A DNA stretch of 60,001 nt from Patescibacteria group bacterium (GCA_016926555.1 JAFGOI010000013.1:110802-170802), one strand, 5' to 3'; positions 1 through 60,001 are shown, counted from the stretch's first letter. The notes: generated by a model from the sequence alone, not told the origin. Made by a program: numbers and translations.

Positions 1-2
1 TT

Positions 3-803
3 GGTGTCGTGAGAGTCTATTCAACTATTGGACAGCCCAACTGGCTTGCTCAATATTTAGTGATGGTACTGCCGATTCTTGTGTATGAGTATCTTGGCGG
101 AAAAAAAAGGATGAACCTGTGGCTGTTTACTTATTTAATGAGCTATTTGTGTTTGTGGTTCACGTATTCTCTGTCGGGTTTGATTGGTTTTGCAGTGTCA
201 TCTCTAGTTTTGGTTGTTCTTTTTTATAAAGATCTAGATAAGGAGAAAATTAATAGACTGGCAATGTTAGGTGTGATTACTGTGGCAGTTTCACTGCTGT
301 TTCCGGGGATTTTTAAAGATAAACTCATTGACATTAATCAGGATGTATCTAAGTTAAGGTTTAGTTTTGTTCCACATGTGTATGCGTTGGGAGATGGCAA
401 TAAGGTATCAGACCCGGGGTATATCCGGTTTGGATTATGGCGGGGTTCGCTGGATGTTATACGGTCGTCTTTTAAGGTTTTTAGCATAGGTTCAGGATTA
501 GGTACTTTTCCGTATGTGTTTCAGGATTACAGGCCACTGAGTTTGAATTACTCTTCAGAATGGGATTTTGTTTTTAATAAACCGCATAACTATTATTTGG
601 AACTCTGGATTGAAACCGGGATTGTAGGTTTGCTGGCATATTTAATTTTTCTATTTGGTTTGTTTAAAAGAGTTCCCAAACCGTTTATACCTGTGTTAAT
701 GGCTTTTGTTGTAACTAACTTTTTTGGCTGGCCGACTGTGGTAACAAACGTTTTGTTTTGGGTTCTGGTTGCGCCATTAGGATATGAAAGAGACAAAAAG
801 TAG
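3..803 (+). CDS. O-antigen ligase (Wzy_C/WaaL-like) family membrane protein, 5'-partial
   Basis: STIGQPNWLAQYL and KPHNYYLELWIETGIVGL motifs; multiple TM segments; frame is open from the window edge. Confidence 0.85.
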   Translation, partial: GVVRVYSTIGQPNWLAQYLVMVLPILVYEYLGGKKRMNLWLFTYLMSYLCLWFTYSLSGLIGFAVSSLVLVVLFYKDLDKEKINRLAMLGVITVAVSLLFPGIFKDKLIDINQDVSKLRFSFVPHVYALGDGNKVSDPGYIRFGLWRGSLDVIRSSFKVFSIGSGLGTFPYVFQDYRPLSLNYSSEWDFVFNKPHNYYLELWIETGIVGLLAYLIFLFGLFKRVPKPFIPVLMAFVVTNFFGWPTVVTNVLFWVLVAPLGYERDKK

Positions 804-1404
804 ATTAGTAAACAGTATTAAATATACCGGTTTTTTTGGAATAATTGTAGTTTTGTTTATCTATTTGCAGATGCTATTTAGGATTTATTATGCGGATGTG
901 TGTTTTGAGAATGCTGTCAGATCAATAGATAGGGGGGAATATGATATCGCGGTTGTGTATGTGAACCAAGCCATCAAAAGCAATTCGGAAGAGCCGAATT
1001 ATCTTAGATTGAAGGCCAAAGCACTTATTCTAATTTCTACGGACGCAACTGGGGATGAATCATATGAGTATAAAACTGTGGCGCTAGATTCTCTTAGAAA
1101 GGCGTATGAATTAAATCCCAATAATCTGGTTACGATAAGAAATTCTGTGCCGTTGTACTATTATCTGTCTGTTCATGACTACTCACTTCCTCCTAGTGTT
1201 GATAATTTAGATGATAGGTTTATCAGGTATGCCGCTGATTTCTTTGAGACTGTGAAAGAGAGATATTCTCATGATGTAGGTGTCATAACTCTTATAGCCA
1301 AATATGAAAATAGATTAGGTTTATATGAAGAGTACAATGACAGTGTTTCCTTGGTGGAGAAGCTTCGCCCGGACCTCCTGGACTGGCATACGAACTTTAA
1401 TTGA
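784..1404 (+). CDS. Membrane-anchored TPR-like protein, possibly the split C-terminus of the O-antigen ligase
   Basis: N-terminal TM helix then helical repeats (YDIAVVYVNQAIKSNSEEPNY, AYELNPNN); overlaps upstream gene by 20 nt. Confidence 0.6.
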   Translation: MKETKSRLVNSIKYTGFFGIIVVLFIYLQMLFRIYYADVCFENAVRSIDRGEYDIAVVYVNQAIKSNSEEPNYLRLKAKALILISTDATGDESYEYKTVALDSLRKAYELNPNNLVTIRNSVPLYYYLSVHDYSLPPSVDNLDDRFIRYAADFFETVKERYSHDVGVITLIAKYENRLGLYEEYNDSVSLVEKLRPDLLDWHTNFN

Positions 1405-2586
1405 TTATTCCGATATGTCGACATAAGTTTTGTATACCCACCCCTGTGTGTTTTCGTCTATTTTTATTTTGACCCACTCTTGTGCCTCTTCAATAAGTGC
1501 ATAAGTACTCCCTACGTTAACTGTAGTAACTTCAGCGCCCGAAAGGCTGGGTGTATCGCGAACTCTTAACCATCCTGTTGCGGTTGGTTTTATGGTTACG
1601 TTTTTCCCGGCGGAAATCTCGGCTCCCATTATGGTTTCTAAAGCTTGTTTTGCTTCCGGTGTAAGGCCTTCGCCATCGGCTTTTCTTCCAAGATAGGCTC
1701 CCTTTGCGGAACCAGAAGCTATACTTAGAACAGTCTCGTTGGATACGAGAACTCCTTCTTGATCATATATATTGCCTCTATAATCCAGGAAGTAGTCGAA
1801 AAGAAGTTCTTTACTCACACCTATTCCTTTCAAATCAATTCCTCTTGTCCTGTTCCAGTGGACTACCGCCTTAGCCCAGGTTTGAGTGTCTACTACGATT
1901 AGCGGATTGTCGGAGGACAGCTCGTAAAGGTTCGGGGAATCTTCAAACGAACTTACCTTCGCGGGAACTGGCGCCGGAAAAAGCTTAACTGTAATATTTA
2001 GTGTGTATCCTGACTTAACGTTGATTCTGGCTTCTTGTGATTCAAAACCCTCCTCTTCAATTCTTAGGTCATAGTCTCCTTCCGTTAAATTATTTGCCAA
2101 AAAGGGAGTTTTTCCGACCTCATTTCCATCTATATAAACCGAAGCTCCGGAGGGCTCCGAAACTATCCGAAGGATGTTGTTTGAACTGTCTTCCTCAAAC
2201 CAAAATTCGTTTCCCGCTGAAAAATAATCCGAAACTCCTAAATCTCTATTTATTCCCACATGGTGAAGATATGTGTTTGTGTTAGGCAGAAAGGTTAAAG
2301 ATGTTTGGTATGATCTGTTTTCGTGTTTAATTTCTATAGTGTTTTCTCCGGGGGTAATTTCTTGAGATCTGTACGGAGTGTTGCCCACCATTTCTCCATT
2401 GATGTAAACCTCTCCCGATCCATATCCAGACTCTATGTTAACACTAGATTTTCCTTTAAGATTGCCTAAATTACGGAGGATCTCGCCCCCGAAATAAACT
2501 ATAAGTCCAACACCTACTATTCCCAGCACGTACACAACTGGAGTCGGCAAGCCTTTTTTCTTGTTTTGAAGAGTAGAAATAGACAT
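1405..2586 (-). CDS. PEGA-domain protein with C-terminal bacterial SH3 domain
   Basis: N-terminal TM; two PEGA-like units (GEVYINGEMVGNTP, SEPSGASVYIDGNEVGKTP); SH3_3-like tail (WLRVRDTPSLSG...WVKI...GWV). Confidence 0.85.
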   Translation of the reverse strand: MSISTLQNKKKGLPTPVVYVLGIVGVGLIVYFGGEILRNLGNLKGKSSVNIESGYGSGEVYINGEMVGNTPYRSQEITPGENTIEIKHENRSYQTSLTFLPNTNTYLHHVGINRDLGVSDYFSAGNEFWFEEDSSNNILRIVSEPSGASVYIDGNEVGKTPFLANNLTEGDYDLRIEEEGFESQEARINVKSGYTLNITVKLFPAPVPAKVSSFEDSPNLYELSSDNPLIVVDTQTWAKAVVHWNRTRGIDLKGIGVSKELLFDYFLDYRGNIYDQEGVLVSNETVLSIASGSAKGAYLGRKADGEGLTPEAKQALETIMGAEISAGKNVTIKPTATGWLRVRDTPSLSGAEVTTVNVGSTYALIEEAQEWVKIKIDENTQGWVYKTYVDISE

Positions 2587-2680
2587 TTATATATTCGGAT
2601 TTGGGCAGTCCACCTGCTACTTAAATTATCATGTTAATGTTAAAATATCAATGCTAAATTGAAGTTTGCATACTTTTTTT

Positions 2681-2755
2681 GGCCCGGTAGCCAAGTGGTA
2701 AGGCGGAGGTCTGCAAAACCTCTATGCGCGGGTTCGATTCCCACCCGGGCCTCCA
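2681..2755 (+). tRNA. tRNA-Cys(GCA)
   Basis: Acceptor stem GGCCCGG/CCGGGCC; anticodon arm GAGGT-CTGCAAA-ACCTC; TTCGATT T-loop; encoded CCA; one C-A mismatch in the T stem. Confidence 0.96.
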
Positions 2756-2816
2756 TAAATTGGCCGTGATCCAAAGGACCGCGGGAAATTTATGGAATGC
2801 GGGAATCGAATACTTT

Positions 2817-4709
2817 ATGAAGACACAAGAACTAGTACAAAAATACATATCATTCTTTGAAGAAAAGGGACATAAACAACTCCCTAATGTATCTTTGGTA
2901 CCCGAAGGAGATTCGACACTTTTGTTTGTTAACTCGGGAATGTTTCCGCTGGTACCTTATTTAATGGGAGAAAAACACCCGCTTGGAACCCGTTTAGTAA
3001 ACATACAAAGGTCGGTAAGATTTGAAGATTTAGGAGAGATAGGAGACCCAAGACACACTATAGCGTTTCACATGATGGGAAATTGGAGTTTAGGAGATTA
3101 TTTCAAAAAAGAGCAGTTAAACTGGTTTTATGAATTCTTAATAGAAAGCTTAGGTCTGGATCCGCAAAAAATATATCCATCTGTTTTTACCGGAGATGAA
3201 GATGCCCCAAAAGATAGAGAATCAATAGAAATATTAAAAGAGATATTTTCCCGTTACGGGATTGAAGCAAAACTTGGTGAGAGGATATTTGAATATGGTA
3301 AGAAGTCAAACTGGTGGCAAAGAGGAGATGCTGTTGGAGAATTAGGTGGCCCGGACAGCGAAGCTTTTTATTATATCGGCGAAGAAGGAAAACCGGAATC
3401 AGATCCAGAAGGCGATGAGGGCAACTTTTTGGAAATTGGCAATTCGGTGTTTCTTCAATACAAAAAAACTGAGAATGGCTGGGAAGAACTCCCTCAGAAA
3501 AACGTAGACTTTGGTGGGGGCTTAGAAAGAATGGCGATGGTTCTACAAAACAAAAAAGATATTTTCGAGACGGACAATTTCTGGCCAATTATAGAAAAAA
3601 TACAGGAGATTTCAGGCAAAGACTATTATGAAAGCGAAGAAGTCAAAAAGAGCATGAGAATAATAGCGGACCATAGTAGAGCGTGTGTGTTTTTGGCAAT
3701 GGATGGGGTTTCACCCAGCAAGAAAGAGCGGGGTTATGTTTTAAGGAGGTTGCTAAGGAGAATTGTTAGACTTAGCCGGCTACTTGGTATCCAAGGGGAT
3801 ATTTCAGTAGAGCTTGTGGGTACTGTATGCGAAATGTTTAGATGGTTATATTCGGATCTTCCTAGTAAAAGGGGGGAGATAGAGGCTCTTTTCAAAGATG
3901 AGGAGAGAAGAGCTAAGAATTTATTGGCACGTGTGAGTAAAAAGGTTAGGCCATTTACGGAAAAACCAGAAAAGGAACAGATGGCAATAATATTCGAAAA
4001 TGGTAACGAATTAGTACAATCGGGATTTGTATCTGCTGAAATAATGTCAGCAGGTTGGGCAAAATTGGGATTTGATTTTCATCAGTCAGATGGCTATGCT
4101 TTAGAAGATTTTTTTGAAGATTTAGAGATTGCAAAAAAAACTAAAAGTTTAGATGTAGATATTCCTGAAGTGTGCCGAATAGCATATAAATTGGATGAAG
4201 AACATAAACAAAAATCTCGCGAGGGTGCTGAACAAAAATTCAAAGGAGGCCTTGCAGACCAAAGCGAACAAGTAGTCAAATACCACACAGCAACACATTT
4301 GTTGCAGGAAGCGTTACGAAGAGTGTTAGGAGACCACGTTAGACAAATAGGCAGCAACATTACAGGTGAGAGACTTAGATTTGATTTCGCTCATGACAAG
4401 AAATTAACCCAAGACGAATTAGAAAGAGTAACCGAACTTGTAAATTCAACAATTAAAAAGGGTCTGCCGGTTAAATTTGAAATACTCCCAAAAGAAGAAG
4501 CACAAAAAATAGGAGCATTGTATTTAGAAAATGAACAATACCCCGAAACCGTGAAGGTTTATTACACAGGCGAATCACTTGAGGATGCCTTTTCAAAAGA
4601 GTTTTGCGGCGGGCCGCATGTGGAGAATACGGCAGAGCTTGAGCCCCTTGAGCTGTATAAGCAGGAGAGGATTGGGGAGGGGAAGTTGAGGGTTTACGGG
4701 AGGTTTTAG
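2817..4709 (+). CDS. alaS: Alanine--tRNA ligase, short form (catalytic plus editing domains, no C-Ala domain)
   Basis: LLFVNSGM, FHMMGNWSLGDYFK, VDFGGGLER, IADHSRA, HTATHLL and EFCGGPHV motifs; start moved to ATG 2817 because the ORF-track start lies inside the tRNA. Confidence 0.95.
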   Translation: MKTQELVQKYISFFEEKGHKQLPNVSLVPEGDSTLLFVNSGMFPLVPYLMGEKHPLGTRLVNIQRSVRFEDLGEIGDPRHTIAFHMMGNWSLGDYFKKEQLNWFYEFLIESLGLDPQKIYPSVFTGDEDAPKDRESIEILKEIFSRYGIEAKLGERIFEYGKKSNWWQRGDAVGELGGPDSEAFYYIGEEGKPESDPEGDEGNFLEIGNSVFLQYKKTENGWEELPQKNVDFGGGLERMAMVLQNKKDIFETDNFWPIIEKIQEISGKDYYESEEVKKSMRIIADHSRACVFLAMDGVSPSKKERGYVLRRLLRRIVRLSRLLGIQGDISVELVGTVCEMFRWLYSDLPSKRGEIEALFKDEERRAKNLLARVSKKVRPFTEKPEKEQMAIIFENGNELVQSGFVSAEIMSAGWAKLGFDFHQSDGYALEDFFEDLEIAKKTKSLDVDIPEVCRIAYKLDEEHKQKSREGAEQKFKGGLADQSEQVVKYHTATHLLQEALRRVLGDHVRQIGSNITGERLRFDFAHDKKLTQDELERVTELVNSTIKKGLPVKFEILPKEEAQKIGALYLENEQYPETVKVYYTGESLEDAFSKEFCGGPHVENTAELEPLELYKQERIGEGKLRVYGRF

Positions 4710-4809
4710 GTTGGTTTGAGTTTGTATCCGAGTATACCCTAATGAAATAGGAGTATATGTTCGTGGATATAGTATAATCGACGCGAGAATTCCTTAAGGA
4801 AGTACTAAA

Positions 4810-5730
4810 ATGAGCGATAACCTGTGGGATATTACAGATAAACCTCATACGAAAACGAAGCTTGAGATATTGCACAAAGTTTTTGACGTTTGGCTAACCA
4901 TATGGAACGCCCCTAAGCAAAACTGGGTTTCAAAAGAGTGGTATGTGATAGATCTTTTTGCCGGCAGAGGTTTGTACACACGCAATAGGGAGCTTGTCAG
5001 TGGATCTCCGCTTATTTTTTTGGAGGAGATTTTGAAAAAAGCGGATAAGTTGATTGAAAACACTATTAAACTGAAGCTATTTTATGTTGAGTGTGATAAC
5101 CAAAATTACGAAGGATTAGTAGATAATGTAAACATGTACATTGAGAAGCATCCTAAATTGAGGGATGTAGCCACGATCCTTTTTTACAAAGATGACTGTA
5201 ACAAGATAATCGATAAAATTATTCCTGAGATGAAAAACAATACAAAAAATCCGATGTTTGTTTTTATAGATCCCTATGGATTGCACATTAATAAGCTAAC
5301 AATTGAGAAACTTGCCAATATGAAAAATCCCAAAGATATAATACTTAACTATATGCTAGAGGGTGTTAGGAGAGTTTGGGGGGTAGCTAGCAAAAAGGTT
5401 CGTAAAAAGAAGCTTTCTGTCACAGAGATGAGCACTATAAAAAAGTTTGAAGATTATTTCGGGTCTGAAGTGGAAGATATACCACCGGGGGATTTGGATA
5501 TGTTGAAGTATTACTGTAGAACGTTAACAGAAGAAGGTCTTAGGGTTGTACGATACGAAATGCGCCACCCGATAATTAACGATTCATTGTATTACTTGCT
5601 GTTTGCAGCCAAGAACGCCAATATTACAGGTATAGTTAGAAAGATATACTTAAGGGAGAGGAAAAATGATTCGGGACAAAGTCCTTTACCTGGGTTCGAT
5701 CCAATAGTTACACTTATTCCCAATGGGTAG
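4810..5730 (+). CDS. tcmP: Three-Cys-motif partner protein (TcmP; Rossmann methyltransferase-like)
   Basis: PHTKTKLEIL, YVIDLFAGRG, SGSP and FVFIDPYG motifs; adjacent radical SAM gene. Confidence 0.8.
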   Translation: MSDNLWDITDKPHTKTKLEILHKVFDVWLTIWNAPKQNWVSKEWYVIDLFAGRGLYTRNRELVSGSPLIFLEEILKKADKLIENTIKLKLFYVECDNQNYEGLVDNVNMYIEKHPKLRDVATILFYKDDCNKIIDKIIPEMKNNTKNPMFVFIDPYGLHINKLTIEKLANMKNPKDIILNYMLEGVRRVWGVASKKVRKKKLSVTEMSTIKKFEDYFGSEVEDIPPGDLDMLKYYCRTLTEEGLRVVRYEMRHPIINDSLYYLLFAAKNANITGIVRKIYLRERKNDSGQSPLPGFDPIVTLIPNG

Positions 5731-5775
5731 GGTTATATTTTCGGGTATTGTTTGGTATAGTATATATACAGAATC

Positions 5776-6654
5776 ATGACGACGTTTAGTCAAAAAAGAT
5801 TCTTTATGAATAAAAATATTGGTTCGATAAAAAGAAAAACACTCCTATACAAATCAAAGGTAGATTACGGAGGTTGGACTATAAATCACATTGTTGGATG
5901 TACACACGGCTGCCGATTTCCCTGTTATGCGTTTATGATGGCTAAAAGGTTTGGGTGGGTTAAAGATTACAATGACTGGAGAACTCCCAAACTAGTTTCT
6001 AATGCCCTTGAGTTATTAGAGAAAGAATTGGAAAATCTCAAAGAGGAGGTATCCGTCGTTCACTTGTGTTTCATGACTGATCCCTTTATGTACGATGATA
6101 CGAAAAACATCTTGATACCGGAGGTAAAGGAAATGACATTGAAAATTATTAAGAAGCTGAATGACGAGGGAATTCGTGTGACGACACTTACGAAGGGATT
6201 ATATCCGGAAGAAATATTAGAGTCTCCTTATTCTATCGATAATGAGTATGGGATTACGTTAGTATCTTTGAATAATGCGTTTAAGGAACGATTTGAGCCA
6301 TTTTCATCTTCCTATGATGAGAGGTTACTTTCACTGAAAAGACTTTCCGACGTAGGTAGAAAAACATGGATTAGTATGGAGCCTTATCCAACACCTAATA
6401 TTGATGCAACGGCGGAAAATATTGAGTACCTGCTCGATAAAATATCTTTTGTAGATAAGATTATTTTTGGAAAGCTTAATTACAATGTCGGTTCCTCAAA
6501 ATATTCAGGTAATGATGTTTTTTATAGAACTGTTGCTGGAAAGATAGTTGACTTTTGTGATGCTCGTGATATTCAGTATCATATAAAAACGGGAACCCCA
6601 TTGAGTGAAAAAAGCACCGTAAAAATTCTCCAACATGTTGGTGTGAATAAGTAA
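5776..6654 (+). CDS. Radical SAM protein, SplB/DUF5131-like
   Basis: INHIVGCTHGCRFPCYA three-Cys motif (CxxxCxxxC); FMTDPF, TLTKG and WISMEP motifs. Confidence 0.85.
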   Translation: MTTFSQKRFFMNKNIGSIKRKTLLYKSKVDYGGWTINHIVGCTHGCRFPCYAFMMAKRFGWVKDYNDWRTPKLVSNALELLEKELENLKEEVSVVHLCFMTDPFMYDDTKNILIPEVKEMTLKIIKKLNDEGIRVTTLTKGLYPEEILESPYSIDNEYGITLVSLNNAFKERFEPFSSSYDERLLSLKRLSDVGRKTWISMEPYPTPNIDATAENIEYLLDKISFVDKIIFGKLNYNVGSSKYSGNDVFYRTVAGKIVDFCDARDIQYHIKTGTPLSEKSTVKILQHVGVNK

Positions 6655-7162
6655 GAAAACAGTGTTGATAACAGTAATCTCATCTTCTTTCTCAAAGGAG
6701 TTTTCGATGTGCGGTTGGAGAGTTGGTTATTCTTATCTGCCGGATGAGCTTTATAACGATATGTTTCATCTCCAGCGCTCATTTAATAGCGTGGCAGCCG
6801 CTATTTCGCAAAAAGCAGCAGAGATTAGTCTTAAAAACCCTGTTGTGAAAGAGAAAGTAAAGGAAGAGATAGAAAGAATTAGAAAAACCAGAGATTATGT
6901 AGTGGATAAAGTTAGAAATATGGGGAGCGGGTTATCGTGTTTTATGCCGGAAGCGTGCCCATACTTGTATGTAAAGTATCAAAGGGACATCTCAAGTTAC
7001 GATTTGTGCGAGGATATTATTTTAAAATGTAGCGTTGTGGTATCTCCCGGAAGAGGTAATGGGAGTATTGGTGAGGGACATTTTTGTATCACTTACGCAG
7101 ATTCTATAGATGTTGTAAAAGAGGGTATGAAACGACTCGAGGAATATTTCAAGACTAATTAG
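6647..7162 (+). pseudogene. C-terminal fragment of a class I/II PLP aminotransferase
   Basis: Begins at the SFSK PLP-lysine motif (SFSKEFSMCGWRVGY); N-terminal half missing; conserved Arg of RISYA appears as CITYA. Confidence 0.8.
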
Positions 7163-7258
7163 GTTTATAGATTTTTATTCTTGTGTAGATTGAACATGAA
7201 AGTATCTTATGCGATGTAAAACCCAAACAAAACACGAAAAATATAGTAAAATAAACTC

Positions 7259-8227
7259 ATGAACCTCAAAAAGATCAAAACCATACAAATCACACCCGCA
7301 ACACCATTTGATTTCGATTCCACATTCCATAAACCCGATCATTTCACATCAGGTGACAATGAATGGGAACCTGGTATTCGCTGGCAGACATGGAATTGGG
7401 AGGGCATAAATTTAGGTCTAAAGTTCATAAACAAGGGTGAAGTTAACTCACCCAAAATAGACGTAGAAGTGTATTCCAAAGAGGATTTAGATGCCCGTTT
7501 TATTAAATCTCTTACAGAAGAAATTAAATACAGATACAACTTGGAGCTTGATCTAAAAGACTTCTACAAAACATTCAAAACCGACAAAGTGCTCAGTCCT
7601 ATTATTAAAAAGTGGAAGGGCATGAGGCCGGGCCACCCCAGTTCGCTTTATGAATATCTGATCATCGGAATAGTTCTCCAAAACGCTACAGTCAAAAGAT
7701 CTGTTCAGATGTTTACGGCTCTTCTTGAAAATTACGGAACACTGCTTAAATTTAACGGGAAAAAACTCTGGTGCTTTTGGGAACCCGGTGGTCTTAAAAA
7801 TGTAACCGAAGAAGATTTGCGCGCTTTAAAGGTTGGATATAGAGCAAAATCAATAAAAAGAATAGATGACCAATTCGTAAACGGAATACTCAGCGAAGCT
7901 GAACTTAGGAAAAAAGACAGGGAAACCCAGATGAAAGAACTATTGAGTCTTTATGGTGTTGGTCCCGCTACAGTTTGGTATCTGCTTTTTGATGTCTTTC
8001 ATCATTGGGACTTTTTTAATCACGTTTCGCCTTGGGAGCAGAAGATTTATTCAAAGTTATTTTTTGATCAGGATCCGGAAAACCCTGTGCCTGTCGAAAA
8101 ACTCCTGAAGCATTTTGAAAAGTATGGTAAGTACAAGCAGTTGGCTGTTCACTACATTTGGGAGGATTTGTGGTGGAAGAGAAAAAATGAGCATATTCCC
8201 TGGCTTGAGAAGTTGATTAGGATTTAG
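7259..8227 (+). CDS. HhH-GPD superfamily DNA glycosylase-like protein (AlkA/OGG-like)
   Basis: YEYLIIGIVLQN, LKVGYRAK and LLSLYGVGPAT (HhH) motifs. Confidence 0.8.
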   Translation: MNLKKIKTIQITPATPFDFDSTFHKPDHFTSGDNEWEPGIRWQTWNWEGINLGLKFINKGEVNSPKIDVEVYSKEDLDARFIKSLTEEIKYRYNLELDLKDFYKTFKTDKVLSPIIKKWKGMRPGHPSSLYEYLIIGIVLQNATVKRSVQMFTALLENYGTLLKFNGKKLWCFWEPGGLKNVTEEDLRALKVGYRAKSIKRIDDQFVNGILSEAELRKKDRETQMKELLSLYGVGPATVWYLLFDVFHHWDFFNHVSPWEQKIYSKLFFDQDPENPVPVEKLLKHFEKYGKYKQLAVHYIWEDLWWKRKNEHIPWLEKLIRI

Positions 8228-8309
8228 ATCGATTAGCTATACTATTGATTTGCTATTGATTTGCCTAACTCCCTACTCATTCCCAATAACCTTCTGCTAA
8301 AATATTGAT

Positions 8310-9290
8310 ATGCCCAATGAGGAAAATCCTATCAGAGATATGCCACGGACTTCTCCTGAAGAACCAGTAAGGACAATACGTCCCGAAAGGGGCAGAATAG
8401 CGGAGGCGGCGCTTAATCTGGTGGAAAGACCAAACGAAGGTGCATTAGTACTAGAACAGACCTTAGGACTATCCTTCGGAGACGAAAAACCCCGTGAAGT
8501 AGTGGTTAATAAAAGGGGAGCGGTTTTATTAGCCCTTACCCAATCCCAAAGGCACTTACTTGGCCCAAATCTGTTGCGCACCATGACAGGCGGGGCGGGA
8601 GCCTATGTACCCGAACTAGATCTTGTAATAATAAATGAAGCCGTAAGTGGATCAATCTCAGCGTCTTTACACGAGAATGCTCATGCTTGGACATCGAGAC
8701 AAGAAGGAAAATTAAATGAGGCCCTTTCGGAGCATCGCCGTCTTAAACACCTTCTGCAAATGGATGAAGATACAGAAGAGCTTTCCGTAAATACAGGTGC
8801 TGCGTATATGTGTGTACAGGAGGGTATGGCCGACTGGATAAGAATAAATGCTCGTAGGCGGATAGATACCGGGCCAGAGGAGGAAAACAGGGAACACAGA
8901 AAATATGCTAAATGGGACATGCTAAAACTGTTGACTTCTAATCCCGATAAACAGCCGGAGTGGAGTTGGGAAATACCGGAGGGTCGTGTGGAGCAAAATG
9001 CACGAGAATCATACGAGGTTATTAAGCGGGGATTAGAAGAAGCGCAAGAAATGGCGCAAAGAGGGTCTGTGCAAGCACTTCAGGGATTTCTGGGCTATAT
9101 TCAAAGATGTCAGCCGTTTCTATACCCTTTAGGATATACGTATGTACATATGTATATGGAAAAAGCTGCGGAGCAAGGTATTAATATTGAAGAAGCTTTA
9201 AAAGCAATAATTCAGAATCCTCCGGAAACGCTGGAAGAAATCATAGAATATATTGATCCTAAAAGTAAGGAGGACACACGAGCCGATTAG
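8310..9290 (+). CDS. Hypothetical protein with zincin-like HExxH motif
   Basis: LHENAHAW followed by QEGMADW. Confidence 0.5.
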   Translation: MPNEENPIRDMPRTSPEEPVRTIRPERGRIAEAALNLVERPNEGALVLEQTLGLSFGDEKPREVVVNKRGAVLLALTQSQRHLLGPNLLRTMTGGAGAYVPELDLVIINEAVSGSISASLHENAHAWTSRQEGKLNEALSEHRRLKHLLQMDEDTEELSVNTGAAYMCVQEGMADWIRINARRRIDTGPEEENREHRKYAKWDMLKLLTSNPDKQPEWSWEIPEGRVEQNARESYEVIKRGLEEAQEMAQRGSVQALQGFLGYIQRCQPFLYPLGYTYVHMYMEKAAEQGINIEEALKAIIQNPPETLEEIIEYIDPKSKEDTRAD

Positions 9291-9313
9291 GTTAATAGAT
9301 TATCCTTCATAGG

Positions 9314-10183
9314 TTACTTGGAGGCACGTGACACCGTTTTGAAGGACAGAACATCGTTTATATTCAGACCTAAATGTGCAGCTGCGTTGTTTCTGACCAT
9401 AGCGAGATCCACCATACCCGGCGGGGAGGTACTTGGATAAAGTACAAAAGAATCTGTGTCGTGACTCATCATCCTATCATTGATATATTTGGCTTCTGCG
9501 ATACATTTATTCTTTAGGTATACCTCAATATGAGCTCCAATCTTGCTGGTTAGAGCTCCGTATATCTTCACGTTGCCATAATTATCTATATGAACTATCT
9601 CCCCGTTTTTAATATTTAATGGAACAATTTTATCCTTGCTGATATTGTCTCCAAACTTTTTGTAGTCAACATCTAATGCTAGTGCGGTCGCTATTGCCCC
9701 ATAAATTACGTGTGCGCTAAAAGTTTTGTAGGCTGGATTAGTGTTGAGTATTTTTTCGATATCTTTGGGAGGATTTTGCCCAGGGAGGTAGATAATTTTA
9801 CCATCAACAATAAATGGGTATAACTTTTTGACCCGAATAAGGTATTCGAATTCAAAGTCGTTTGCAAGCCAACCAAAAATACCATTGTTAGAACCGATAT
9901 AAATAATGTCTCTGTCTTTGAGTTTACAAATCAGATCGTCTTTAAATATCGGGTGCGGGGCGACATTAGTAAATATTACTGCAGGGCAAGAGAAATGTTT
10001 GGTTAAAAGTCTTGTAATAAACGCACCATGTGTAATAGACAACTCTTTAACGGAGGCTAGAGGAGCAATGTCTATCAGTTTTTTAGACATACTTTGAGCG
10101 ATAGATTGCATGACGGCGTACATCTCGTTGTAGCTTACATCAGAGATATCGGATATTACTTGTATTATTCTGTGAGTTTTCAT
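9314..10183 (-). CDS. SAM hydroxide adenosyltransferase / chlorinase / fluorinase family (DUF62), divergent
   Basis: N-terminal ISD, YIGSNNGIF, HIDNYGNV, and C-terminal NAAAHLGL..D motifs. Confidence 0.75.
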   Translation of the reverse strand: MKTHRIIQVISDISDVSYNEMYAVMQSIAQSMSKKLIDIAPLASVKELSITHGAFITRLLTKHFSCPAVIFTNVAPHPIFKDDLICKLKDRDIIYIGSNNGIFGWLANDFEFEYLIRVKKLYPFIVDGKIIYLPGQNPPKDIEKILNTNPAYKTFSAHVIYGAIATALALDVDYKKFGDNISKDKIVPLNIKNGEIVHIDNYGNVKIYGALTSKIGAHIEVYLKNKCIAEAKYINDRMMSHDTDSFVLYPSTSPPGMVDLAMVRNNAAAHLGLNINDVLSFKTVSRASK

Positions 10184-10266
10184 GGGAGTAGTTTATCAGG
10201 ATAAATTGGAAAGTCAAAAAGTTTTTATTTCTCTTGAGACCGTTCGGAAGCTGCAATTACTAAGGA

Positions 10267-10302
10267 ATAACCCGAGATCAAAGTTGATCAATCTCGGGTT
10301 AT
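10267..10302. repeat. Perfect 12-bp inverted repeat (hairpin)
   Basis: ATAACCCGAGAT-N12-ATCTCGGGTTAT. Confidence 0.8.
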
Positions 10303-10315
10303 CGCGAAAATCCTT

Positions 10316-10686
10316 TTATGTGACGTGCCCGCTGTGGCGGGAACGAACTACCAGCCTCTCGCGCGTCTCTCAACGGCACTGAGAGGTACCGAGACCTCCG
10401 TACCGCCACAGAGCTGACCGCTTTTAGCGCGCATCTTCACTGTATCGCCAGAGATTTCGAGAACTTCAAAGGCTGTATCCTTCACCGAGATCGCATTATC
10501 TCCCTGCCCGAAGCGTCTATCGGCTGACCTACGTCCCCGAAGCATATAGTACGCCTGTTTGAAAGCGTTCCTTACTGTCCCTCGTTCACTCTTGGGATAC
10601 ACTGTATCCCCGACTTTAATAGTCATTTTTGTGCTCCTTTCTTTGTATTGACAATGACAACCAATGGAAATCCATACGTCACATAA
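10316..10686. repeat. 11-bp inverted repeats flanking a GC-rich single-ORF segment
   Basis: TTATGTGACGT at 10316-10326 and ACGTCACATAA at 10676-10686. Confidence 0.55.
10348..10626 (-). CDS. GC-rich orphan small protein (92 aa), possibly SH3-like
   Basis: SD AAGGAG before ATG; IKVGDTV...FEVLEISGDTVKM...VSVPLS pattern; 57-65% GC in counted 60-nt lines. Confidence 0.65.
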   Translation of the reverse strand: MTIKVGDTVYPKSERGTVRNAFKQAYYMLRGRRSADRRFGQGDNAISVKDTAFEVLEISGDTVKMRAKSGQLCGGTEVSVPLSAVERRARGW

Positions 10687-10762
10687 GTGATTTTGTGGAT
10701 TATAGCAAATTTAACTAGCCCGGTGCAGCTATAGGATATATTGCCGTGATATAATTACAAAC

Positions 10763-11662
10763 ATGACAAGAAAAAAAGTCATAGAGTTACTCCTGCAAAA
10801 ATATAGTTTTTCAAAAGACGAAAAAAAGATTTTATTAATGCTGTGTGAAAGAAGCGCCTCTGCACCGGAGATTTTAGCTAATACAACAGTATCAAGCGGG
10901 AGAATATATAAAATTCTAGGGAAATTAGAGGAGATAGGAGTTGTTGTAAGAGAAGGTGTGAAACCGTCGATTTATTCAATGGAACCTTTTCAAGACTGTA
11001 TTAACAAATTTTTGGAATTTAAGCTAAAAGAAGAAACACAATCTCAGGGAGATATTTTGAATTTGATTTCCAAAATCGATAGAAGTGCAAACGCGGAAGT
11101 TATTCAGGATACAAAAAAGAGATTCGACATGGAAATAATAAACATGAATACCTCATGCGCGTGGTTGAAGTTAATTCATAAGGATGGTGGAATTCCATGG
11201 TTTTTATACGCGTTTTTCCCTGAAGAAAGTTTTTTTAAAGTTCGAAACCATATGGTTAGACAAAGAGTCATTGGTTCATCTGCAGTAGAATTTGACTTAC
11301 TTCAAAAACGCAGGAGCTATCTTGAATTGTACGAAAAAGCTGATGTAGAACATATAATGCAAACAAAGGATCTAGATAAGTACACCAAAGATCTAGAAGA
11401 GATATTTGGCAAGGATACTCCGGACTACATAAAGCAAATTAACAAAAATCTAAAATCACATAGTAAGGTAAAAATATATTTGGTGGAACATATGATCTCA
11501 CCATTTTCAGTTTATATATACGATAAAGAAGTTATAATGCCTATTTTTACAAACAGGAACCAAAATAGGATGGTCAGAATGTCTGGTAATGAATTTGTAG
11601 ATATCTATTTAGATTATTTTCTATCTTTTAGAAAAACGGCACAGAAAATTATGGGTTTGTAG
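10763..11662 (+). CDS. TrmB family transcriptional regulator
   Basis: wHTH region (ASAPEILANTTVSSGRIYKILGKLEEIGVV...IYSMEP) and C-terminal effector-like domain. Confidence 0.75.
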   Translation: MTRKKVIELLLQKYSFSKDEKKILLMLCERSASAPEILANTTVSSGRIYKILGKLEEIGVVVREGVKPSIYSMEPFQDCINKFLEFKLKEETQSQGDILNLISKIDRSANAEVIQDTKKRFDMEIINMNTSCAWLKLIHKDGGIPWFLYAFFPEESFFKVRNHMVRQRVIGSSAVEFDLLQKRRSYLELYEKADVEHIMQTKDLDKYTKDLEEIFGKDTPDYIKQINKNLKSHSKVKIYLVEHMISPFSVYIYDKEVIMPIFTNRNQNRMVRMSGNEFVDIYLDYFLSFRKTAQKIMGL

Positions 11663-11667
11663 ATTCG

Positions 11668-12396
11668 ATGATGCAGAAAACCCAAACAAAAACTTTACAG
11701 CTTCTTTCCAGATTTGCCTTGCCTCCAAATTCGCTTGGTTACTGCGGAAAAGATTCTGCTGTAGAAAAGCTAAAAAAATGTATAACTTCGGGTGTATGTG
11801 ATGCGGTTGAAAAAGAAATAAGCAAATTTATTGTTTTATATCCCTATCTAAAGACCATATCAGAAATATCTAATAGGGATGTGTTTGACTATAAAGTAGT
11901 GGAGTGTTTTTGGCTTGGAAACGATCTTGTCAAGAGAGCTAAACCTAAACATTATGATTTGCTGATCAAGAACTTTTCTTCACAGGGTGTTTTGGAAAGT
12001 GTGATCGAGGATTTAAGGATAAATACACCAAAGGTGTTTCTGCCGTTCCACTTGTTTCAGGTTCTTCATATCGGTGTAGGAAAATGCAGCGGCTCGGTGC
12101 CTTTTAACATGGATTCCGTAAATAATTGCATGATTCGCTGGGGAGAAGTTGAAAAAATAACTAAGTCTCATGTTTTAGTTAATCTGTATAGTCTTACTGT
12201 CAAAAAGGGATGCTATCACATCATTAAAAAACGGGAGAAATTTAGTTTTGACCCGGAAATAATCAAAGGAGTTAAACTTGGAGATATGGTTTCAGTGCAT
12301 TGGCGAGTACCAAACAAAATTCTGGAGGAAGAAGAAATAAAAAACCTGGAACATTGGTCTTGCAAAACAGTTGAGTTTATAAATTCCGGTAATTAA
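11668..12396 (+). CDS. DUF6390 family protein
   Basis: RFALPPNSLGYCG, LYPYL, VVECFWLGN, PFHLFQV, NCMIRWG and GDMVSVHW motifs. Confidence 0.8.
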   Translation: MMQKTQTKTLQLLSRFALPPNSLGYCGKDSAVEKLKKCITSGVCDAVEKEISKFIVLYPYLKTISEISNRDVFDYKVVECFWLGNDLVKRAKPKHYDLLIKNFSSQGVLESVIEDLRINTPKVFLPFHLFQVLHIGVGKCSGSVPFNMDSVNNCMIRWGEVEKITKSHVLVNLYSLTVKKGCYHIIKKREKFSFDPEIIKGVKLGDMVSVHWRVPNKILEEEEIKNLEHWSCKTVEFINSGN

Positions 12397-13321
12397 ACTT
12401 ACGCGATTTAGCGTCTCTGAATGAATAGTAGGTCAAACCTAATCCAAAAAATATCACTATAGATTGTATTAATACAGATGTATTTAAACTGTGTGTTATG
12501 AAGACGGCCGATAATACATTAGTTATTAAGGTGGAAGATACTAAAACTGAGGCAACAGTAACAGCGGAAATATACTTTAAAGCTCTGTATAAAAATGAGA
12601 TGTATCCAAATAGTAATGTTGAGACTAGTACCAACCATAGAATGCTGCTCTGACCAAATTTTATAGACGCTGTCTTTGGTTCGGATAAAGTCAACACAAG
12701 CAAAATTATCGCTCCTATTCCAAATCTAAATATGGCGGTGAGATCCGGTTCCACATGTCCGAGAATTTTTTGTGCAAGTATGTATTCAAAAGCCCAGAAT
12801 ACAGATGATAAGAGTATCAAAAGTTCTCCTTTGGATAGCTCAAAACCAGAAAATCCGCCAACAAGTAGATTTCCAATAAATAGTATGAATACTGCGGCCA
12901 GCATGTTCTTGTTAATTTTTTCTTTAAGTATTAACCAAGAAAACAAAGCTACCCATAAAATTATTGTCTTATTAAGAATTGCCGAATTTATGGAGGGAAC
13001 TAAGGCGAGTCCGTTAAAAAACAGATAGAATGGAATTCCTCCGCCTATTATTCCGATTAGGATTAGAAGCAGTATATCTTTTTTTGACAGTGATTTAATG
13101 GTTTTAACTTTTCTTGAAACAAAAATCACTAGTAATAATGGAACCAAAACGAGTGTGTTCTTCATAAGTGTATAGACAGAAGGCGGAGAAATAGCGTCAA
13201 CGGCAAATTTATTTAGAAATATGGAGAACCCGGATACAAGGGCAGCGCCAAAAGCGTAGCGTAGCCCTCTAGTGTGATCTGAATATTTTGTGTTAAATTT
13301 TGTTTCAATTTCAGCGTTCAT
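12377..13321 (-). CDS. EamA/DMT family transporter
   Basis: About 10 TM segments in two EamA repeats. Confidence 0.85.
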   Translation of the reverse strand: MNAEIETKFNTKYSDHTRGLRYAFGAALVSGFSIFLNKFAVDAISPPSVYTLMKNTLVLVPLLLVIFVSRKVKTIKSLSKKDILLLILIGIIGGGIPFYLFFNGLALVPSINSAILNKTIILWVALFSWLILKEKINKNMLAAVFILFIGNLLVGGFSGFELSKGELLILLSSVFWAFEYILAQKILGHVEPDLTAIFRFGIGAIILLVLTLSEPKTASIKFGQSSILWLVLVSTLLFGYISFLYRALKYISAVTVASVLVSSTLITNVLSAVFITHSLNTSVLIQSIVIFFGLGLTYYSFRDAKSRKFNYRNL

Positions 13322-13385
13322 ATTAATATTCTATCTTACATAGAGAGCTATGAAAAGGCAAATTAGGATAAAGTTTACAGCTGTA

Positions 13386-14861
13386 CTATATGTAAACCAA
13401 TCTATTCTCAATCCTTTTTGAGATATTTTGATTATTTCTTAAAAACTCTTCAAGTACTTCTTGAGCGGAAGTCGCTACTACTTTAGACATACCGGATTCC
13501 AGCAGTTCTTCATTTGTGACATCTAGATATTCGTTTGATTTATTGAAGTGATACCCCTGCATACAAATTGAGTAAAATTCGGTGTTTTCCACTGGAACAT
13601 CATTTATTTTTAAGGACATAAGGGTTTCCTTTTCGTCGTTATAGACCGCGGTTACACCTCTGTTTGTTTGGTAGCACTCCCCTTCGCTGTTGCGGTTTTC
13701 TTTTCGCATAATATGGGAGAAAATCTTTTTAAGTTTGACCCCGCTGATACTGTATCTTGTTAGGTTATCGTCGTAGGGAAAGCAGGATAGCAAGTCCATT
13801 AAAGTGACAACGGGGCCCATTTCTTTTACCCTGATTGAACCGCTTCCGACTAGCATAATATCGCACTGAGCCGTTTCGACAAACGCATCCGCGATTAAGT
13901 TTCCTAAGGAGGTCTCAATTTCCCTTTTTGGATGTGTGAGTTTCTGCGCGAACTTGCAGATTATAGTATTGTACTTTCTGTCTACTTCCTCTTTGAACGA
14001 GGTTATATACGCTTTTAGTTTTTTATCCGGTTTTGCTAGGTCGCTGTCTATTGGGATAAGCTGCCATTTGTATTCGATAATACTATTTGTGTCATCGTCC
14101 ACGGTTAGGTCGTATCTTCCGATTTGGTCGGATCCAACGCCCGCTTGAGATATTAAAATATTGTTAACTTTTTTGGGTTTTTTCAAAACTGTGTGAGAGT
14201 GGCCTCCGATAATCATATCTACTCCCCATTCCGGTTTTAGAAGTTTTGCAAGCTTTATATCTGATTCAAACCCGATATGGGTGAGTAGTATTGTTAAGTC
14301 TATGTCGTCGTTTTTGTAAGCGTTACAGATTTTACCCACTTCCCTGCTGGCCTCCTGAAGAGAAATAAAACTGCCTACAGTTTCGTCCATACTGATGGAG
14401 TCCATAACTTTCTCAGTAAGAATTCCCGTAAAGAGAATATCCATTCCGGCCTTGTTGATTATTAAGTAAGGGTTCATGAGGCGTTTGTTGTACTTTTTGA
14501 TGTACAGATTGGCGTTAACGATGGGAAAGTTAGCCATTTTTTCCAGGAAGAGCAGATGAGAGAGGCCATAGTCGAACTCGTGATTGCCCAAAGCTACAAC
14601 ATCCGGTGCGAGGTAGTTCATGATTTCCATGGTTGAGATGCCCTTGTATTCGGAGTCGATTAACGACCCTTGCACCATATCGCCCGAGATTACGTACAAA
14701 ACGTTTTCTTCCTCTTTTCTGACTTTGTTAATGTATCCGGACAGCAAGGCCAGACCCCCAATTAACTTTCCCTCTTTACCGCTGACTTCGGCGAGGAAAT
14801 CGCCGTGCATGTCGTTTGAGTGCAGTATTGTGAACTTTTTTGTTCTTTTTTTCTTCGGCAT
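13386..14861 (-). CDS. Bifunctional metallophosphatase / 5'-nucleotidase
   Basis: HSNDMHG, GDMVQGS, LGNHEFDYG, LTHIG and GGHSH motifs; C-terminal 5'-NT domain. Confidence 0.93.
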   Translation of the reverse strand: MPKKKRTKKFTILHSNDMHGDFLAEVSGKEGKLIGGLALLSGYINKVRKEEENVLYVISGDMVQGSLIDSEYKGISTMEIMNYLAPDVVALGNHEFDYGLSHLLFLEKMANFPIVNANLYIKKYNKRLMNPYLIINKAGMDILFTGILTEKVMDSISMDETVGSFISLQEASREVGKICNAYKNDDIDLTILLTHIGFESDIKLAKLLKPEWGVDMIIGGHSHTVLKKPKKVNNILISQAGVGSDQIGRYDLTVDDDTNSIIEYKWQLIPIDSDLAKPDKKLKAYITSFKEEVDRKYNTIICKFAQKLTHPKREIETSLGNLIADAFVETAQCDIMLVGSGSIRVKEMGPVVTLMDLLSCFPYDDNLTRYSISGVKLKKIFSHIMRKENRNSEGECYQTNRGVTAVYNDEKETLMSLKINDVPVENTEFYSICMQGYHFNKSNEYLDVTNEELLESGMSKVVATSAQEVLEEFLRNNQNISKRIENRLVYI

Positions 14862-15049
14862 AAGATTTTTAGTGCAGCTTGTGTTGAGCGGGAATTTCGT
14901 TTTGTTTTCTTAGTAATAGACTAAAAGTTTGTGAAGTTCAAGTGGTTTGGGTTAATTGTTTGATGGCACTATTTATTTGAGTTTATTAGTCAGAATATCT
15001 TGATATACTTACTGTATGCTTCGCAGAATGTCTTCTGCAAGAAGAACAA

Positions 15050-15276
15050 ATGGGAGAGCTGGGAGGAGTTGCGGATTTAAAAGAACAGCATATAAGTTAC
15101 GAGCAGTATTTTTTTATCAAAGAGATAGCTGAGAGATTAGTTCCACTGTGTAAAGGAAGGACTGCGTGTTTATGTACACCTACAATCGCGGAAGCCGCTC
15201 CAGAAGAAGGTAAAGACGTAACTCTATTTGACATTGGTTCCAGGTTGGATGCTCTCTTTGGTCAAGCTACTTATGT
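15050..15276 (+). pseudogene. N-terminal remnant of an EEF1AKMT1/N6AMT2-like methyltransferase
   Basis: YEQYFF, ACLCTPT and LFDIGSRL motifs; similarity stops where the convergent gene ends. Confidence 0.5.
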
Positions 15277-15594
15277 TCATTTATCATCGCAAGCTTCGCC
15301 AGTTTCTGGATTTATACTGGAAACTTTCCCATCACACAAAAAAGTACATTCCTTATATTTAACCCGCCATAAAGAGGAAATTCCCTCGTCCCAAAGCCTA
15401 TCCTTGCAGCTTAGTTTTTTCTTGTTTCCGTAGCATTTTTCTACGCATTTCGGAATATCGGTGTAGTGTTCTGTGAATATAATTCCTATGTAATCTTCGC
15501 TGCCTTTATTTTTATTCTTTTCAATGTAATAAGTTAAGCCGGTAACTAAGAGAGTCAGAATTCCAAAGAAATAAAATATCTTCTTTTTAGGCAT
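15277..15594 (-). CDS. Small membrane-anchored/secreted Cys-rich protein
   Basis: N-terminal TM helix; six Cys in the extracytoplasmic part. Confidence 0.6.
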   Translation of the reverse strand: MPKKKIFYFFGILTLLVTGLTYYIEKNKNKGSEDYIGIIFTEHYTDIPKCVEKCYGNKKKLSCKDRLWDEGISSLWRVKYKECTFLCDGKVSSINPETGEACDDK

Positions 15595-15725
15595 AAGCTA
15601 TATACTACTAAACTTTTTGATAATAATTTACTAATTTGTGTGACAATATGTGGAAAATTTCATAGATTCTTCGGGTTTATTTATAATTCTGTCGTCAGCG
15701 CACTGACGACCAAAGCCCAACATAC

Positions 15726-15752
15726 TTGACACTCCCACAATTAGAGTGCTAT
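15726..15752 (+). promoter_or_regulatory. CIRCE-like operator overlapping the sigma70-type promoter of groES
   Basis: TTGACACTC-N9-GAGTGCTAT versus consensus TTAGCACTC-N9-GAGTGCTAA; left arm contains a -35 TTGACA. Confidence 0.8.
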
Positions 15753-15825
15753 ATACATATGTGCCCAAATTGTTATTATTAAATATACTTAAGTATAAAT
15801 TTACATTTATTAACGGAGAAAATTT

Positions 15826-16131
15826 ATGGCAGCAACAAAAAGTAAAACCATTAAACCCCTAGCGGATTATGTATTAATCGAACCCGTGGAAAAAGAAACC
15901 ACAACTCCCTCTGGCATTGTTATTCCGGACACAGTAAAAGAAAAACCTCAGGAAGGCCGAGTTGTAGCGGTTGGCCCCGGCAGGTTAAATGAAAAAGGTG
16001 AGAGAGTAACCATGGAAGTAAAAGTTAAAGATGTGGTTATGTATAAAAAATGGGGTGGTACGGAAATTAAAGTCGAAGGTAAAGATATTCTCTTAGTTAA
16101 AGAAGAGGATATTTTGGCGATTGTTAAGTAA
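15826..16131 (+). CDS. groS: Co-chaperonin GroES
   Basis: IKPLADYVLIEP...SGIVIPDTVKEKPQEGRVVAVGPG. Confidence 0.98.
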   Translation: MAATKSKTIKPLADYVLIEPVEKETTTPSGIVIPDTVKEKPQEGRVVAVGPGRLNEKGERVTMEVKVKDVVMYKKWGGTEIKVEGKDILLVKEEDILAIVK

Positions 16132-16155
16132 TTTGCCTAATTAAGGAGGAAAAAA

Positions 16156-17811
16156 ATGTCTGCAAAAATGATGATATATCAAGAAGAAGCAAGAAAAAAG
16201 CTTAAAGCGGGTGTGGACGCGCTTGCTAAAGCAGTTGCTACAACAGTCGGTCCAAAAGGAGCGAATGTAGCTTTGGATAAAAGCTGGGGGGCACCTCAAG
16301 TCGTAAATGACGGTGTCACTATAGCCAAAGAAATTGATCTTGAAGATAAATTTGAGAATATGGGAGCGCAGCTGGTAAAAGAAGCGGCCTCCAGGACTAA
16401 TGACGTTGCCGGAGACGGTACAACCACAGCGACCATATTAGCCCAGGCTTTAGTAGAATCGGGGCTTAAAAACGTTTCAGCGGGAGCTAATTCCATGATT
16501 CTGCGGGAGGGGCTTGAAAAGGCCGCGAAAGTAGCAGTTGAGGAAATCAAGAAAATATCCAAGCCAATAACCGACAAAGAGGAAAAAGCTCAGGTTGCCA
16601 CAATTTCGGCTCAAAGCAGAGAAATTGGAGATATTATCGCCGAAGCAATGGAGAAAGTCGGAAATAACGGGGTTATAACAGTAGAGGAAGGCAAGGGCTT
16701 TGAAATGGAACTGGAATACAAAGAGGGTATGCAGTTTGATAAAGGCTACGCGTCGCCCTATTTTGTGACCAATCCCGACAAGATGGAAGCGGAGATTGAC
16801 GATGCTTACATTTTAGTGACTGATGCGAAGATTTCAAACATGCAGGACTTGCTTCCGATGCTTGAAAACTTTGTGAAAGTATCTAAAAATCTGGTGATTA
16901 TTTCTGAAGATGTTGAAGGCGAAGCACTTGCTACCTTAGTAGTCAACAAATTGAGGGGAACATTTAACGCCCTAGCAGTGAAAGCACCTGGTTTTGGCGA
17001 CAGAAGAAAAGCTATGTTAGAAGATATAGCGGTTTTAACCGGAGCAGCCGTAATCAGCGCGGACACAGGTCGAAAACTGGAATCAGTAACCGTTGAAGAT
17101 TTGGGAAGAGCTGAAAAAGTAATTTCAGACAAAGACAACACTACAATAGTTGGCGGCAAAGGTACCGAAAAAGCTGTTGACGATAGAATAGCTCAGATCG
17201 AGAAACAAATTGAAAGTTCTTCGAGTGATTATGATAAAGAAAAACTCCAGGAAAGACTTGCCAAACTTAGTGGTGGTGTGGCTGTAATTAGCGTAGGTGC
17301 CGCAACTGAAGCTGAAATGAAAGAAAAGAAGCTGAGAGTTGAAGATGCCGTGAACGCTACAAAAGCAGCCGTTGAAGAAGGAATTGTTCCCGGAGGCGGA
17401 ATAGCTTTGCTAAGAGCGCGAGAAGCTCTGAACAAGTTGGATTTGGAAGGCGATGAGGCTACAGGTGTACGTATTTTGGTGGAGGCTCTTGAGAAACCAA
17501 CCAGATTAATAGTTGAAAATGCCGGTTTAGATGGAGGAAGGGTTTTAGCCGAAATAGATAGGCAGTCAGTTCAGAAAAAGAATCCGCGCTTAGGTTTTAA
17601 CGTAATGACCATGAAATATGTAGATATGGTAGAAGACGGTATACTGGACCCAGCAAAAGTTACCAGGAGCGCACTTCAGAATGCTGTTTCTGTGGCCATA
17701 ATGATAATGACCACGGATGCTTTGGTTACGGATGTACCTAAGAAAGAAGATTCCGGTGCGGGAGCAGCCGGTATGGGTGGCGGAATGGGGGGCATGGGTG
17801 GAATGATGTAA
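16156..17811 (+). CDS. groL: Chaperonin GroEL
   Basis: [21 protein letters not shown] and GGM tail. Confidence 0.99.
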
Positions 17812-17888
17812 GCTTGTTCCGCTAGGGTTTCAGCGGTTTCCGAACTTACCAAATCCCTGGGTACCGCGTTGTTTTGAAGTTTGTTTGT

Positions 17889-17915
17889 GGGGGCGGCGCT
17901 TTGCGCCGCCCCCTT
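17889..17915 (+). terminator. Intrinsic terminator-like hairpin after groEL
   Basis: GGGGGCGGCGC-TTT-GCGCCGCCCCC 11-bp stem; weak U tract. Confidence 0.75.
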
Positions 17916-17939
17916 CAATTAAGCTAAAATACAAAAATA

Positions 17940-18725
17940 ATGTTAAAAATACCAATCTCATACAGCGTACTACCACACATATATCCAGACTCATCAGAAA
18001 TAAAAGTTAAGGACATACAAATACCCTTTGATATAAAGGATTTGATTGATAAAACGGAAAACGTAATACGTTTCGCAGACGAAAGATATCAAATGAAGGG
18101 CATGGTTCCAGACAATACAAAAACACATACGATAAGGTGTGTTTTGCGCGCTAAGAGCAAATTTCCAAAAAATACAGATTTGCAAAGGAGGTTATGGATA
18201 CATGATATTCCAGAAATTGTTGCAGATGTAGATGAGAATGCTGTGAGCAGGTTTAATAATCAAGTTCTTGCCGAAGAGCAGAACGATAAGGAATTCAGTT
18301 TTGCGGCTACAATTTTCAATGATTCTGATTTATCGCTGTATAAAGATTTTATAAGAGCGGAAAGATTGTTGTCGAACAGATCTCTTGATTATCCCGAGTC
18401 AGAAAATTCTATGTTGGCAAAAATAATTGACACTATAGATGGAAACCTTGTTTATACATATTTTTTTGTGAGATGGTTAAAAGAAAATGATTATAACGGC
18501 TCAGTTCCTCCGGAGAGTGTGTTTAAGTATGCTTCTGCTTTTTATAAATTGGCCTCAAGTATGGTGCGGATGTCTGATTACTCAAGTGGTTTTAAAAGTG
18601 CTGCACAAAATCTTTTGGATGATCAGCTAAAAATAAGTCTGACCTTATGGGAAAAACTAGATGAAGAAAGGATTCCACCTAAAATGAAGGAACAGCTGGA
18701 GTATATAGAAAAACTTCTGAACTAG
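17940..18725 (+). CDS. HD-domain phosphohydrolase (YfbR-like)
   Basis: KTHTIRC...WIHDIPEIVAD...KIIDTIDG metal-binding pattern. Confidence 0.6.
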   Translation: MLKIPISYSVLPHIYPDSSEIKVKDIQIPFDIKDLIDKTENVIRFADERYQMKGMVPDNTKTHTIRCVLRAKSKFPKNTDLQRRLWIHDIPEIVADVDENAVSRFNNQVLAEEQNDKEFSFAATIFNDSDLSLYKDFIRAERLLSNRSLDYPESENSMLAKIIDTIDGNLVYTYFFVRWLKENDYNGSVPPESVFKYASAFYKLASSMVRMSDYSSGFKSAAQNLLDDQLKISLTLWEKLDEERIPPKMKEQLEYIEKLLN

Positions 18726-18741
18726 ATTAAAATCAAGTATA

Positions 18742-18770
18742 TAAAGAAAATCCCGGAGCTAGTCCGGGAT
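18742..18770 (-). terminator. Intrinsic terminator after hsp20
   Basis: ATCCCGGA-N5-TCCGGGAT followed by TTTCTTT on the minus strand. Confidence 0.75.
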
Positions 18771-18797
18771 CTCCAAATTTCTGTGGTTGTCTGCTAA

Positions 18798-19229
18798 TTA
18801 TTTAAGCTTTTTTTTGACTTCGATTTGTTTTGGTTTTTCCTCTTCTGTTTTTGGTACTTTTATCTCAACAACACCGTTTTCTACTTCAGCTTCAGCTTGA
18901 GATGCGTCTACCATTCTTGGTAAACTTGTTGAATAATTGAAGGATTTTTGGCAAGTGCTTTTATATACAGTTTTTTTTCCTTCTTTTTCCTCATCTGTTT
19001 CTTCCTGGGACGCACTAATTGTGAGTACGTTTCCTTCAATTGTTACTTTAACGTTTTCTTCTTTTATTCCGGGAACTTGTGCCTTAACTACTACGTGATC
19101 ATCTGTTTCATATATATCCATTCCGGAAAGTGCCGCATCGTCAGAAATGCTTGGCCAATTATTCCATAAGTCATCATCAAAAACAGATGGCCACCAAGGT
19201 CCCATTTTTCTCCATTTAACTATTGCCAT
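18798..19229 (-). CDS. Hsp20/alpha-crystallin small heat-shock protein
   Basis: MDIYETDDHVVVKAQVPG...LPRMVD...AEVENGVVEIKVPK; strong SD GGAGGTG. Confidence 0.95.
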   Translation of the reverse strand: MAIVKWRKMGPWWPSVFDDDLWNNWPSISDDAALSGMDIYETDDHVVVKAQVPGIKEENVKVTIEGNVLTISASQEETDEEKEGKKTVYKSTCQKSFNYSTSLPRMVDASQAEAEVENGVVEIKVPKTEEEKPKQIEVKKKLK

Positions 19230-19273
19230 ACACTTCTCACCTCCTCTACGACAAAAAAACTAAAACTATCACA

Positions 19274-19307
19274 TTATCACTATAATAGTGCGAGTGCCAA
19301 GTGTCAA
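19274..19307 (-). promoter_or_regulatory. hsp20 promoter with CIRCE-like operator
   Basis: -35 TTGACA (19307-19302), 17 bp, -10 TATAGT (19284-19279); TTGGCACTC-N9-TAGTGATAA at 19300-19274. Confidence 0.7.
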
Positions 19308-19313
19308 GAGTGT

Positions 19314-20195
19314 TTAGGTTCTTATTTTTATTTTCTTAAGTCTATTTCTATATGCTTTAATGACTTCCTTTGTGCTGTCGTGCACGTTAAAATGGACGAA
19401 TCCTTTTTCGGTGATTTCTTTTGTTTTTCTCTTGCTCATATAATTTAGTTGTGTTTCCATTACGCTATCTTCAAGGAGATCAACAAAGCCGCTTTTTTGT
19501 TTTTCTTCGTTGTAGTGTTTGGGAAATTGGATTCTAAAGTTTGAAAAATATGCAAATATCCAGTCATTTTCTCTTATAAATCTGAAATACATATTATCCT
19601 TGCACCGTACAGGCTGCAGCTGGAGTATTTCATTTGCGGTGTATATATTTCTTTTATTTTCTGGCCAGGACAGATGATTTTCGTCAATCATGATATTGGG
19701 ACAGATTTTGCCGTGGTCACCGTTTTGGTCAGGGTATTTATTTATGGTTTTTAAAATAAGAACGAGGAATAGTCTGGACAACCAGAGCCTATTTTTCTCG
19801 GTTATTACAAATAGGTCAATATCGTCTCCCTCTATGGAATTATATGATGCCAATGATCCGGTAACTCCAATCATTTTTATCCATGGTATTTTGTTTAATA
19901 GGCTAAAAACCAGGTCGTTTTTTTCCAGGATGTCTTTTGTATTTTGTATTCTTATACGCCAGCTTACCGGTTTTGTCGATGGAAGAAAGTACCTTTTTTT
20001 CCTGACTCTCACAGATTTGTTTTTTAGTAAGCGTCTTAGTATTTTTCTTAGGAATTTATAGTCGAATCTCCTTTTGGATATAAGATAAGTGCCAAGTTGA
20101 TAGAAGCTCAGCGGATAATTGAACGTTGACCTATATGCTAATGTTCTTTTTATCGCCGTTTCGCACGCACGTTCTTTTGCTCTTTCTCTAGCCAT
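19314..20195 (-). CDS. Nucleotidyltransferase-fold protein (CPR-type)
   Basis: IGVTGSLAS...DDIDLFVIT (GS...DxD) motif. Confidence 0.65.
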   Translation of the reverse strand: MARERAKERACETAIKRTLAYRSTFNYPLSFYQLGTYLISKRRFDYKFLRKILRRLLKNKSVRVRKKRYFLPSTKPVSWRIRIQNTKDILEKNDLVFSLLNKIPWIKMIGVTGSLASYNSIEGDDIDLFVITEKNRLWLSRLFLVLILKTINKYPDQNGDHGKICPNIMIDENHLSWPENKRNIYTANEILQLQPVRCKDNMYFRFIRENDWIFAYFSNFRIQFPKHYNEEKQKSGFVDLLEDSVMETQLNYMSKRKTKEITEKGFVHFNVHDSTKEVIKAYRNRLKKIKIRT

Positions 20196-20595
20196 TTTCA
20201 AGGTAATCCAAAACTTGATTAACTAACGCATCTGCGTTTTTATTTTCAGTTCTTTTGACGTGCCGGTATTCGATTTCGCTAAGTTTTGATTCGAGTCTTT
20301 TTATTTCTCGCCAGTATTCCTTGAGTCTTGTGTTTTTAACTTTATATTCTCCGTTTAGCTGCTTTACAACCAGTTCGCTATCCAGCACGCATTCTACGTT
20401 CGTTGCACCCAAGTTTATACATTCCTCAAGGCCTTTTATCAAAGCTTTATATTCGGCGTCATTGTTTGTGGCGCTTCCGATGTAGAGACCCAACTCCTTA
20501 ATAATTTTGCTGTTATCGTCTCTGATAACTATCCCAATCGCTGCCGGGCCGGGATTACCTCTTGCTCCTCCATCTGTATACAGTTTTAACTTCAT
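20188..20595 (-). CDS. rnhA: Ribonuclease HI
   Basis: YTDGGARGNPG, TNNDAEY, DSELVVKQ and NKNADAL motifs. Confidence 0.93.
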   Translation of the reverse strand: MKLKLYTDGGARGNPGPAAIGIVIRDDNSKIIKELGLYIGSATNNDAEYKALIKGLEECINLGATNVECVLDSELVVKQLNGEYKVKNTRLKEYWREIKRLESKLSEIEYRHVKRTENKNADALVNQVLDYLENG

Positions 20596-21188
20596 TTATT
20601 TATCCTCATGTATTCTCTAAACGAGACAAATATTAGAGAAGTACCAAAACCTATAACCAAGCCTAGTAATGCATAAACAGGCAGATCTCTAAACGACTCA
20701 ATGACAACAGGATATTCTGATACGCGTTGTATTCTTATATAAGAAGTGTTTATTGTGTCTTCAATAGCTTCTGCGACCAGGTTCCATAATCTTTCTGATT
20801 CTTCGGATGATGAAGTTTTGGTTACAAGAGTAATAATCTGAGGTCCGCTATTTACGACCTCGGTCTTTTTTCTGTATTCTCTGAGGTTTTTTTCGTTTGT
20901 CTGAAGGTTCATTTCACTTATTACTTTATGCCCGACATCGGGGCTTTCAATTAATGCTGCAACAGTTTTTGTAAAGGAAATCGCTACTTGTTGGCTGTAA
21001 AATCCTTCGTATGAGAAAGATCCATCCTCTGATGTCTGAATATCTCTATAAATGTAGAACGACCCTTGTGCCGTATATTTCATGGGAAAAAAATAGACAA
21101 TAAAACCCAGAAAGCCCCCGATTATTGTGGTAGCAGCCAAAACCTTTTTGGTTTTCGTTAGTTTTTTTATTAAGTAATTTAATTCCAC
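20592..21188 (-). CDS. Wzz/CpsC-like polysaccharide chain-length determinant family protein
   Basis: N- and C-terminal TM helices; KYTAQGSFYI; soluble middle segment. Confidence 0.6.
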   Translation of the reverse strand: MELNYLIKKLTKTKKVLAATTIIGGFLGFIVYFFPMKYTAQGSFYIYRDIQTSEDGSFSYEGFYSQQVAISFTKTVAALIESPDVGHKVISEMNLQTNEKNLREYRKKTEVVNSGPQIITLVTKTSSSEESERLWNLVAEAIEDTINTSYIRIQRVSEYPVVIESFRDLPVYALLGLVIGFGTSLIFVSFREYMRINK

Positions 21189-21272
21189 GAACAGATTATA
21201 TCAGTAATAGCAAATAATCTATTAAAAAAGTTCTCTGTATAGGTTAGAATAAAGAAAGAAAAACTGCCTAAA

Positions 21273-24200
21273 ATGCTAAAGAAGCAAGTAATAAAAAAAT
21301 CTGCCCAGTTGCCGGTAGCCCTGGTAGCCGGGGGCGCTGGTTTTATAGGATCTTATTTAGTAGGTGAACTGCTTGAAAAAAAAGCGCGTGTTGTAGTTTT
21401 GGACAATTTTAATACTGGTAAAGAACTTCATGTCAAAGAATATCTTAGTGACCCTAATTTCGCTTTATATAACGTAGATATCAACTACGGTCTTCCTGAG
21501 GATATAGAGAGTGTTGATTACATTTTCCATTTGGCGGGAGTTGAAGAATATCTTTTTAGTAAGGAATTTATTAACCTTCAGTCTCTCCTTACAAATTCTT
21601 ATGGAACCAAAAATCTTCTGGATTTAGCCAAGAAATCAGAGGCTAAATTTTTATTAGGGTCAAGTATAGATGTCTATCAGGGCAGGATGTCTCAGTTTGA
21701 TCTCGCGGAGTATTTTGGTGACACACAAGAAGAAATAACAAAGTTTAGTCTTGCCGAGGCTAAAAGGTACGCTGAGGCTTTGGTGTGGGAGTATTTTAAA
21801 GCCCAGGATTTGGATGTACGAATAGTTCGTCTTCCGGAAGTATTCGGTCCAAAAATGAGTTTGGATTCTTCAGGTATTTTGGGCAGGTTTATGAAGGACC
21901 TAATTGAGGGCAGAGATATAACCATTTATGGAGATGGTTACGAGAAGGATTACTATTTGTATATAACAGATGCTGTATCAGGTCTGCTGAAATCTCTGTT
22001 TACAGAAGATACTAAGGGGAAGATCTATTCTTTGGTAACAAATGAAGCTATTTCGACACTGGAGGTAGCCTTTTTATTAAAAGGGCTGGCTGATAGGGAG
22101 ATGGATATCCAGTTTAGACCCGGTAAGACGTCGGTTAGACCTAAAATGATTCCTCCGGATACACTCAATTTGCGTGATATTAATTGGAAGGCGAAAGTGG
22201 GTTTTAAACAGGGTGCTCTAAAGACATTGTCCTGGTTTGGGTATGCGCCAAATGAATATGGATTCAAGCCGGGGAAACTGATCGCGAAGAAAAAAAAGAA
22301 ACAGTTAGCTATAGAGTCAGAAAATAAAGTTAATACCCTGCAGGGTTTAGCGGATAAACCTGTGGAAGAGAAGGAACACCCAAAGGAGTTTGACGAACGA
22401 AAACAGCAAAACCAGCCTGAAAAGACAGATAGTATAGCTCCGTCCGCTTCTGTTGCAAATAAGACTTCTTCTGTGCCGATTGCTTCGGATCCGCTACCGT
22501 CACCGTCCCCACCGCCGCCGCAGGTTGTTCCCCAGATTATTAACGCGAAAAAGGCTCCTTTGCTTGGTGCGCGGATAAAGGAAAAAAAGAGGTTTAGTGC
22601 AGCGAAAGAAACGTCTGAGAAGTTGAAAAATATATTTAGTTCAAAGTACTTACTGGGTTTTTTTGGAGTATTATTGGCAGCTTCTCTAATATTTCTAATT
22701 GTACCTGGGTACAAGTTTTATAAAAATCTAAAGGAGGGATTAGAGAGTTTGAAGACTGTTCCCGAGGCGGTATATATGTTTGACGCGAAGCTAGTGTCGC
22801 AAAGAGCTGAATTATCGTATGAGCGTCTTTATAAGGCGAAAAACTCGCTGCAGAATATAAAGTGGGTGTTTTCTTTGACTGGTAAAAAGGCAACTTTATA
22901 CTCGACAGATAAAATGCTAAGTTCCCTGACCCATTTCTCCCAAGCGGTTTATAAGACAGCTGACGTGATAGCCCCTTTTGAGAATTTATGGAGTGTTATT
23001 TTGCCTGATTCCGAAACGACTTTGGATGTCGCTAGCTTTTCTAAGGCTTCGTCTAACCTTTCTATTATCAAAAATCACCTTAAGTTAGCTGAAGTGGATT
23101 TCAAGTATGTTGATACAAGCGTGTTTCCTGAATCTTATTCAGAAGATATTAAAAAATATAGTGAATTCATGTCTTTTGGTTTGCAGGAAATTGATCTTGT
23201 ATCGAGTATTGTTAACGAGCTCCCCGAGATTTTGGGTATGGGAAAGGAGAAAAAGTATATTGTTTGGTTCCAGAATTCCAATGAGATAAGAGCGACAGGG
23301 GGATTTATTGGCTCTTATGGAGTTTTGGAGTTTTCTGGGGGGAAATTAATCGGATTAACAATTGATGACATTTATAATCCTGACGGACAGTTAGATGTTA
23401 GAAATATTGTTGTACCGCCGCCGAAACAAGTTGCGGATTATTTAGCGGAGGATAGATTGTATCTCAGAAATTCAAATTGGGACCCGGATTTTCCAGAGTC
23501 TGCAGAAACATTTAAGAACTTGTACTTTAAGATTACGGGGGAAGAAATCGATGGTGTAGTCGCGGTAGATCTTGACTTCACAAAAGGTATTTTGGATGCA
23601 ATCGGCCCCGTGTTCTTAACTGCATACAACGAGGAAATATCTTCGGAGAATTTGTACGAAAGAACTCAGTACTACGCCGAATTTAATTATAAGGACGGGT
23701 CGGATCAAAAAAGATCGTTTTTAACAGTACTTGGAAGCAAACTACTTGAAAAACTATTTTCTCTGGAACAAAGCAGGATACCCAATTTACTTGACCAGAT
23801 GGGTAAATTACTTAATGCAAGAGATATGCTTTTATATATTCCGGACTTATCAATTAGTGCCTACATAAAAGAAAAGGGTTGGGATGGAAGTATAGCGTCA
23901 GCAGATGAGAACTATTTATTTGTTGTAAATTCAAATCTTGGTGGTAATAAAGCTGATTATTTTATACGTCCAAGTATGTATTTTGAAGTGGGATCTCTGA
24001 CTAGGGACGGACTATTAAGGGGTACGCTGGAACTTAAATATGTGCATACGGGGCAGGACGATGCATGGCCTGGTGGAGTATATAAAGACTACATAAGGGT
24101 TTATTCTGGATTAAACTCAAAGCTCACGTCTGCTGAGGTTGTGGATTCCTCGGGTAAGAGAACGGATATGGTTTCTGATGTGGCTATTTATAGTGACAAA

Positions 24201-24491
24201 AACCTTACTGTATTTGGGTATGGAATAGAAGTGGCGCCGCAAGAAACCAAGTCTTTGATCTTAAGTTTTGATCTTCCACAAAACTTTTCTATATCTGATG
24301 ATCACAAGATATTTGATCTTTATTGGCAAAAGCAATCTGGTACTGGTGGAGTACCTGTTGAGTTACTATTCTCCCCACCGTTTGGTCTGGAAGTTAGTGA
24401 GAAGAGTGCAGATTTAGAGGAAAGTGCTAAAGTAGTAAAATATAGTGGTTTGTTAAATGAGGATAGACACTTTATTATTAAGTTCCAGTAA
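21273..24491 (+). CDS. Fusion of an extended-SDR (UDP-glucuronate decarboxylase-like) domain, TM helix and DUF4012 domain
   Basis: GGAGFIGS, LDNF, FHLAG; Pro-rich linker; TM; FQNSNEIRATGGFIGSYG, RNSNWDPDFP and NLGGNKAD DUF4012 motifs. Confidence 0.85.
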   Translation: MLKKQVIKKSAQLPVALVAGGAGFIGSYLVGELLEKKARVVVLDNFNTGKELHVKEYLSDPNFALYNVDINYGLPEDIESVDYIFHLAGVEEYLFSKEFINLQSLLTNSYGTKNLLDLAKKSEAKFLLGSSIDVYQGRMSQFDLAEYFGDTQEEITKFSLAEAKRYAEALVWEYFKAQDLDVRIVRLPEVFGPKMSLDSSGILGRFMKDLIEGRDITIYGDGYEKDYYLYITDAVSGLLKSLFTEDTKGKIYSLVTNEAISTLEVAFLLKGLADREMDIQFRPGKTSVRPKMIPPDTLNLRDINWKAKVGFKQGALKTLSWFGYAPNEYGFKPGKLIAKKKKKQLAIESENKVNTLQGLADKPVEEKEHPKEFDERKQQNQPEKTDSIAPSASVANKTSSVPIASDPLPSPSPPPPQVVPQIINAKKAPLLGARIKEKKRFSAAKETSEKLKNIFSSKYLLGFFGVLLAASLIFLIVPGYKFYKNLKEGLESLKTVPEAVYMFDAKLVSQRAELSYERLYKAKNSLQNIKWVFSLTGKKATLYSTDKMLSSLTHFSQAVYKTADVIAPFENLWSVILPDSETTLDVASFSKASSNLSIIKNHLKLAEVDFKYVDTSVFPESYSEDIKKYSEFMSFGLQEIDLVSSIVNELPEILGMGKEKKYIVWFQNSNEIRATGGFIGSYGVLEFSGGKLIGLTIDDIYNPDGQLDVRNIVVPPPKQVADYLAEDRLYLRNSNWDPDFPESAETFKNLYFKITGEEIDGVVAVDLDFTKGILDAIGPVFLTAYNEEISSENLYERTQYYAEFNYKDGSDQKRSFLTVLGSKLLEKLFSLEQSRIPNLLDQMGKLLNARDMLLYIPDLSISAYIKEKGWDGSIASADENYLFVVNSNLGGNKADYFIRPSMYFEVGSLTRDGLLRGTLELKYVHTGQDDAWPGGVYKDYIRVYSGLNSKLTSAEVVDSSGKRTDMVSDVAIYSDKNLTVFGYGIEVAPQETKSLILSFDLPQNFSISDDHKIFDLYWQKQSGTGGVPVELLFSPPFGLEVSEKSADLEESAKVVKYSGLLNEDRHFIIKFQ

Positions 24492-24497
24492 TTAAAT

Positions 24498-26345
24498 ATG
24501 CCAATTCAAGACGCACCTCAAGTAGGAACACAACATGCAGTGCCTCAAAACGTTATGGACGTGGAGTTCAAGCTTATTGGAGATATGACACTAAGGCAGT
24601 TTGCTTATCTGCTTATATGCGGAATATCAGCATATGTCTGTTATACGACTATTGTGGGAATTTTTAAATGGCCGTTAGTTATCATTTTTACAGTATTGGG
24701 AATAGGATTGGCTTTCGTGCCAATTCAAGACAGAGGCATGGATGAATGGGTAATGAACTTTGTTAACGCGATGTTTCTACCCACACAGCGGGTTTGGAAA
24801 AAAGAACCTATGATTCCCCAGGCTTTTCTGTATCAGAGCATTGATGTTGTTAAACAGGAGTTGATTACGCTAGCACCGACGTCTAGCAGAAGGAAGCTGG
24901 AGAAATATTTGGATTACGGCATAAATGAAGCTGAAGAAGACCCCTTGGATATACCCGAAGAGGAATATATTATGAAGGTAAAGCGGGCATTTGCCGTTCC
25001 AGATTATGTGCAAAGTCAGCCGATAGGTGTTTCAGCGGCCGCAGCTGTGTCGACAGTGACTCCTCCCCCGGAACCTTCACTTGAAACATTTCAAGTTAGT
25101 CCTCCTGAAGAGCCGCAGGTTGAGGAGCCACGTAAGGAAGAATTACCGACAGAAGAAATTCCTTTGGGAGAAGGATCTCCCGTAGAGGTTGAGGTGACAG
25201 AGGTTGCAACTGAAGAACAGCCTTCTGTTGAAGACTTTGGTGAGGAAAAAGGAGTATTTGGAAAAGAAGAGGAGGAAAAGGTTGGAACTTTAAAAGTTAT
25301 GGAAGAGGAATATAAGGAGCCGCCGGTTATACCGGTGAGACCCGAACCGACGGATGCGTCGGTTCCGCAAATGGTTACACCACTTTCACCTCCTATGGTT
25401 CAGCTGCCACCATCTCCTTCGTTGGTGCAACCTCCTCCTCGGCCAAGACGGCAGGATGAATTTCTTTCCGTAGATCTTATGACTCCGGATAGACATTCTG
25501 GAAGGCGTTTTACACAGCTTTTACCGCAGGAAGGCGATATATTTCTGCCAATTAGAGGTGAACGGGTTTTGAAAACAGCTTTTCAGCAGGAAATTGATGT
25601 GGATGTCAAAGAGAAAGCAGAAAAACTGCAGATGCTTCTGGAGCAGATAAGGAGAGGTGATATGGCTGGTGTTGTTCCTGCGCCACAAACACCACAAGCA
25701 CCGCAGGTGCCGCAGATTGCTTCCGGATCAATTCCCCTGCCGGCGGAAACAGCCGAAGACAAAAGGGAAATGCGTCTTGGCGTTAAAGCCAGACAAGCTG
25801 CGGATAGATTAAAGGAGGAGAATGATCAACTGTCTTCGGAAATAGATAGGTTAAAAAACGAGATAACCCAATCCTCGGGTGCAGATACCGCGGAAAAGGA
25901 GGGGTTGCTTAAGCAATTGGAAGTTCAAAGAGAGAAGGCGCAAGGTGATTATGAACGACTTCACAGGCAGGTAACTGAGTTGCAACAGCGGCTAAAAGAA
26001 AAGCAGGAGGTAGCAAAAGCCGGGGGAGCACCTAGAAGCGTCCGGGATTATAAGATTGCCGCAACTCAGATAACCAGTAAGCCAAACGTTTTGTCTGGGG
26101 TTGTGAAGGATAATGAAGGGGCAGTATTGGACGGTGTTTTGCTTATAGTAAAAGATAGTAGGGGGGATCCAGTGAGAGCGTTTAAGACAAACAAGCTAGG
26201 TGAATTTATACTGGCGACACCCTTAGATAATGGCATGTATACAATTGAGGTTAGTTCTGTTAATGATATAGAACTGTCCTTTGATATAATTTCTGTAGAG
26301 GCAAAAGGAGAGGTAATACCTCCGGTTGAAATTATAGGAGCATAA
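24498..26345 (+). CDS. PrgI family membrane protein with coiled coil and C-terminal carboxypeptidase-regulatory-like domain
   Basis: VPQNVMDVEFKLIGDMTLRQF, PIQDRGMDEW, PTQRVWKK; C-terminal GVVKD..G..L.GVLLIVKD. Confidence 0.8.
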   Translation: MPIQDAPQVGTQHAVPQNVMDVEFKLIGDMTLRQFAYLLICGISAYVCYTTIVGIFKWPLVIIFTVLGIGLAFVPIQDRGMDEWVMNFVNAMFLPTQRVWKKEPMIPQAFLYQSIDVVKQELITLAPTSSRRKLEKYLDYGINEAEEDPLDIPEEEYIMKVKRAFAVPDYVQSQPIGVSAAAAVSTVTPPPEPSLETFQVSPPEEPQVEEPRKEELPTEEIPLGEGSPVEVEVTEVATEEQPSVEDFGEEKGVFGKEEEEKVGTLKVMEEEYKEPPVIPVRPEPTDASVPQMVTPLSPPMVQLPPSPSLVQPPPRPRRQDEFLSVDLMTPDRHSGRRFTQLLPQEGDIFLPIRGERVLKTAFQQEIDVDVKEKAEKLQMLLEQIRRGDMAGVVPAPQTPQAPQVPQIASGSIPLPAETAEDKREMRLGVKARQAADRLKEENDQLSSEIDRLKNEITQSSGADTAEKEGLLKQLEVQREKAQGDYERLHRQVTELQQRLKEKQEVAKAGGAPRSVRDYKIAATQITSKPNVLSGVVKDNEGAVLDGVLLIVKDSRGDPVRAFKTNKLGEFILATPLDNGMYTIEVSSVNDIELSFDIISVEAKGEVIPPVEIIGA

Positions 26346-26346
26346 T

Positions 26347-27048
26347 ATGACAGCCAGAATCGTAGCGACAACTCAAGAGCATCTAGATGTATTTGATATA
26401 AAGGATAATGTAGTTTTGCTTAAAAACGGAACATCTTGCGTTATACTGCAAACAACAGCAGTGAACTTTGATCTTCTATCGGAAATAGAGCAAGATGCGA
26501 TAATAGCTGCGTTTTCAATGTTGCTGAATTCTATCACTTTCTCGCTTCAAGTGGTTTTGAGGTCAAAGAAATTAGACATTTCAAAATATATCGAGAAGGT
26601 GCAGAAAGTGGAAAGTAAAATTACAGATCCTCTATTGAAGTATCAGATGGAATCGTATAGAAAATTTGTTCAGGAATTTATTACACAGAATGAGGTTCTG
26701 GATAAAAGGTTCTATATAGTAATACCCTCTATCGCATCTGGAGGCGAAGCTCCCGGTGTAGGCGCCTTTGACTGGATAAGTAGACTCATGGGTACTCATA
26801 AAAAGACTATTAATGTTGACATTGAGAAAACACTGAGAGAAGCAAAGGTACAGCTTATGCCTAAAGTGGAACATATGGTAAAGGAATTTAACAGATTATC
26901 TATAAAAGCGCGTCCTTTAACAACTCAAGAATTGGTAGAATTGTACTTTGATATATATAATCCCAGTTCTGTGCACGGGCAAAGGATTCGTACTAGTGTG
27001 AGTGATTATACTACAGCTATAGTCAACCCGGCTATTATAGAGGAATAG
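26347..27048 (+). CDS. TraC/VirB4-associated protein (CPR T4SS-like locus)
   Basis: TQEHLDVFDIKDNVVLLKNG, VNFDLLSEIEQDAII, VLDKRFYIVIP; lies between PrgI and VirB4. Confidence 0.75.
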   Translation: MTARIVATTQEHLDVFDIKDNVVLLKNGTSCVILQTTAVNFDLLSEIEQDAIIAAFSMLLNSITFSLQVVLRSKKLDISKYIEKVQKVESKITDPLLKYQMESYRKFVQEFITQNEVLDKRFYIVIPSIASGGEAPGVGAFDWISRLMGTHKKTINVDIEKTLREAKVQLMPKVEHMVKEFNRLSIKARPLTTQELVELYFDIYNPSSVHGQRIRTSVSDYTTAIVNPAIIEE

Positions 27049-27050
27049 AC

Positions 27051-29417
27051 ATGAATTTATTTGGTAAAAAGAAAAAAGAAGATATATCGACGGATACAGC
27101 CCAGCAAGAGGGTGGGAGGATTGATGCCCAGCAGGTAACTCAAGGACAGGGTCAGATTCCTCTTGCGCCGGAACCGAAGCCAAAGAAGGGCCGAAAAAAG
27201 TTCGCGAGAGCCGCCGCAACGGACCAAAGTCCCGCGGGATTATTAGCGCAGGGTATGATAAATGTTCGGGATATTATTGCTCCGCCGGCACTGGAAGTCG
27301 ATTTCAGTCACATTCAGATAGGAAATTCATTTTATACAACATTATTTATCTCGGGGTATCCGCGTTTTGTGGGGGCGAACTGGTTATCTCCTGTTATAAA
27401 CTTTGACCATTCTCTCGATATTTCAATGTTTTACTACCCAGTGAAGTCAAAGACTATATTGGATGATTTAAGACGAAAGATAACCGAACTTGAAGCTACT
27501 ATAATGACTACGAAGGAAAAAGGAAGAATTGCCGATCCAGCTGTAACAACAGCTTTGGAAGATGCTAAAGCTCTTCAAGATCAGTTAGTAAAAGGTATAG
27601 AGAAATACTTCCAATTTTCTTTTTATATAACCATTCCTGCATCGAGTTTGGAAGAACTTGAAATCATTACATCCAAACTTGAATCTACTCTTGGCGCGCT
27701 TCTTCTTATATCTAAAACGGCCACGCTTCAGATGGAAGACGCTTTTAAATCTACTATCCCAACGGGGCAGGACAGGCTTCTCATTACGAGAAACATGGAT
27801 ACGACAAGTCTGGCGACGACATTCCCGTTTACTTCTTCTGACTTAACAATGGATGAAGGGATTATGTATGGGGTCAATCGCCACAATGGCTCTTTAGTTA
27901 TATTTGACAGGTTTTCGATGGAAAACGCTAATACAGTGGTCTTTGCAAAATCAGGTGCTGGAAAGTCTTATTTTGTTAAGCTCGAGGCGCTAAGGTTGAT
28001 GCTGTTTGGCGCTGAAATAATGATTATAGATCCTGAAGAGGAGTACAGAACATTGTGTGATGCAGTTGGAGGAGATTATATTGACTTCTCGGCGAATTCT
28101 CCCGCAAAAATAAACCCGTTCGATCTTTCGGGAATTGCTGTCGAGGGAGAAAATGAACTTGGGCAAAAATTAATTTCTCTACTTACCTTGCTTAAGCTTA
28201 TGCTTGGTGATGTAAATCCCACAGAGGAAGCTCTTTTAGACCGAGCTCTTATGGAAACATACAGGATAAAAGGTATAACGACTGATCCGACTACCCAAAT
28301 GGAAAGAGAGCCTCCTGTAATGGAGGATTTATATAAAGTGCTGCTGGGTTTTGCGGAGCCGGAGGCACGTGGGATGGCGGATAGGCTGGAGAAATTCATT
28401 AGGGGTTCCATGGCTGGTATTTTTGACTCACAGTCTAACGTTAATCTCAAGAGTACAATGACTGTGTTCTCAACAAAAAATCTTGAAGAAGCTTTGCGGC
28501 CAATAGCTTTCTATATTATTTTAGACTTTGTATGGACCAGGATTCGTAAGGAACTTAGAAAGAGGATACTTATTGTGGAGGAGGCGTGGTACCTTATGGA
28601 AAATGAGGATAGTGCGAGGTTTATTTACGGTATCGCGAAAAGAGCAAGAAAGTATTATTTGGGACTTACTACTATTTCACAGGATGTTGATGATTTTCTG
28701 GGTTCGGAATATGGGAAGGCAATAGTGACAAACTCGTCAATTCAGATGTTGTTCAAACAGCATCCGGCGGCTATAGAGAGAGTTGCGGAAACTTTTTATC
28801 TCTCGGAAGGGGAAAAGAGGCTACTGTTGGCGGCAAATGTGGGGGAAGGCTTGTTTTTCGCAGGTACTAACCATGTTGCTATTAAAATAAAAGCTTCAGA
28901 GGCCGAGCACAATCTGATAACAACAAATCCGGAAGAATTGTTGAAACTCCGTCAAGAAGGTTTGATTAAGACTCCGGAAAGAGAGCAGAAAAAAGAGGTG
29001 TATAAATCTTATAATCCGCCGAACCCGGAAAAGTACTCTACGATGACCAAAGAAGGTCAGCCTAAAGAAGGGTTTGCTCCTCCAGGAGCAGTTACTGCTT
29101 CCGCAGCCAAACCAGGCAGTATAGAGGATGCAGCCGGTACGAAGACATTTCCCTCTTCTAAGGAAATTATAGCTGAGGTTGAGAAGGATCTGAGTGCGAA
29201 GAAGGAGGAAGTCGTAGGTACTGCTAAGGTATCTGATGTGAGCCTGGGACAAAATCCTCCACAACTCGAAGTCTCCCCTGTTCCGCAGTCTTCTCCAGCG
29301 GAAGGTGTAGAAGTTCAGGATAAAGCAGACAGTAGTCCAAGCGAGCCCAATGAAGTGAGTGGAGGAGACGGTGTTATAAGCTTGAATGATATCGGAAGTA
29401 CAGATATTACTAATTGA
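27051..29417 (+). CDS. virB4: VirB4-like ATPase
   Basis: Walker A AKSGAGKS; IIDPEEEY; Walker B-like IVEEAW; RARKY..GLTTISQ; acidic low-complexity tail. Confidence 0.9.
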   Translation: MNLFGKKKKEDISTDTAQQEGGRIDAQQVTQGQGQIPLAPEPKPKKGRKKFARAAATDQSPAGLLAQGMINVRDIIAPPALEVDFSHIQIGNSFYTTLFISGYPRFVGANWLSPVINFDHSLDISMFYYPVKSKTILDDLRRKITELEATIMTTKEKGRIADPAVTTALEDAKALQDQLVKGIEKYFQFSFYITIPASSLEELEIITSKLESTLGALLLISKTATLQMEDAFKSTIPTGQDRLLITRNMDTTSLATTFPFTSSDLTMDEGIMYGVNRHNGSLVIFDRFSMENANTVVFAKSGAGKSYFVKLEALRLMLFGAEIMIIDPEEEYRTLCDAVGGDYIDFSANSPAKINPFDLSGIAVEGENELGQKLISLLTLLKLMLGDVNPTEEALLDRALMETYRIKGITTDPTTQMEREPPVMEDLYKVLLGFAEPEARGMADRLEKFIRGSMAGIFDSQSNVNLKSTMTVFSTKNLEEALRPIAFYIILDFVWTRIRKELRKRILIVEEAWYLMENEDSARFIYGIAKRARKYYLGLTTISQDVDDFLGSEYGKAIVTNSSIQMLFKQHPAAIERVAETFYLSEGEKRLLLAANVGEGLFFAGTNHVAIKIKASEAEHNLITTNPEELLKLRQEGLIKTPEREQKKEVYKSYNPPNPEKYSTMTKEGQPKEGFAPPGAVTASAAKPGSIEDAAGTKTFPSSKEIIAEVEKDLSAKKEEVVGTAKVSDVSLGQNPPQLEVSPVPQSSPAEGVEVQDKADSSPSEPNEVSGGDGVISLNDIGSTDITN

Positions 29418-29444
29418 AGTTCCCCGTTTTTAACTCAGAAGATA

Positions 29445-30560
29445 TTATATCTGTAATGGCATGATGATGTGCCTGTAGTTTTCGTGTTCCTTAGTTCTGA
29501 ATATGCACGGCGATATACTGCCGTTTGTTTCGAGATATATTTCAGACCCTTTAATGTTATTCAGAAAATCGAGAAGATATTTCACATTGAACGCTATCTC
29601 CGTTGGTTCCCCCTCAACATTCGCCGGAATCGTGCTCTCGTGCTCGCCCATTTCTTCAGATAAGGATGTTATTTTGATATGCTGCTTTGTGGGATCGAGA
29701 ATGAGTTTTACCGCGTTTCCGCTGTCCCCGGATGATGCAAACACGCTGGTAAGCTTTACGGCTTCAATAAATTCTTCTGTGGAAAAGGAAGCTTTTATGC
29801 TGGTATCTGGTGGAATAATTTGTTTGTATGGCGGGTATTGGCCGTCAATAATTCTTGTTGATACGTAAGTATCTCCTGACAGAAATATGACCTGGTTGTC
29901 GTCTTCACTAAGTGTGAATTTGATAGGGTTTTCCTCTTTGGAGAAAATCCTTGATACTTCTGTTAGTGTTTTTGTAGGTATAACTGCTGTGAAATCTTGT
30001 TGGTCCGTATTTACTTTTAGTATTTTTTCTGAAAGTCTATAGCCATCTGTGGCGGCAATAGTGATTTCTCCGTTTTCGCTTTTAACAAGGGTGCCCGTAA
30101 GTATGGGCCTTCCTGTGTCGTTTCCGGATGAAAACGCGACCGCGGATATTGCCTCATGGAAAGGTTTAGTGTCGAGTTCAAGGATATGATTGGTAATAGA
30201 CGGTTCGGGAAGTTCTGGAAAGTCTTCGGCATGTGTGCTGTTGAATTTGGATTTTGACTTTGTCGCATGAACGTGGAATGTATCGTCTTCTAACAGAATA
30301 TCAACGGTTCCCGGTGATAAGTTACTGATGAAGTCTTTTAGAAGTTTGGCGGGTACTGTGGCTTCCCCCTTTTTATCAATGGAAGCCCCCACGTAGGTCA
30401 TTATAGTGGTTGCTAAGTCTGTAGCGGCAAGTTTGATCCTGCCGGATTCAGTAGATATATATACATTTGACAATATCGGGAGCGATCCTTTAGTTGGTAC
30501 TGCGCGGGACACAATTTGAAGTCCCTCCGCTAGGTTTTCTTGCAGGCTAGAGAATTTCAT
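29445..30560 (-). CDS. dnaN: DNA polymerase III beta clamp
   Basis: LPILSNV, LAATDL, AATDGYRLS, IDGQYPPY, IAFNVKYLLD and C-terminal IIMPLQI. Confidence 0.97.
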   Translation of the reverse strand: MKFSSLQENLAEGLQIVSRAVPTKGSLPILSNVYISTESGRIKLAATDLATTIMTYVGASIDKKGEATVPAKLLKDFISNLSPGTVDILLEDDTFHVHATKSKSKFNSTHAEDFPELPEPSITNHILELDTKPFHEAISAVAFSSGNDTGRPILTGTLVKSENGEITIAATDGYRLSEKILKVNTDQQDFTAVIPTKTLTEVSRIFSKEENPIKFTLSEDDNQVIFLSGDTYVSTRIIDGQYPPYKQIIPPDTSIKASFSTEEFIEAVKLTSVFASSGDSGNAVKLILDPTKQHIKITSLSEEMGEHESTIPANVEGEPTEIAFNVKYLLDFLNNIKGSEIYLETNGSISPCIFRTKEHENYRHIIMPLQI

Positions 30561-30567
30561 TTATTAA

Positions 30568-31017
30568 TTATTTTTTTGGTTTTAAAATAACTCTTCTGTC
30601 TTTACCCTCACCCGTACTCTCAGATTCTATATCATCATATTCCGATATTAAAACATGTATATGTCTTCTTTCCCAGGGGTTCATGCGAGGCATTTCAACT
30701 TCATTCCTCGAAAACCTTACTTTATCTATGTACTTTCTGGCCATATCCCTTATTCTGTCCGCTTTGCCCTCTTTGTAACCGTTTATATCTACGATGACTG
30801 TTTTATATTTATCTAGGTTTCTGTAAAGTGCCATGCTGATAATATTTTGGAGAGCCTCCAGAGCTTGACCTCTATAACCTATTAAATAGTTCAGGTTGTT
30901 CCCCCTTATATCAATACTTAATACATTTTCATTCTCTTCCACTTCAATATCGGGATCTTCTCCTATATGTGTAAATATTTCTTTAAGTAGTGTAATTACG
31001 AAATTATCTTTGTTCAT
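30568..31017 (-). CDS. jag: Jag/KhpB (KH-R3H) RNA-binding protein, short form
   Basis: LIGYRGQALEALQ, VDINGYK, MNPWERRHIH and ESESTGEG motifs. Confidence 0.9.
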   Translation of the reverse strand: MNKDNFVITLLKEIFTHIGEDPDIEVEENENVLSIDIRGNNLNYLIGYRGQALEALQNIISMALYRNLDKYKTVIVDINGYKEGKADRIRDMARKYIDKVRFSRNEVEMPRMNPWERRHIHVLISEYDDIESESTGEGKDRRVILKPKK

Positions 31018-31799
31018 GATTTCACATTACCAAATTTTAGCCTTTTTATCCACGGAGTAAGTCCTCCCCAGCCGGTATAGTGGTAACTCTGAGCAAGCTG
31101 GGCTAAAGTTGAAACAACAATATAAATCATCACACCAGAAGGAAGTGTCATTCCAAATATTAGAAACATTATTGGTGTCATGAATATATTTTGTTTTTGT
31201 ATAGAAGCTGCCATATCATCCATTTCCGATGGGGTTTTTTCGGCTTTTTTCTCTTCTTCTTCAACATAAGGGAGCATCATCATACCGGTTAAGAATTGCA
31301 CTATTACTGCTATCCCGGTGACAACGTAGTAAGGATCCGGTTTAGATAAATCTAGATATAAAAAGTTTTTGTTGATTGAGTAATTATCTGTGAACTTAAA
31401 TGTGTCTAGGTATATTCGGTTGTTTATTTCTTCAAGGGCTATGCCGTTTGTTAGACTGGATACTGCCCTGTATACTGCGATCATAACGACTATCATTATT
31501 ATTGATGTGAGGCATCCCGCGGAGGGATTGACACCGTTTTGTTTCATTAGATCCATCTGCTTCTCGGCAAGTTTCATTTTGTCGTCTTTGTATTTTTCTT
31601 TGATTTTATCAAGTTTTGGTTTTAGTTCCTGCTGTTTCTTTCTCATTTTCATAGCAGGCGCCATAACGGGGATCATTGCGACTCTTACTAGGACAGTAAA
31701 AACAATAATTGAAATACCGAGATTACTTGTTAGTTGATACAAACTCACAAGTATGTTTAGTATCGGATTGTATATAATTAGATTCCACAGTGTGCCCAT
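31014..31799 (-). CDS. yidC: Membrane protein insertase YidC
   Basis: NLGISIIVFTVLVR...GVNPSAGCL...FLYLDLSKPDP...LPSGVMIY. Confidence 0.93.
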   Translation of the reverse strand: MGTLWNLIIYNPILNILVSLYQLTSNLGISIIVFTVLVRVAMIPVMAPAMKMRKKQQELKPKLDKIKEKYKDDKMKLAEKQMDLMKQNGVNPSAGCLTSIIMIVVMIAVYRAVSSLTNGIALEEINNRIYLDTFKFTDNYSINKNFLYLDLSKPDPYYVVTGIAVIVQFLTGMMMLPYVEEEEKKAEKTPSEMDDMAASIQKQNIFMTPIMFLIFGMTLPSGVMIYIVVSTLAQLAQSYHYTGWGGLTPWIKRLKFGNVKS

Positions 31800-31809
31800 A
31801 ATTTGGATA

Positions 31810-32022
31810 TTATACAGGATCGTAACCTCCTTTAGAAAAAGGATTACACCTTATAATTCTCCATAAACCCTTTATACATCCCTTTGTTACTCCGTATTTT
31901 TCGATAGCTTGATAAGTGTAGACGGAACAACTTGGTTCATATTTGCATATGTCAATGCCGATGTTAATTAAAGATAGATGTCTTTGATAGAATTTTATTA
32001 AAGTCAGAGCTAATTTCTTCAT
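31810..32022 (-). CDS. yidD: Membrane protein insertion efficiency factor YidD
   Basis: CKYEPSCSVY...RIIRCNPFSKGGYDPV. Confidence 0.95.
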   Translation of the reverse strand: MKKLALTLIKFYQRHLSLINIGIDICKYEPSCSVYTYQAIEKYGVTKGCIKGLWRIIRCNPFSKGGYDPV

Positions 32023-32311
32023 ATGTCTTTCCTATAGATTTTACTCTTGGCTGAATTACGATCCATAAGTTTTTACTTATTTTTGGAAGATTTTCTCTTA
32101 CTATTTCTCTATATAATCTCTTTATTCTATTTCTTACAACTGCGTTTTTATGGAATTTTTTGGAAGTTACAATACCGATTCTGGCAGGTCCTGAATAATT
32201 CCTTGGTTGAAGAATAAACACGTATGTGAACTCTCCGGCATGATGAGCGCCGTGTTGCCTTGTGGTTCTATATTCGTATCTTGTAGATAGCCTATTTTCT
32301 TTTTTTAGCAT
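31964..32311 (-). CDS. rnpA: Ribonuclease P protein component
   Basis: MLKKENRL, RIGIVTSKK and NAVVRNRIKR (RNR motif). Confidence 0.93.
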   Translation of the reverse strand: MLKKENRLSTRYEYRTTRQHGAHHAGEFTYVFILQPRNYSGPARIGIVTSKKFHKNAVVRNRIKRLYREIVRENLPKISKNLWIVIQPRVKSIGKTYEEISSDFNKILSKTSIFN

Positions 32312-32359
32312 ATTAACAATATAATTTTAGCATCGGTGCAGGATTTAAATAAGGATAAG

Positions 32360-32512
32360 TTATTTGGTGGAATGGGTTACGGCTAACCTTTTTCTCCCCT
32401 TTGCGCGCCTTCTTTTGAGCACGTTTCTTCCAGAGGGGGTACTCATGCGTTTTAGGAACCCATGTTTTTTGACTCTTTTTCTTTTTTTTGGTTGCCAAGT
32501 TCTTTTAGGCAT
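32360..32512 (-). CDS. rpmH: 50S ribosomal protein L34 (not in ORF track; 50 aa)
   Basis: Hand translation: [50 protein letters not shown]. Confidence 0.97.
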
Positions 32513-32558
32513 AGCGATGTTGATTTTAAGGGATTTTTAGGGGGGAGTCAAATTTTTC

Positions 32559-33107
32559 TTATTCGGAAAGAAGTATTGTATATAAATACGCATTTCTTCT
32601 TTCCTCAACCGCATTTTCAAGGTTTCTTACTGCTATATCAGAACCTATACCGGGCGCTTCCTCAAACCATTTTCTAGCTTCTAGAAGGGATTGCCATGTA
32701 AATTCTCTTGCCGCATTAACATCAGCTTTTTCAGCAACTTCACCTTCCCCCGATGCGCGAAGAAATCTTTCAGAGGCGTCAAGCATAGATCGCATATCTA
32801 ACGCGTATTTCCGCACTTGGTCTAGGATAATTCCTTGTTGTGCAGCATCTAGTGTAGAGAATGTGGCACTAAACTCAGTTCTAGCATATTCTTCTGCTTG
32901 TTCATCTTCGTAAGGTTCTACGAATCTCTCAAAGGTATCGCGTTCACTCTCCAGCACAGAGGAGAAAGCTTCTCTACATATTCCTATAAATTCCGGAGAC
33001 CGCAGATTTTCTGCCGTTTCGTTGGTATCCGTATTTTCTTCAGCTTCATCATCGGGTCCACTAAAGGAATCTGGTTCTGTAGATTCTGGTTTTAGAGTAT
33101 TAGTCAT
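32559..33107 (-). CDS. Acidic hypothetical protein
   Basis: 182-aa ORF, helical and acidic; -10-like box directly upstream; no family recognised. Confidence 0.55.
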   Translation of the reverse strand: MTNTLKPESTEPDSFSGPDDEAEENTDTNETAENLRSPEFIGICREAFSSVLESERDTFERFVEPYEDEQAEEYARTEFSATFSTLDAAQQGIILDQVRKYALDMRSMLDASERFLRASGEGEVAEKADVNAAREFTWQSLLEARKWFEEAPGIGSDIAVRNLENAVEERRNAYLYTILLSE

Positions 33108-33237
33108 ATACTATAATGTTAACTAGTCTATTAAAATAAGTCAAAGGGTAGACGAGAGATGAAACTAAAGCAAGAAATAAACATAGAAGGATTTTATCGG
33201 GTTACAAACAATATTCATATATTGATATAATCACTTC

Positions 33238-34461
33238 GTGTTATCACGAAAACTACTCAAAACGTTTCATATAAAAACATACGGGTGTCAGGCCAATATT
33301 GCCGATTCTATAAAGTTATCGGAAGAGTTGGCAAATATAGGTTTATTTGAGGTTGATTCTTTGGAGGAGGCGGATTTGTTTGTTATTAATTCATGTTCGG
33401 TACGCCAAAAAAGCGAGGACAAAGTTTATGGGTGGGGGCGGATACTCGGAAAATATACGGTCAAACCGTATATTGTTTTAACGGGCTGTATTGTTGGCAG
33501 TGCTAGAGGAAAGAGAAGGAGGTTTTCGTTCAAGGAATTAGAGAGGAAAACACCTTGGGTTAACATGTATGTCGAGCCAAATGATTTGCTTTCCGTTCCG
33601 GACAGACTTCTTGAAAAGGGATTTACGACAAAAGAAAGCTATGAAAATAGGAAAAACTATAATACCAACGAGATTGGTGAGAAGTCCTTTTGTAAATTGA
33701 GTGATTTTAGCGTAAAAAAGGAAAATATTGAAAACGCTTTGGTAAACATTTCTTATGGATGCGATAATTTTTGCACATACTGTGTAGTTCCGTATGCAAG
33801 GGGAGAAGAAGTGTCTCGGTCGCAGGGAGACATACTAGCTGAAGTAAAAGAGGCAGTAAAAAAAGGAGCAAAAAAGATTACGTTGTGCGGGCAGAATGTA
33901 AATTCTTGGGGACTTAATAGAGAGGCAAAGTTTAAGTTAAGAACAGGGGGAGTATTACCGCCGGAATTGGGGGACAAGCTTCCGTTTACGAAGTTGTTGC
34001 ACGATGTTAATCAAATTGAAGGTATAAAAGAAATTGAGTTTATTTCTTCAAACCCCTTTGATTTTACGCAGGATTTGATAGATGCGCTAAAACTGGAAAA
34101 GATCTCAAATTATCTGCATATTGCTGTTCAATCAGGAAATAACGACATTTTGCAAAAAATGAATAGAAGGCACACTGTTGAGGAATTCAAGAGTTTAATA
34201 AATAAAATAAGAAAAGTGCGTCCTGATATGGAATTCGGAACAGATGTGATAGTCGGATTCCCGTCCGAAACACGGGACCAGTTTATGGATACTGCTGATT
34301 TATTTCGTAAAGTTAAGTTTTCAGTGGCTTTTATTTCTATGTATTCCCAAAGAAAAGGAACGGCCGCGGCTTTACTTAAAGATGATGTGTCTCGAAAAGA
34401 AAAGAGATGGCGACACAATTACTTACTTAGTTTGTGGAGAGAGATAAAGAATGAAAAATGA
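33238..34461 (+). CDS. miaB: MiaB-like tRNA methylthiotransferase without TRAM domain
   Basis: TYGCQAN, NSCSVRQKSE, GCDNFCTYCVVPYARG and DVIVGFP motifs; adjacent to miaA. Confidence 0.88.
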   Translation: MLSRKLLKTFHIKTYGCQANIADSIKLSEELANIGLFEVDSLEEADLFVINSCSVRQKSEDKVYGWGRILGKYTVKPYIVLTGCIVGSARGKRRRFSFKELERKTPWVNMYVEPNDLLSVPDRLLEKGFTTKESYENRKNYNTNEIGEKSFCKLSDFSVKKENIENALVNISYGCDNFCTYCVVPYARGEEVSRSQGDILAEVKEAVKKGAKKITLCGQNVNSWGLNREAKFKLRTGGVLPPELGDKLPFTKLLHDVNQIEGIKEIEFISSNPFDFTQDLIDALKLEKISNYLHIAVQSGNNDILQKMNRRHTVEEFKSLINKIRKVRPDMEFGTDVIVGFPSETRDQFMDTADLFRKVKFSVAFISMYSQRKGTAAALLKDDVSRKEKRWRHNYLLSLWREIKNEK

Positions 34462-35377
34462 AGCGTTTGTAATTCTTGGGCCCACGTGTTCGGGGAAAAC
34501 TTCCCTCGCGCTAGATCTGTGCAAGAGGTGCAACGGGGAGATAATATCCGCCGATTCTCGCCAGGTTGTAAAATATATGGACATAGGCACGGGGAAGCTT
34601 CCAATAGATTCCAAGTGCATAGTAAAAAAGGGGGATGAAGTCTGGACAATTGATGACATACCAATATGGGGGTACGATCTGACAACACCGGAGCAGTATT
34701 TTACGGGGGTAGACTGGGTGCGAGGAGCTTTGGAGAGGACAAAGTTTTTAGTAGAGAAAGGGAAAAAAGTATTTATAGTCGGCGGGACTGGTTTTTATAT
34801 AGATCTATTCACCGGGGATAAAAAACCTGCCGCAGTAAAACCTGATTACGAACTTAGAAAATCCCTTGAAACAACACCCACGAAGAATCTTCTCACTTGG
34901 CTGATGTCGTTAAATCCTTCCAGTGTAGATAAACTTGATACAAAAAACCGAGTAAGAATTATTCGCGCGTTAGAAATTGAATTAGGGAAGGAAACGCGAA
35001 GTTCTACTCCCCTACCCTCCCTCAAGAATTTTTCGGTTAAAAAGGTTGGTCTTAAAAGTTCTCGAAGATTACTTTATCAACACGCAGATCAGTTCGTTGA
35101 AGAAATATGGGCAAAAGGTTTAGTTAAAGAGATACAAAAGCTTTTAGGCATGGGGTATAAAGATACAACAAAAATGAATGGCCTAATTTATAAAACCGGG
35201 GTGCAGTATGTAAACGGAGAAGTTGGAGAGAAGGATGCGATAGAGAGAATTAAGTTTGATATGCATGCGTATATAAGGCGGCAGCAAACGTATTTCAAGA
35301 AGATGTCTAATGTGGATTGGTATGATATAGCCCGTGACGGTTTCAAAGAAAAAATATATACTTTAGCTAGTGGATAA
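34451..35377 (+). CDS. miaA: tRNA dimethylallyltransferase
   Basis: GPTCSGKT, IISADSRQV, DIGTGK, VGGTGFY and YIRRQQTYF motifs. Confidence 0.95.
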   Translation: MKNEAFVILGPTCSGKTSLALDLCKRCNGEIISADSRQVVKYMDIGTGKLPIDSKCIVKKGDEVWTIDDIPIWGYDLTTPEQYFTGVDWVRGALERTKFLVEKGKKVFIVGGTGFYIDLFTGDKKPAAVKPDYELRKSLETTPTKNLLTWLMSLNPSSVDKLDTKNRVRIIRALEIELGKETRSSTPLPSLKNFSVKKVGLKSSRRLLYQHADQFVEEIWAKGLVKEIQKLLGMGYKDTTKMNGLIYKTGVQYVNGEVGEKDAIERIKFDMHAYIRRQQTYFKKMSNVDWYDIARDGFKEKIYTLASG

Positions 35378-36368
35378 ACAAATCGTTATTTCAATAAAAA
35401 CAATAATTATTACTCTCCTCATGTTATCAGGATTGTATATTCTCGTCAGGTTAGGGGCAATTATAGGGATGGTAATAATCTCTCTCCTAATAGTAGTGTC
35501 CGTTGAACCAATAGTTCAGAAAATAATGCAGACTAAACTTCTCAATAAACCGGTCCCAAGAAATATAGCCGTGGTAGTCACGTACTTTATTATAGTTATG
35601 GTGTTTTTGGGAATTTTAACATCTGGATTACAGCCCGTTCTTGAGCAGATACAAAAACTTCTCTCTATTATTTCTGAGTTGTTTATGCAGTATAACGTAG
35701 GTGAGAGTTTAAGGTCCTTAGATGTATCTCTTAATACTTTGCTACCCGAGATTCCGACTACATCAGGAGGAGTATTATCTGTATTATCCTCCATTTTCAC
35801 TAATTTTGCTGCTTTGATAAGTGTTTTGGTCATATCTATATATACTTCCATAGATTGGACGAATCTTAAGGAGAGGTTTTTTTCATTTTTCTCTGGTAGA
35901 GTAAAAAGCGAGGTTGAGGAGATATTTATCGAGATTGAGAGTAAGATAGGTCATTGGGTCAAAGGGCAGCTTACTTTAATGTTAGTAGTTGGATTACTGT
36001 GTTTTGCAGGATTGTTGGTTTTAGGTGTCCAGTACCCGTTGGCGTTGGGAATAATTTCGGGATTTCTGGAATTTATACCAATGTTTGGGCCGTTTATATC
36101 CGCAATTCTCGCGGGAATCGTCGGATTTTCGTTTTCCTTCACTCAAGGCGTTTTGGTTATCTTTTGGTATATTATTGTGCAGGAATTAGAGAACAACATA
36201 TTAGTGCCTAAAATAATGCACAAAGCATCAGGATTTAGTCCCTTGTTTGTTCTGCTTGCTATTTTAATTGGAGGTGAATTCTTTGGGTTAATTGGTGTAA
36301 TACTCGCAGTGCCAATCAGCATGGTGAGTTTCACAATTTTAAAGAGGATACTTATTAGTTCAACCTAA
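35370..36368 (+). CDS. AI-2E (PerM) family transporter
   Basis: WVKGQL, EFIPMFGP, QELENNILVPKIM and GVILAVP motifs. Confidence 0.92.
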   Translation: MDKQIVISIKTIIITLLMLSGLYILVRLGAIIGMVIISLLIVVSVEPIVQKIMQTKLLNKPVPRNIAVVVTYFIIVMVFLGILTSGLQPVLEQIQKLLSIISELFMQYNVGESLRSLDVSLNTLLPEIPTTSGGVLSVLSSIFTNFAALISVLVISIYTSIDWTNLKERFFSFFSGRVKSEVEEIFIEIESKIGHWVKGQLTLMLVVGLLCFAGLLVLGVQYPLALGIISGFLEFIPMFGPFISAILAGIVGFSFSFTQGVLVIFWYIIVQELENNILVPKIMHKASGFSPLFVLLAILIGGEFFGLIGVILAVPISMVSFTILKRILISST

Positions 36369-36402
36369 GTAATGACCTACGTAAGCCTTTGATTTTCTCT
36401 AT

Positions 36403-36776
36403 ACAGGAAACCCGTAAGCCAGATTCTGTTTTAATCAGCCATCTATCTACGCCCCATCTTTATACCGTATGCCCTTACGGGAAACTTGCCGAGTAGACTG
36501 TGACGGTAATTTCGTGGGTTTCTGCGGGGTGGGATTGCCCGTTTCACATTCCTTCCGTGTTTAGCAGCTCGCGAGCGATCTGCTAAATTTAGGAAGAAGC
36601 TCGTCTCTGCTGCTCTCAGAAAGTGTCATTTCACCTTCTGTTCCTCTTGATTTTCATCGCAAAGACACCAGCGTTTGCACGTCAGAGCTTGCGCTCCATC
36701 CCCCTACTCTTTGCAGTCTGGACTTTCCTCCCCCCTTCCGAATATTCAGATTGAGGGCGGCTGAACAGCTTCCTGC
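36403..36776 (-). ncRNA. rnpB: RNase P RNA (bacterial)
   Basis: GAGGAAAGUCC (36730-36720); GGGCAAUCCCACCCCG; ACAGAAUCUGGCUUAC (36429-36414); P1 CAGGAAGC/GGUUUCCUG. Confidence 0.92.
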
Positions 36777-36842
36777 GCTGATATTTTACCATTTTTACTT
36801 TGTCTTTGCTCAAAACTCACATATTTGTGATACTATATCTGC

Positions 36843-37964
36843 ATGTTTGAAGAGTTAGACGAAAAGAAATATCATGTGCTATCTCCCGGTAAGAAACGCG
36901 CTTTAGTGTTATTAATTGTCTTTTTCATTGTTGTGTGTGCGCCTCTTTTAGGATTTTTATATTATAAATTTGCCGTAAGGCGTCCATCTCAGTTTGTGGA
37001 TGAACTTACGTATGAAGTAAAAAAAGGGGCTACATTATCTGAGATCACTAATGATCTATATAATTTAGGTGCTTTAAACTCCAAGGTGCTGTTTAACTTC
37101 TATTTATACTTGAATAAGATTGACCAGAATATACAGGCGGGAATGTACGTGATACCTGCGGGAGTGTCCGTGGTTGAGTTGGCGGATCTCTTGCAGCATG
37201 GCGTAAACGATGTGGAAGTACGTTTTATTGAAGGTTGGCGTGTTGAGGAATACGCGCGGGAAGCGACTAAGAAGTTCAGCCATATTGATTATAAGGATTT
37301 TTTAAGTGTTGCTAAAAACTATGAGGGCTATCTCTTTCCGGATACGTATATGTTTAATTTAGAGATTCAAGAGGAAGAAATGGTTGATACTTTGTTATCA
37401 ACTTATGAGAAAAGGACAAGAGATTTATTTACTGCCGAGAATCTTGCTGGGGTTGGGTTGACAGAAGAAGAAGTGATCATATTTGCGTCCATAGTCGAAA
37501 GGGAAGCTATGAAAGAGGAGGATCGACCGATTGTAGCTGGAATACTTATAAAGAGGTGGCGAGAAAACATGCCGATAGGCGCAGATGCAACAACACAATA
37601 TGCTGTTGCAGTAGATAAGTTTTGTGTTCCGGATTCCTGTAGGAGCGAAGGGGTTTTATGCAGTCTTCCGGAGGAAGTCGGTTATTGCCAGCAGGAATTG
37701 ACAAAAGAGCAGGCAATGGAAATAGATTGGTGGCCAAAAGAACTAACTCAGTATGATTTGGATTTCGACAGTTTCTATAATACAAGGAAAAACCCGGGCC
37801 TTCCGCCCAAACCAATTTCAAATCCAGGAATTTCCTCTATAAGATCTGTGTTAGAGTACGAGGATACTAACTATTACTACTACCTACATGATGAAGAAGG
37901 TAATACGTATTTTGCCAAAGATTTAGAAACTCACGAGGAGAATATTGCAAAGTATCTAAACTAA
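36843..37964 (+). CDS. mltG: Endolytic transglycosylase MltG
   Basis: EGYLFPDTY, FASIVERE, ADATTQY, YNTRKNPGLPPKPISNPG and YYYYLHD motifs. Confidence 0.93.
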   Translation: MFEELDEKKYHVLSPGKKRALVLLIVFFIVVCAPLLGFLYYKFAVRRPSQFVDELTYEVKKGATLSEITNDLYNLGALNSKVLFNFYLYLNKIDQNIQAGMYVIPAGVSVVELADLLQHGVNDVEVRFIEGWRVEEYAREATKKFSHIDYKDFLSVAKNYEGYLFPDTYMFNLEIQEEEMVDTLLSTYEKRTRDLFTAENLAGVGLTEEEVIIFASIVEREAMKEEDRPIVAGILIKRWRENMPIGADATTQYAVAVDKFCVPDSCRSEGVLCSLPEEVGYCQQELTKEQAMEIDWWPKELTQYDLDFDSFYNTRKNPGLPPKPISNPGISSIRSVLEYEDTNYYYYLHDEEGNTYFAKDLETHEENIAKYLN

Positions 37965-38350
37965 TCATTTTCTAAGGCCTTTTCGATCATTTCCCGTGTG
38001 ATGTTAAATCCGTTTTTATACAGAATGTGATTTCTAATGTAAATAGGAATATTGTATTTCTCGGCGAAATTAAGGGCATCTTTTATACAAATATTAATTT
38101 CAACGCTGTCTTGAGGGGTGACGAGAGTTAAGTATGCATAGTATTTATCGTTGCAGTGCATATAAATTTTTGTGCATAATATATCCGAGTTTAAAGCTTT
38201 TATTATACGATATAGCGTGTTGTATATGTGCGGTATATCAGCATATACTTGTGTTATGGGGAGCAGTATCTTTTCTTTTTTATTGTATAAATAGCTTGTT
38301 TTCCTATTCTGATCTGTTATTGTTGTTATTAGCTCTAATGCTTTGTACAT
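37961..38350 (-). CDS. Bifunctional nuclease (DUF151) family-like protein
   Basis: ILLPI...YYAYLTL...EINICIKDALNFA..YNIPIYI; likely start at ATG 38350. Confidence 0.55.
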   Translation of the reverse strand: MYKALELITTITDQNRKTSYLYNKKEKILLPITQVYADIPHIYNTLYRIIKALNSDILCTKIYMHCNDKYYAYLTLVTPQDSVEINICIKDALNFAEKYNIPIYIRNHILYKNGFNITREMIEKALEND

Positions 38351-38366
38351 AATGTATAATGTTAGT

Positions 38367-38801
38367 ATGTTTGACCTGCTCAAAGATTACTATCAAAAAA
38401 TAGAAAGTATACGTGGTAAAAAACTGATTATATTGCTTGTTTCTCTGTTTGTTACCTTTACCATTTTAGGTCTTCTCGTAGGATATTTTATACATGTAAG
38501 CTTAAGCGGAAATGAACTTGATTCAGATTTTACAAGGGAGGAAGTTGTCACTGGGCCGATTATTGAGTCTCATGCGGGTAGAATCGAGTATATAAACCCC
38601 GATTTCAATAATGGTGTATCTTATGTTTTAGTCAACGATGGTGGTGAGGATATATTCTTTTTGGTTGCTGACGATGATAAACTATCCATCGCGGACGGTT
38701 TGTTTGTCACAGTTACCGGGGAAGTCACGAGAAAAACGGGGGAGCAAAAACTGGATACAATTAAAGTTAGAGAGGTAATGATAAGGAATGCCTCAAATTG
38801 A
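38367..38801 (+). CDS. Membrane-anchored hypothetical protein (possible OB fold)
   Basis: Single TM then beta-rich region; TATAAT 6 nt before ATG 38367. Confidence 0.6.
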   Translation: MFDLLKDYYQKIESIRGKKLIILLVSLFVTFTILGLLVGYFIHVSLSGNELDSDFTREEVVTGPIIESHAGRIEYINPDFNNGVSYVLVNDGGEDIFFLVADDDKLSIADGLFVTVTGEVTRKTGEQKLDTIKVREVMIRNASN

Positions 38802-39474
38802 ATTCAAAGAAGTAACAAAAGAATATGAGCCGGGTTTTAAAGCTTTAGATGATGTTTCGTTCTCTGTTGCTTCGGGAGAATATTTATTTATAGTAGGAGC
38901 TTCCGGTGCTGGAAAATCTACAGTGGTAAGATTGCTTGTGAGAGAGGAACAACCTAGCGCGGGGGAGATATGGTTTGACGATGAGAACATACTTATGTTT
39001 GAAGGGACGCAGATATCTGATTTAAGAAGAAGTATCGGAGTCGTTTTCCAGGATTTTAAGCTACTTGAGTCTAAAAATGTGTTCGAAAATGTAGCAATTG
39101 CCTTGGAGGTTGTGAACGCGTCGGATTTCGAAATTAGAAATATAGTTCCGAATGTTTTAAGTATGGTTAGCTTGTCAGACAAGATGTTTAAGTATCCCAG
39201 GCAGTTATCCGGTGGTGAGAAGCAGAAGCTAAGCATTGCCCGGGCCCTAGCCCACGAACCGGATGTTTTAGTTGCGGACGAACCTACAGGTATGATAGAT
39301 CCCGATTCAGCAGACGAAATATTGGAAATACTAGATAAAATAAACTCCCTCGGGACAACTATTATTATGGCTACGCATAACGCGGAGGTAGTAGACAAGA
39401 TGAAGAAAAGGGTAATTAGGCTAGATCGAGGGCAGATAGTTTCAGATAAAAAAGGAGGGAAATACCGTGGCTAG
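38788..39474 (+). CDS. ftsE: Cell division ATP-binding protein FtsE
   Basis: GASGAGKST, IGVVFQDFKLL, LSGGEKQ and ADEPTG motifs; upstream of ftsX. Confidence 0.93.
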   Translation: MPQIEFKEVTKEYEPGFKALDDVSFSVASGEYLFIVGASGAGKSTVVRLLVREEQPSAGEIWFDDENILMFEGTQISDLRRSIGVVFQDFKLLESKNVFENVAIALEVVNASDFEIRNIVPNVLSMVSLSDKMFKYPRQLSGGEKQKLSIARALAHEPDVLVADEPTGMIDPDSADEILEILDKINSLGTTIIMATHNAEVVDKMKKRVIRLDRGQIVSDKKGGKYRG

Positions 39475-40354
39475 TACTTGGCAGAATGTTTTAAGTAATG
39501 TCAAAAGGGAAAGACTGCTCAGTATATCTAACATAGTTATTATGTCCGTTACGTTTATGCTTCTTGGTGTGCTTGTTTACGTTGTAGCTTTATCTCAAAC
39601 GGCGCTTCGTTATTTGGAAAGACAGGCACAGGTGACGGTATTCTTTGAAGATACATTTTCAGAGCAAGATATTTTAAACATGCGAAATAATCTGATGAAA
39701 GATCTACGGGTTTTAGATGTGAAGTATGTATCAAAGGCGGATGCGTTTAAGTTATTCACGGAGATAAATAAAGATGAGCCGATTTTACTTGAATCTATCT
39801 CAGAAGATATACTACCCGCAAGCCTTGAAATAAAGACTGTGGAGGTAGCCGATCTAAAAGCCTTGGCAGACGAAATTTCCTCTGTTGAAGGTGTTGAAGA
39901 AGTAAGATTTTTTGAGAATGTAGTAGCGAAGTTTATTTTTTGGAGCAATCTGATATACATTGTCGGAACTGTGTTGGTTGTTTTGTTCCTGCTGATTTCT
40001 TACTCGGTGGTAATGGTTACATTAAGGACTACAATCAACTCAAAGGGTATTGAGCTTGAGATTATGAAACTTGTTGGCGCGTCTGATACATATGTGAAAC
40101 GACCCCTCATTTTTATGGGTGTATTGTTTGGGTTTGTGTCGGCTGTGGTTGCGGGGTCATTTTCGGTAATTCTTGGTTTTGTTATGAGTAGAATGCCTGT
40201 ATTTTCCAGTGGGATATCCCTATTTTTTCTTCATCAAATATCTTTGACTCCTGTAGTATTTTCTTTTGTTTTATTTAGTGTTCTATTGTTTTCAGGAATA
40301 TTGCTTGGTTACCTAGGCAGTTACACTGCAGTTAGAAGGTATCTAAAGTATTAA
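39467..40354 (+). CDS. ftsX: Cell division permease FtsX
   Basis: VKYVSKADA, ILPASLEIK, EIMKLVGA and AVRRYLK motifs. Confidence 0.92.
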   Translation: MASTWQNVLSNVKRERLLSISNIVIMSVTFMLLGVLVYVVALSQTALRYLERQAQVTVFFEDTFSEQDILNMRNNLMKDLRVLDVKYVSKADAFKLFTEINKDEPILLESISEDILPASLEIKTVEVADLKALADEISSVEGVEEVRFFENVVAKFIFWSNLIYIVGTVLVVLFLLISYSVVMVTLRTTINSKGIELEIMKLVGASDTYVKRPLIFMGVLFGFVSAVVAGSFSVILGFVMSRMPVFSSGISLFFLHQISLTPVVFSFVLFSVLLFSGILLGYLGSYTAVRRYLKY

Positions 40355-40372
40355 TCCTGCCTCATTAAAATT

Positions 40373-41617
40373 ATGAAGTTTAAAGTATTAATGTCTTCAC
40401 TACTTATAGTGTTTTCCTGTGCCGCGGTTTTCTATTCTTATACGACAGTATGGGCGGAAGATGATGTTGACGAGGAAATTGATGATTTGCAAGACAAAAT
40501 AGAAAAATACGAGAAAAAGATAGTAGAACTCCAAGGGCGAGCAAAAACTTTGGCAAATGAGATTGAATATATGGATAGTCAAATAAACCTTACGGAATTG
40601 CGTATTAGGGATTCCATATCAAAGATAGTTCAAAAGGAACAGAAAATTAAGGAGTTAACAGGGGATATAAATAATTTATCTGAGAGGATCGATAAACTTC
40701 AGAGCTCTATCGACTATCAAACGGGAGTGCTTCAGGCGAGGTTGAGAGAACGTTATATGAGCCAAGAAGATTCCCCTCTAGTGTTTTTATTATCATCCGA
40801 TACTTTAGATCAAATAGTCCATAAAACGGAGTACTTGAAGGTTATGGGTATACAAGACAATAAAATGATTGATGATATGTCAAAGACTAAGCAGAGTTTT
40901 ATGCTGCAAAAAAAGCTTTATCAGGATAAAAAGGACAAAGAGGAGGAACTTAAAGCCGAACTCGAAGTTGAAAAAGCTAATCTTGATTACTATAAAAACA
41001 GTTTAGAAGGCCAAAAGGTTGAAAAGAACAGACTGCTTGAACTTACGCAAAACGATGAGAACAAGTACCAGAAACTGTTGAAGGAAGCCGAGGAGGAACT
41101 ACAGCAGATAATGAGAGCCGTATCCGTGCTTAAGCATCAAGACGGAGAGGAGGTGAAAAGAGGGGATGTAATCGGTATCCAAGGTAATACGGGTTATTCG
41201 TTTGGAGACCATCTTCACTTTGGTGTTTATAGGTATGGTTCGTTTGAGGATATTGACGGGTGGGATTGGTACTATTCAAATTATGTCGATCCGGCTAAGA
41301 AGCTAAAAAGCAAAACGGTATATTGGAATACTGGTTGTGAGACTGCGGGTAATAGAACTATAGGTAATGGGGACTGGGACTGGCCCATTAAAAATCCAAC
41401 TATTTCCCAGGGATTTGGTGATACGTGTTACTCGGATGTTTATTATGGTGGAAAACCGCATCCCGCTTATGATATGTATGGGCCTTACGGCGCGGCGATT
41501 TATGCTGTCGACGATGGTGAGGCGTACTATTGTCGAAATTGTTTGGGGGACGGTGGCAACGGCGTTTTTATGTTCCATGGTGATGACTATATGACCTTAT
41601 ATTGGCACCTGCAATGA
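40373..41617 (+). CDS. Coiled-coil murein hydrolase activator / M23 peptidase with permuted M23 domain
   Basis: Signal/TM, long coiled coil, GNTGYSFGDHLHF, then HPAYD and terminal YWHL. Confidence 0.85.
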   Translation: MKFKVLMSSLLIVFSCAAVFYSYTTVWAEDDVDEEIDDLQDKIEKYEKKIVELQGRAKTLANEIEYMDSQINLTELRIRDSISKIVQKEQKIKELTGDINNLSERIDKLQSSIDYQTGVLQARLRERYMSQEDSPLVFLLSSDTLDQIVHKTEYLKVMGIQDNKMIDDMSKTKQSFMLQKKLYQDKKDKEEELKAELEVEKANLDYYKNSLEGQKVEKNRLLELTQNDENKYQKLLKEAEEELQQIMRAVSVLKHQDGEEVKRGDVIGIQGNTGYSFGDHLHFGVYRYGSFEDIDGWDWYYSNYVDPAKKLKSKTVYWNTGCETAGNRTIGNGDWDWPIKNPTISQGFGDTCYSDVYYGGKPHPAYDMYGPYGAAIYAVDDGEAYYCRNCLGDGGNGVFMFHGDDYMTLYWHLQ

Positions 41618-41679
41618 TTATCTACTTGGTATAGAGAAATTTCTCTTGTCACAAATGTTTAATCAAATACTATGTTTTA

Positions 41680-42312
41680 ATGAGAGTTTTGTGTCTGATA
41701 TTTTTGTGCGTAATATTTCTGTTTCCAAATAAGGTATATTCCTCTGGATTTGAACGGCTATATTTTGACTTTAGACCGGTTTCGTATCTGGGAAGCCGCC
41801 AGAATGAGTTTAAAGTTGATATGAGGTACGTCTTTTACGGCTATGTGCCCGCCGAATTTAGGATTAAGCCGCAGACGCAAAATGGAACAGCCGAAATTTA
41901 TAGTTCCCAAAGCGGAAAATGGCTGTCCGAGTTTGATGAGTGGTCAAAGCTACCTGATTTGAGTGAAGATATGCGGATTAGAATAACGGAACCTTTAAAA
42001 GCAGATATTTTGGATCTATCATTTATAATTCAGAATAAAATAACAGGGGATATGTATGAAACTCCGACGCATAAAGTTTATTTTCTAAGAGCGTATGGAA
42101 ACTATATAGACAGGATCAATAGAAACTTGATTTCAGGTGTGGCTGTTAAGCCCAGTGCGAATGTGGTATTGGAAGGTCCGCGTGGAGAGGTTTTGGCCGG
42201 TCAATTCGGATCCGGACTAAATTTATACTATATAACTTTTAGTATAGTATCCGTTATAGCGCTGTTTTTACTTGGAACTAAAGTGTTTTCCCGTGGTAAT
42301 ATAAGTAAATGA
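41680..42312 (+). CDS. Hypothetical surface protein (signal peptide, C-terminal TM)
   Basis: Hydrophobic N- and C-termini; no family recognised. Confidence 0.6.
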   Translation: MRVLCLIFLCVIFLFPNKVYSSGFERLYFDFRPVSYLGSRQNEFKVDMRYVFYGYVPAEFRIKPQTQNGTAEIYSSQSGKWLSEFDEWSKLPDLSEDMRIRITEPLKADILDLSFIIQNKITGDMYETPTHKVYFLRAYGNYIDRINRNLISGVAVKPSANVVLEGPRGEVLAGQFGSGLNLYYITFSIVSVIALFLLGTKVFSRGNISK

Positions 42313-42680
42313 AATCTTGTAAAAGATGGATACCGGCTCTAATAGTGATGTGTGTGATTTTCCTTTTTTCTTCTATGCCTGGGGACACTGTGGATGCTGT
42401 AGGTTTGGGGAAGGAATCGTACCATATTAATGGTCATTTCTTACTTTTTTTTCTGCTAATGTTTTCTTTTTACAAAGCAGTAAAAAACACAGGGATTTCA
42501 ATGTTGTATACTTTCGCTTATGCTGTCTTTGATGAGATACACCAGATTTTTGTCCCAGGAAGATCGGTACAGATATTTGATATTATCGTTGATTTATCGG
42601 GAGGTTTATTTGCTGGGTTAATATTATGGAAGTTACAACACAAAATACCAAGGAGACTAATAAATTGGCTTCAAAAGTAG
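42309..42680 (+). CDS. VanZ family protein
   Basis: IFLFSS...HFLLF...YAVFDEIHQIFVPGRS...DIIVDLSG. Confidence 0.9.
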   Translation: MKSCKRWIPALIVMCVIFLFSSMPGDTVDAVGLGKESYHINGHFLLFFLLMFSFYKAVKNTGISMLYTFAYAVFDEIHQIFVPGRSVQIFDIIVDLSGGLFAGLILWKLQHKIPRRLINWLQK

Positions 42681-43063
42681 CTGAAAAGATAAAAGCGGGG
42701 GATGTACTAGCGCTGTACGGTGACCTGGGAAGCGGCAAAACTACTTTTGTAAGGTTTTTAGTTAGTGCGTTGGGATTTGACGCGAGAGTCCAAAGCCCCA
42801 CATTTGTGATAATAAGAAAATATCAGGGAAATAACAAAGTAGGCCTTAAGGGTGTAAATCATCTTGATTTATTTAGATTTCAGTTTAAAGAGGAGTTGGA
42901 GACCTTAGATTTAAGCGGTGTACTGAAAGAAAAAGATGAGATAAGTATCATAGAATGGCCTGAGTTGGCCGAGGACTATTTTGATAAAGATACAATTAAA
43001 CTGTACTTTGAAGATTTAGGCGGGGATAAGAGGAAAATTACTATTGAGAATTTGGAGTTATGA
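42626..43063 (+). CDS. tsaE: t6A biosynthesis ATPase TsaE
   Basis: LYGDLGSGKTTF, VQSPTF, HLDLFR and IIEWPE motifs. Confidence 0.95.
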   Translation: MEVTTQNTKETNKLASKVAEKIKAGDVLALYGDLGSGKTTFVRFLVSALGFDARVQSPTFVIIRKYQGNNKVGLKGVNHLDLFRFQFKEELETLDLSGVLKEKDEISIIEWPELAEDYFDKDTIKLYFEDLGGDKRKITIENLEL

Positions 43064-43383
43064 TAGAGATTTATATTGATACATCAAAAAGAGGGGGAAA
43101 AGAGGTGCGTATTCTGAAAGACGGAGGTCTTATTGATTCGATGACCGGAGAAATTGATGTGGTGGATTCTTTATCAAAATTGCTTGTAAAAAACGGCATA
43201 AAAATATCTAAAATAAATGGATGCAACTTCTTTAAAGGTCCCGGTTCATTTACAGGTTTAAAAGTGGGTTGCGCCATTTCCAATACTATTAATTGGGCAT
43301 TGAAGCTTAAAGAAATAGAACAGCTTGAGCAGCCTGTTTATGGGAGCCAACCAAATATTCAGATGCCGGAAAAATCTTTGTAA
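43060..43383 (+). CDS. tsaB: TsaB-like protein, short form
   Basis: IYIDTS; GPGSFTGLKVG. Confidence 0.75.
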   Translation: MIEIYIDTSKRGGKEVRILKDGGLIDSMTGEIDVVDSLSKLLVKNGIKISKINGCNFFKGPGSFTGLKVGCAISNTINWALKLKEIEQLEQPVYGSQPNIQMPEKSL

Positions 43384-43408
43384 ATGATCTGTAGTATATA
43401 ATCAAAGC

Positions 43409-44209
43409 ATGCTCTCTTATTTATTTTATGGCATTTTGGCCGGGACTCATCGGGCGGCTTGGGGAGGATTCAAGGACACACCCTACGAACCATATAAGTT
43501 ATCAAAATCGATAAGGAGTGTAATACTGGGAGGTTTGTGGGGCGTTTTTCAGTATTGTGTGTACCCCCTTTATAATATTGATGTATTAGATGTATCCCCC
43601 GCCTTTGTATATCTGGTTTCGTTGAGTTTGGATACTTTAACTACAGAGTATTACAAACTTTTTGTTCGAAGGGAGTCTCAGGAGAGATATAAAATTCCTT
43701 CTACTTTTCATCTGCTTAAACTGGAGGCGAATCCTTATGTTAAGTTTTTTGCTGGAATATTGTTAATGGTTATTGCATATACTGTTTTTGTATTTTCATT
43801 TGGATTTAACCTACCCACGCAGAGTGAAGTTGGTGTTGTTAAGGTCTTGCTTGTTGGCGCTGGCTTGGGGTTATTTGCGGGAGTACTTGAAGCTGTTGGG
43901 GGGTCTTGGAAAGATGCCCCCTTCGAAGGATTTAGTTATGTGAAGTTCTTTAGGAGTCCTATTGTTAGTACGTTGTGGGGAGTTTTACTCTCTTTATACA
44001 TCGGAAATTTAGGAATACTTCTGTTTTCAATCGCGGGTGGAAATAGAATTACAGTGGAGTTTTATAAGACTTTTATCAAACATAATAAGGTTGGTAAATT
44101 CAAAAGGGCCAAGCCTGAATTTCCCGAGTGGGTGAAAAGAAGAAAGGTATTTTTGATACCTTACGTGATAACATGGGTGTTTTTTCTCGCTGCATTTCTG
44201 TTTAGTTAG
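43409..44209 (+). CDS. Multi-pass membrane protein with internal duplication
   Basis: GGFKDTPYEP...RS...E-YYK and GSWKDAPFEG...RS...E-FYK repeats. Confidence 0.7.
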   Translation: MLSYLFYGILAGTHRAAWGGFKDTPYEPYKLSKSIRSVILGGLWGVFQYCVYPLYNIDVLDVSPAFVYLVSLSLDTLTTEYYKLFVRRESQERYKIPSTFHLLKLEANPYVKFFAGILLMVIAYTVFVFSFGFNLPTQSEVGVVKVLLVGAGLGLFAGVLEAVGGSWKDAPFEGFSYVKFFRSPIVSTLWGVLLSLYIGNLGILLFSIAGGNRITVEFYKTFIKHNKVGKFKRAKPEFPEWVKRRKVFLIPYVITWVFFLAAFLFS

Positions 44210-44232
44210 GTATATATTATATAATCGTAAAT

Positions 44233-45192
44233 ATGAAAATATTGGTTACCGGCGCAGCTGGCTTTATAGGTTCCCACCTTTCCGAAGCACTAAAAAAACA
44301 AGGGCATTCTGTTATGGGAGTTGACAACTTTGCACCCTATTACTCAGAGGAGTTGAAAAGGGTTAACGAGGAAGATTTGAAAGAAGTTGGTGTTGAAGTT
44401 GAAAACCTAGATCTCGCCGAGGACGATTTGTCAGATCTCGTAACGGGAATTGAGGTTGTTTACCACCTTGCAGCCCAACCGGGCATTTCAGCTAAAACGC
44501 CATTTGAAGATTACCTGAAGAACAATATCATTGCAACTAATAGGTTGTTAAATTCCCTTGAAAACGTGTCGGTAAAGTTATTTGTGAATATAGCCACTTC
44601 GTCTTGTTATGGATCTGACGCTTCTTATCCGGAGGATCACGAACTAAAACCTACCTCATATTATGGTGTAACAAAATTGGCGGCCGAGCAGCTGGTTTTG
44701 GCGCGGCAAAGAGAAAAGGGGTTACCCGCGTGTTCAACAAGGCTATTCTCAGTATACGGTGAGCGGGAGCGGCCAGAAAAGCTGCACCCGAAAGTCATTT
44801 ATTCGATTTTGGATAGTAAATACAAATTCCCTCTATTTGAAGGAAGTAAAGGGCATCTAAGGAGTTTTACATATGTGGGTGATATAGTTGACGGCCTAGT
44901 TTCAGTACTGGAAAATCGGGATAAGTGTATTGGAGAAATCTTTAACCTTGGTCTTGATGTTACTTCCACAACTGGGGAGATCATAAGCATTATTGAAGAA
45001 CTAATGGGAAAGAAAGCTAAGTTTGATATTGTTCCGAAGAGAGCAGGCGACCAAGAAAAGACATCCGCAAATATACAAAAGGCAAGGCGGATTTTAGGGT
45101 ATAATCCAACAACAAAACCAGAAGAAGGTTTAAAGAAGGAGATAGATTGGTTTAAGGAAAAGGTATGGCAGAAAATAAACTTATATCAATAA
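44233..45192 (+). CDS. NAD-dependent epimerase (UDP-glucuronate 4-epimerase-like)
   Basis: TGAAGFIG, HLAAQPG, YYGVTK (YxxxK) and RSFTYVGDIV motifs. Confidence 0.9.
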   Translation: MKILVTGAAGFIGSHLSEALKKQGHSVMGVDNFAPYYSEELKRVNEEDLKEVGVEVENLDLAEDDLSDLVTGIEVVYHLAAQPGISAKTPFEDYLKNNIIATNRLLNSLENVSVKLFVNIATSSCYGSDASYPEDHELKPTSYYGVTKLAAEQLVLARQREKGLPACSTRLFSVYGERERPEKLHPKVIYSILDSKYKFPLFEGSKGHLRSFTYVGDIVDGLVSVLENRDKCIGEIFNLGLDVTSTTGEIISIIEELMGKKAKFDIVPKRAGDQEKTSANIQKARRILGYNPTTKPEEGLKKEIDWFKEKVWQKINLYQ

Positions 45193-46124
45193 TAATTCCT
45201 TGTTATAACGAGGAAAAAAATATAAATAGAACTTTTGACGAGTTGTTGAGATTGGCTGAGAAGGAAAATTATAAAGTTGAAATTATTGCGGTAAATGACG
45301 GCAGTTCTGATGAAACATGGAAGGTAATATCGGAATATGCACGAAAGTATGAAGCAGTTAAGGGCGTTAACCTTATGGGGAATTATGGACAGTCCGCCGC
45401 TTATCAAGCGGGTTTTGATGAATCAAAGGGAGACTATGTAGTGCTTGTGTCGGCCGATTTGGAAATTCCTATTGAGAATGTTAAAAAAGTTATTGAATAT
45501 ATGGATGAGGGATATGACTTTGTTAATACAAATAGAGTTGGTAGATGGAGTGAAGCAAAGCGGAAAATAGGAAGCGGAGGGGCGAACAGATTAGTGTCAG
45601 CAATTGCGAAAATAGATATCAAAGACTTGGGTTCGGGTATGAAAGGTTTGAAAAAGGTCTTGGTTGAAAATATACGTTTATATGGAGAGATGCACAGATT
45701 TATACCGGCCTTTGCAAGGCTTCACAGGGCCAAGATGATTGAGTTTGATGTAGAATTCAAAGATAGAGATTTTGGAGTGTCTGCATATAAAGGCCACAAG
45801 CGAGCTGTTAAAGTTGCTCTTGATTTGATCACACTGGCTTTTTTTCTAAACTTTGCAAGGAAACCGTTTAGAGCGTTGCCGGGGAGGCTATTTGGTTTTA
45901 CAGGTGCGGTGATTTCCGGAATAGGTACACTGTTTGCACTATACCTTTTTGTTTTAAAAGTTCTTGGATACAGTATTGGGGGAAGACCGCTTTTAACACT
46001 TTCAGTGTTGATGATAATTGTAGGTGTGCAGTCAATGATGATGGGAATGATTGGAGAACTACTGATGCGCACCTATTTTGAATCATCTGGCAGAAGAACT
46101 TATACTGTCAGGGAAAGAGTCTAA
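45165..46124 (+). CDS. GT2 polyprenyl-phosphate glycosyltransferase (ArnC/GtrB-like)
   Basis: IIPCYNEE, VNDGSSD, NYGQSAA, EMHRFIP and two C-terminal TMs. Confidence 0.9.
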   Translation: MAENKLISIIIPCYNEEKNINRTFDELLRLAEKENYKVEIIAVNDGSSDETWKVISEYARKYEAVKGVNLMGNYGQSAAYQAGFDESKGDYVVLVSADLEIPIENVKKVIEYMDEGYDFVNTNRVGRWSEAKRKIGSGGANRLVSAIAKIDIKDLGSGMKGLKKVLVENIRLYGEMHRFIPAFARLHRAKMIEFDVEFKDRDFGVSAYKGHKRAVKVALDLITLAFFLNFARKPFRALPGRLFGFTGAVISGIGTLFALYLFVLKVLGYSIGGRPLLTLSVLMIIVGVQSMMMGMIGELLMRTYFESSGRRTYTVRERV

Positions 46125-46196
46125 CAGAGTTTAGTAGCTAGATAAAGTGCTCTATACTGTCCGCTTTATATACAGGTTCTTCCTTCTTCGAAGCGA

Positions 46197-47150
46197 CTAA
46201 TTGCAGCTCCCGTCTGTTTCTGGGCCACCTGTGCCATAACCGAACCCGGCTGATGGAGGTGTAGAGGATAGTTCAGTATTACATTCTTCCGGAGCTTCAT
46301 TAAACCCTGCGCAAACAGCGCTTAATAGACTTGAAGGATCTCTACCTGCATTTACAGTAGAACCGTTAATCACTAATGTTGGGGAACCTTGTATGGAGTA
46401 TCTATCGTTTTCGGCCTTATACACGTCAAAAAGTGGATATCTCCCATTCAACCAAGTGTCGGTATTCTCTAGGTTTTTTGTGATTGAAAACTGCGAGTCT
46501 GCCGTGTCTACACAAGATGCAAGGATGCTTTTGTTGATATTACTTTCACTTATGCATTTTTCTCCTTCTCCGTCTGCGAGAAAACACTCCAGATATGGAA
46601 TCAGTTTTTCAGGTTCATTTTTACTTATGCAGTATTGTGTTGCTTGTTCTTTTAGTTCAACTTCCCCATGCATTGCGTAATAAACAAATTTCAGCGAAAA
46701 ATCAATTTTATCTCCTAAGGTTTTTAAAACTGGCAGGATGCCTTTTTCAACCTGGGTTCCGTACGGGCAATGACTCATAACAAAAAGTTCTACATTCGGT
46801 TTAGCCGATTTTTCAACTTCAACAGTTTGCTCAGCAGTGTCTCCGGCAATATTAGTGGTGTTTAGATCATATCCATTGGGGAAGAATTTATCCCCATCCT
46901 CTGTAACGTAAAGTTCGTGCTCGGTGCCGCCACCTTCGACCTTTACTGTGTATAGACCTTTTTTATACTTAAATACATCAATTACACTAAAACCGGACAG
47001 GTTGTTGTTTGTAAAATAAGTTTCGACCTTTGATTTGATTTCATCAGTGCTTAAACTGCTCTTTCCGGGGAAAATACCCATTTGATAAATTGTACCTACT
47101 GCTAAAACAAGGAGAACGGCTATTAGAATTAGGTTATTTTTGTTTTTCAT
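46197..47150 (-). CDS. Membrane-anchored thioredoxin-fold protein (DsbA/GILT-like)
   Basis: FVMSHCPYG; cis-Pro loop IQGSPTLVING; additional Cys residues. Confidence 0.75.
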   Translation of the reverse strand: MKNKNNLILIAVLLVLAVGTIYQMGIFPGKSSLSTDEIKSKVETYFTNNNLSGFSVIDVFKYKKGLYTVKVEGGGTEHELYVTEDGDKFFPNGYDLNTTNIAGDTAEQTVEVEKSAKPNVELFVMSHCPYGTQVEKGILPVLKTLGDKIDFSLKFVYYAMHGEVELKEQATQYCISKNEPEKLIPYLECFLADGEGEKCISESNINKSILASCVDTADSQFSITKNLENTDTWLNGRYPLFDVYKAENDRYSIQGSPTLVINGSTVNAGRDPSSLLSAVCAGFNEAPEECNTELSSTPPSAGFGYGTGGPETDGSCN

Positions 47151-47224
47151 AGAATAGGCTGAATAATACAGATATATTTTTCATTATGCAAATTTAGTTT
47201 GTTTTTTTGATAGAATATTCAGGT

Positions 47225-47998
47225 ATGAAAAAAATGAACTTGGTATTAATCCAACCTTTTGGCGCCAATAGTGTGATGTTGAAAGAATTAGTTGATTATG
47301 CCAATGAGTTTTTCAACGTGTATTTTGTTGACCTTCCTGGTTTTATAAAGGAATTGGATCCTCTTGAGGAAGTAACTGTAGACTCTTTGGCGGATTTTGT
47401 GGGGAAATATATAAATGATCTAAACCTTGATGAATACATTATTGGGGGCATTTCATTAGGATTTTTAGTCCTTTGCCATGTTCATATAGATAAGAAATGT
47501 AAAGGAGTATTAGCAGTGGAGCCTTGCCTGGGGCACTCAAGTATACGTGTTGGACATGCTAAGAAGATATTAACTGCAGGTATAGCCAAGGCGGCATCAA
47601 AGTTAGATCTGGCCGATTGGATGTTACATAGCGACAGGATGCTAGATCTTGCTGAATTAATCGGCTTGACAAAAAGACCTCCCTGGATGGATTTGGTAAG
47701 GGAGCATATGAGTGGAAAAGCTATAGCCGATACTGCTTATTGTGTTCTTACTAGTAATACGGATAGTTATTTCAGCCATTTGCCCCATGCCTTGATAATG
47801 AATGCAGAAGATGAGACTGTGAGTTATGAATATGTTGTCACGGAATTGTCAAAACACACAACAGATTTGTTAATTGTTAGGTCAGAGCTGCCTCATTCAC
47901 CTAGAGATTGGTCCAGAAGATACTTTGAAGAAAACTTCCCCCACGAAATGATGGAGAAAATGCAGGAGTTTTTCTATAGCAGACTTTATAAAAAATAA
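47225..47998 (+). CDS. Alpha/beta hydrolase-fold protein
   Basis: VDLPG; GISLG nucleophile elbow; late D and H candidates. Confidence 0.65.
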   Translation: MKKMNLVLIQPFGANSVMLKELVDYANEFFNVYFVDLPGFIKELDPLEEVTVDSLADFVGKYINDLNLDEYIIGGISLGFLVLCHVHIDKKCKGVLAVEPCLGHSSIRVGHAKKILTAGIAKAASKLDLADWMLHSDRMLDLAELIGLTKRPPWMDLVREHMSGKAIADTAYCVLTSNTDSYFSHLPHALIMNAEDETVSYEYVVTELSKHTTDLLIVRSELPHSPRDWSRRYFEENFPHEMMEKMQEFFYSRLYKK

Positions 47999-48027
47999 AT
48001 TCTTGTGACCAAAATAAATATCAAATT

Positions 48028-48061
48028 AAGAGGCAGAGCTCCTGTCGGAGCTCTGCCTCTT
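48028..48061. terminator. Hairpin between convergent genes (probable bidirectional terminator)
   Basis: AAGAGGCAGAGCTCC-TGTC-GGAGCTCTGCCTCTT, 15-bp perfect stem. Confidence 0.75.
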
Positions 48062-48092
48062 CTGCCGTTTTGTTTATATTAAAGTTGGTATG

Positions 48093-48608
48093 TTACATTT
48101 CCTCGTCATGAAAAGGAGGTTCACCCATCTTCATTCTTCTGCCTCCGAAACCTTCTTTGTTGGGGTGTATCTCGGGGTGCATTAAGGAAAGATCAATTCC
48201 GTTTTCTTCTGCCCAAGCTTGCATTTCCGCTCTGTTGTTGTCCATAAGTTGTTTTCTTTCTTCCTCAGATAGTTCCTGCCAATTTTCTTTATTTTCGGGA
48301 CGTTCCGCCATTTTCTCAAGTAAGGCGTTTTTCTGTTCCTCGGTGAGTTTGCCTTCAGACACGGCGGCGTTAAGTTGTTCTTCCAGGTGCGATCTCTGCT
48401 CCTCACGTTTTTCTTCTTTTATTTCTTCCATGAATTCATTAACTTCATCTTCATTAAGATTGAATCTTTCTATGAATTTTTTAATGAGGGACTGAAATCC
48501 ATTTCCGGGTCCTTGCGCATATACGGATTTTACAGTCATTGTCCCCGCTGTTGCTATTAGAGCGAGTGCCAACGTAGGTATAATAATTTTCTTATTCATT
48601 ATCAACAC
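48093..48608 (-). CDS. Secreted helical protein (Spy/LTXXQ- or YckD-like)
   Basis: Signal peptide; AVSEGKLTEEQKNAL; strong SD; downstream of the two-component system. Confidence 0.6.
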   Translation of the reverse strand: MLIMNKKIIIPTLALALIATAGTMTVKSVYAQGPGNGFQSLIKKFIERFNLNEDEVNEFMEEIKEEKREEQRSHLEEQLNAAVSEGKLTEEQKNALLEKMAERPENKENWQELSEEERKQLMDNNRAEMQAWAEENGIDLSLMHPEIHPNKEGFGGRRMKMGEPPFHDEEM

Positions 48609-48695
48609 CTCCTTTGTAATGTTTGGATTGCAAATAAATAACTGATTTCAGATACTTTATACAAGCTAACTGAGATAAAACTTAAGAATAAGGTA

Positions 48696-49715
48696 TTATT
48701 TTTTGGGGAGTTTTATTTCAAATATCGTGCCGTCTTTGGTGGATTCCACAACGGATATATTGCCGCCATGTGTTTTTACGATTTCTCTAGCAATAGACAG
48801 CCCCAATCCAAATCCATCGTGTTCTATTTTAGCTCTTGAAGTATCTGCTTTGTAAAATCTATCGAAAATGTACGGAAGATCTTTCTTTGCAATTCCGATT
48901 CCCGTGTCGGCAACCTTGATAGAAATATATTTATCGGAATCTTTTAGAATTACGCTTACCTTCCCGTTTTCTCTGTTAAATTTTATTCCGTTATCTAACA
49001 GTATTGTGATTAGTTCGGATATGTTTTCTCTATTTGCGGTTATTTCGATGTTATCTCCTGTGCAAGCAATCTCCACACCTTTCTCATCAGCTTTTGGACG
49101 AAGTTTTTTAATAACTTTATCGATTACCGTATTTAAGTTGAAGGTCGAAGGATTGTTCGGTTTCTCGAAATTCTGATATCTGCTTTGTGTCAGCAGCATA
49201 TTTGTCAGGTGAGTCAATGAATCTACATCTTCAATTGTTTCTTCTAATATTTTTTTTGTTTGGGATAGTGTAAGCCCCTTATTTCTTAGGTTTACTTCCA
49301 GATATGTTTTCATTGATGTAAGCGGTGTTTTTAGTTCGTGTGCGGCATCAGAAATAAAGTTTTTTTGTCTTTTAATCATTTCTTCAATAGGTTCCAGTGT
49401 TTTTCCCGCGAGTATATAACCGAATGCTCCGGCCAAACTGAGTACAAGCAGATTGATACTAGTTAACATCACAAGTAGTTTTGCTTTAATTTCCCTTATA
49501 GTTTCTTGATTTATCGGTTCATGAAATCTTTCGGGCAGCGGCTGGAATCGGGAGAAATCTCTCATTTTGGTTTCCAAACGCCTCTCGTGCATTTCTAACG
49601 CCCTTTCAGCCTCATTGCAGAAACCAAAATACACCATACTGCTAAAAAATACTGTAACCGCCATTATAATTACTAAGTACCAGGCAGTAAGTTTTATTCT
49701 TGCTGATCTAAACAT
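48696..49715 (-). CDS. Sensor histidine kinase (HisKA, HATPase_c)
   Basis: DAAHELKTPL, LLDNGIKF, DTGIGI and GFGLGLSI motifs. Confidence 0.95.
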   Translation of the reverse strand: MFRSARIKLTAWYLVIIMAVTVFFSSMVYFGFCNEAERALEMHERRLETKMRDFSRFQPLPERFHEPINQETIREIKAKLLVMLTSINLLVLSLAGAFGYILAGKTLEPIEEMIKRQKNFISDAAHELKTPLTSMKTYLEVNLRNKGLTLSQTKKILEETIEDVDSLTHLTNMLLTQSRYQNFEKPNNPSTFNLNTVIDKVIKKLRPKADEKGVEIACTGDNIEITANRENISELITILLDNGIKFNRENGKVSVILKDSDKYISIKVADTGIGIAKKDLPYIFDRFYKADTSRAKIEHDGFGLGLSIAREIVKTHGGNISVVESTKDGTIFEIKLPKK

Positions 49716-50391
49716 TTGGATCCTCTATTTTATAGCCGAAGCCCCTTACTGTTTTAATTAACTTCGCTTTGCTCCTAAATGGTTTATCAATCTTGTTCCT
49801 TAGGTAGCCGATGTATACTTCAACTGTGTTGGGAAGTATATCAGAGTCATAATTCCACACATGATCTATTATTTTTTCTTTTGATAGGATAATATTTTTA
49901 TTTCTAAGTAGATATTCTAATAAGGAAAACTCTTTTCTGGATAAAATAATTTCTTTACCATCTCGGGAAACACTAAAATCTTGTGAGTTCATTTTTAAAT
50001 CGCCACATTCAAGTTTGTTCGGTATTAGGGTATTAGGTCTTCTAAGTAAAGCTCTAATTCGGGCTAATAACTCAGTAAAGGAAAATGGTTTTGAGAGGTA
50101 GTCATCCGCACCCGTATTTAAACCCAGCACCTTATCTTCAGTCTCGTTTTTTGCAGTCAGCATAATTATGGGAATATGATTTTCTCTCTTCCGTAAATTT
50201 GTGCATATATCCATTCCGTTTATTCCGGGGAGCATAAGATCAAGGATGATCAAATCATAATCTTCAGCAGAAGCCAGATCGTATCCGTCCAATCCGTTGT
50301 AGGCTATATCTACAGCGAAACCTTCCTGTTCAAGTCCTTGTTTGATTGAGTTAGCTATTTTGTGTTCGTCTTCAATAATAAGAATTCTCAT
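49708..50391 (-). CDS. OmpR/PhoB family response regulator
   Basis: IIEDE, DLMLPG, GADDYLSKPF and TVRGFGY motifs. Confidence 0.96.
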   Translation of the reverse strand: MRILIIEDEHKIANSIKQGLEQEGFAVDIAYNGLDGYDLASAEDYDLIILDLMLPGINGMDICTNLRKRENHIPIIMLTAKNETEDKVLGLNTGADDYLSKPFSFTELLARIRALLRRPNTLIPNKLECGDLKMNSQDFSVSRDGKEIILSRKEFSLLEYLLRNKNIILSKEKIIDHVWNYDSDILPNTVEVYIGYLRNKIDKPFRSKAKLIKTVRGFGYKIEDPNV

Positions 50392-50446
50392 TGGTGCTAA
50401 TTATAAATCTTACTCTGAGAATTTGCTGAGGAGGATAGGGAGTGTG

Positions 50447-51160
50447 TTACGCGCTGGCTTTTTTTGTGATAATAAGTACCTCCTGGAGTTTATTTAAATA
50501 TTCTTTTATATTTTCCGAGACCAGTTTTGGTTTTTTCCTCAGTCTCAGGGCAAGAGGATAAAACGGCTCCCCTATCTTGACGGCTAAAACCGGATGGTGT
50601 TTAAGGAGGTATCCTCCTATTTTGTTTACTATATTGTAATGCGGTTTTAAACCGTGTTCACTTACAGACACTATTTTTAAGTTGGCCTTACTTAGCTTCT
50701 CATATATTTCATCAACTTCGTATCTTCTAAAGTGTCCGCATTCCTCGTCGAAATCTGAAAAATATTTCTGATGAAGAGGTACAGAGAAAATAAACGTGCC
50801 AACTGTGTTAAGTACTCTACTTATTTCATTTAGAATATCCTGATCTTTTTCTATATGTTCCAGAACATCAAAAGCGCATATGAGATCAAAAGAATCGTTA
50901 GGGAAAGGCATTCTTTCGGGAGATCCTAATACCGCGCACCCGCTTCGTATATAGTTGAGCCTGTCAACCGCCTCTTTGCTTATGTCAAAATAGATGGTTT
51001 TAGATATAGGCAGCCTCGGGCGTACACCCGGTCCGATTTCTAAAAGTCTGCTTGTTGGTTCAATATAAGTTTTCAATAGAGACCATACCGGGAACTTAGT
51101 ATGGTCAATAAGTTGAGCATTTTTCCAAACTTTGTCGTAAAAAGATTTGTTGTCGATCAT
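50447..51160 (-). CDS. Class I SAM-dependent methyltransferase
   Basis: LLEIGPG, PFPNDSFDLI, DVLEHI and HFRRY motifs. Confidence 0.88.
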   Translation of the reverse strand: MIDNKSFYDKVWKNAQLIDHTKFPVWSLLKTYIEPTSRLLEIGPGVRPRLPISKTIYFDISKEAVDRLNYIRSGCAVLGSPERMPFPNDSFDLICAFDVLEHIEKDQDILNEISRVLNTVGTFIFSVPLHQKYFSDFDEECGHFRRYEVDEIYEKLSKANLKIVSVSEHGLKPHYNIVNKIGGYLLKHHPVLAVKIGEPFYPLALRLRKKPKLVSENIKEYLNKLQEVLIITKKASA

Positions 51161-51205
51161 ATACTTTCATTATTATACTGCTAGAAAGGCTTATTAAATA
51201 ACATG

Positions 51206-51741
51206 GTAGACGTCCCCGGGCCTGAAAGGCCCGAGCACTTTATGGCTTAAGAGTGATCGCGGTGTCTTTGAATATACCTTCTAACAATAGAATCATTGAT
51301 GGAGCCTAAGCTTCTGACAAAATACCCATCTTGCCAAAAGCTTGTTCTCCATACCGATTCTTCAAGCCTCGGAAATTGGTCCCTTATTTTCCTGGCCGTA
51401 CCACCCTTGATTATGTTCATTATTTCACTCGGAGAATATTTGGGTTTAGCACCAAGATATAAATGAACGTGGTCCTGTGCTATATGTAGCTCGTAGATCT
51501 CAAACTCGTGCAGTTGACACGCATATTTAATCATTCCCTCTATCTTCTTACTTATTTCCCCAACTAGGATTTTCCTGCGCCTTTTAGGTACCCAAACGAA
51601 GTGGTATCTCAAATCGTACTCAGTTTGTGCGGTTTTCTTTGCTTCCACACACCTATTTTACCTCATTGCTGTGCTAAACCCACTCGTACCCATGCAAAGA
51701 ACCATTCACCCCGGGCCTTACAGGCCCGAGCACCCTGGTTG
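51206..51741 (-). mobile_element. Minimal IS200/IS605-family element (tnpA only)
   Basis: Related subterminal hairpins CGGGCCTGAAAGGCCCGAGCAC (~51217-51238) and CGGGCCTTACAGGCCCGAGCAC (~51712-51733) flank tnpA; exact ends approximate. Confidence 0.8.
51247..51648 (-). CDS. tnpA: IS200/IS605 Y1 (HUH) transposase
   Basis: YHFVWVPKRR, DHVHL, IKG, FWQDGYF and YIQRH motifs. Confidence 0.95.
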   Translation of the reverse strand: MEAKKTAQTEYDLRYHFVWVPKRRRKILVGEISKKIEGMIKYACQLHEFEIYELHIAQDHVHLYLGAKPKYSPSEIMNIIKGGTARKIRDQFPRLEESVWRTSFWQDGYFVRSLGSINDSIVRRYIQRHRDHS

Positions 51742-51742
51742 T

Positions 51743-52414
51743 TTAGTGGATATAATAATCTTTTCCTTCTATTTTATTTTTTGTTAACGGATTCTTGGTG
51801 CATTTATCTGCGTGTTCATAGTCAACAAATCTATACATTAGGTGCTCATCACGGCCTTTAGGTATGCCAAGTCTGGTGGTTTGGATTATTTTTGTTGGTA
51901 TGTAATCAATGTGTTTTATCAATAGGCTATCTTTGTGAAATTGCTTCTGGTCCCAATCAGGTACTTTTAAGTTTAGTGATTTTGTTAAAAGTGTCTGTCC
52001 TGAACATAGTTTGTGAGTTTCCCTTATTTGATCAGTTAAGGGATTAAGATTTTTCATAACTTCTATCATCTTTGAATCCGTTTCGTCTTCTATAAAAGGT
52101 ACGCCCGCTTTTATAAGTACTGCGTCACCTTCGTCTCCGACACTTATGTTAAATGTGTCTTTACCGCGTGAGTAGTACATGTAGATTGTTCCGGGAGGCA
52201 TAAAAAGGGCTTTTCTTTTTTCTGTGTAGCCTAAAGACGAATGGCTTGCTTTTTCTTCTTTTAGATATGCTTCTGTTTCAATAACCTGCGCTTTTAGCCA
52301 GATATTTTTGTATTTGTGCTGGATTACTTTTCCAATTAGTTCTTGAGCGACAATAACAGCATTTCTATTAAAAAAAGGTGAGGTCAGAATATTTGGTTTT
52401 TGTTTATTTTTCAC
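51743..52414 (-). CDS. mpg: DNA-3-methyladenine glycosylase (MPG/AAG family)
   Basis: VAQELIGK, IETEAY, ASHS, PGTIYMY and TTRLGI motifs. Confidence 0.88.
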   Translation of the reverse strand: MKNKQKPNILTSPFFNRNAVIVAQELIGKVIQHKYKNIWLKAQVIETEAYLKEEKASHSSLGYTEKRKALFMPPGTIYMYYSRGKDTFNISVGDEGDAVLIKAGVPFIEDETDSKMIEVMKNLNPLTDQIRETHKLCSGQTLLTKSLNLKVPDWDQKQFHKDSLLIKHIDYIPTKIIQTTRLGIPKGRDEHLMYRFVDYEHADKCTKNPLTKNKIEGKDYYIH

Positions 52415-52456
52415 GGGAATATTTTAACAGAGAATTTGTTCGGGGAGAAAAGATGG

Positions 52457-52505
52457 GGAGCAGCGTAAAGTGCAGATTAAGGGGTAATCTGATTTACGCT
52501 GCTCC
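52457..52505. repeat. Long imperfect hairpin downstream of the GC-rich orphan
   Basis: GGAGCAGCGTAAA/TTTACGCTGCTCC (13 bp) with inner CAGATTA/TAATCTG (7 bp). Confidence 0.8.
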
Positions 52506-52527
52506 TTAGAGCCGTTGACAAAAGAGC

Positions 52528-52947
52528 TTATTTAAAGCTCTCCGGGCATTTATCAACGGCTAGCAGACCGTGGTCTGCTACGAAGTTACAGACCATCTCC
52601 CGAGCTTCCAGCTGGGATATACCCAGCGCCTGGGAGTAGTCTTGTGGGTGTTGGCCGAATACGACCACGAACGGGTCGTTTAACTCCTCGGCCTTTCCCT
52701 CTTCGACGATGGTGGCCCAGACCCTTTCCGGGTCTGCGCCTGCTACGATATCGTACCCCTTGAGGTACAATCGCCATGCGGCGTCGGCCGCCTCGGACTG
52801 GGATATACCCCGGTATGTGTCCCGGGTAATCCCCGTGATCTCGCTCTTCCACTCCTGGGGAAGGACCTCAGGGAGAAGAGCCGCAATGGCGCTGCATGCC
52901 AGCATTATCGCCAGTCCCACAAACAGAAGATTGAAAAAACGACGCAT
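52528..52947 (-). CDS. GC-rich orphan secreted protein or lipoprotein
   Basis: SD GGAGGTG before ATG 52947; MRRFFNLLFVGLAIMLAC signal; 60-62% GC in counted lines versus 32% in an adjacent mpg line. Confidence 0.7.
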   Translation of the reverse strand: MRRFFNLLFVGLAIMLACSAIAALLPEVLPQEWKSEITGITRDTYRGISQSEAADAAWRLYLKGYDIVAGADPERVWATIVEEGKAEELNDPFVVVFGQHPQDYSQALGISQLEAREMVCNFVADHGLLAVDKCPESFK

Positions 52948-53162
52948 GTTACACCTCCAACAAATGGGATATTTGAGCTTTTCGCTCATAAGCGTATTAT
53001 ACTATAGGTTATACCATAAATCAAGTCCAAAACGGGCACTTTCCCTTTTATTTATTTGTAAAAACTTAAGTTGGGTATAGGCGTGTATATAGCAGAAAAC
53101 AAGCAAAATACACTGTTACATCGGGCTTTTTACAAAATAATAAAAATGCATATAATTTCCCT

Positions 53163-53771
53163 ATGAAAATATTCATAGTATCGGGTCCTTCTGGCGTTGG
53201 AAAGTCTCATTTAATAAATGAATTAAGCCAAAAAGGTCTTTATCCCTTGGAAGTGTACACAGATCGAAAAAGACGCCCCTTCGAGGGTGAAATAACTGAT
53301 AGAGTGTATCTTACTCATAAAGAGTTTACGGATAGTCTAGCTGACTTTTTGTACTGGTTTGAGTTTCAGGGAAATAGATATGGTTATAAGACAAGTGATA
53401 TAGAAACTAACAGAAAAAAAAGTAAATCTGTAGTATTTAACATACCTCTAACCTTTTTACAGGATGTGCTAGATAAACTTCCTGAAGCGGTTGTGATTCA
53501 CCTTGATGTCGATACCGACAACTTTAATATGCTTTATGCCCGTATGGTTGCTAGAGATTTAAGCGGAGATGAAACCGAAGATGATAAGAATCAAAAGTTG
53601 AGTAAGATAAAAAAACGCTTGGATTTCGCAAAAAAAGAGATAGAAGAAATATCTGACTTGGGTTTTATTACAAAACATGATCCGTTAAGTAAAGTTTTTG
53701 TTGTTAAAGATAACTCTACTTTGTATGACGAAGTCATACCGTATATTTTGGATGTTCTTTGGATGGATTGA
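53163..53771 (+). CDS. gmk: Guanylate kinase-like P-loop kinase
   Basis: SGPSGVGKS, TDRKRRPFE and EFQGNRYG motifs. Confidence 0.7.
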   Translation: MKIFIVSGPSGVGKSHLINELSQKGLYPLEVYTDRKRRPFEGEITDRVYLTHKEFTDSLADFLYWFEFQGNRYGYKTSDIETNRKKSKSVVFNIPLTFLQDVLDKLPEAVVIHLDVDTDNFNMLYARMVARDLSGDETEDDKNQKLSKIKKRLDFAKKEIEEISDLGFITKHDPLSKVFVVKDNSTLYDEVIPYILDVLWMD

Positions 53772-53780
53772 AGTTAGTTG

Positions 53781-53834
53781 TGCTCCTGTGTTTGTTTGAC
53801 GACGTTGATTTGATTTTTGTCATCCACAGGAGCA
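53781..53834. repeat. Hairpin between convergent gmk and orphan gene
   Basis: TGCTCCTGTG/CACAGGAGCA 10-bp stem with inner TGAC/GTCA. Confidence 0.7.
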
Positions 53835-53843
53835 TCGGTTGGT

Positions 53844-54059
53844 CTAGTGGAAAGTAACCCTTCCCCCTGGTGAACAGTTTTTCACCGTTTTATTCCAGTA
53901 TTTCCCGCCGTGCCTAAGTTCGACTTTTTGGCCCGGCGTAGGAGCCCATTTTTCGTTGTGGGTAATTTCGAGTGTGTTTGAAAGCTCAAAGAAATTCCCA
54001 TGGGCCACTGGATGGGGTGTTTTTCCGTACCAAACACTCACATTTGTGCTCCCAGCCAT
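53844..54059 (-). CDS. Orphan small protein (71 aa)
   Basis: SD AAGGAGGTGAG before ATG 54059. Confidence 0.55.
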   Translation of the reverse strand: MAGSTNVSVWYGKTPHPVAHGNFFELSNTLEITHNEKWAPTPGQKVELRHGGKYWNKTVKNCSPGGRVTFH

Positions 54060-54185
54060 CTTTCTCACCTCCTTTGCTGTGATTTATTTGGCGGTATTAT
54101 CCCATAGCTTCACTAGCATTACAACTAGTGTTATTGCAACTTTGCTTTTAGTAATAATAAAAATGCAGGATATATAAAAGGAAGT

Positions 54186-55391
54186 TTAGCCCACGAGAAA
54201 TTCAGAATCCCTTTTTGAGTTCTTAAGAAGCTTTTTCACAACATTTTCCATTTGTATACCTCGAGATCCCTTAACGAGAAAAACAGCATTTTTACTAAGA
54301 AAATCACTGTCCAGGTGTTTATTTAAATCAAAGTCAGACGATTTATCCAAGATGTTTAAGGTAGCGCCGTTTACAATTTTCTTCGCTGCCTTTCTCATTT
54401 TCTTCCCAACCAAAATCACTTTATCCGAGTGTTTTAACGCATATTTGATGATACTTTCATGAGCTTGTATTTCTCCTGTTCCAAGCTCGAGCATGTCTCC
54501 AAGTATGCATATTTTCTTTTTGTCATTAAAGCTTCTTAAGTAATTTATCCCAGCTTTTACAGAGGCCGGGGAGGCGTTGTATGTATCATCAAGAACTATA
54601 GAGCCCTTTTTTCCTTCGAGTTTGGACATCCTGCCGGGGCTGTTTCTGACTTTGAGCAGTCCTTTTTGAATTTCTTTTTCGGACATTCCCATATGTGAAC
54701 ATACCTCATCGATTAAAGTCACTACGAAATCTACATGAGACCCTGCGAGATTTGTTTTGTAACCGTGCTTGGTATTTGTTGAAAACCAGATTTTTTTGCA
54801 TTTACCGGTTTTTTCCAATTTTCTGACATTTTTATCGTCTTTATTAAGAAAAGCTACAGAATCTTTGTCCATAAATTCTAGTAATTCACCCTTTGCTTTT
54901 ATTATATTTGCTATAGTCTTAAGCTTTTCTTTATGGACGCCGCTAATGTTAGTGATAATTCCTATATCCGGTTTTATATATGTGCATGTTTCTGCAATTT
55001 CTCCCGGTTTGTCCATGGCGATTTCGGAAACGGAAATTTCATGATCTTTTTTCAGATTGTTTACAATATCAGCGGATAATCCTAGTAGAGTATTTCTGTT
55101 TCCGGGGCTGGAAAACACACTGTATTTTCCAGATAGTACTGTGGCTAGAGCTTCCTTTGTAGTGGTTTTCCCTACCGAACCAGTTATACCGATCACCTTG
55201 ACTTTATACTGTTCAAGCTTTTTCCGAGCTAATTCATAGAGTTCCTCCGGCTGAAGTATTCCGGCGGCGCCTTTATCTAGAGCATCTTTGATAAATTTAC
55301 TTCCATCGAAATTTTCGCCTTTAAAGGGTATAAAGTATTCGCCGGGTTTGATAGTTCTGCTGTCAGAGGAGACCTTTATATTTAGATCCAT
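54186..55391 (-). CDS. murF: UDP-N-acetylmuramoyl-tripeptide--D-Ala-D-Ala ligase
   Basis: DSRTIKPG, GITGSVGKTTTK, DDTYNASP, LGDMLELG and VKGSRG motifs. Confidence 0.93.
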   Translation of the reverse strand: MDLNIKVSSDSRTIKPGEYFIPFKGENFDGSKFIKDALDKGAAGILQPEELYELARKKLEQYKVKVIGITGSVGKTTTKEALATVLSGKYSVFSSPGNRNTLLGLSADIVNNLKKDHEISVSEIAMDKPGEIAETCTYIKPDIGIITNISGVHKEKLKTIANIIKAKGELLEFMDKDSVAFLNKDDKNVRKLEKTGKCKKIWFSTNTKHGYKTNLAGSHVDFVVTLIDEVCSHMGMSEKEIQKGLLKVRNSPGRMSKLEGKKGSIVLDDTYNASPASVKAGINYLRSFNDKKKICILGDMLELGTGEIQAHESIIKYALKHSDKVILVGKKMRKAAKKIVNGATLNILDKSSDFDLNKHLDSDFLSKNAVFLVKGSRGIQMENVVKKLLKNSKRDSEFLVG

Positions 55392-55427
55392 ATAGCGCCT
55401 GAATTATATCAGATAGAGTAATAACGT

Positions 55428-55898
55428 TTATAATAATCCAGTTTTTCTAAACTCATCTAACGCTTTTTTGGCGGATTCCCATTGATTTTCAAAAACAAAG
55501 TGTTTTTCAAGGTCTTCATATGGTACCCATTTATATGCTTTGAGTTCACTTTCTCTTATCTTTATGTCCTTTTTGTCCCCTGTAAGTCTGACCAGAAATT
55601 GATGTTTTTCCTGACCGAGGAAGTGTTTACCTCTTTTACGCAAATAGTCTTCAGTCGTTTCTTTTGGCCAATCGTATTTAAGGATTTGGGGGCTTTTCGC
55701 CAGTATTTCAAAATTAGAAGTACCAAGTTCTTCTGTTAGTTCACGCAACACGGTCTCCTCCAGAGTTTCATTTTCATCAATTCCTCCACCGGGAGAGTCC
55801 CATTGGTTGTTGTCATAAATCTTTTTCTGCACTATGAGAAAATTGTTATTATTGTCTATAACGTATGCGTGCACACCTTGTCTGTAAGTTGGTTCCAT
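55428..55898 (-). CDS. NUDIX hydrolase (RppH-like)
   Basis: Full Nudix box GGGIDENETLEETVLRELTEELG; GQEKHQFLV. Confidence 0.9.
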   Translation of the reverse strand: MEPTYRQGVHAYVIDNNNNFLIVQKKIYDNNQWDSPGGGIDENETLEETVLRELTEELGTSNFEILAKSPQILKYDWPKETTEDYLRKRGKHFLGQEKHQFLVRLTGDKKDIKIRESELKAYKWVPYEDLEKHFVFENQWESAKKALDEFRKTGLL

Positions 55899-55905
55899 TG
55901 TTTGA

Positions 55906-56964
55906 TTATATACGATTAGGTTTTTTTACCTGATCAAAAGAAATCCACGTTCTGTCCTTTTGAGCTTTTTGTTCTTCTGATAAATTCGCTCCTTCAACAA
56001 AAATGCGAAGTATCAAGCGGGGTGTTAAAACATTATTTCTATCTAGATCATACTCAACTATACGCGCGACAGTAGCTCCCACGTAGTCATTGCAAATTTT
56101 TAGTTCCTCTCTTAATATCCGCAATATTGTATCGTTTAGAGTTTCACCTTTTCTTATCTTATCCATAAACAATAGTGCTGACTCGTCCCAAGCAATTTTA
56201 AAGAAGTCATATTTGTCGTCATCAAAGTTTAAAATATAAGGTTTCACAAACACTTTTCTTCCAGGATTTTTTATGTTAAATCCGCTAAAGTTCATAATTT
56301 TGAAAGACCTTTTGTAGTATTTATAAAAATCTGTCGGAATTAGCTCGAAATCAAATTTTCTAACAAAATCTTCCAGGTTGTCTGCGACTTTGTAGCTAAA
56401 TTCATTAGTTTTTGGAGGTTCACTTTCGGTTGTAATCAGGTGGTAAAGTAGATTGTCGTTAACAAAATGCACACTTTGATCATTTTTTGAAACAGCGTAG
56501 TAGTTGTAACTGTTATTCAGCAAAAATACGGCAGCCAGATCAAACTTCTCCATTACACTTACAGCTTTCTCATGATTTTCACTTGTGTATGTTGTGCAAT
56601 CAACAATTGTTGGGTTTACTGGGAGCAGGCATTTTAGTTTGGTGTTATAAATTCGTACTTTTAAATCTTGTAACGCGGTTTGTAATATATATATCGTTAT
56701 GTTATCGGTTTTGTCACATTCTACTAGTACTCGTGACCTTGGTAATTTGTAGTATTTGAGTTTTTCGGTTTCTTCAAATTCTTTTAGAGTTAACTTTGCG
56801 CCAAAAGGGGCATTTTCATAGGAAATATATGCAGTGTTTTGTTCATCCGAAGGAGAATTAATAATTACTCTTTGCATTTCATTTAGTAGTGATATCATTT
56901 TTCCGAAAAGATCTGGGGTTATGTTTACATTGGGTTTTAGTAGGTGATAATTTACTTTGTTCAT
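55906..56964 (-). CDS. Hypothetical protein with degenerate C-terminal Nudix-like domain
   Basis: GETLNDTILRILREEL partial Nudix box. Confidence 0.55.
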   Translation of the reverse strand: MNKVNYHLLKPNVNITPDLFGKMISLLNEMQRVIINSPSDEQNTAYISYENAPFGAKLTLKEFEETEKLKYYKLPRSRVLVECDKTDNITIYILQTALQDLKVRIYNTKLKCLLPVNPTIVDCTTYTSENHEKAVSVMEKFDLAAVFLLNNSYNYYAVSKNDQSVHFVNDNLLYHLITTESEPPKTNEFSYKVADNLEDFVRKFDFELIPTDFYKYYKRSFKIMNFSGFNIKNPGRKVFVKPYILNFDDDKYDFFKIAWDESALLFMDKIRKGETLNDTILRILREELKICNDYVGATVARIVEYDLDRNNVLTPRLILRIFVEGANLSEEQKAQKDRTWISFDQVKKPNRI

Positions 56965-57040
56965 GTGGCTTTATAATATCAGAAATATTCTTCTACTTTT
57001 CGAGTAAATCTCTTAAAGTAGTATTTGATACAATTGGTGC

Positions 57041-57319
57041 ATGGGGGAAATTATAATAACGAGAAAAATACAGAATCCGGAAATAATAACACCAGTGGAC
57101 AGAGCCGCGTTTTACGAAAAAGAAATTCAGCGTGCTAAAGAGGGTAAGGAGCCGGAGATATCTGTTGATGTAGTAAATATACTTCTTTTTAATGAACATA
57201 GGGAGATGTTTGTTCAGAAAAGATCAAAGGATAAGTATCATAATCCAAATCTTTTGGATAAATCGCTGGGAGGACATATAGAATATGGGGATATGGAGAA
57301 GTTTTTATTTAGGATATAA
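57041..57319 (+). pseudogene. Truncated IDI-like NUDIX gene
   Basis: VNILLFNEHREMFVQKRSKDK..NPNLLDKSLGGH; stops at the start of the Nudix box. Confidence 0.7.
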
Positions 57320-57325
57320 GATAAT

Positions 57326-59266
57326 ATGAGTATGGGTATAAAACAGATTGGACAAGAAGAAGTTTCGGGAATACTTGAGGGATACTTGCAGAAGGGTAGG
57401 GAAAGGGATGAAAAGGAGGAAAAAAGCAGAATGGAGGTGATTGAGAACATTGTTGATGAGATGTCAAGAAGGTATGAGGGCTATTTAGGGTATAAAACAG
57501 CAAGGGGAAAGGATAGTCCTTTTGGAAGGGAAGCAGATTATAGTTTTATCGAAGCAGCCGCAGAGGTTGCGGTTGATAATGAAGGTTTGACTCCTGTTGA
57601 GCAGCGTATTAAGAGAAGTGACTTTTTAACACTCCATTATGCAATTATCGGTGGTGGTTTAGATGAAATGATGCGTAAGTATGTAGAACAGCTTTCTCCT
57701 GAAGAAGCGGCAGAACTTAAAAGAGACGAGAGTAAAATGTTTGAGGTTGGTGCAGAGATAACAGCCGGGTTTATAGTCAAGCAAAGGGAAAAGAATAAAG
57801 AGGATGTACTAGTAGAAAGATTTCCAGATGCACCAACGACAGGTTTTGAGTTTGAATATACAGATCCCTTAAGAGCCCTTCTTGAAGATCTTGAAGTTGC
57901 ACCTAGAAGAGTAGCGATATTGGAAGCTATGCGGGATGATGATACTGAAAAGTTAAGGGGCAATATTTATGGTGAAGATGACATTAAGTTTTTGTTACTA
58001 CTGGAAAAAGCGGCTAAACTAGCTATGACTGGAGAAAATCCAAGCGGCTTTCGAGATTATATTGAAACAGAAATCGAATACAGAACAAAGGAGCTAGCTG
58101 AATTAAGAAAGCTTATGGAACTAACTCAAGGTATTGGTGAGCAAAAAGAATTGGAGGAAGGGTGTAGAAACCGTCTCCAGTCGGGTACTGCCGTATATAT
58201 TGAACGCGCTGCAAACAGAGTGCAGGAATTGTTACAGAATATGTCAGGTGATAATGAGATGTTAGTTTCAGCTAGAGCAAATTTGGAGAGACAGCGGCAA
58301 CTTGTTTTGGGGAAGCTTGAATTTGATGAGGGGGATACGTTAACAAGTTTGGATGTTAACGCTATGAGATTACTTGTTCCAAGTCCGGCGTGGAGGTTGT
58401 CCTCCACAGCCCCTTTTCAGGTTAAAGATGAGTTAAGATCCTTAGAAGAAGTAATTACACAACCTTCCTTATCAGTTAGAATGCAGTTGAGGGATTTTGT
58501 GTATGCGGTAAAGTTGGGTGCGTTTGGCGGCGAGCACTTAAACGTACACCAAACACTTGCTGGAGTTGAGCTTACACCGAAAAGGACAGATTTCATGGAA
58601 GTCACGGCCATTTTGGAAGCAGCAGGTTTAAATAATCCAAACAGGGAAATTCCAGATTATATACTACAAGAAATAGAGAGTGGTAAAGACGGGTATGTTA
58701 AGCCGTTTAAGAAAATTTCTAAGTGTGCGGATGGCAAGTATTATTATTTTCCGTACTTTGGAGTAAAAAATAATGTCGCAGGAGCAGTAGCTTATCCGCG
58801 TGAGGCCAGAACTTTATTAGAGTTAAGGGCGATGCGTGGTTTTGATCCGGAAACTTCCTTTTCCGCACATGTAAGGGCAAGTACTTTTACCTGGTTGGCC
58901 GCTTGGGGAGAACAGGCGGCAAATATTGATGAAGGATCGAGGACTCCTGAGCAGCGGCAACTAGTCGAAGCATGGGAGACCTTATTGAGTGGTTGGAAAG
59001 ATTTGTTGGAAGATAAGGAAATTACACAACCTCAAGGTGAAGATCGGTATCAGGAAGTAGAAGTAAGTATGGACGCGGAAACAGGTATACCCAAAATTGA
59101 TTATATTGGAGATGAGAAATATTCTCTTTACGTTCAACAGATTTCTGCAAAAAGAATTAGAGAAGAGCAACAAGGCAAATCACGCGATCCGGATTCGTTT
59201 AGATCTAGAGCAAGAAGGCTGATAACAGAATACGACAGAAAAGCAAAGGAAGCTATTGGTTATTGA
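57326..59266 (+). CDS. Large protein with putative COOH-NH2 ligase (amidoligase/GCS-like) motifs
   Basis: TGFEFEY, HLNVHQT and LELRAM in the order typical of this fold. Confidence 0.45.
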   Translation: MSMGIKQIGQEEVSGILEGYLQKGRERDEKEEKSRMEVIENIVDEMSRRYEGYLGYKTARGKDSPFGREADYSFIEAAAEVAVDNEGLTPVEQRIKRSDFLTLHYAIIGGGLDEMMRKYVEQLSPEEAAELKRDESKMFEVGAEITAGFIVKQREKNKEDVLVERFPDAPTTGFEFEYTDPLRALLEDLEVAPRRVAILEAMRDDDTEKLRGNIYGEDDIKFLLLLEKAAKLAMTGENPSGFRDYIETEIEYRTKELAELRKLMELTQGIGEQKELEEGCRNRLQSGTAVYIERAANRVQELLQNMSGDNEMLVSARANLERQRQLVLGKLEFDEGDTLTSLDVNAMRLLVPSPAWRLSSTAPFQVKDELRSLEEVITQPSLSVRMQLRDFVYAVKLGAFGGEHLNVHQTLAGVELTPKRTDFMEVTAILEAAGLNNPNREIPDYILQEIESGKDGYVKPFKKISKCADGKYYYFPYFGVKNNVAGAVAYPREARTLLELRAMRGFDPETSFSAHVRASTFTWLAAWGEQAANIDEGSRTPEQRQLVEAWETLLSGWKDLLEDKEITQPQGEDRYQEVEVSMDAETGIPKIDYIGDEKYSLYVQQISAKRIREEQQGKSRDPDSFRSRARRLITEYDRKAKEAIGY

Positions 59267-59284
59267 AATCTTCTAATCCTTGCG

Positions 59285-59701
59285 GTGTCAGATATGGCCG
59301 TTTTGCAAAACAAGCCAGAATCACATACGCCGGAGAATGATATTCCTATGGCGGGAAACCAGGAAGATTCTAAAAGTCTTACTGAATGCTTAGGTTTCCT
59401 GGAAGGTGTGCATACTGCGCAGGAAAGGCAGCAGATTCTCAATACAGTATTTACAGAAGAAAGACGAGAAAATTTGGTAGCAACTGCACCAGAGGACTCT
59501 TTGAGGAGAAAAGTACGATATTACCGCTTTATGCCGTGGGATAAATTTTGCACCATGTTGGAAGAGGGGGAGTCTAAACCCGAACATTTTTTCGAAGATT
59601 TTGATTCAGAACTGGCTTTTGTAGAACTAAAATATTTTCTACTGTGGGTGTCATTAGCCATTGGTCCTCACCTCTTTCTAATTTTAATTTATTACACATA
59701 A
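59285..59701 (+). CDS. Hypothetical protein, probably 3'-truncated at a junction near 59640
   Basis: Acidic N-terminus; the hydrophobic tail is the antisense read of a minus-strand SD/leader region. Confidence 0.45.
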   Translation: MSDMAVLQNKPESHTPENDIPMAGNQEDSKSLTECLGFLEGVHTAQERQQILNTVFTEERRENLVATAPEDSLRRKVRYYRFMPWDKFCTMLEEGESKPEHFFEDFDSELAFVELKYFLLWVSLAIGPHLFLILIYYT

Positions 59702-59702
59702 C

Positions 59703-59758
59703 AAAAAAAGCGCTCAAACTTACACGCAACCCAATGGTTGTATATAAGTTCAAGCGCT
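59703..59758 (-). terminator. Long intrinsic terminator in the candidate leader RNA
   Basis: 23-bp stem (59758-59736 with 59731-59709; four G-U pairs, one mismatch), 4-nt loop, U tract. Confidence 0.85.
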
Positions 59759-59827
59759 CGAGACTGTTAGGTCGGATGAGCTACTTTCGCCAGTGGCGAA
59801 TTGCTCCTGAACAGGGAGATTGTAGCA
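59703..59827 (-). ncRNA. Candidate riboswitch / attenuator leader RNA
   Basis: Extended -10 TGCTACAAT (59827-59819); compact multi-stem domain 59814-59764; alternative antiterminator pairing; terminator; downstream SD GAGGTGAG and ATG 59661. Confidence 0.5.
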
Positions 59828-60001
59828 CAAAAGTTCTGAGTAGTCTCGTTAAGCCTCCAAAACATAGAACTGAGTGTTTATTGTTATTCCAGGGAGAAAA
59901 TGTTGTAAATTCCACTGGTCGGGGTGGCCGGACTCGGTCACGTGTCCTAGTTTCATTATGCAAAAGTTACTTTATAAATTAGGAAACTTTTGCTAACTCA
60001 A

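Follow-up and report, generated by a model that had tools for sequence, protein, structure and literature searches.

Analysis of the window, a stretch of 60,001 nucleotides from a Patescibacteria group bacterium, indicated that two accessory units lie side by side 3' of alaS, and that they are probably unrelated, their adjacency reflecting coincidental co-location in a variable region. The first unit would be a recently arrived cassette composed of TcmP and a radical-SAM enzyme; the second would be an independent, single-gene HhH-GPD protein of the AlkA/Ogg1 fold, belonging to a clade that is patchy but highly conserved in Patescibacteria (Table 1). In the sequence-only reading of this DNA, it was suggested that the three genes could form a base-modification and reader/repair unit, perhaps a defensive one. 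A single defensive module of this kind, with TcmP and the radical-SAM enzyme writing a DNA base modification and the atypical HhH protein as its reader, protector or eraser, we consider highly improbable.

Table 1. Features of the two units and of the segment that separates them (window coordinates)
Feature	Coordinates	Strand	Basis
TcmP (three-Cys-motif partner protein), 306 aa	4810..5730	+	TIGR04474, PADLOC, AF2 and Foldseek
TcmP motif I, D48-L-F50-A-G52-R-G54, predicted SAM-binding loop	4951..4971	+	Conservation
TcmP motif IV-like D154-P155 (FIDPYG)	5269..5274	+	D154 and P155 invariant in 35 sequences
SPL/COG1533-like radical-SAM enzyme	5776..6654 (gene callers' start 5806, likely true)	+	PF04055
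Cx3Cx3C cluster motif, C42/C46/C50 of GCTHGCRFPCYA	5899..5925	+	Invariant in 23 homologues
Class I/II aminotransferase remnant, pseudogene	6644..7162	+	PF00155 positions 212-350 of 361
Stand-alone AlkA/Ogg1-fold HhH-GPD protein, 'SPWE' clade	7259..8227	+	AF2, Foldseek
HhH hairpin G233-V-G235-P-A237 through S257-P-W-E260	7955..8038	+	Alignment, family columns, tree, model

The neighbourhoods of both units were compared in two sets of 80 loci, each made up of the best-scoring relatives and not of a random sample. Neither this HhH protein nor any AlkA/Ogg-like relative was found at any of the 80 radical-SAM loci (within 7 kb; 829 kb scanned). Reciprocally, neither TcmP nor a Cx3Cx3C enzyme was found at any of the 80 HhH loci (within 6 kb; 548 kb scanned) using TIGR04474 and custom HMMs (the TcmP HMM built per domain), which very divergent TcmPs may escape; radical-SAM genes were also absent from four HhH contexts inspected by hand. 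A census of 401 genomes of the phylum placed the HhH clade in 16 and TcmP in three, with both in the present genome only: none of the other 15 HhH-positive genomes carries TcmP and neither of the other two TcmP-positive genomes carries the HhH gene. The neighbourhood check that had been proposed along with the module of modification and reader/repair genes thus found the glycosylase unlinked to the pair in other genomes, and the module is not supported.

The three genes are nevertheless co-oriented, all genes of the segment are accessory with a GC content somewhat below that of the flanks, and the HhH-GPD gene does lie 0.6 kb further on, as first read, beginning 605 bp past the stop codon of the radical-SAM gene. 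In one distant case, an HhH domain of the SPWE type occurs as a fusion with a radical-SAM enzyme, so that a partnership between the two kinds of protein is not inconceivable; however, the enzyme in this fusion is a different, B12-dependent one, of another radical-SAM class, and the fusion sits in a multi-radical-SAM, biosynthetic-looking cluster. In addition to their lack of co-occurrence elsewhere, the pair and the HhH gene are separated here by a dead aminotransferase fragment, and a different set of genes recurs around members of the HhH clade.

The aminotransferase fragment, which the sequence-only reading did not mention, consists of the C-terminal 40% only and fills the 0.6 kb between the radical-SAM and HhH genes. 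The match reads through the TGA stop of the radical-SAM gene and the remnant abuts the 3' end of the cassette. In a whole-genome search the remnant (profile positions 204-349) was the sole such aminotransferase sequence of the genome; no orthologue above 28% identity was found in 40 relatives and no counterpart was found beside other cassettes. Searches for flanking direct or inverted repeats and att-like sites around 4500-8400 returned short, chance-level matches only, a promoter and terminator scan did not exceed shuffled expectation, and a search for shared synteny or an empty site found no window gene except HhH recurring beside HhH homologues. The four genes between 4810 and 8227 are all missing from relatives or present only patchily, so that they may have come in together as part of a single variable islet; taken alone, a shared arrival could be compatible with a local, genome-specific interaction of the units.

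TcmP and its radical-SAM partner genuinely belong together. The radical-SAM gene starts 46-76 nt 3' of TcmP, and among the 80 radical-SAM loci TcmP was fused to the enzyme in 24, directly upstream in 40, nearby in two and missing in seven, the remaining seven having no room for it. Of the 73 loci where TcmP would fit, 66 therefore have it, fusion or the same adjacent arrangement is seen at 64 of the 80, and fusion proteins of about 500 aa were also found in the protein database. Across bacteria and archaea, identity to the protein encoded in the window is 53-68% for the radical-SAM partners (49% at one locus), and for their TcmPs it falls to 15-30%. The co-occurrence and mobility that had been attributed to TcmP and DUF5131/SplB-like radical-SAM genes thus hold, over wide taxa, for an SplB-like enzyme. 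DUF5131 (PF07505) matches only the N-terminal 80 residues of this enzyme with 16.7 bits, below the threshold of 28.9. The statement that the pair has no known function agrees with what was found: it appears solely as a candidate defence system in PADLOC, literature searches gave no biochemistry, and those on TcmP, DUF5131 and PDC-M30 returned incidental annotations only. In PADLOC, the A component is matched by TcmP with 98.5 bits (PDC-M30A) and 51.7 bits (PDC-M41A), and the B component weakly, with 20.6 and 18.5 bits in the Cys-motif region only, PDC-M30 and PDC-M41 being themselves unvalidated candidates.

The closest known systems are the TcmP/three-Cys pairs (TIGR04474 with PF07505, DUF5131 'phage Gp37/Gp68'; PDC-M30/M41). 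As in those, TcmP scores above the cut-off of its family and is followed directly by the gene of a three-Cys, radical-SAM-like partner, and the pair is mobile and associated with defence islands and restriction-modification (RM) genes, which it often follows. An Eco57I/MmeI-type RM enzyme is present in 14 loci and adjoins TcmP in at least nine; other recurring genes encode HsdS, an N6/N4 methylase, a YhcG nuclease and helicases of the SNF2 and ResIII types, and the closest homologue (70% identity) is placed after a type III Mod-Res pair. The partner differs from the DUF5131 protein of known pairs in being Radical_SAM/COG1533-like, with an invariant Cx3Cx3C, and in being often fused to TcmP. 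The present cassette also differs in that it is solitary, no RM genes being found beside it in this genome; it is located beside alaS and near tRNA-Cys. It appears to have been recently acquired, since TcmP is carried by only one of the 41 closest genomes (the present one) and by three of the 401 genomes of the census, and since the GC content of the cassette (35-37%) lies below that of the flanks (39-44%).

TcmP matched NCBIfam TIGR04474 with 135.2 bits (cut-off 53; E 3.8e-39) over profile positions 1-259 of 263. The methyltransferase fold first noticed was recovered in an AlphaFold (AF2) model (pLDDT 90.9), which has an RlmJ-like Rossmann methyltransferase fold: the best Foldseek match was the N6-adenine methyltransferase RlmJ (7p9i, E 2.6e-8), and the DUF519 protein 2oo3 was also among the nearest structures. 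Sequence searches of the PDB, whether by single sequence or by profile, found no relatives of TcmP. Residues D48, F50, G52 and G54 of motif I are invariant among the 35 TcmP sequences, whose overall identity goes down to 15%, and the D154-P155 motif is one that we take to resemble the DPPY-type motif of amino-methyltransferases. The closest solved fold, E. coli RlmJ (23S rRNA A2030 N6-methyltransferase, DUF519), has in common with TcmP the Rossmann methyltransferase core, a helical insertion and the conserved motif I and DP motifs, but the TM score is only ~0.5 and the identity 10-12%. Unlike RlmJ, TcmP is mobile and has a radical-SAM enzyme as its partner or fused to it, and its methyltransferase role is a predicted one.

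The radical-SAM protein, 282 aa long in its database copy, passed PF04055 with 45.5 bits (threshold 29.5) over residues 36-208. The sequence GCTHGCRFPCYA has the spacing C42-x3-C46-x3-C50, which is invariant across the 23 bacterial and archaeal homologues, and no canonical CxxxCxxC is present anywhere in the protein; the CxxxCxxxC spacing that had been read in its place is thus a property of the family. Using HGCxFPCYA and a second conserved peptide as search patterns, 559 relatives with a very wide taxonomic spread were retrieved. The top NCBIfam matches, Rv2578c (NF038135, 42.7 bits, E 3.4e-11; cut-off 430) and PA0069 (NF033668, 31.1 bits, E 1.2e-7; cut-off 360), belong to the SPL and COG1533 'DNA repair photolyase' families, and relatives of the window enzyme are so annotated. 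All are small single-domain radical-SAM enzymes, but the window enzyme scores about one tenth of the family cut-offs, its cluster motif is Cx3Cx3C instead of Cx3Cx2C, and unlike SPL/COG1533 it has an obligatory methyltransferase-like partner; judged from these scores, the tie to SPL/COG1533 is a distant resemblance only. No PDB relatives of the enzyme were found by single-sequence or profile searches. One PHROG family matches the radical-SAM subfamily; in the phage database the enzyme was found only on two unannotated metagenomic 'Bacteriophage sp.' contigs, and a phage origin of the subfamily is unsupported despite the PHROG match.

We propose that TcmP, which keeps the SAM-binding loop and the DP motif on an RlmJ-like methyltransferase fold, and the radical-SAM subunit would act as one enzyme, the two being a single polypeptide in many genomes. 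The fast-evolving TcmP may pick and present a nucleotide of a nucleic acid, with DNA the likeliest, and the near-invariant radical-SAM subunit would then carry out radical chemistry on the presented nucleotide, the pair serving as an accessory to RM-type defence. SPL acts on DNA; as a target of the pair, DNA is suggested by the neighbouring genes and the distant SPL/COG1533 resemblance only. RlmJ, the structural neighbour of TcmP, methylates rRNA, which speaks against a DNA target. The pair might instead act on a small molecule or on RNA, either rRNA or tRNA, and be unrelated to defence. Such a role would be suggested by the nearest structures of TcmP (2oo3, a DUF519 protein, and RlmJ, which makes m6A in rRNA) and by the position of this cassette beside alaS and near tRNA-Cys with no RM genes alongside. 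This is distinctly unlikely: elsewhere the pair lies repeatedly within or adjoining RM and helicase-nuclease operons, it matches PADLOC candidate models, and its extreme horizontal mobility and variable partner suit conflict systems better than housekeeping RNA modification.

For the second unit, the AF2 model of the HhH protein (pLDDT 96) displayed the complete three-domain AlkA/Ogg1 fold, with Foldseek matches to MBOgg1 (4ejy), CacOgg (3f0z) and AfAlkA (2jhj) at TM 0.72-0.80 and also to EcAlkA (3ogd). Like AlkA from E. coli and A. fulgidus and the bacterial Ogg1 proteins CacOgg and MBOgg1, it has an N-terminal beta domain and two helical lobes with the HhH hairpin (TM 0.65-0.80), together with the GVG hairpin and the Asn plug position common to these glycosylases; like AlkA it is without the lyase Lys. 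It differs from them in having Ser in place of the canonical Asp, with a conserved Glu three residues on, and in scoring far below the family cut-offs: 66.5 bits against Ogg1 TIGR00588 (cut-off 397.85) and 15.7 bits against AlkA NF007641 (cut-off 229), with which only the fold is common. Against PF00730 it scored 22 bits (cut-off 26.2), the fold and GVG hairpin being present and the 'D' of GPD replaced; Asp-type relatives of the family pass this profile (e.g. P0279, 52.4 bits). More than 2900 homologues were found, the top 120 all being 73-79% identical. Members of the clade from distant Patescibacteria families are still about 75% identical, but the clade occurs in only about 4% of genomes; it is patchy and probably mobile. 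At the 80 HhH loci the recurrent neighbours were DUF5680 (18), cytidine/dCMP deaminases (17), glyoxalase/bleomycin-resistance proteins (12), large serine recombinases (11), RarA (7) and NUDIX (6).

The active site was mapped by alignment to Clostridium acetobutylicum Ogg (3f10), which we take to carry a K-to-Q mutation. A237 of GVGPAT falls at the position of the Ogg lyase Lys, so that an OGG-type lyase Lys is indeed missing, and S257 of HVSPWE falls at that of the catalytic Asp. The replacement of this Asp, previously read from NHVSPWE, is thus real in position but is not a simple loss, a carboxylate being kept three residues downstream; in the AF2 model, helix 258-269 begins directly after S257. 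Also conserved are the GVG hairpin and, at the plug position, Asn142. Among the 50%-identity cluster representatives, 62 combine absence of the Asp with an i+3 acid, 24 have the Asp and no i+3 acid, six have neither and one has both, a mutual exclusivity that does not amount to many independent replicates because the shift from Asp to Glu is a single event. In the tree the sequences with an i+3 acid group together in a single clade (support 100/99), where 27 of 28 retain the acid and the old Asp position varies among S, P, A and G. Read from this tree, the canonical Asp was lost once in the clade and a Glu/Asp one helix turn later (E260) has been retained since.

The HhH protein is probably a monofunctional accessory repair glycosylase. 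It would excise as a DNA glycosylase using the relocated carboxylate E260, its gene being carried in variable damage-control islets; the full fold, the conserved hairpin and Asn142, the retained i+3 acid and the recurrent neighbours make it look like a working glycosylase. Alternatively, it could be a non-catalytic pseudo-glycosylase that binds lesions or abasic sites, as does fission-yeast Mag2, with E260 serving in helix capping only. The canonical Asp and Lys are both missing, and S-x-x-E is a classical helix capping box, a pattern in which E260 could be structural. However, the N-cap residue varies (S, P, A, G, R) and the i+3 acid is kept in 27 of 28 deep lineages, the opposite of what a capping box alone would predict. 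The extreme conservation over the whole active-site region also argues for catalysis, although both points are compatible with a binding-only role too. The canonical Asp of Mag2 is replaced by Ser, and both proteins are of the HhH-GPD type without the canonical catalytic residue, but the clade seen here keeps a carboxylate one turn on, its pocket region is under very strong purifying selection and, unlike Mag2, it has the additional AlkA/Ogg1 N-terminal domain. The precedent is that S. pombe Mag2, a paralogue of glycosylases, attaches to DNA and to abasic sites with no base excision (PMC4433238). Combined, these observations make a non-catalytic protein unlikely, and a repair glycosylase remains our preferred reading.

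A broader possibility, which we put forward tentatively and regard as somewhat unlikely in its full extent, is that the SPWE proteins constitute an undescribed active HhH-GPD class in which the general-base carboxylate has moved by one helical turn (Asp N-cap to Glu N3), and whose genes pass horizontally between ultra-small bacteria, where they confer, as accessory genes, resistance to a specific genotoxic adduct. If so, the fusion of an SPWE domain with a B12-radical-SAM enzyme would be a self-resistance glycosylase comparable to the AlkZ/YtkR2 type but with the HhH fold.

The practical upshot is negative for a modification-plus-reader module, which is to be dropped. For the TcmP/radical-SAM pair, better material for study is provided by fused loci or by loci inside RM operons. 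The SPL-like Cx3Cx3C partner and TcmP make up a very widespread, uncharacterised two-component enzyme of bacteria and archaea, often present as one polypeptide, and what it does to nucleic acids would be new chemistry. In the HhH clade, the relocation of a catalytic residue can be followed as a clean natural experiment within the best-studied DNA-glycosylase superfamily; selection on the clade is unusually strong, yet among genomes of Patescibacteria only about 4% carry the gene.

The HhH-GPD gene is not part of the unit formed by TcmP and the radical-SAM enzyme. The sequence-only reading had described a TcmP-like methyltransferase, a radical-SAM protein with CxxxCxxxC spacing and, 0.6 kb further, an HhH-GPD protein with the catalytic Asp replaced and no Ogg lyase Lys, and had proposed that the last joins the first two as a reader/repair component. 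All the sequence features were found as described, and the observation is thus confirmed in every detail; the proposed association was refuted by reciprocal comparison of neighborhoods. No member of the HhH family was detected in 80 radical-SAM loci (829 kb) by tblastn, a clade HMM or a broad AlkA/Ogg-like HMM at E-values up to 1, and neither TcmP nor a Cx3Cx3C enzyme was detected in 80 metagenomic HhH loci (548 kb) or, upon inspection by hand, in 4 further HhH contexts. Among 401 genomes of the phylum, the HhH clade is present in 16 and TcmP in 3, and only this genome has both. With the exception of the HhH gene itself, no gene of the window recurs beside HhH homologues elsewhere.

Features of the locus (G000:C5:110802-170802, from an 872-kb, 92%-complete genome) and of homologous loci in other genomes or metagenomes (L-numbers)
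Feature	Position	Strand	Remark
tRNA-Cys(GCA)	2681-2755	+	
alaS	about 2817-4709	+	
A/T-rich box, TcmP	4767-4789		ATATAGTATAAT
TcmP	4810-5730	+	
Radical-SAM gene	5776 or 5806 to 6654	+	
Class I/II aminotransferase remnant	about 6644-7162	+	pseudogene, 166 codons
A/T-rich box, HhH	7241-7263		ATATAGTAAAAT
HhH-GPD-like gene	7259-8227	+	
Orphan ORF	8310-9290	+	326 aa
DUF62 homologue	9314-10183	-	
SNF2 to fusion operon	L017, L020, L029: about 1-7850		
Mod-Res to radical-SAM operon	L185:205-6846		
DUF5680 protein	L131:5132-5977		directly upstream of HhH gene
B12-binding radical-SAM/HhH fusion	L102:5001-7307; L103:962-3268		768 aa
HhH/synthetase-like fusion	L104:343-2196		617 aa

The 0.6-kb gap between the radical-SAM and HhH genes, a point missed in the first reading, is a dead aminotransferase gene. 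It keeps the PLP-Lys motif (SFSK) and lacks the N-terminal 200 residues: about positions 204-350 of the 361-position profile are present, with nothing more found anywhere in the genome by whole-genome search, and the similarity extends across the TGA that ends the radical-SAM gene. The remnant is the sole class I/II aminotransferase sequence of the assembly and has no orthologue above 28% identity among 40 relatives. All genes between 4810 and 8227 are accessory; among relatives, only this genome has TcmP and the radical-SAM gene, and 4 of 41 carry the HhH gene. The GC content of the cassette is 35-37%, compared to 39-40% for alaS and 44% for the orphan ORF, which has no family match in Pfam, NCBIfam, PADLOC or PHROGs. 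The simplest account would be that a variable spot downstream of alaS accumulated unrelated acquired genes, and that the 5' 60% of the aminotransferase gene was lost either when the cassette arrived or in a later deletion. The empty site that would order these events was not recovered when relatives, other cassettes and the neighborhoods of HhH homologues were compared. Similar A/T-rich boxes 5' of both the TcmP and the HhH start codon are possible separate -10-like promoters, as would be expected if the HhH gene were transcribed independently.

Two further features of the locus were observed. The 5' end of the longest alaS reading frame (2724-2816) is overlapped by tRNA-Cys(GCA); the first ~31 codons of this frame (MRGFDSHPGL...) are tRNA sequence and not protein, and alaS probably starts near 2817. 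Beside the orphan ORF lies a divergent homologue of SAM hydroxide adenosyltransferase (DUF62), both Pfam domains of which are marginal (27.5 and 19.4 bits).

Along its full length, the HhH model (pLDDT 96) can be superposed on bacterial Ogg1 and A. fulgidus AlkA (TM 0.72-0.80) and also on E. coli AlkA, and a three-domain AlkA/Ogg1 architecture is predicted from it. Alignment to Clostridium Ogg places Ala237 at the lyase Lys and Ser257 at the catalytic Asp; in the representatives compared, the Lys position is occupied by A, Y or Q and never by Lys. Scanning cluster representatives at 50% identity with HMMER recovered 1411 relatives. The more distant of these retain the canonical motif (L/I)-D-x-W-(S/N), whereas the query clade reads (S/P/A/G)-x-W-(E/D). 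An acid at i+3 occurs without the canonical Asp in 62 representatives, the Asp without the acid in 24, neither in 6 and both in 1. In a maximum-likelihood tree, the i+3-acid sequences form one clade (support 100/99) nested within Asp-type sequences, which shows that the change was one transition; the i+3 acid is kept in 27 of the 28 deep lineages of the clade while the old Asp position drifts. As S257 directly precedes helix 258-269 in the model, E260 would lie in the first turn of this helix, beside the would-be Asp site. Conserved N142 of the family aligns with the Asn by which Ogg enzymes plug the gap in the DNA (PMC3397491). Together with the predicted structure, we read these features as pointing to a glycosylase that is monofunctional and whose carboxylate has been relocated. 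Its main rival is a Mag2-like, non-catalytic lesion binder. S-x-x-E is also the pattern of a helix capping box, which favors such a binder. Mag2 provides a precedent for an HhH-GPD protein of this kind (cited in PMC4433238). The HhH protein thus stands apart from the pair, as a variant of moderate interest among AlkA/Ogg1-type glycosylases.

More than 2900 word-sharing homologues of the HhH protein were found, the top 120 all being 73-79% identical, and the stretch LYGVGPATVWYLLFDVFHHWDFFNH(I/V)SPWEQKIYSKLFF is essentially invariant in the family. Only some 4% of Patescibacteria genomes have the clade, which is scattered through many families at 71-78% identity, a patchy distribution that points to horizontal spread. 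Its neighborhoods look like variable islets of damage-control genes, often carried on integrative elements: in the 80 loci, recurrent neighbors include a DUF5680 protein (18), cytidine/dCMP deaminases (17), glyoxalase/bleomycin-resistance proteins (12), large serine recombinases (11), RarA (7) and NUDIX (6). The DUF5680 protein (282 aa, domain C-terminal) usually abuts the HhH gene and is not in the window. Fusions were also observed. One joins a B12-binding radical-SAM domain to an SPWE-type HhH domain (ISPWELK, 41% identical to the window protein), in a cluster that begins with a class II aminoacyl-tRNA-synthetase-like gene and holds 4 other radical-SAM genes, an SDR, an epimerase, a PHP domain and a Condensation domain; possibly, these genes direct a biosynthesis and the HhH domain serves as a glycosylase for self-resistance. 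Another joins an Asp-type relative to a class II (Asp/Lys/Asn-type) aminoacyl-tRNA-synthetase-like domain.

TcmP and the radical-SAM enzyme do form one unit. TcmP scores 135.2 bits on TIGR04474 (cut-off 53), and the closest fold to its AlphaFold model (35 homologues as input, pLDDT 90.9) is the N6-adenine methyltransferase RlmJ (E 2.6e-8, structure search); motif I (D48, F50, G52, G54) and D154-P155 are invariant across sequences as low as 15% identity. The radical-SAM protein passes PF04055 (45.5 bits) and not DUF5131 (16.7 bits), its nearest curated families being the COG1533/SPL-like Rv2578c and PA0069 families, at about one tenth of their cut-offs. Its cluster motif GCxHGCxFPCYA (Cx3Cx3C) is invariant in 23 homologues. 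PADLOC candidate systems PDC-M30 and PDC-M41 were matched, strongly by the TcmP component and at the Cys motif only by the radical-SAM partner; the pair is a further member of this catalogued candidate system, in a non-DUF5131 Cx3Cx3C variant. Literature searches found no biochemistry for the pair.

A pattern scan with one genome per species gathered 559 radical-SAM relatives, and the best 80 (49-68% identity to the window protein; Proteobacteria, Planctomycetota, Actinomycetota, many Patescibacteria, DPANN archaea, Methanosarcinales and Asgard archaea) were taken as loci and scored for TcmP with domain-specific HMMs. The co-occurrence of TcmP and radical-SAM genes, given as established in the sequence-only reading, was borne out, TcmP being fused or adjacent in 64 of the 80 (fused in the same reading frame in 24, directly upstream in 40); it was nearby in 2 and absent in 7, and 7 contigs had no room for it. 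Fusion proteins are also present in the protein database. The cassette is new to this lineage: of 41 close relatives, one carries TcmP. In more distant loci the radical-SAM half is 53-59% identical compared to 15-30% for the partner TcmP, a pattern fitting a catalytic subunit that stays constant and a putative targeting subunit that diversifies. The genes that recur around the pair belong to restriction-modification (RM) and helicase-nuclease systems. An Eco57I/MmeI-type enzyme is found in 14 of the 80 loci and, in at least 9, runs up to the start of TcmP; other recurring neighbors are SNF2 and ResIII helicases, HsdS, an N6/N4 methylase and YhcG nuclease. The closest homologue (70% identity) sits after a type III Mod-Res pair. 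Two types of conserved multi-gene operon were observed, one running from an SNF2 helicase through an Eco57I/MmeI-type RM enzyme to a TcmP-radical-SAM fusion (L017, L020 and L029), the other from type III Mod-Res through TcmP to radical SAM (L185). For tests of the pair, such operons are better suited than the window.
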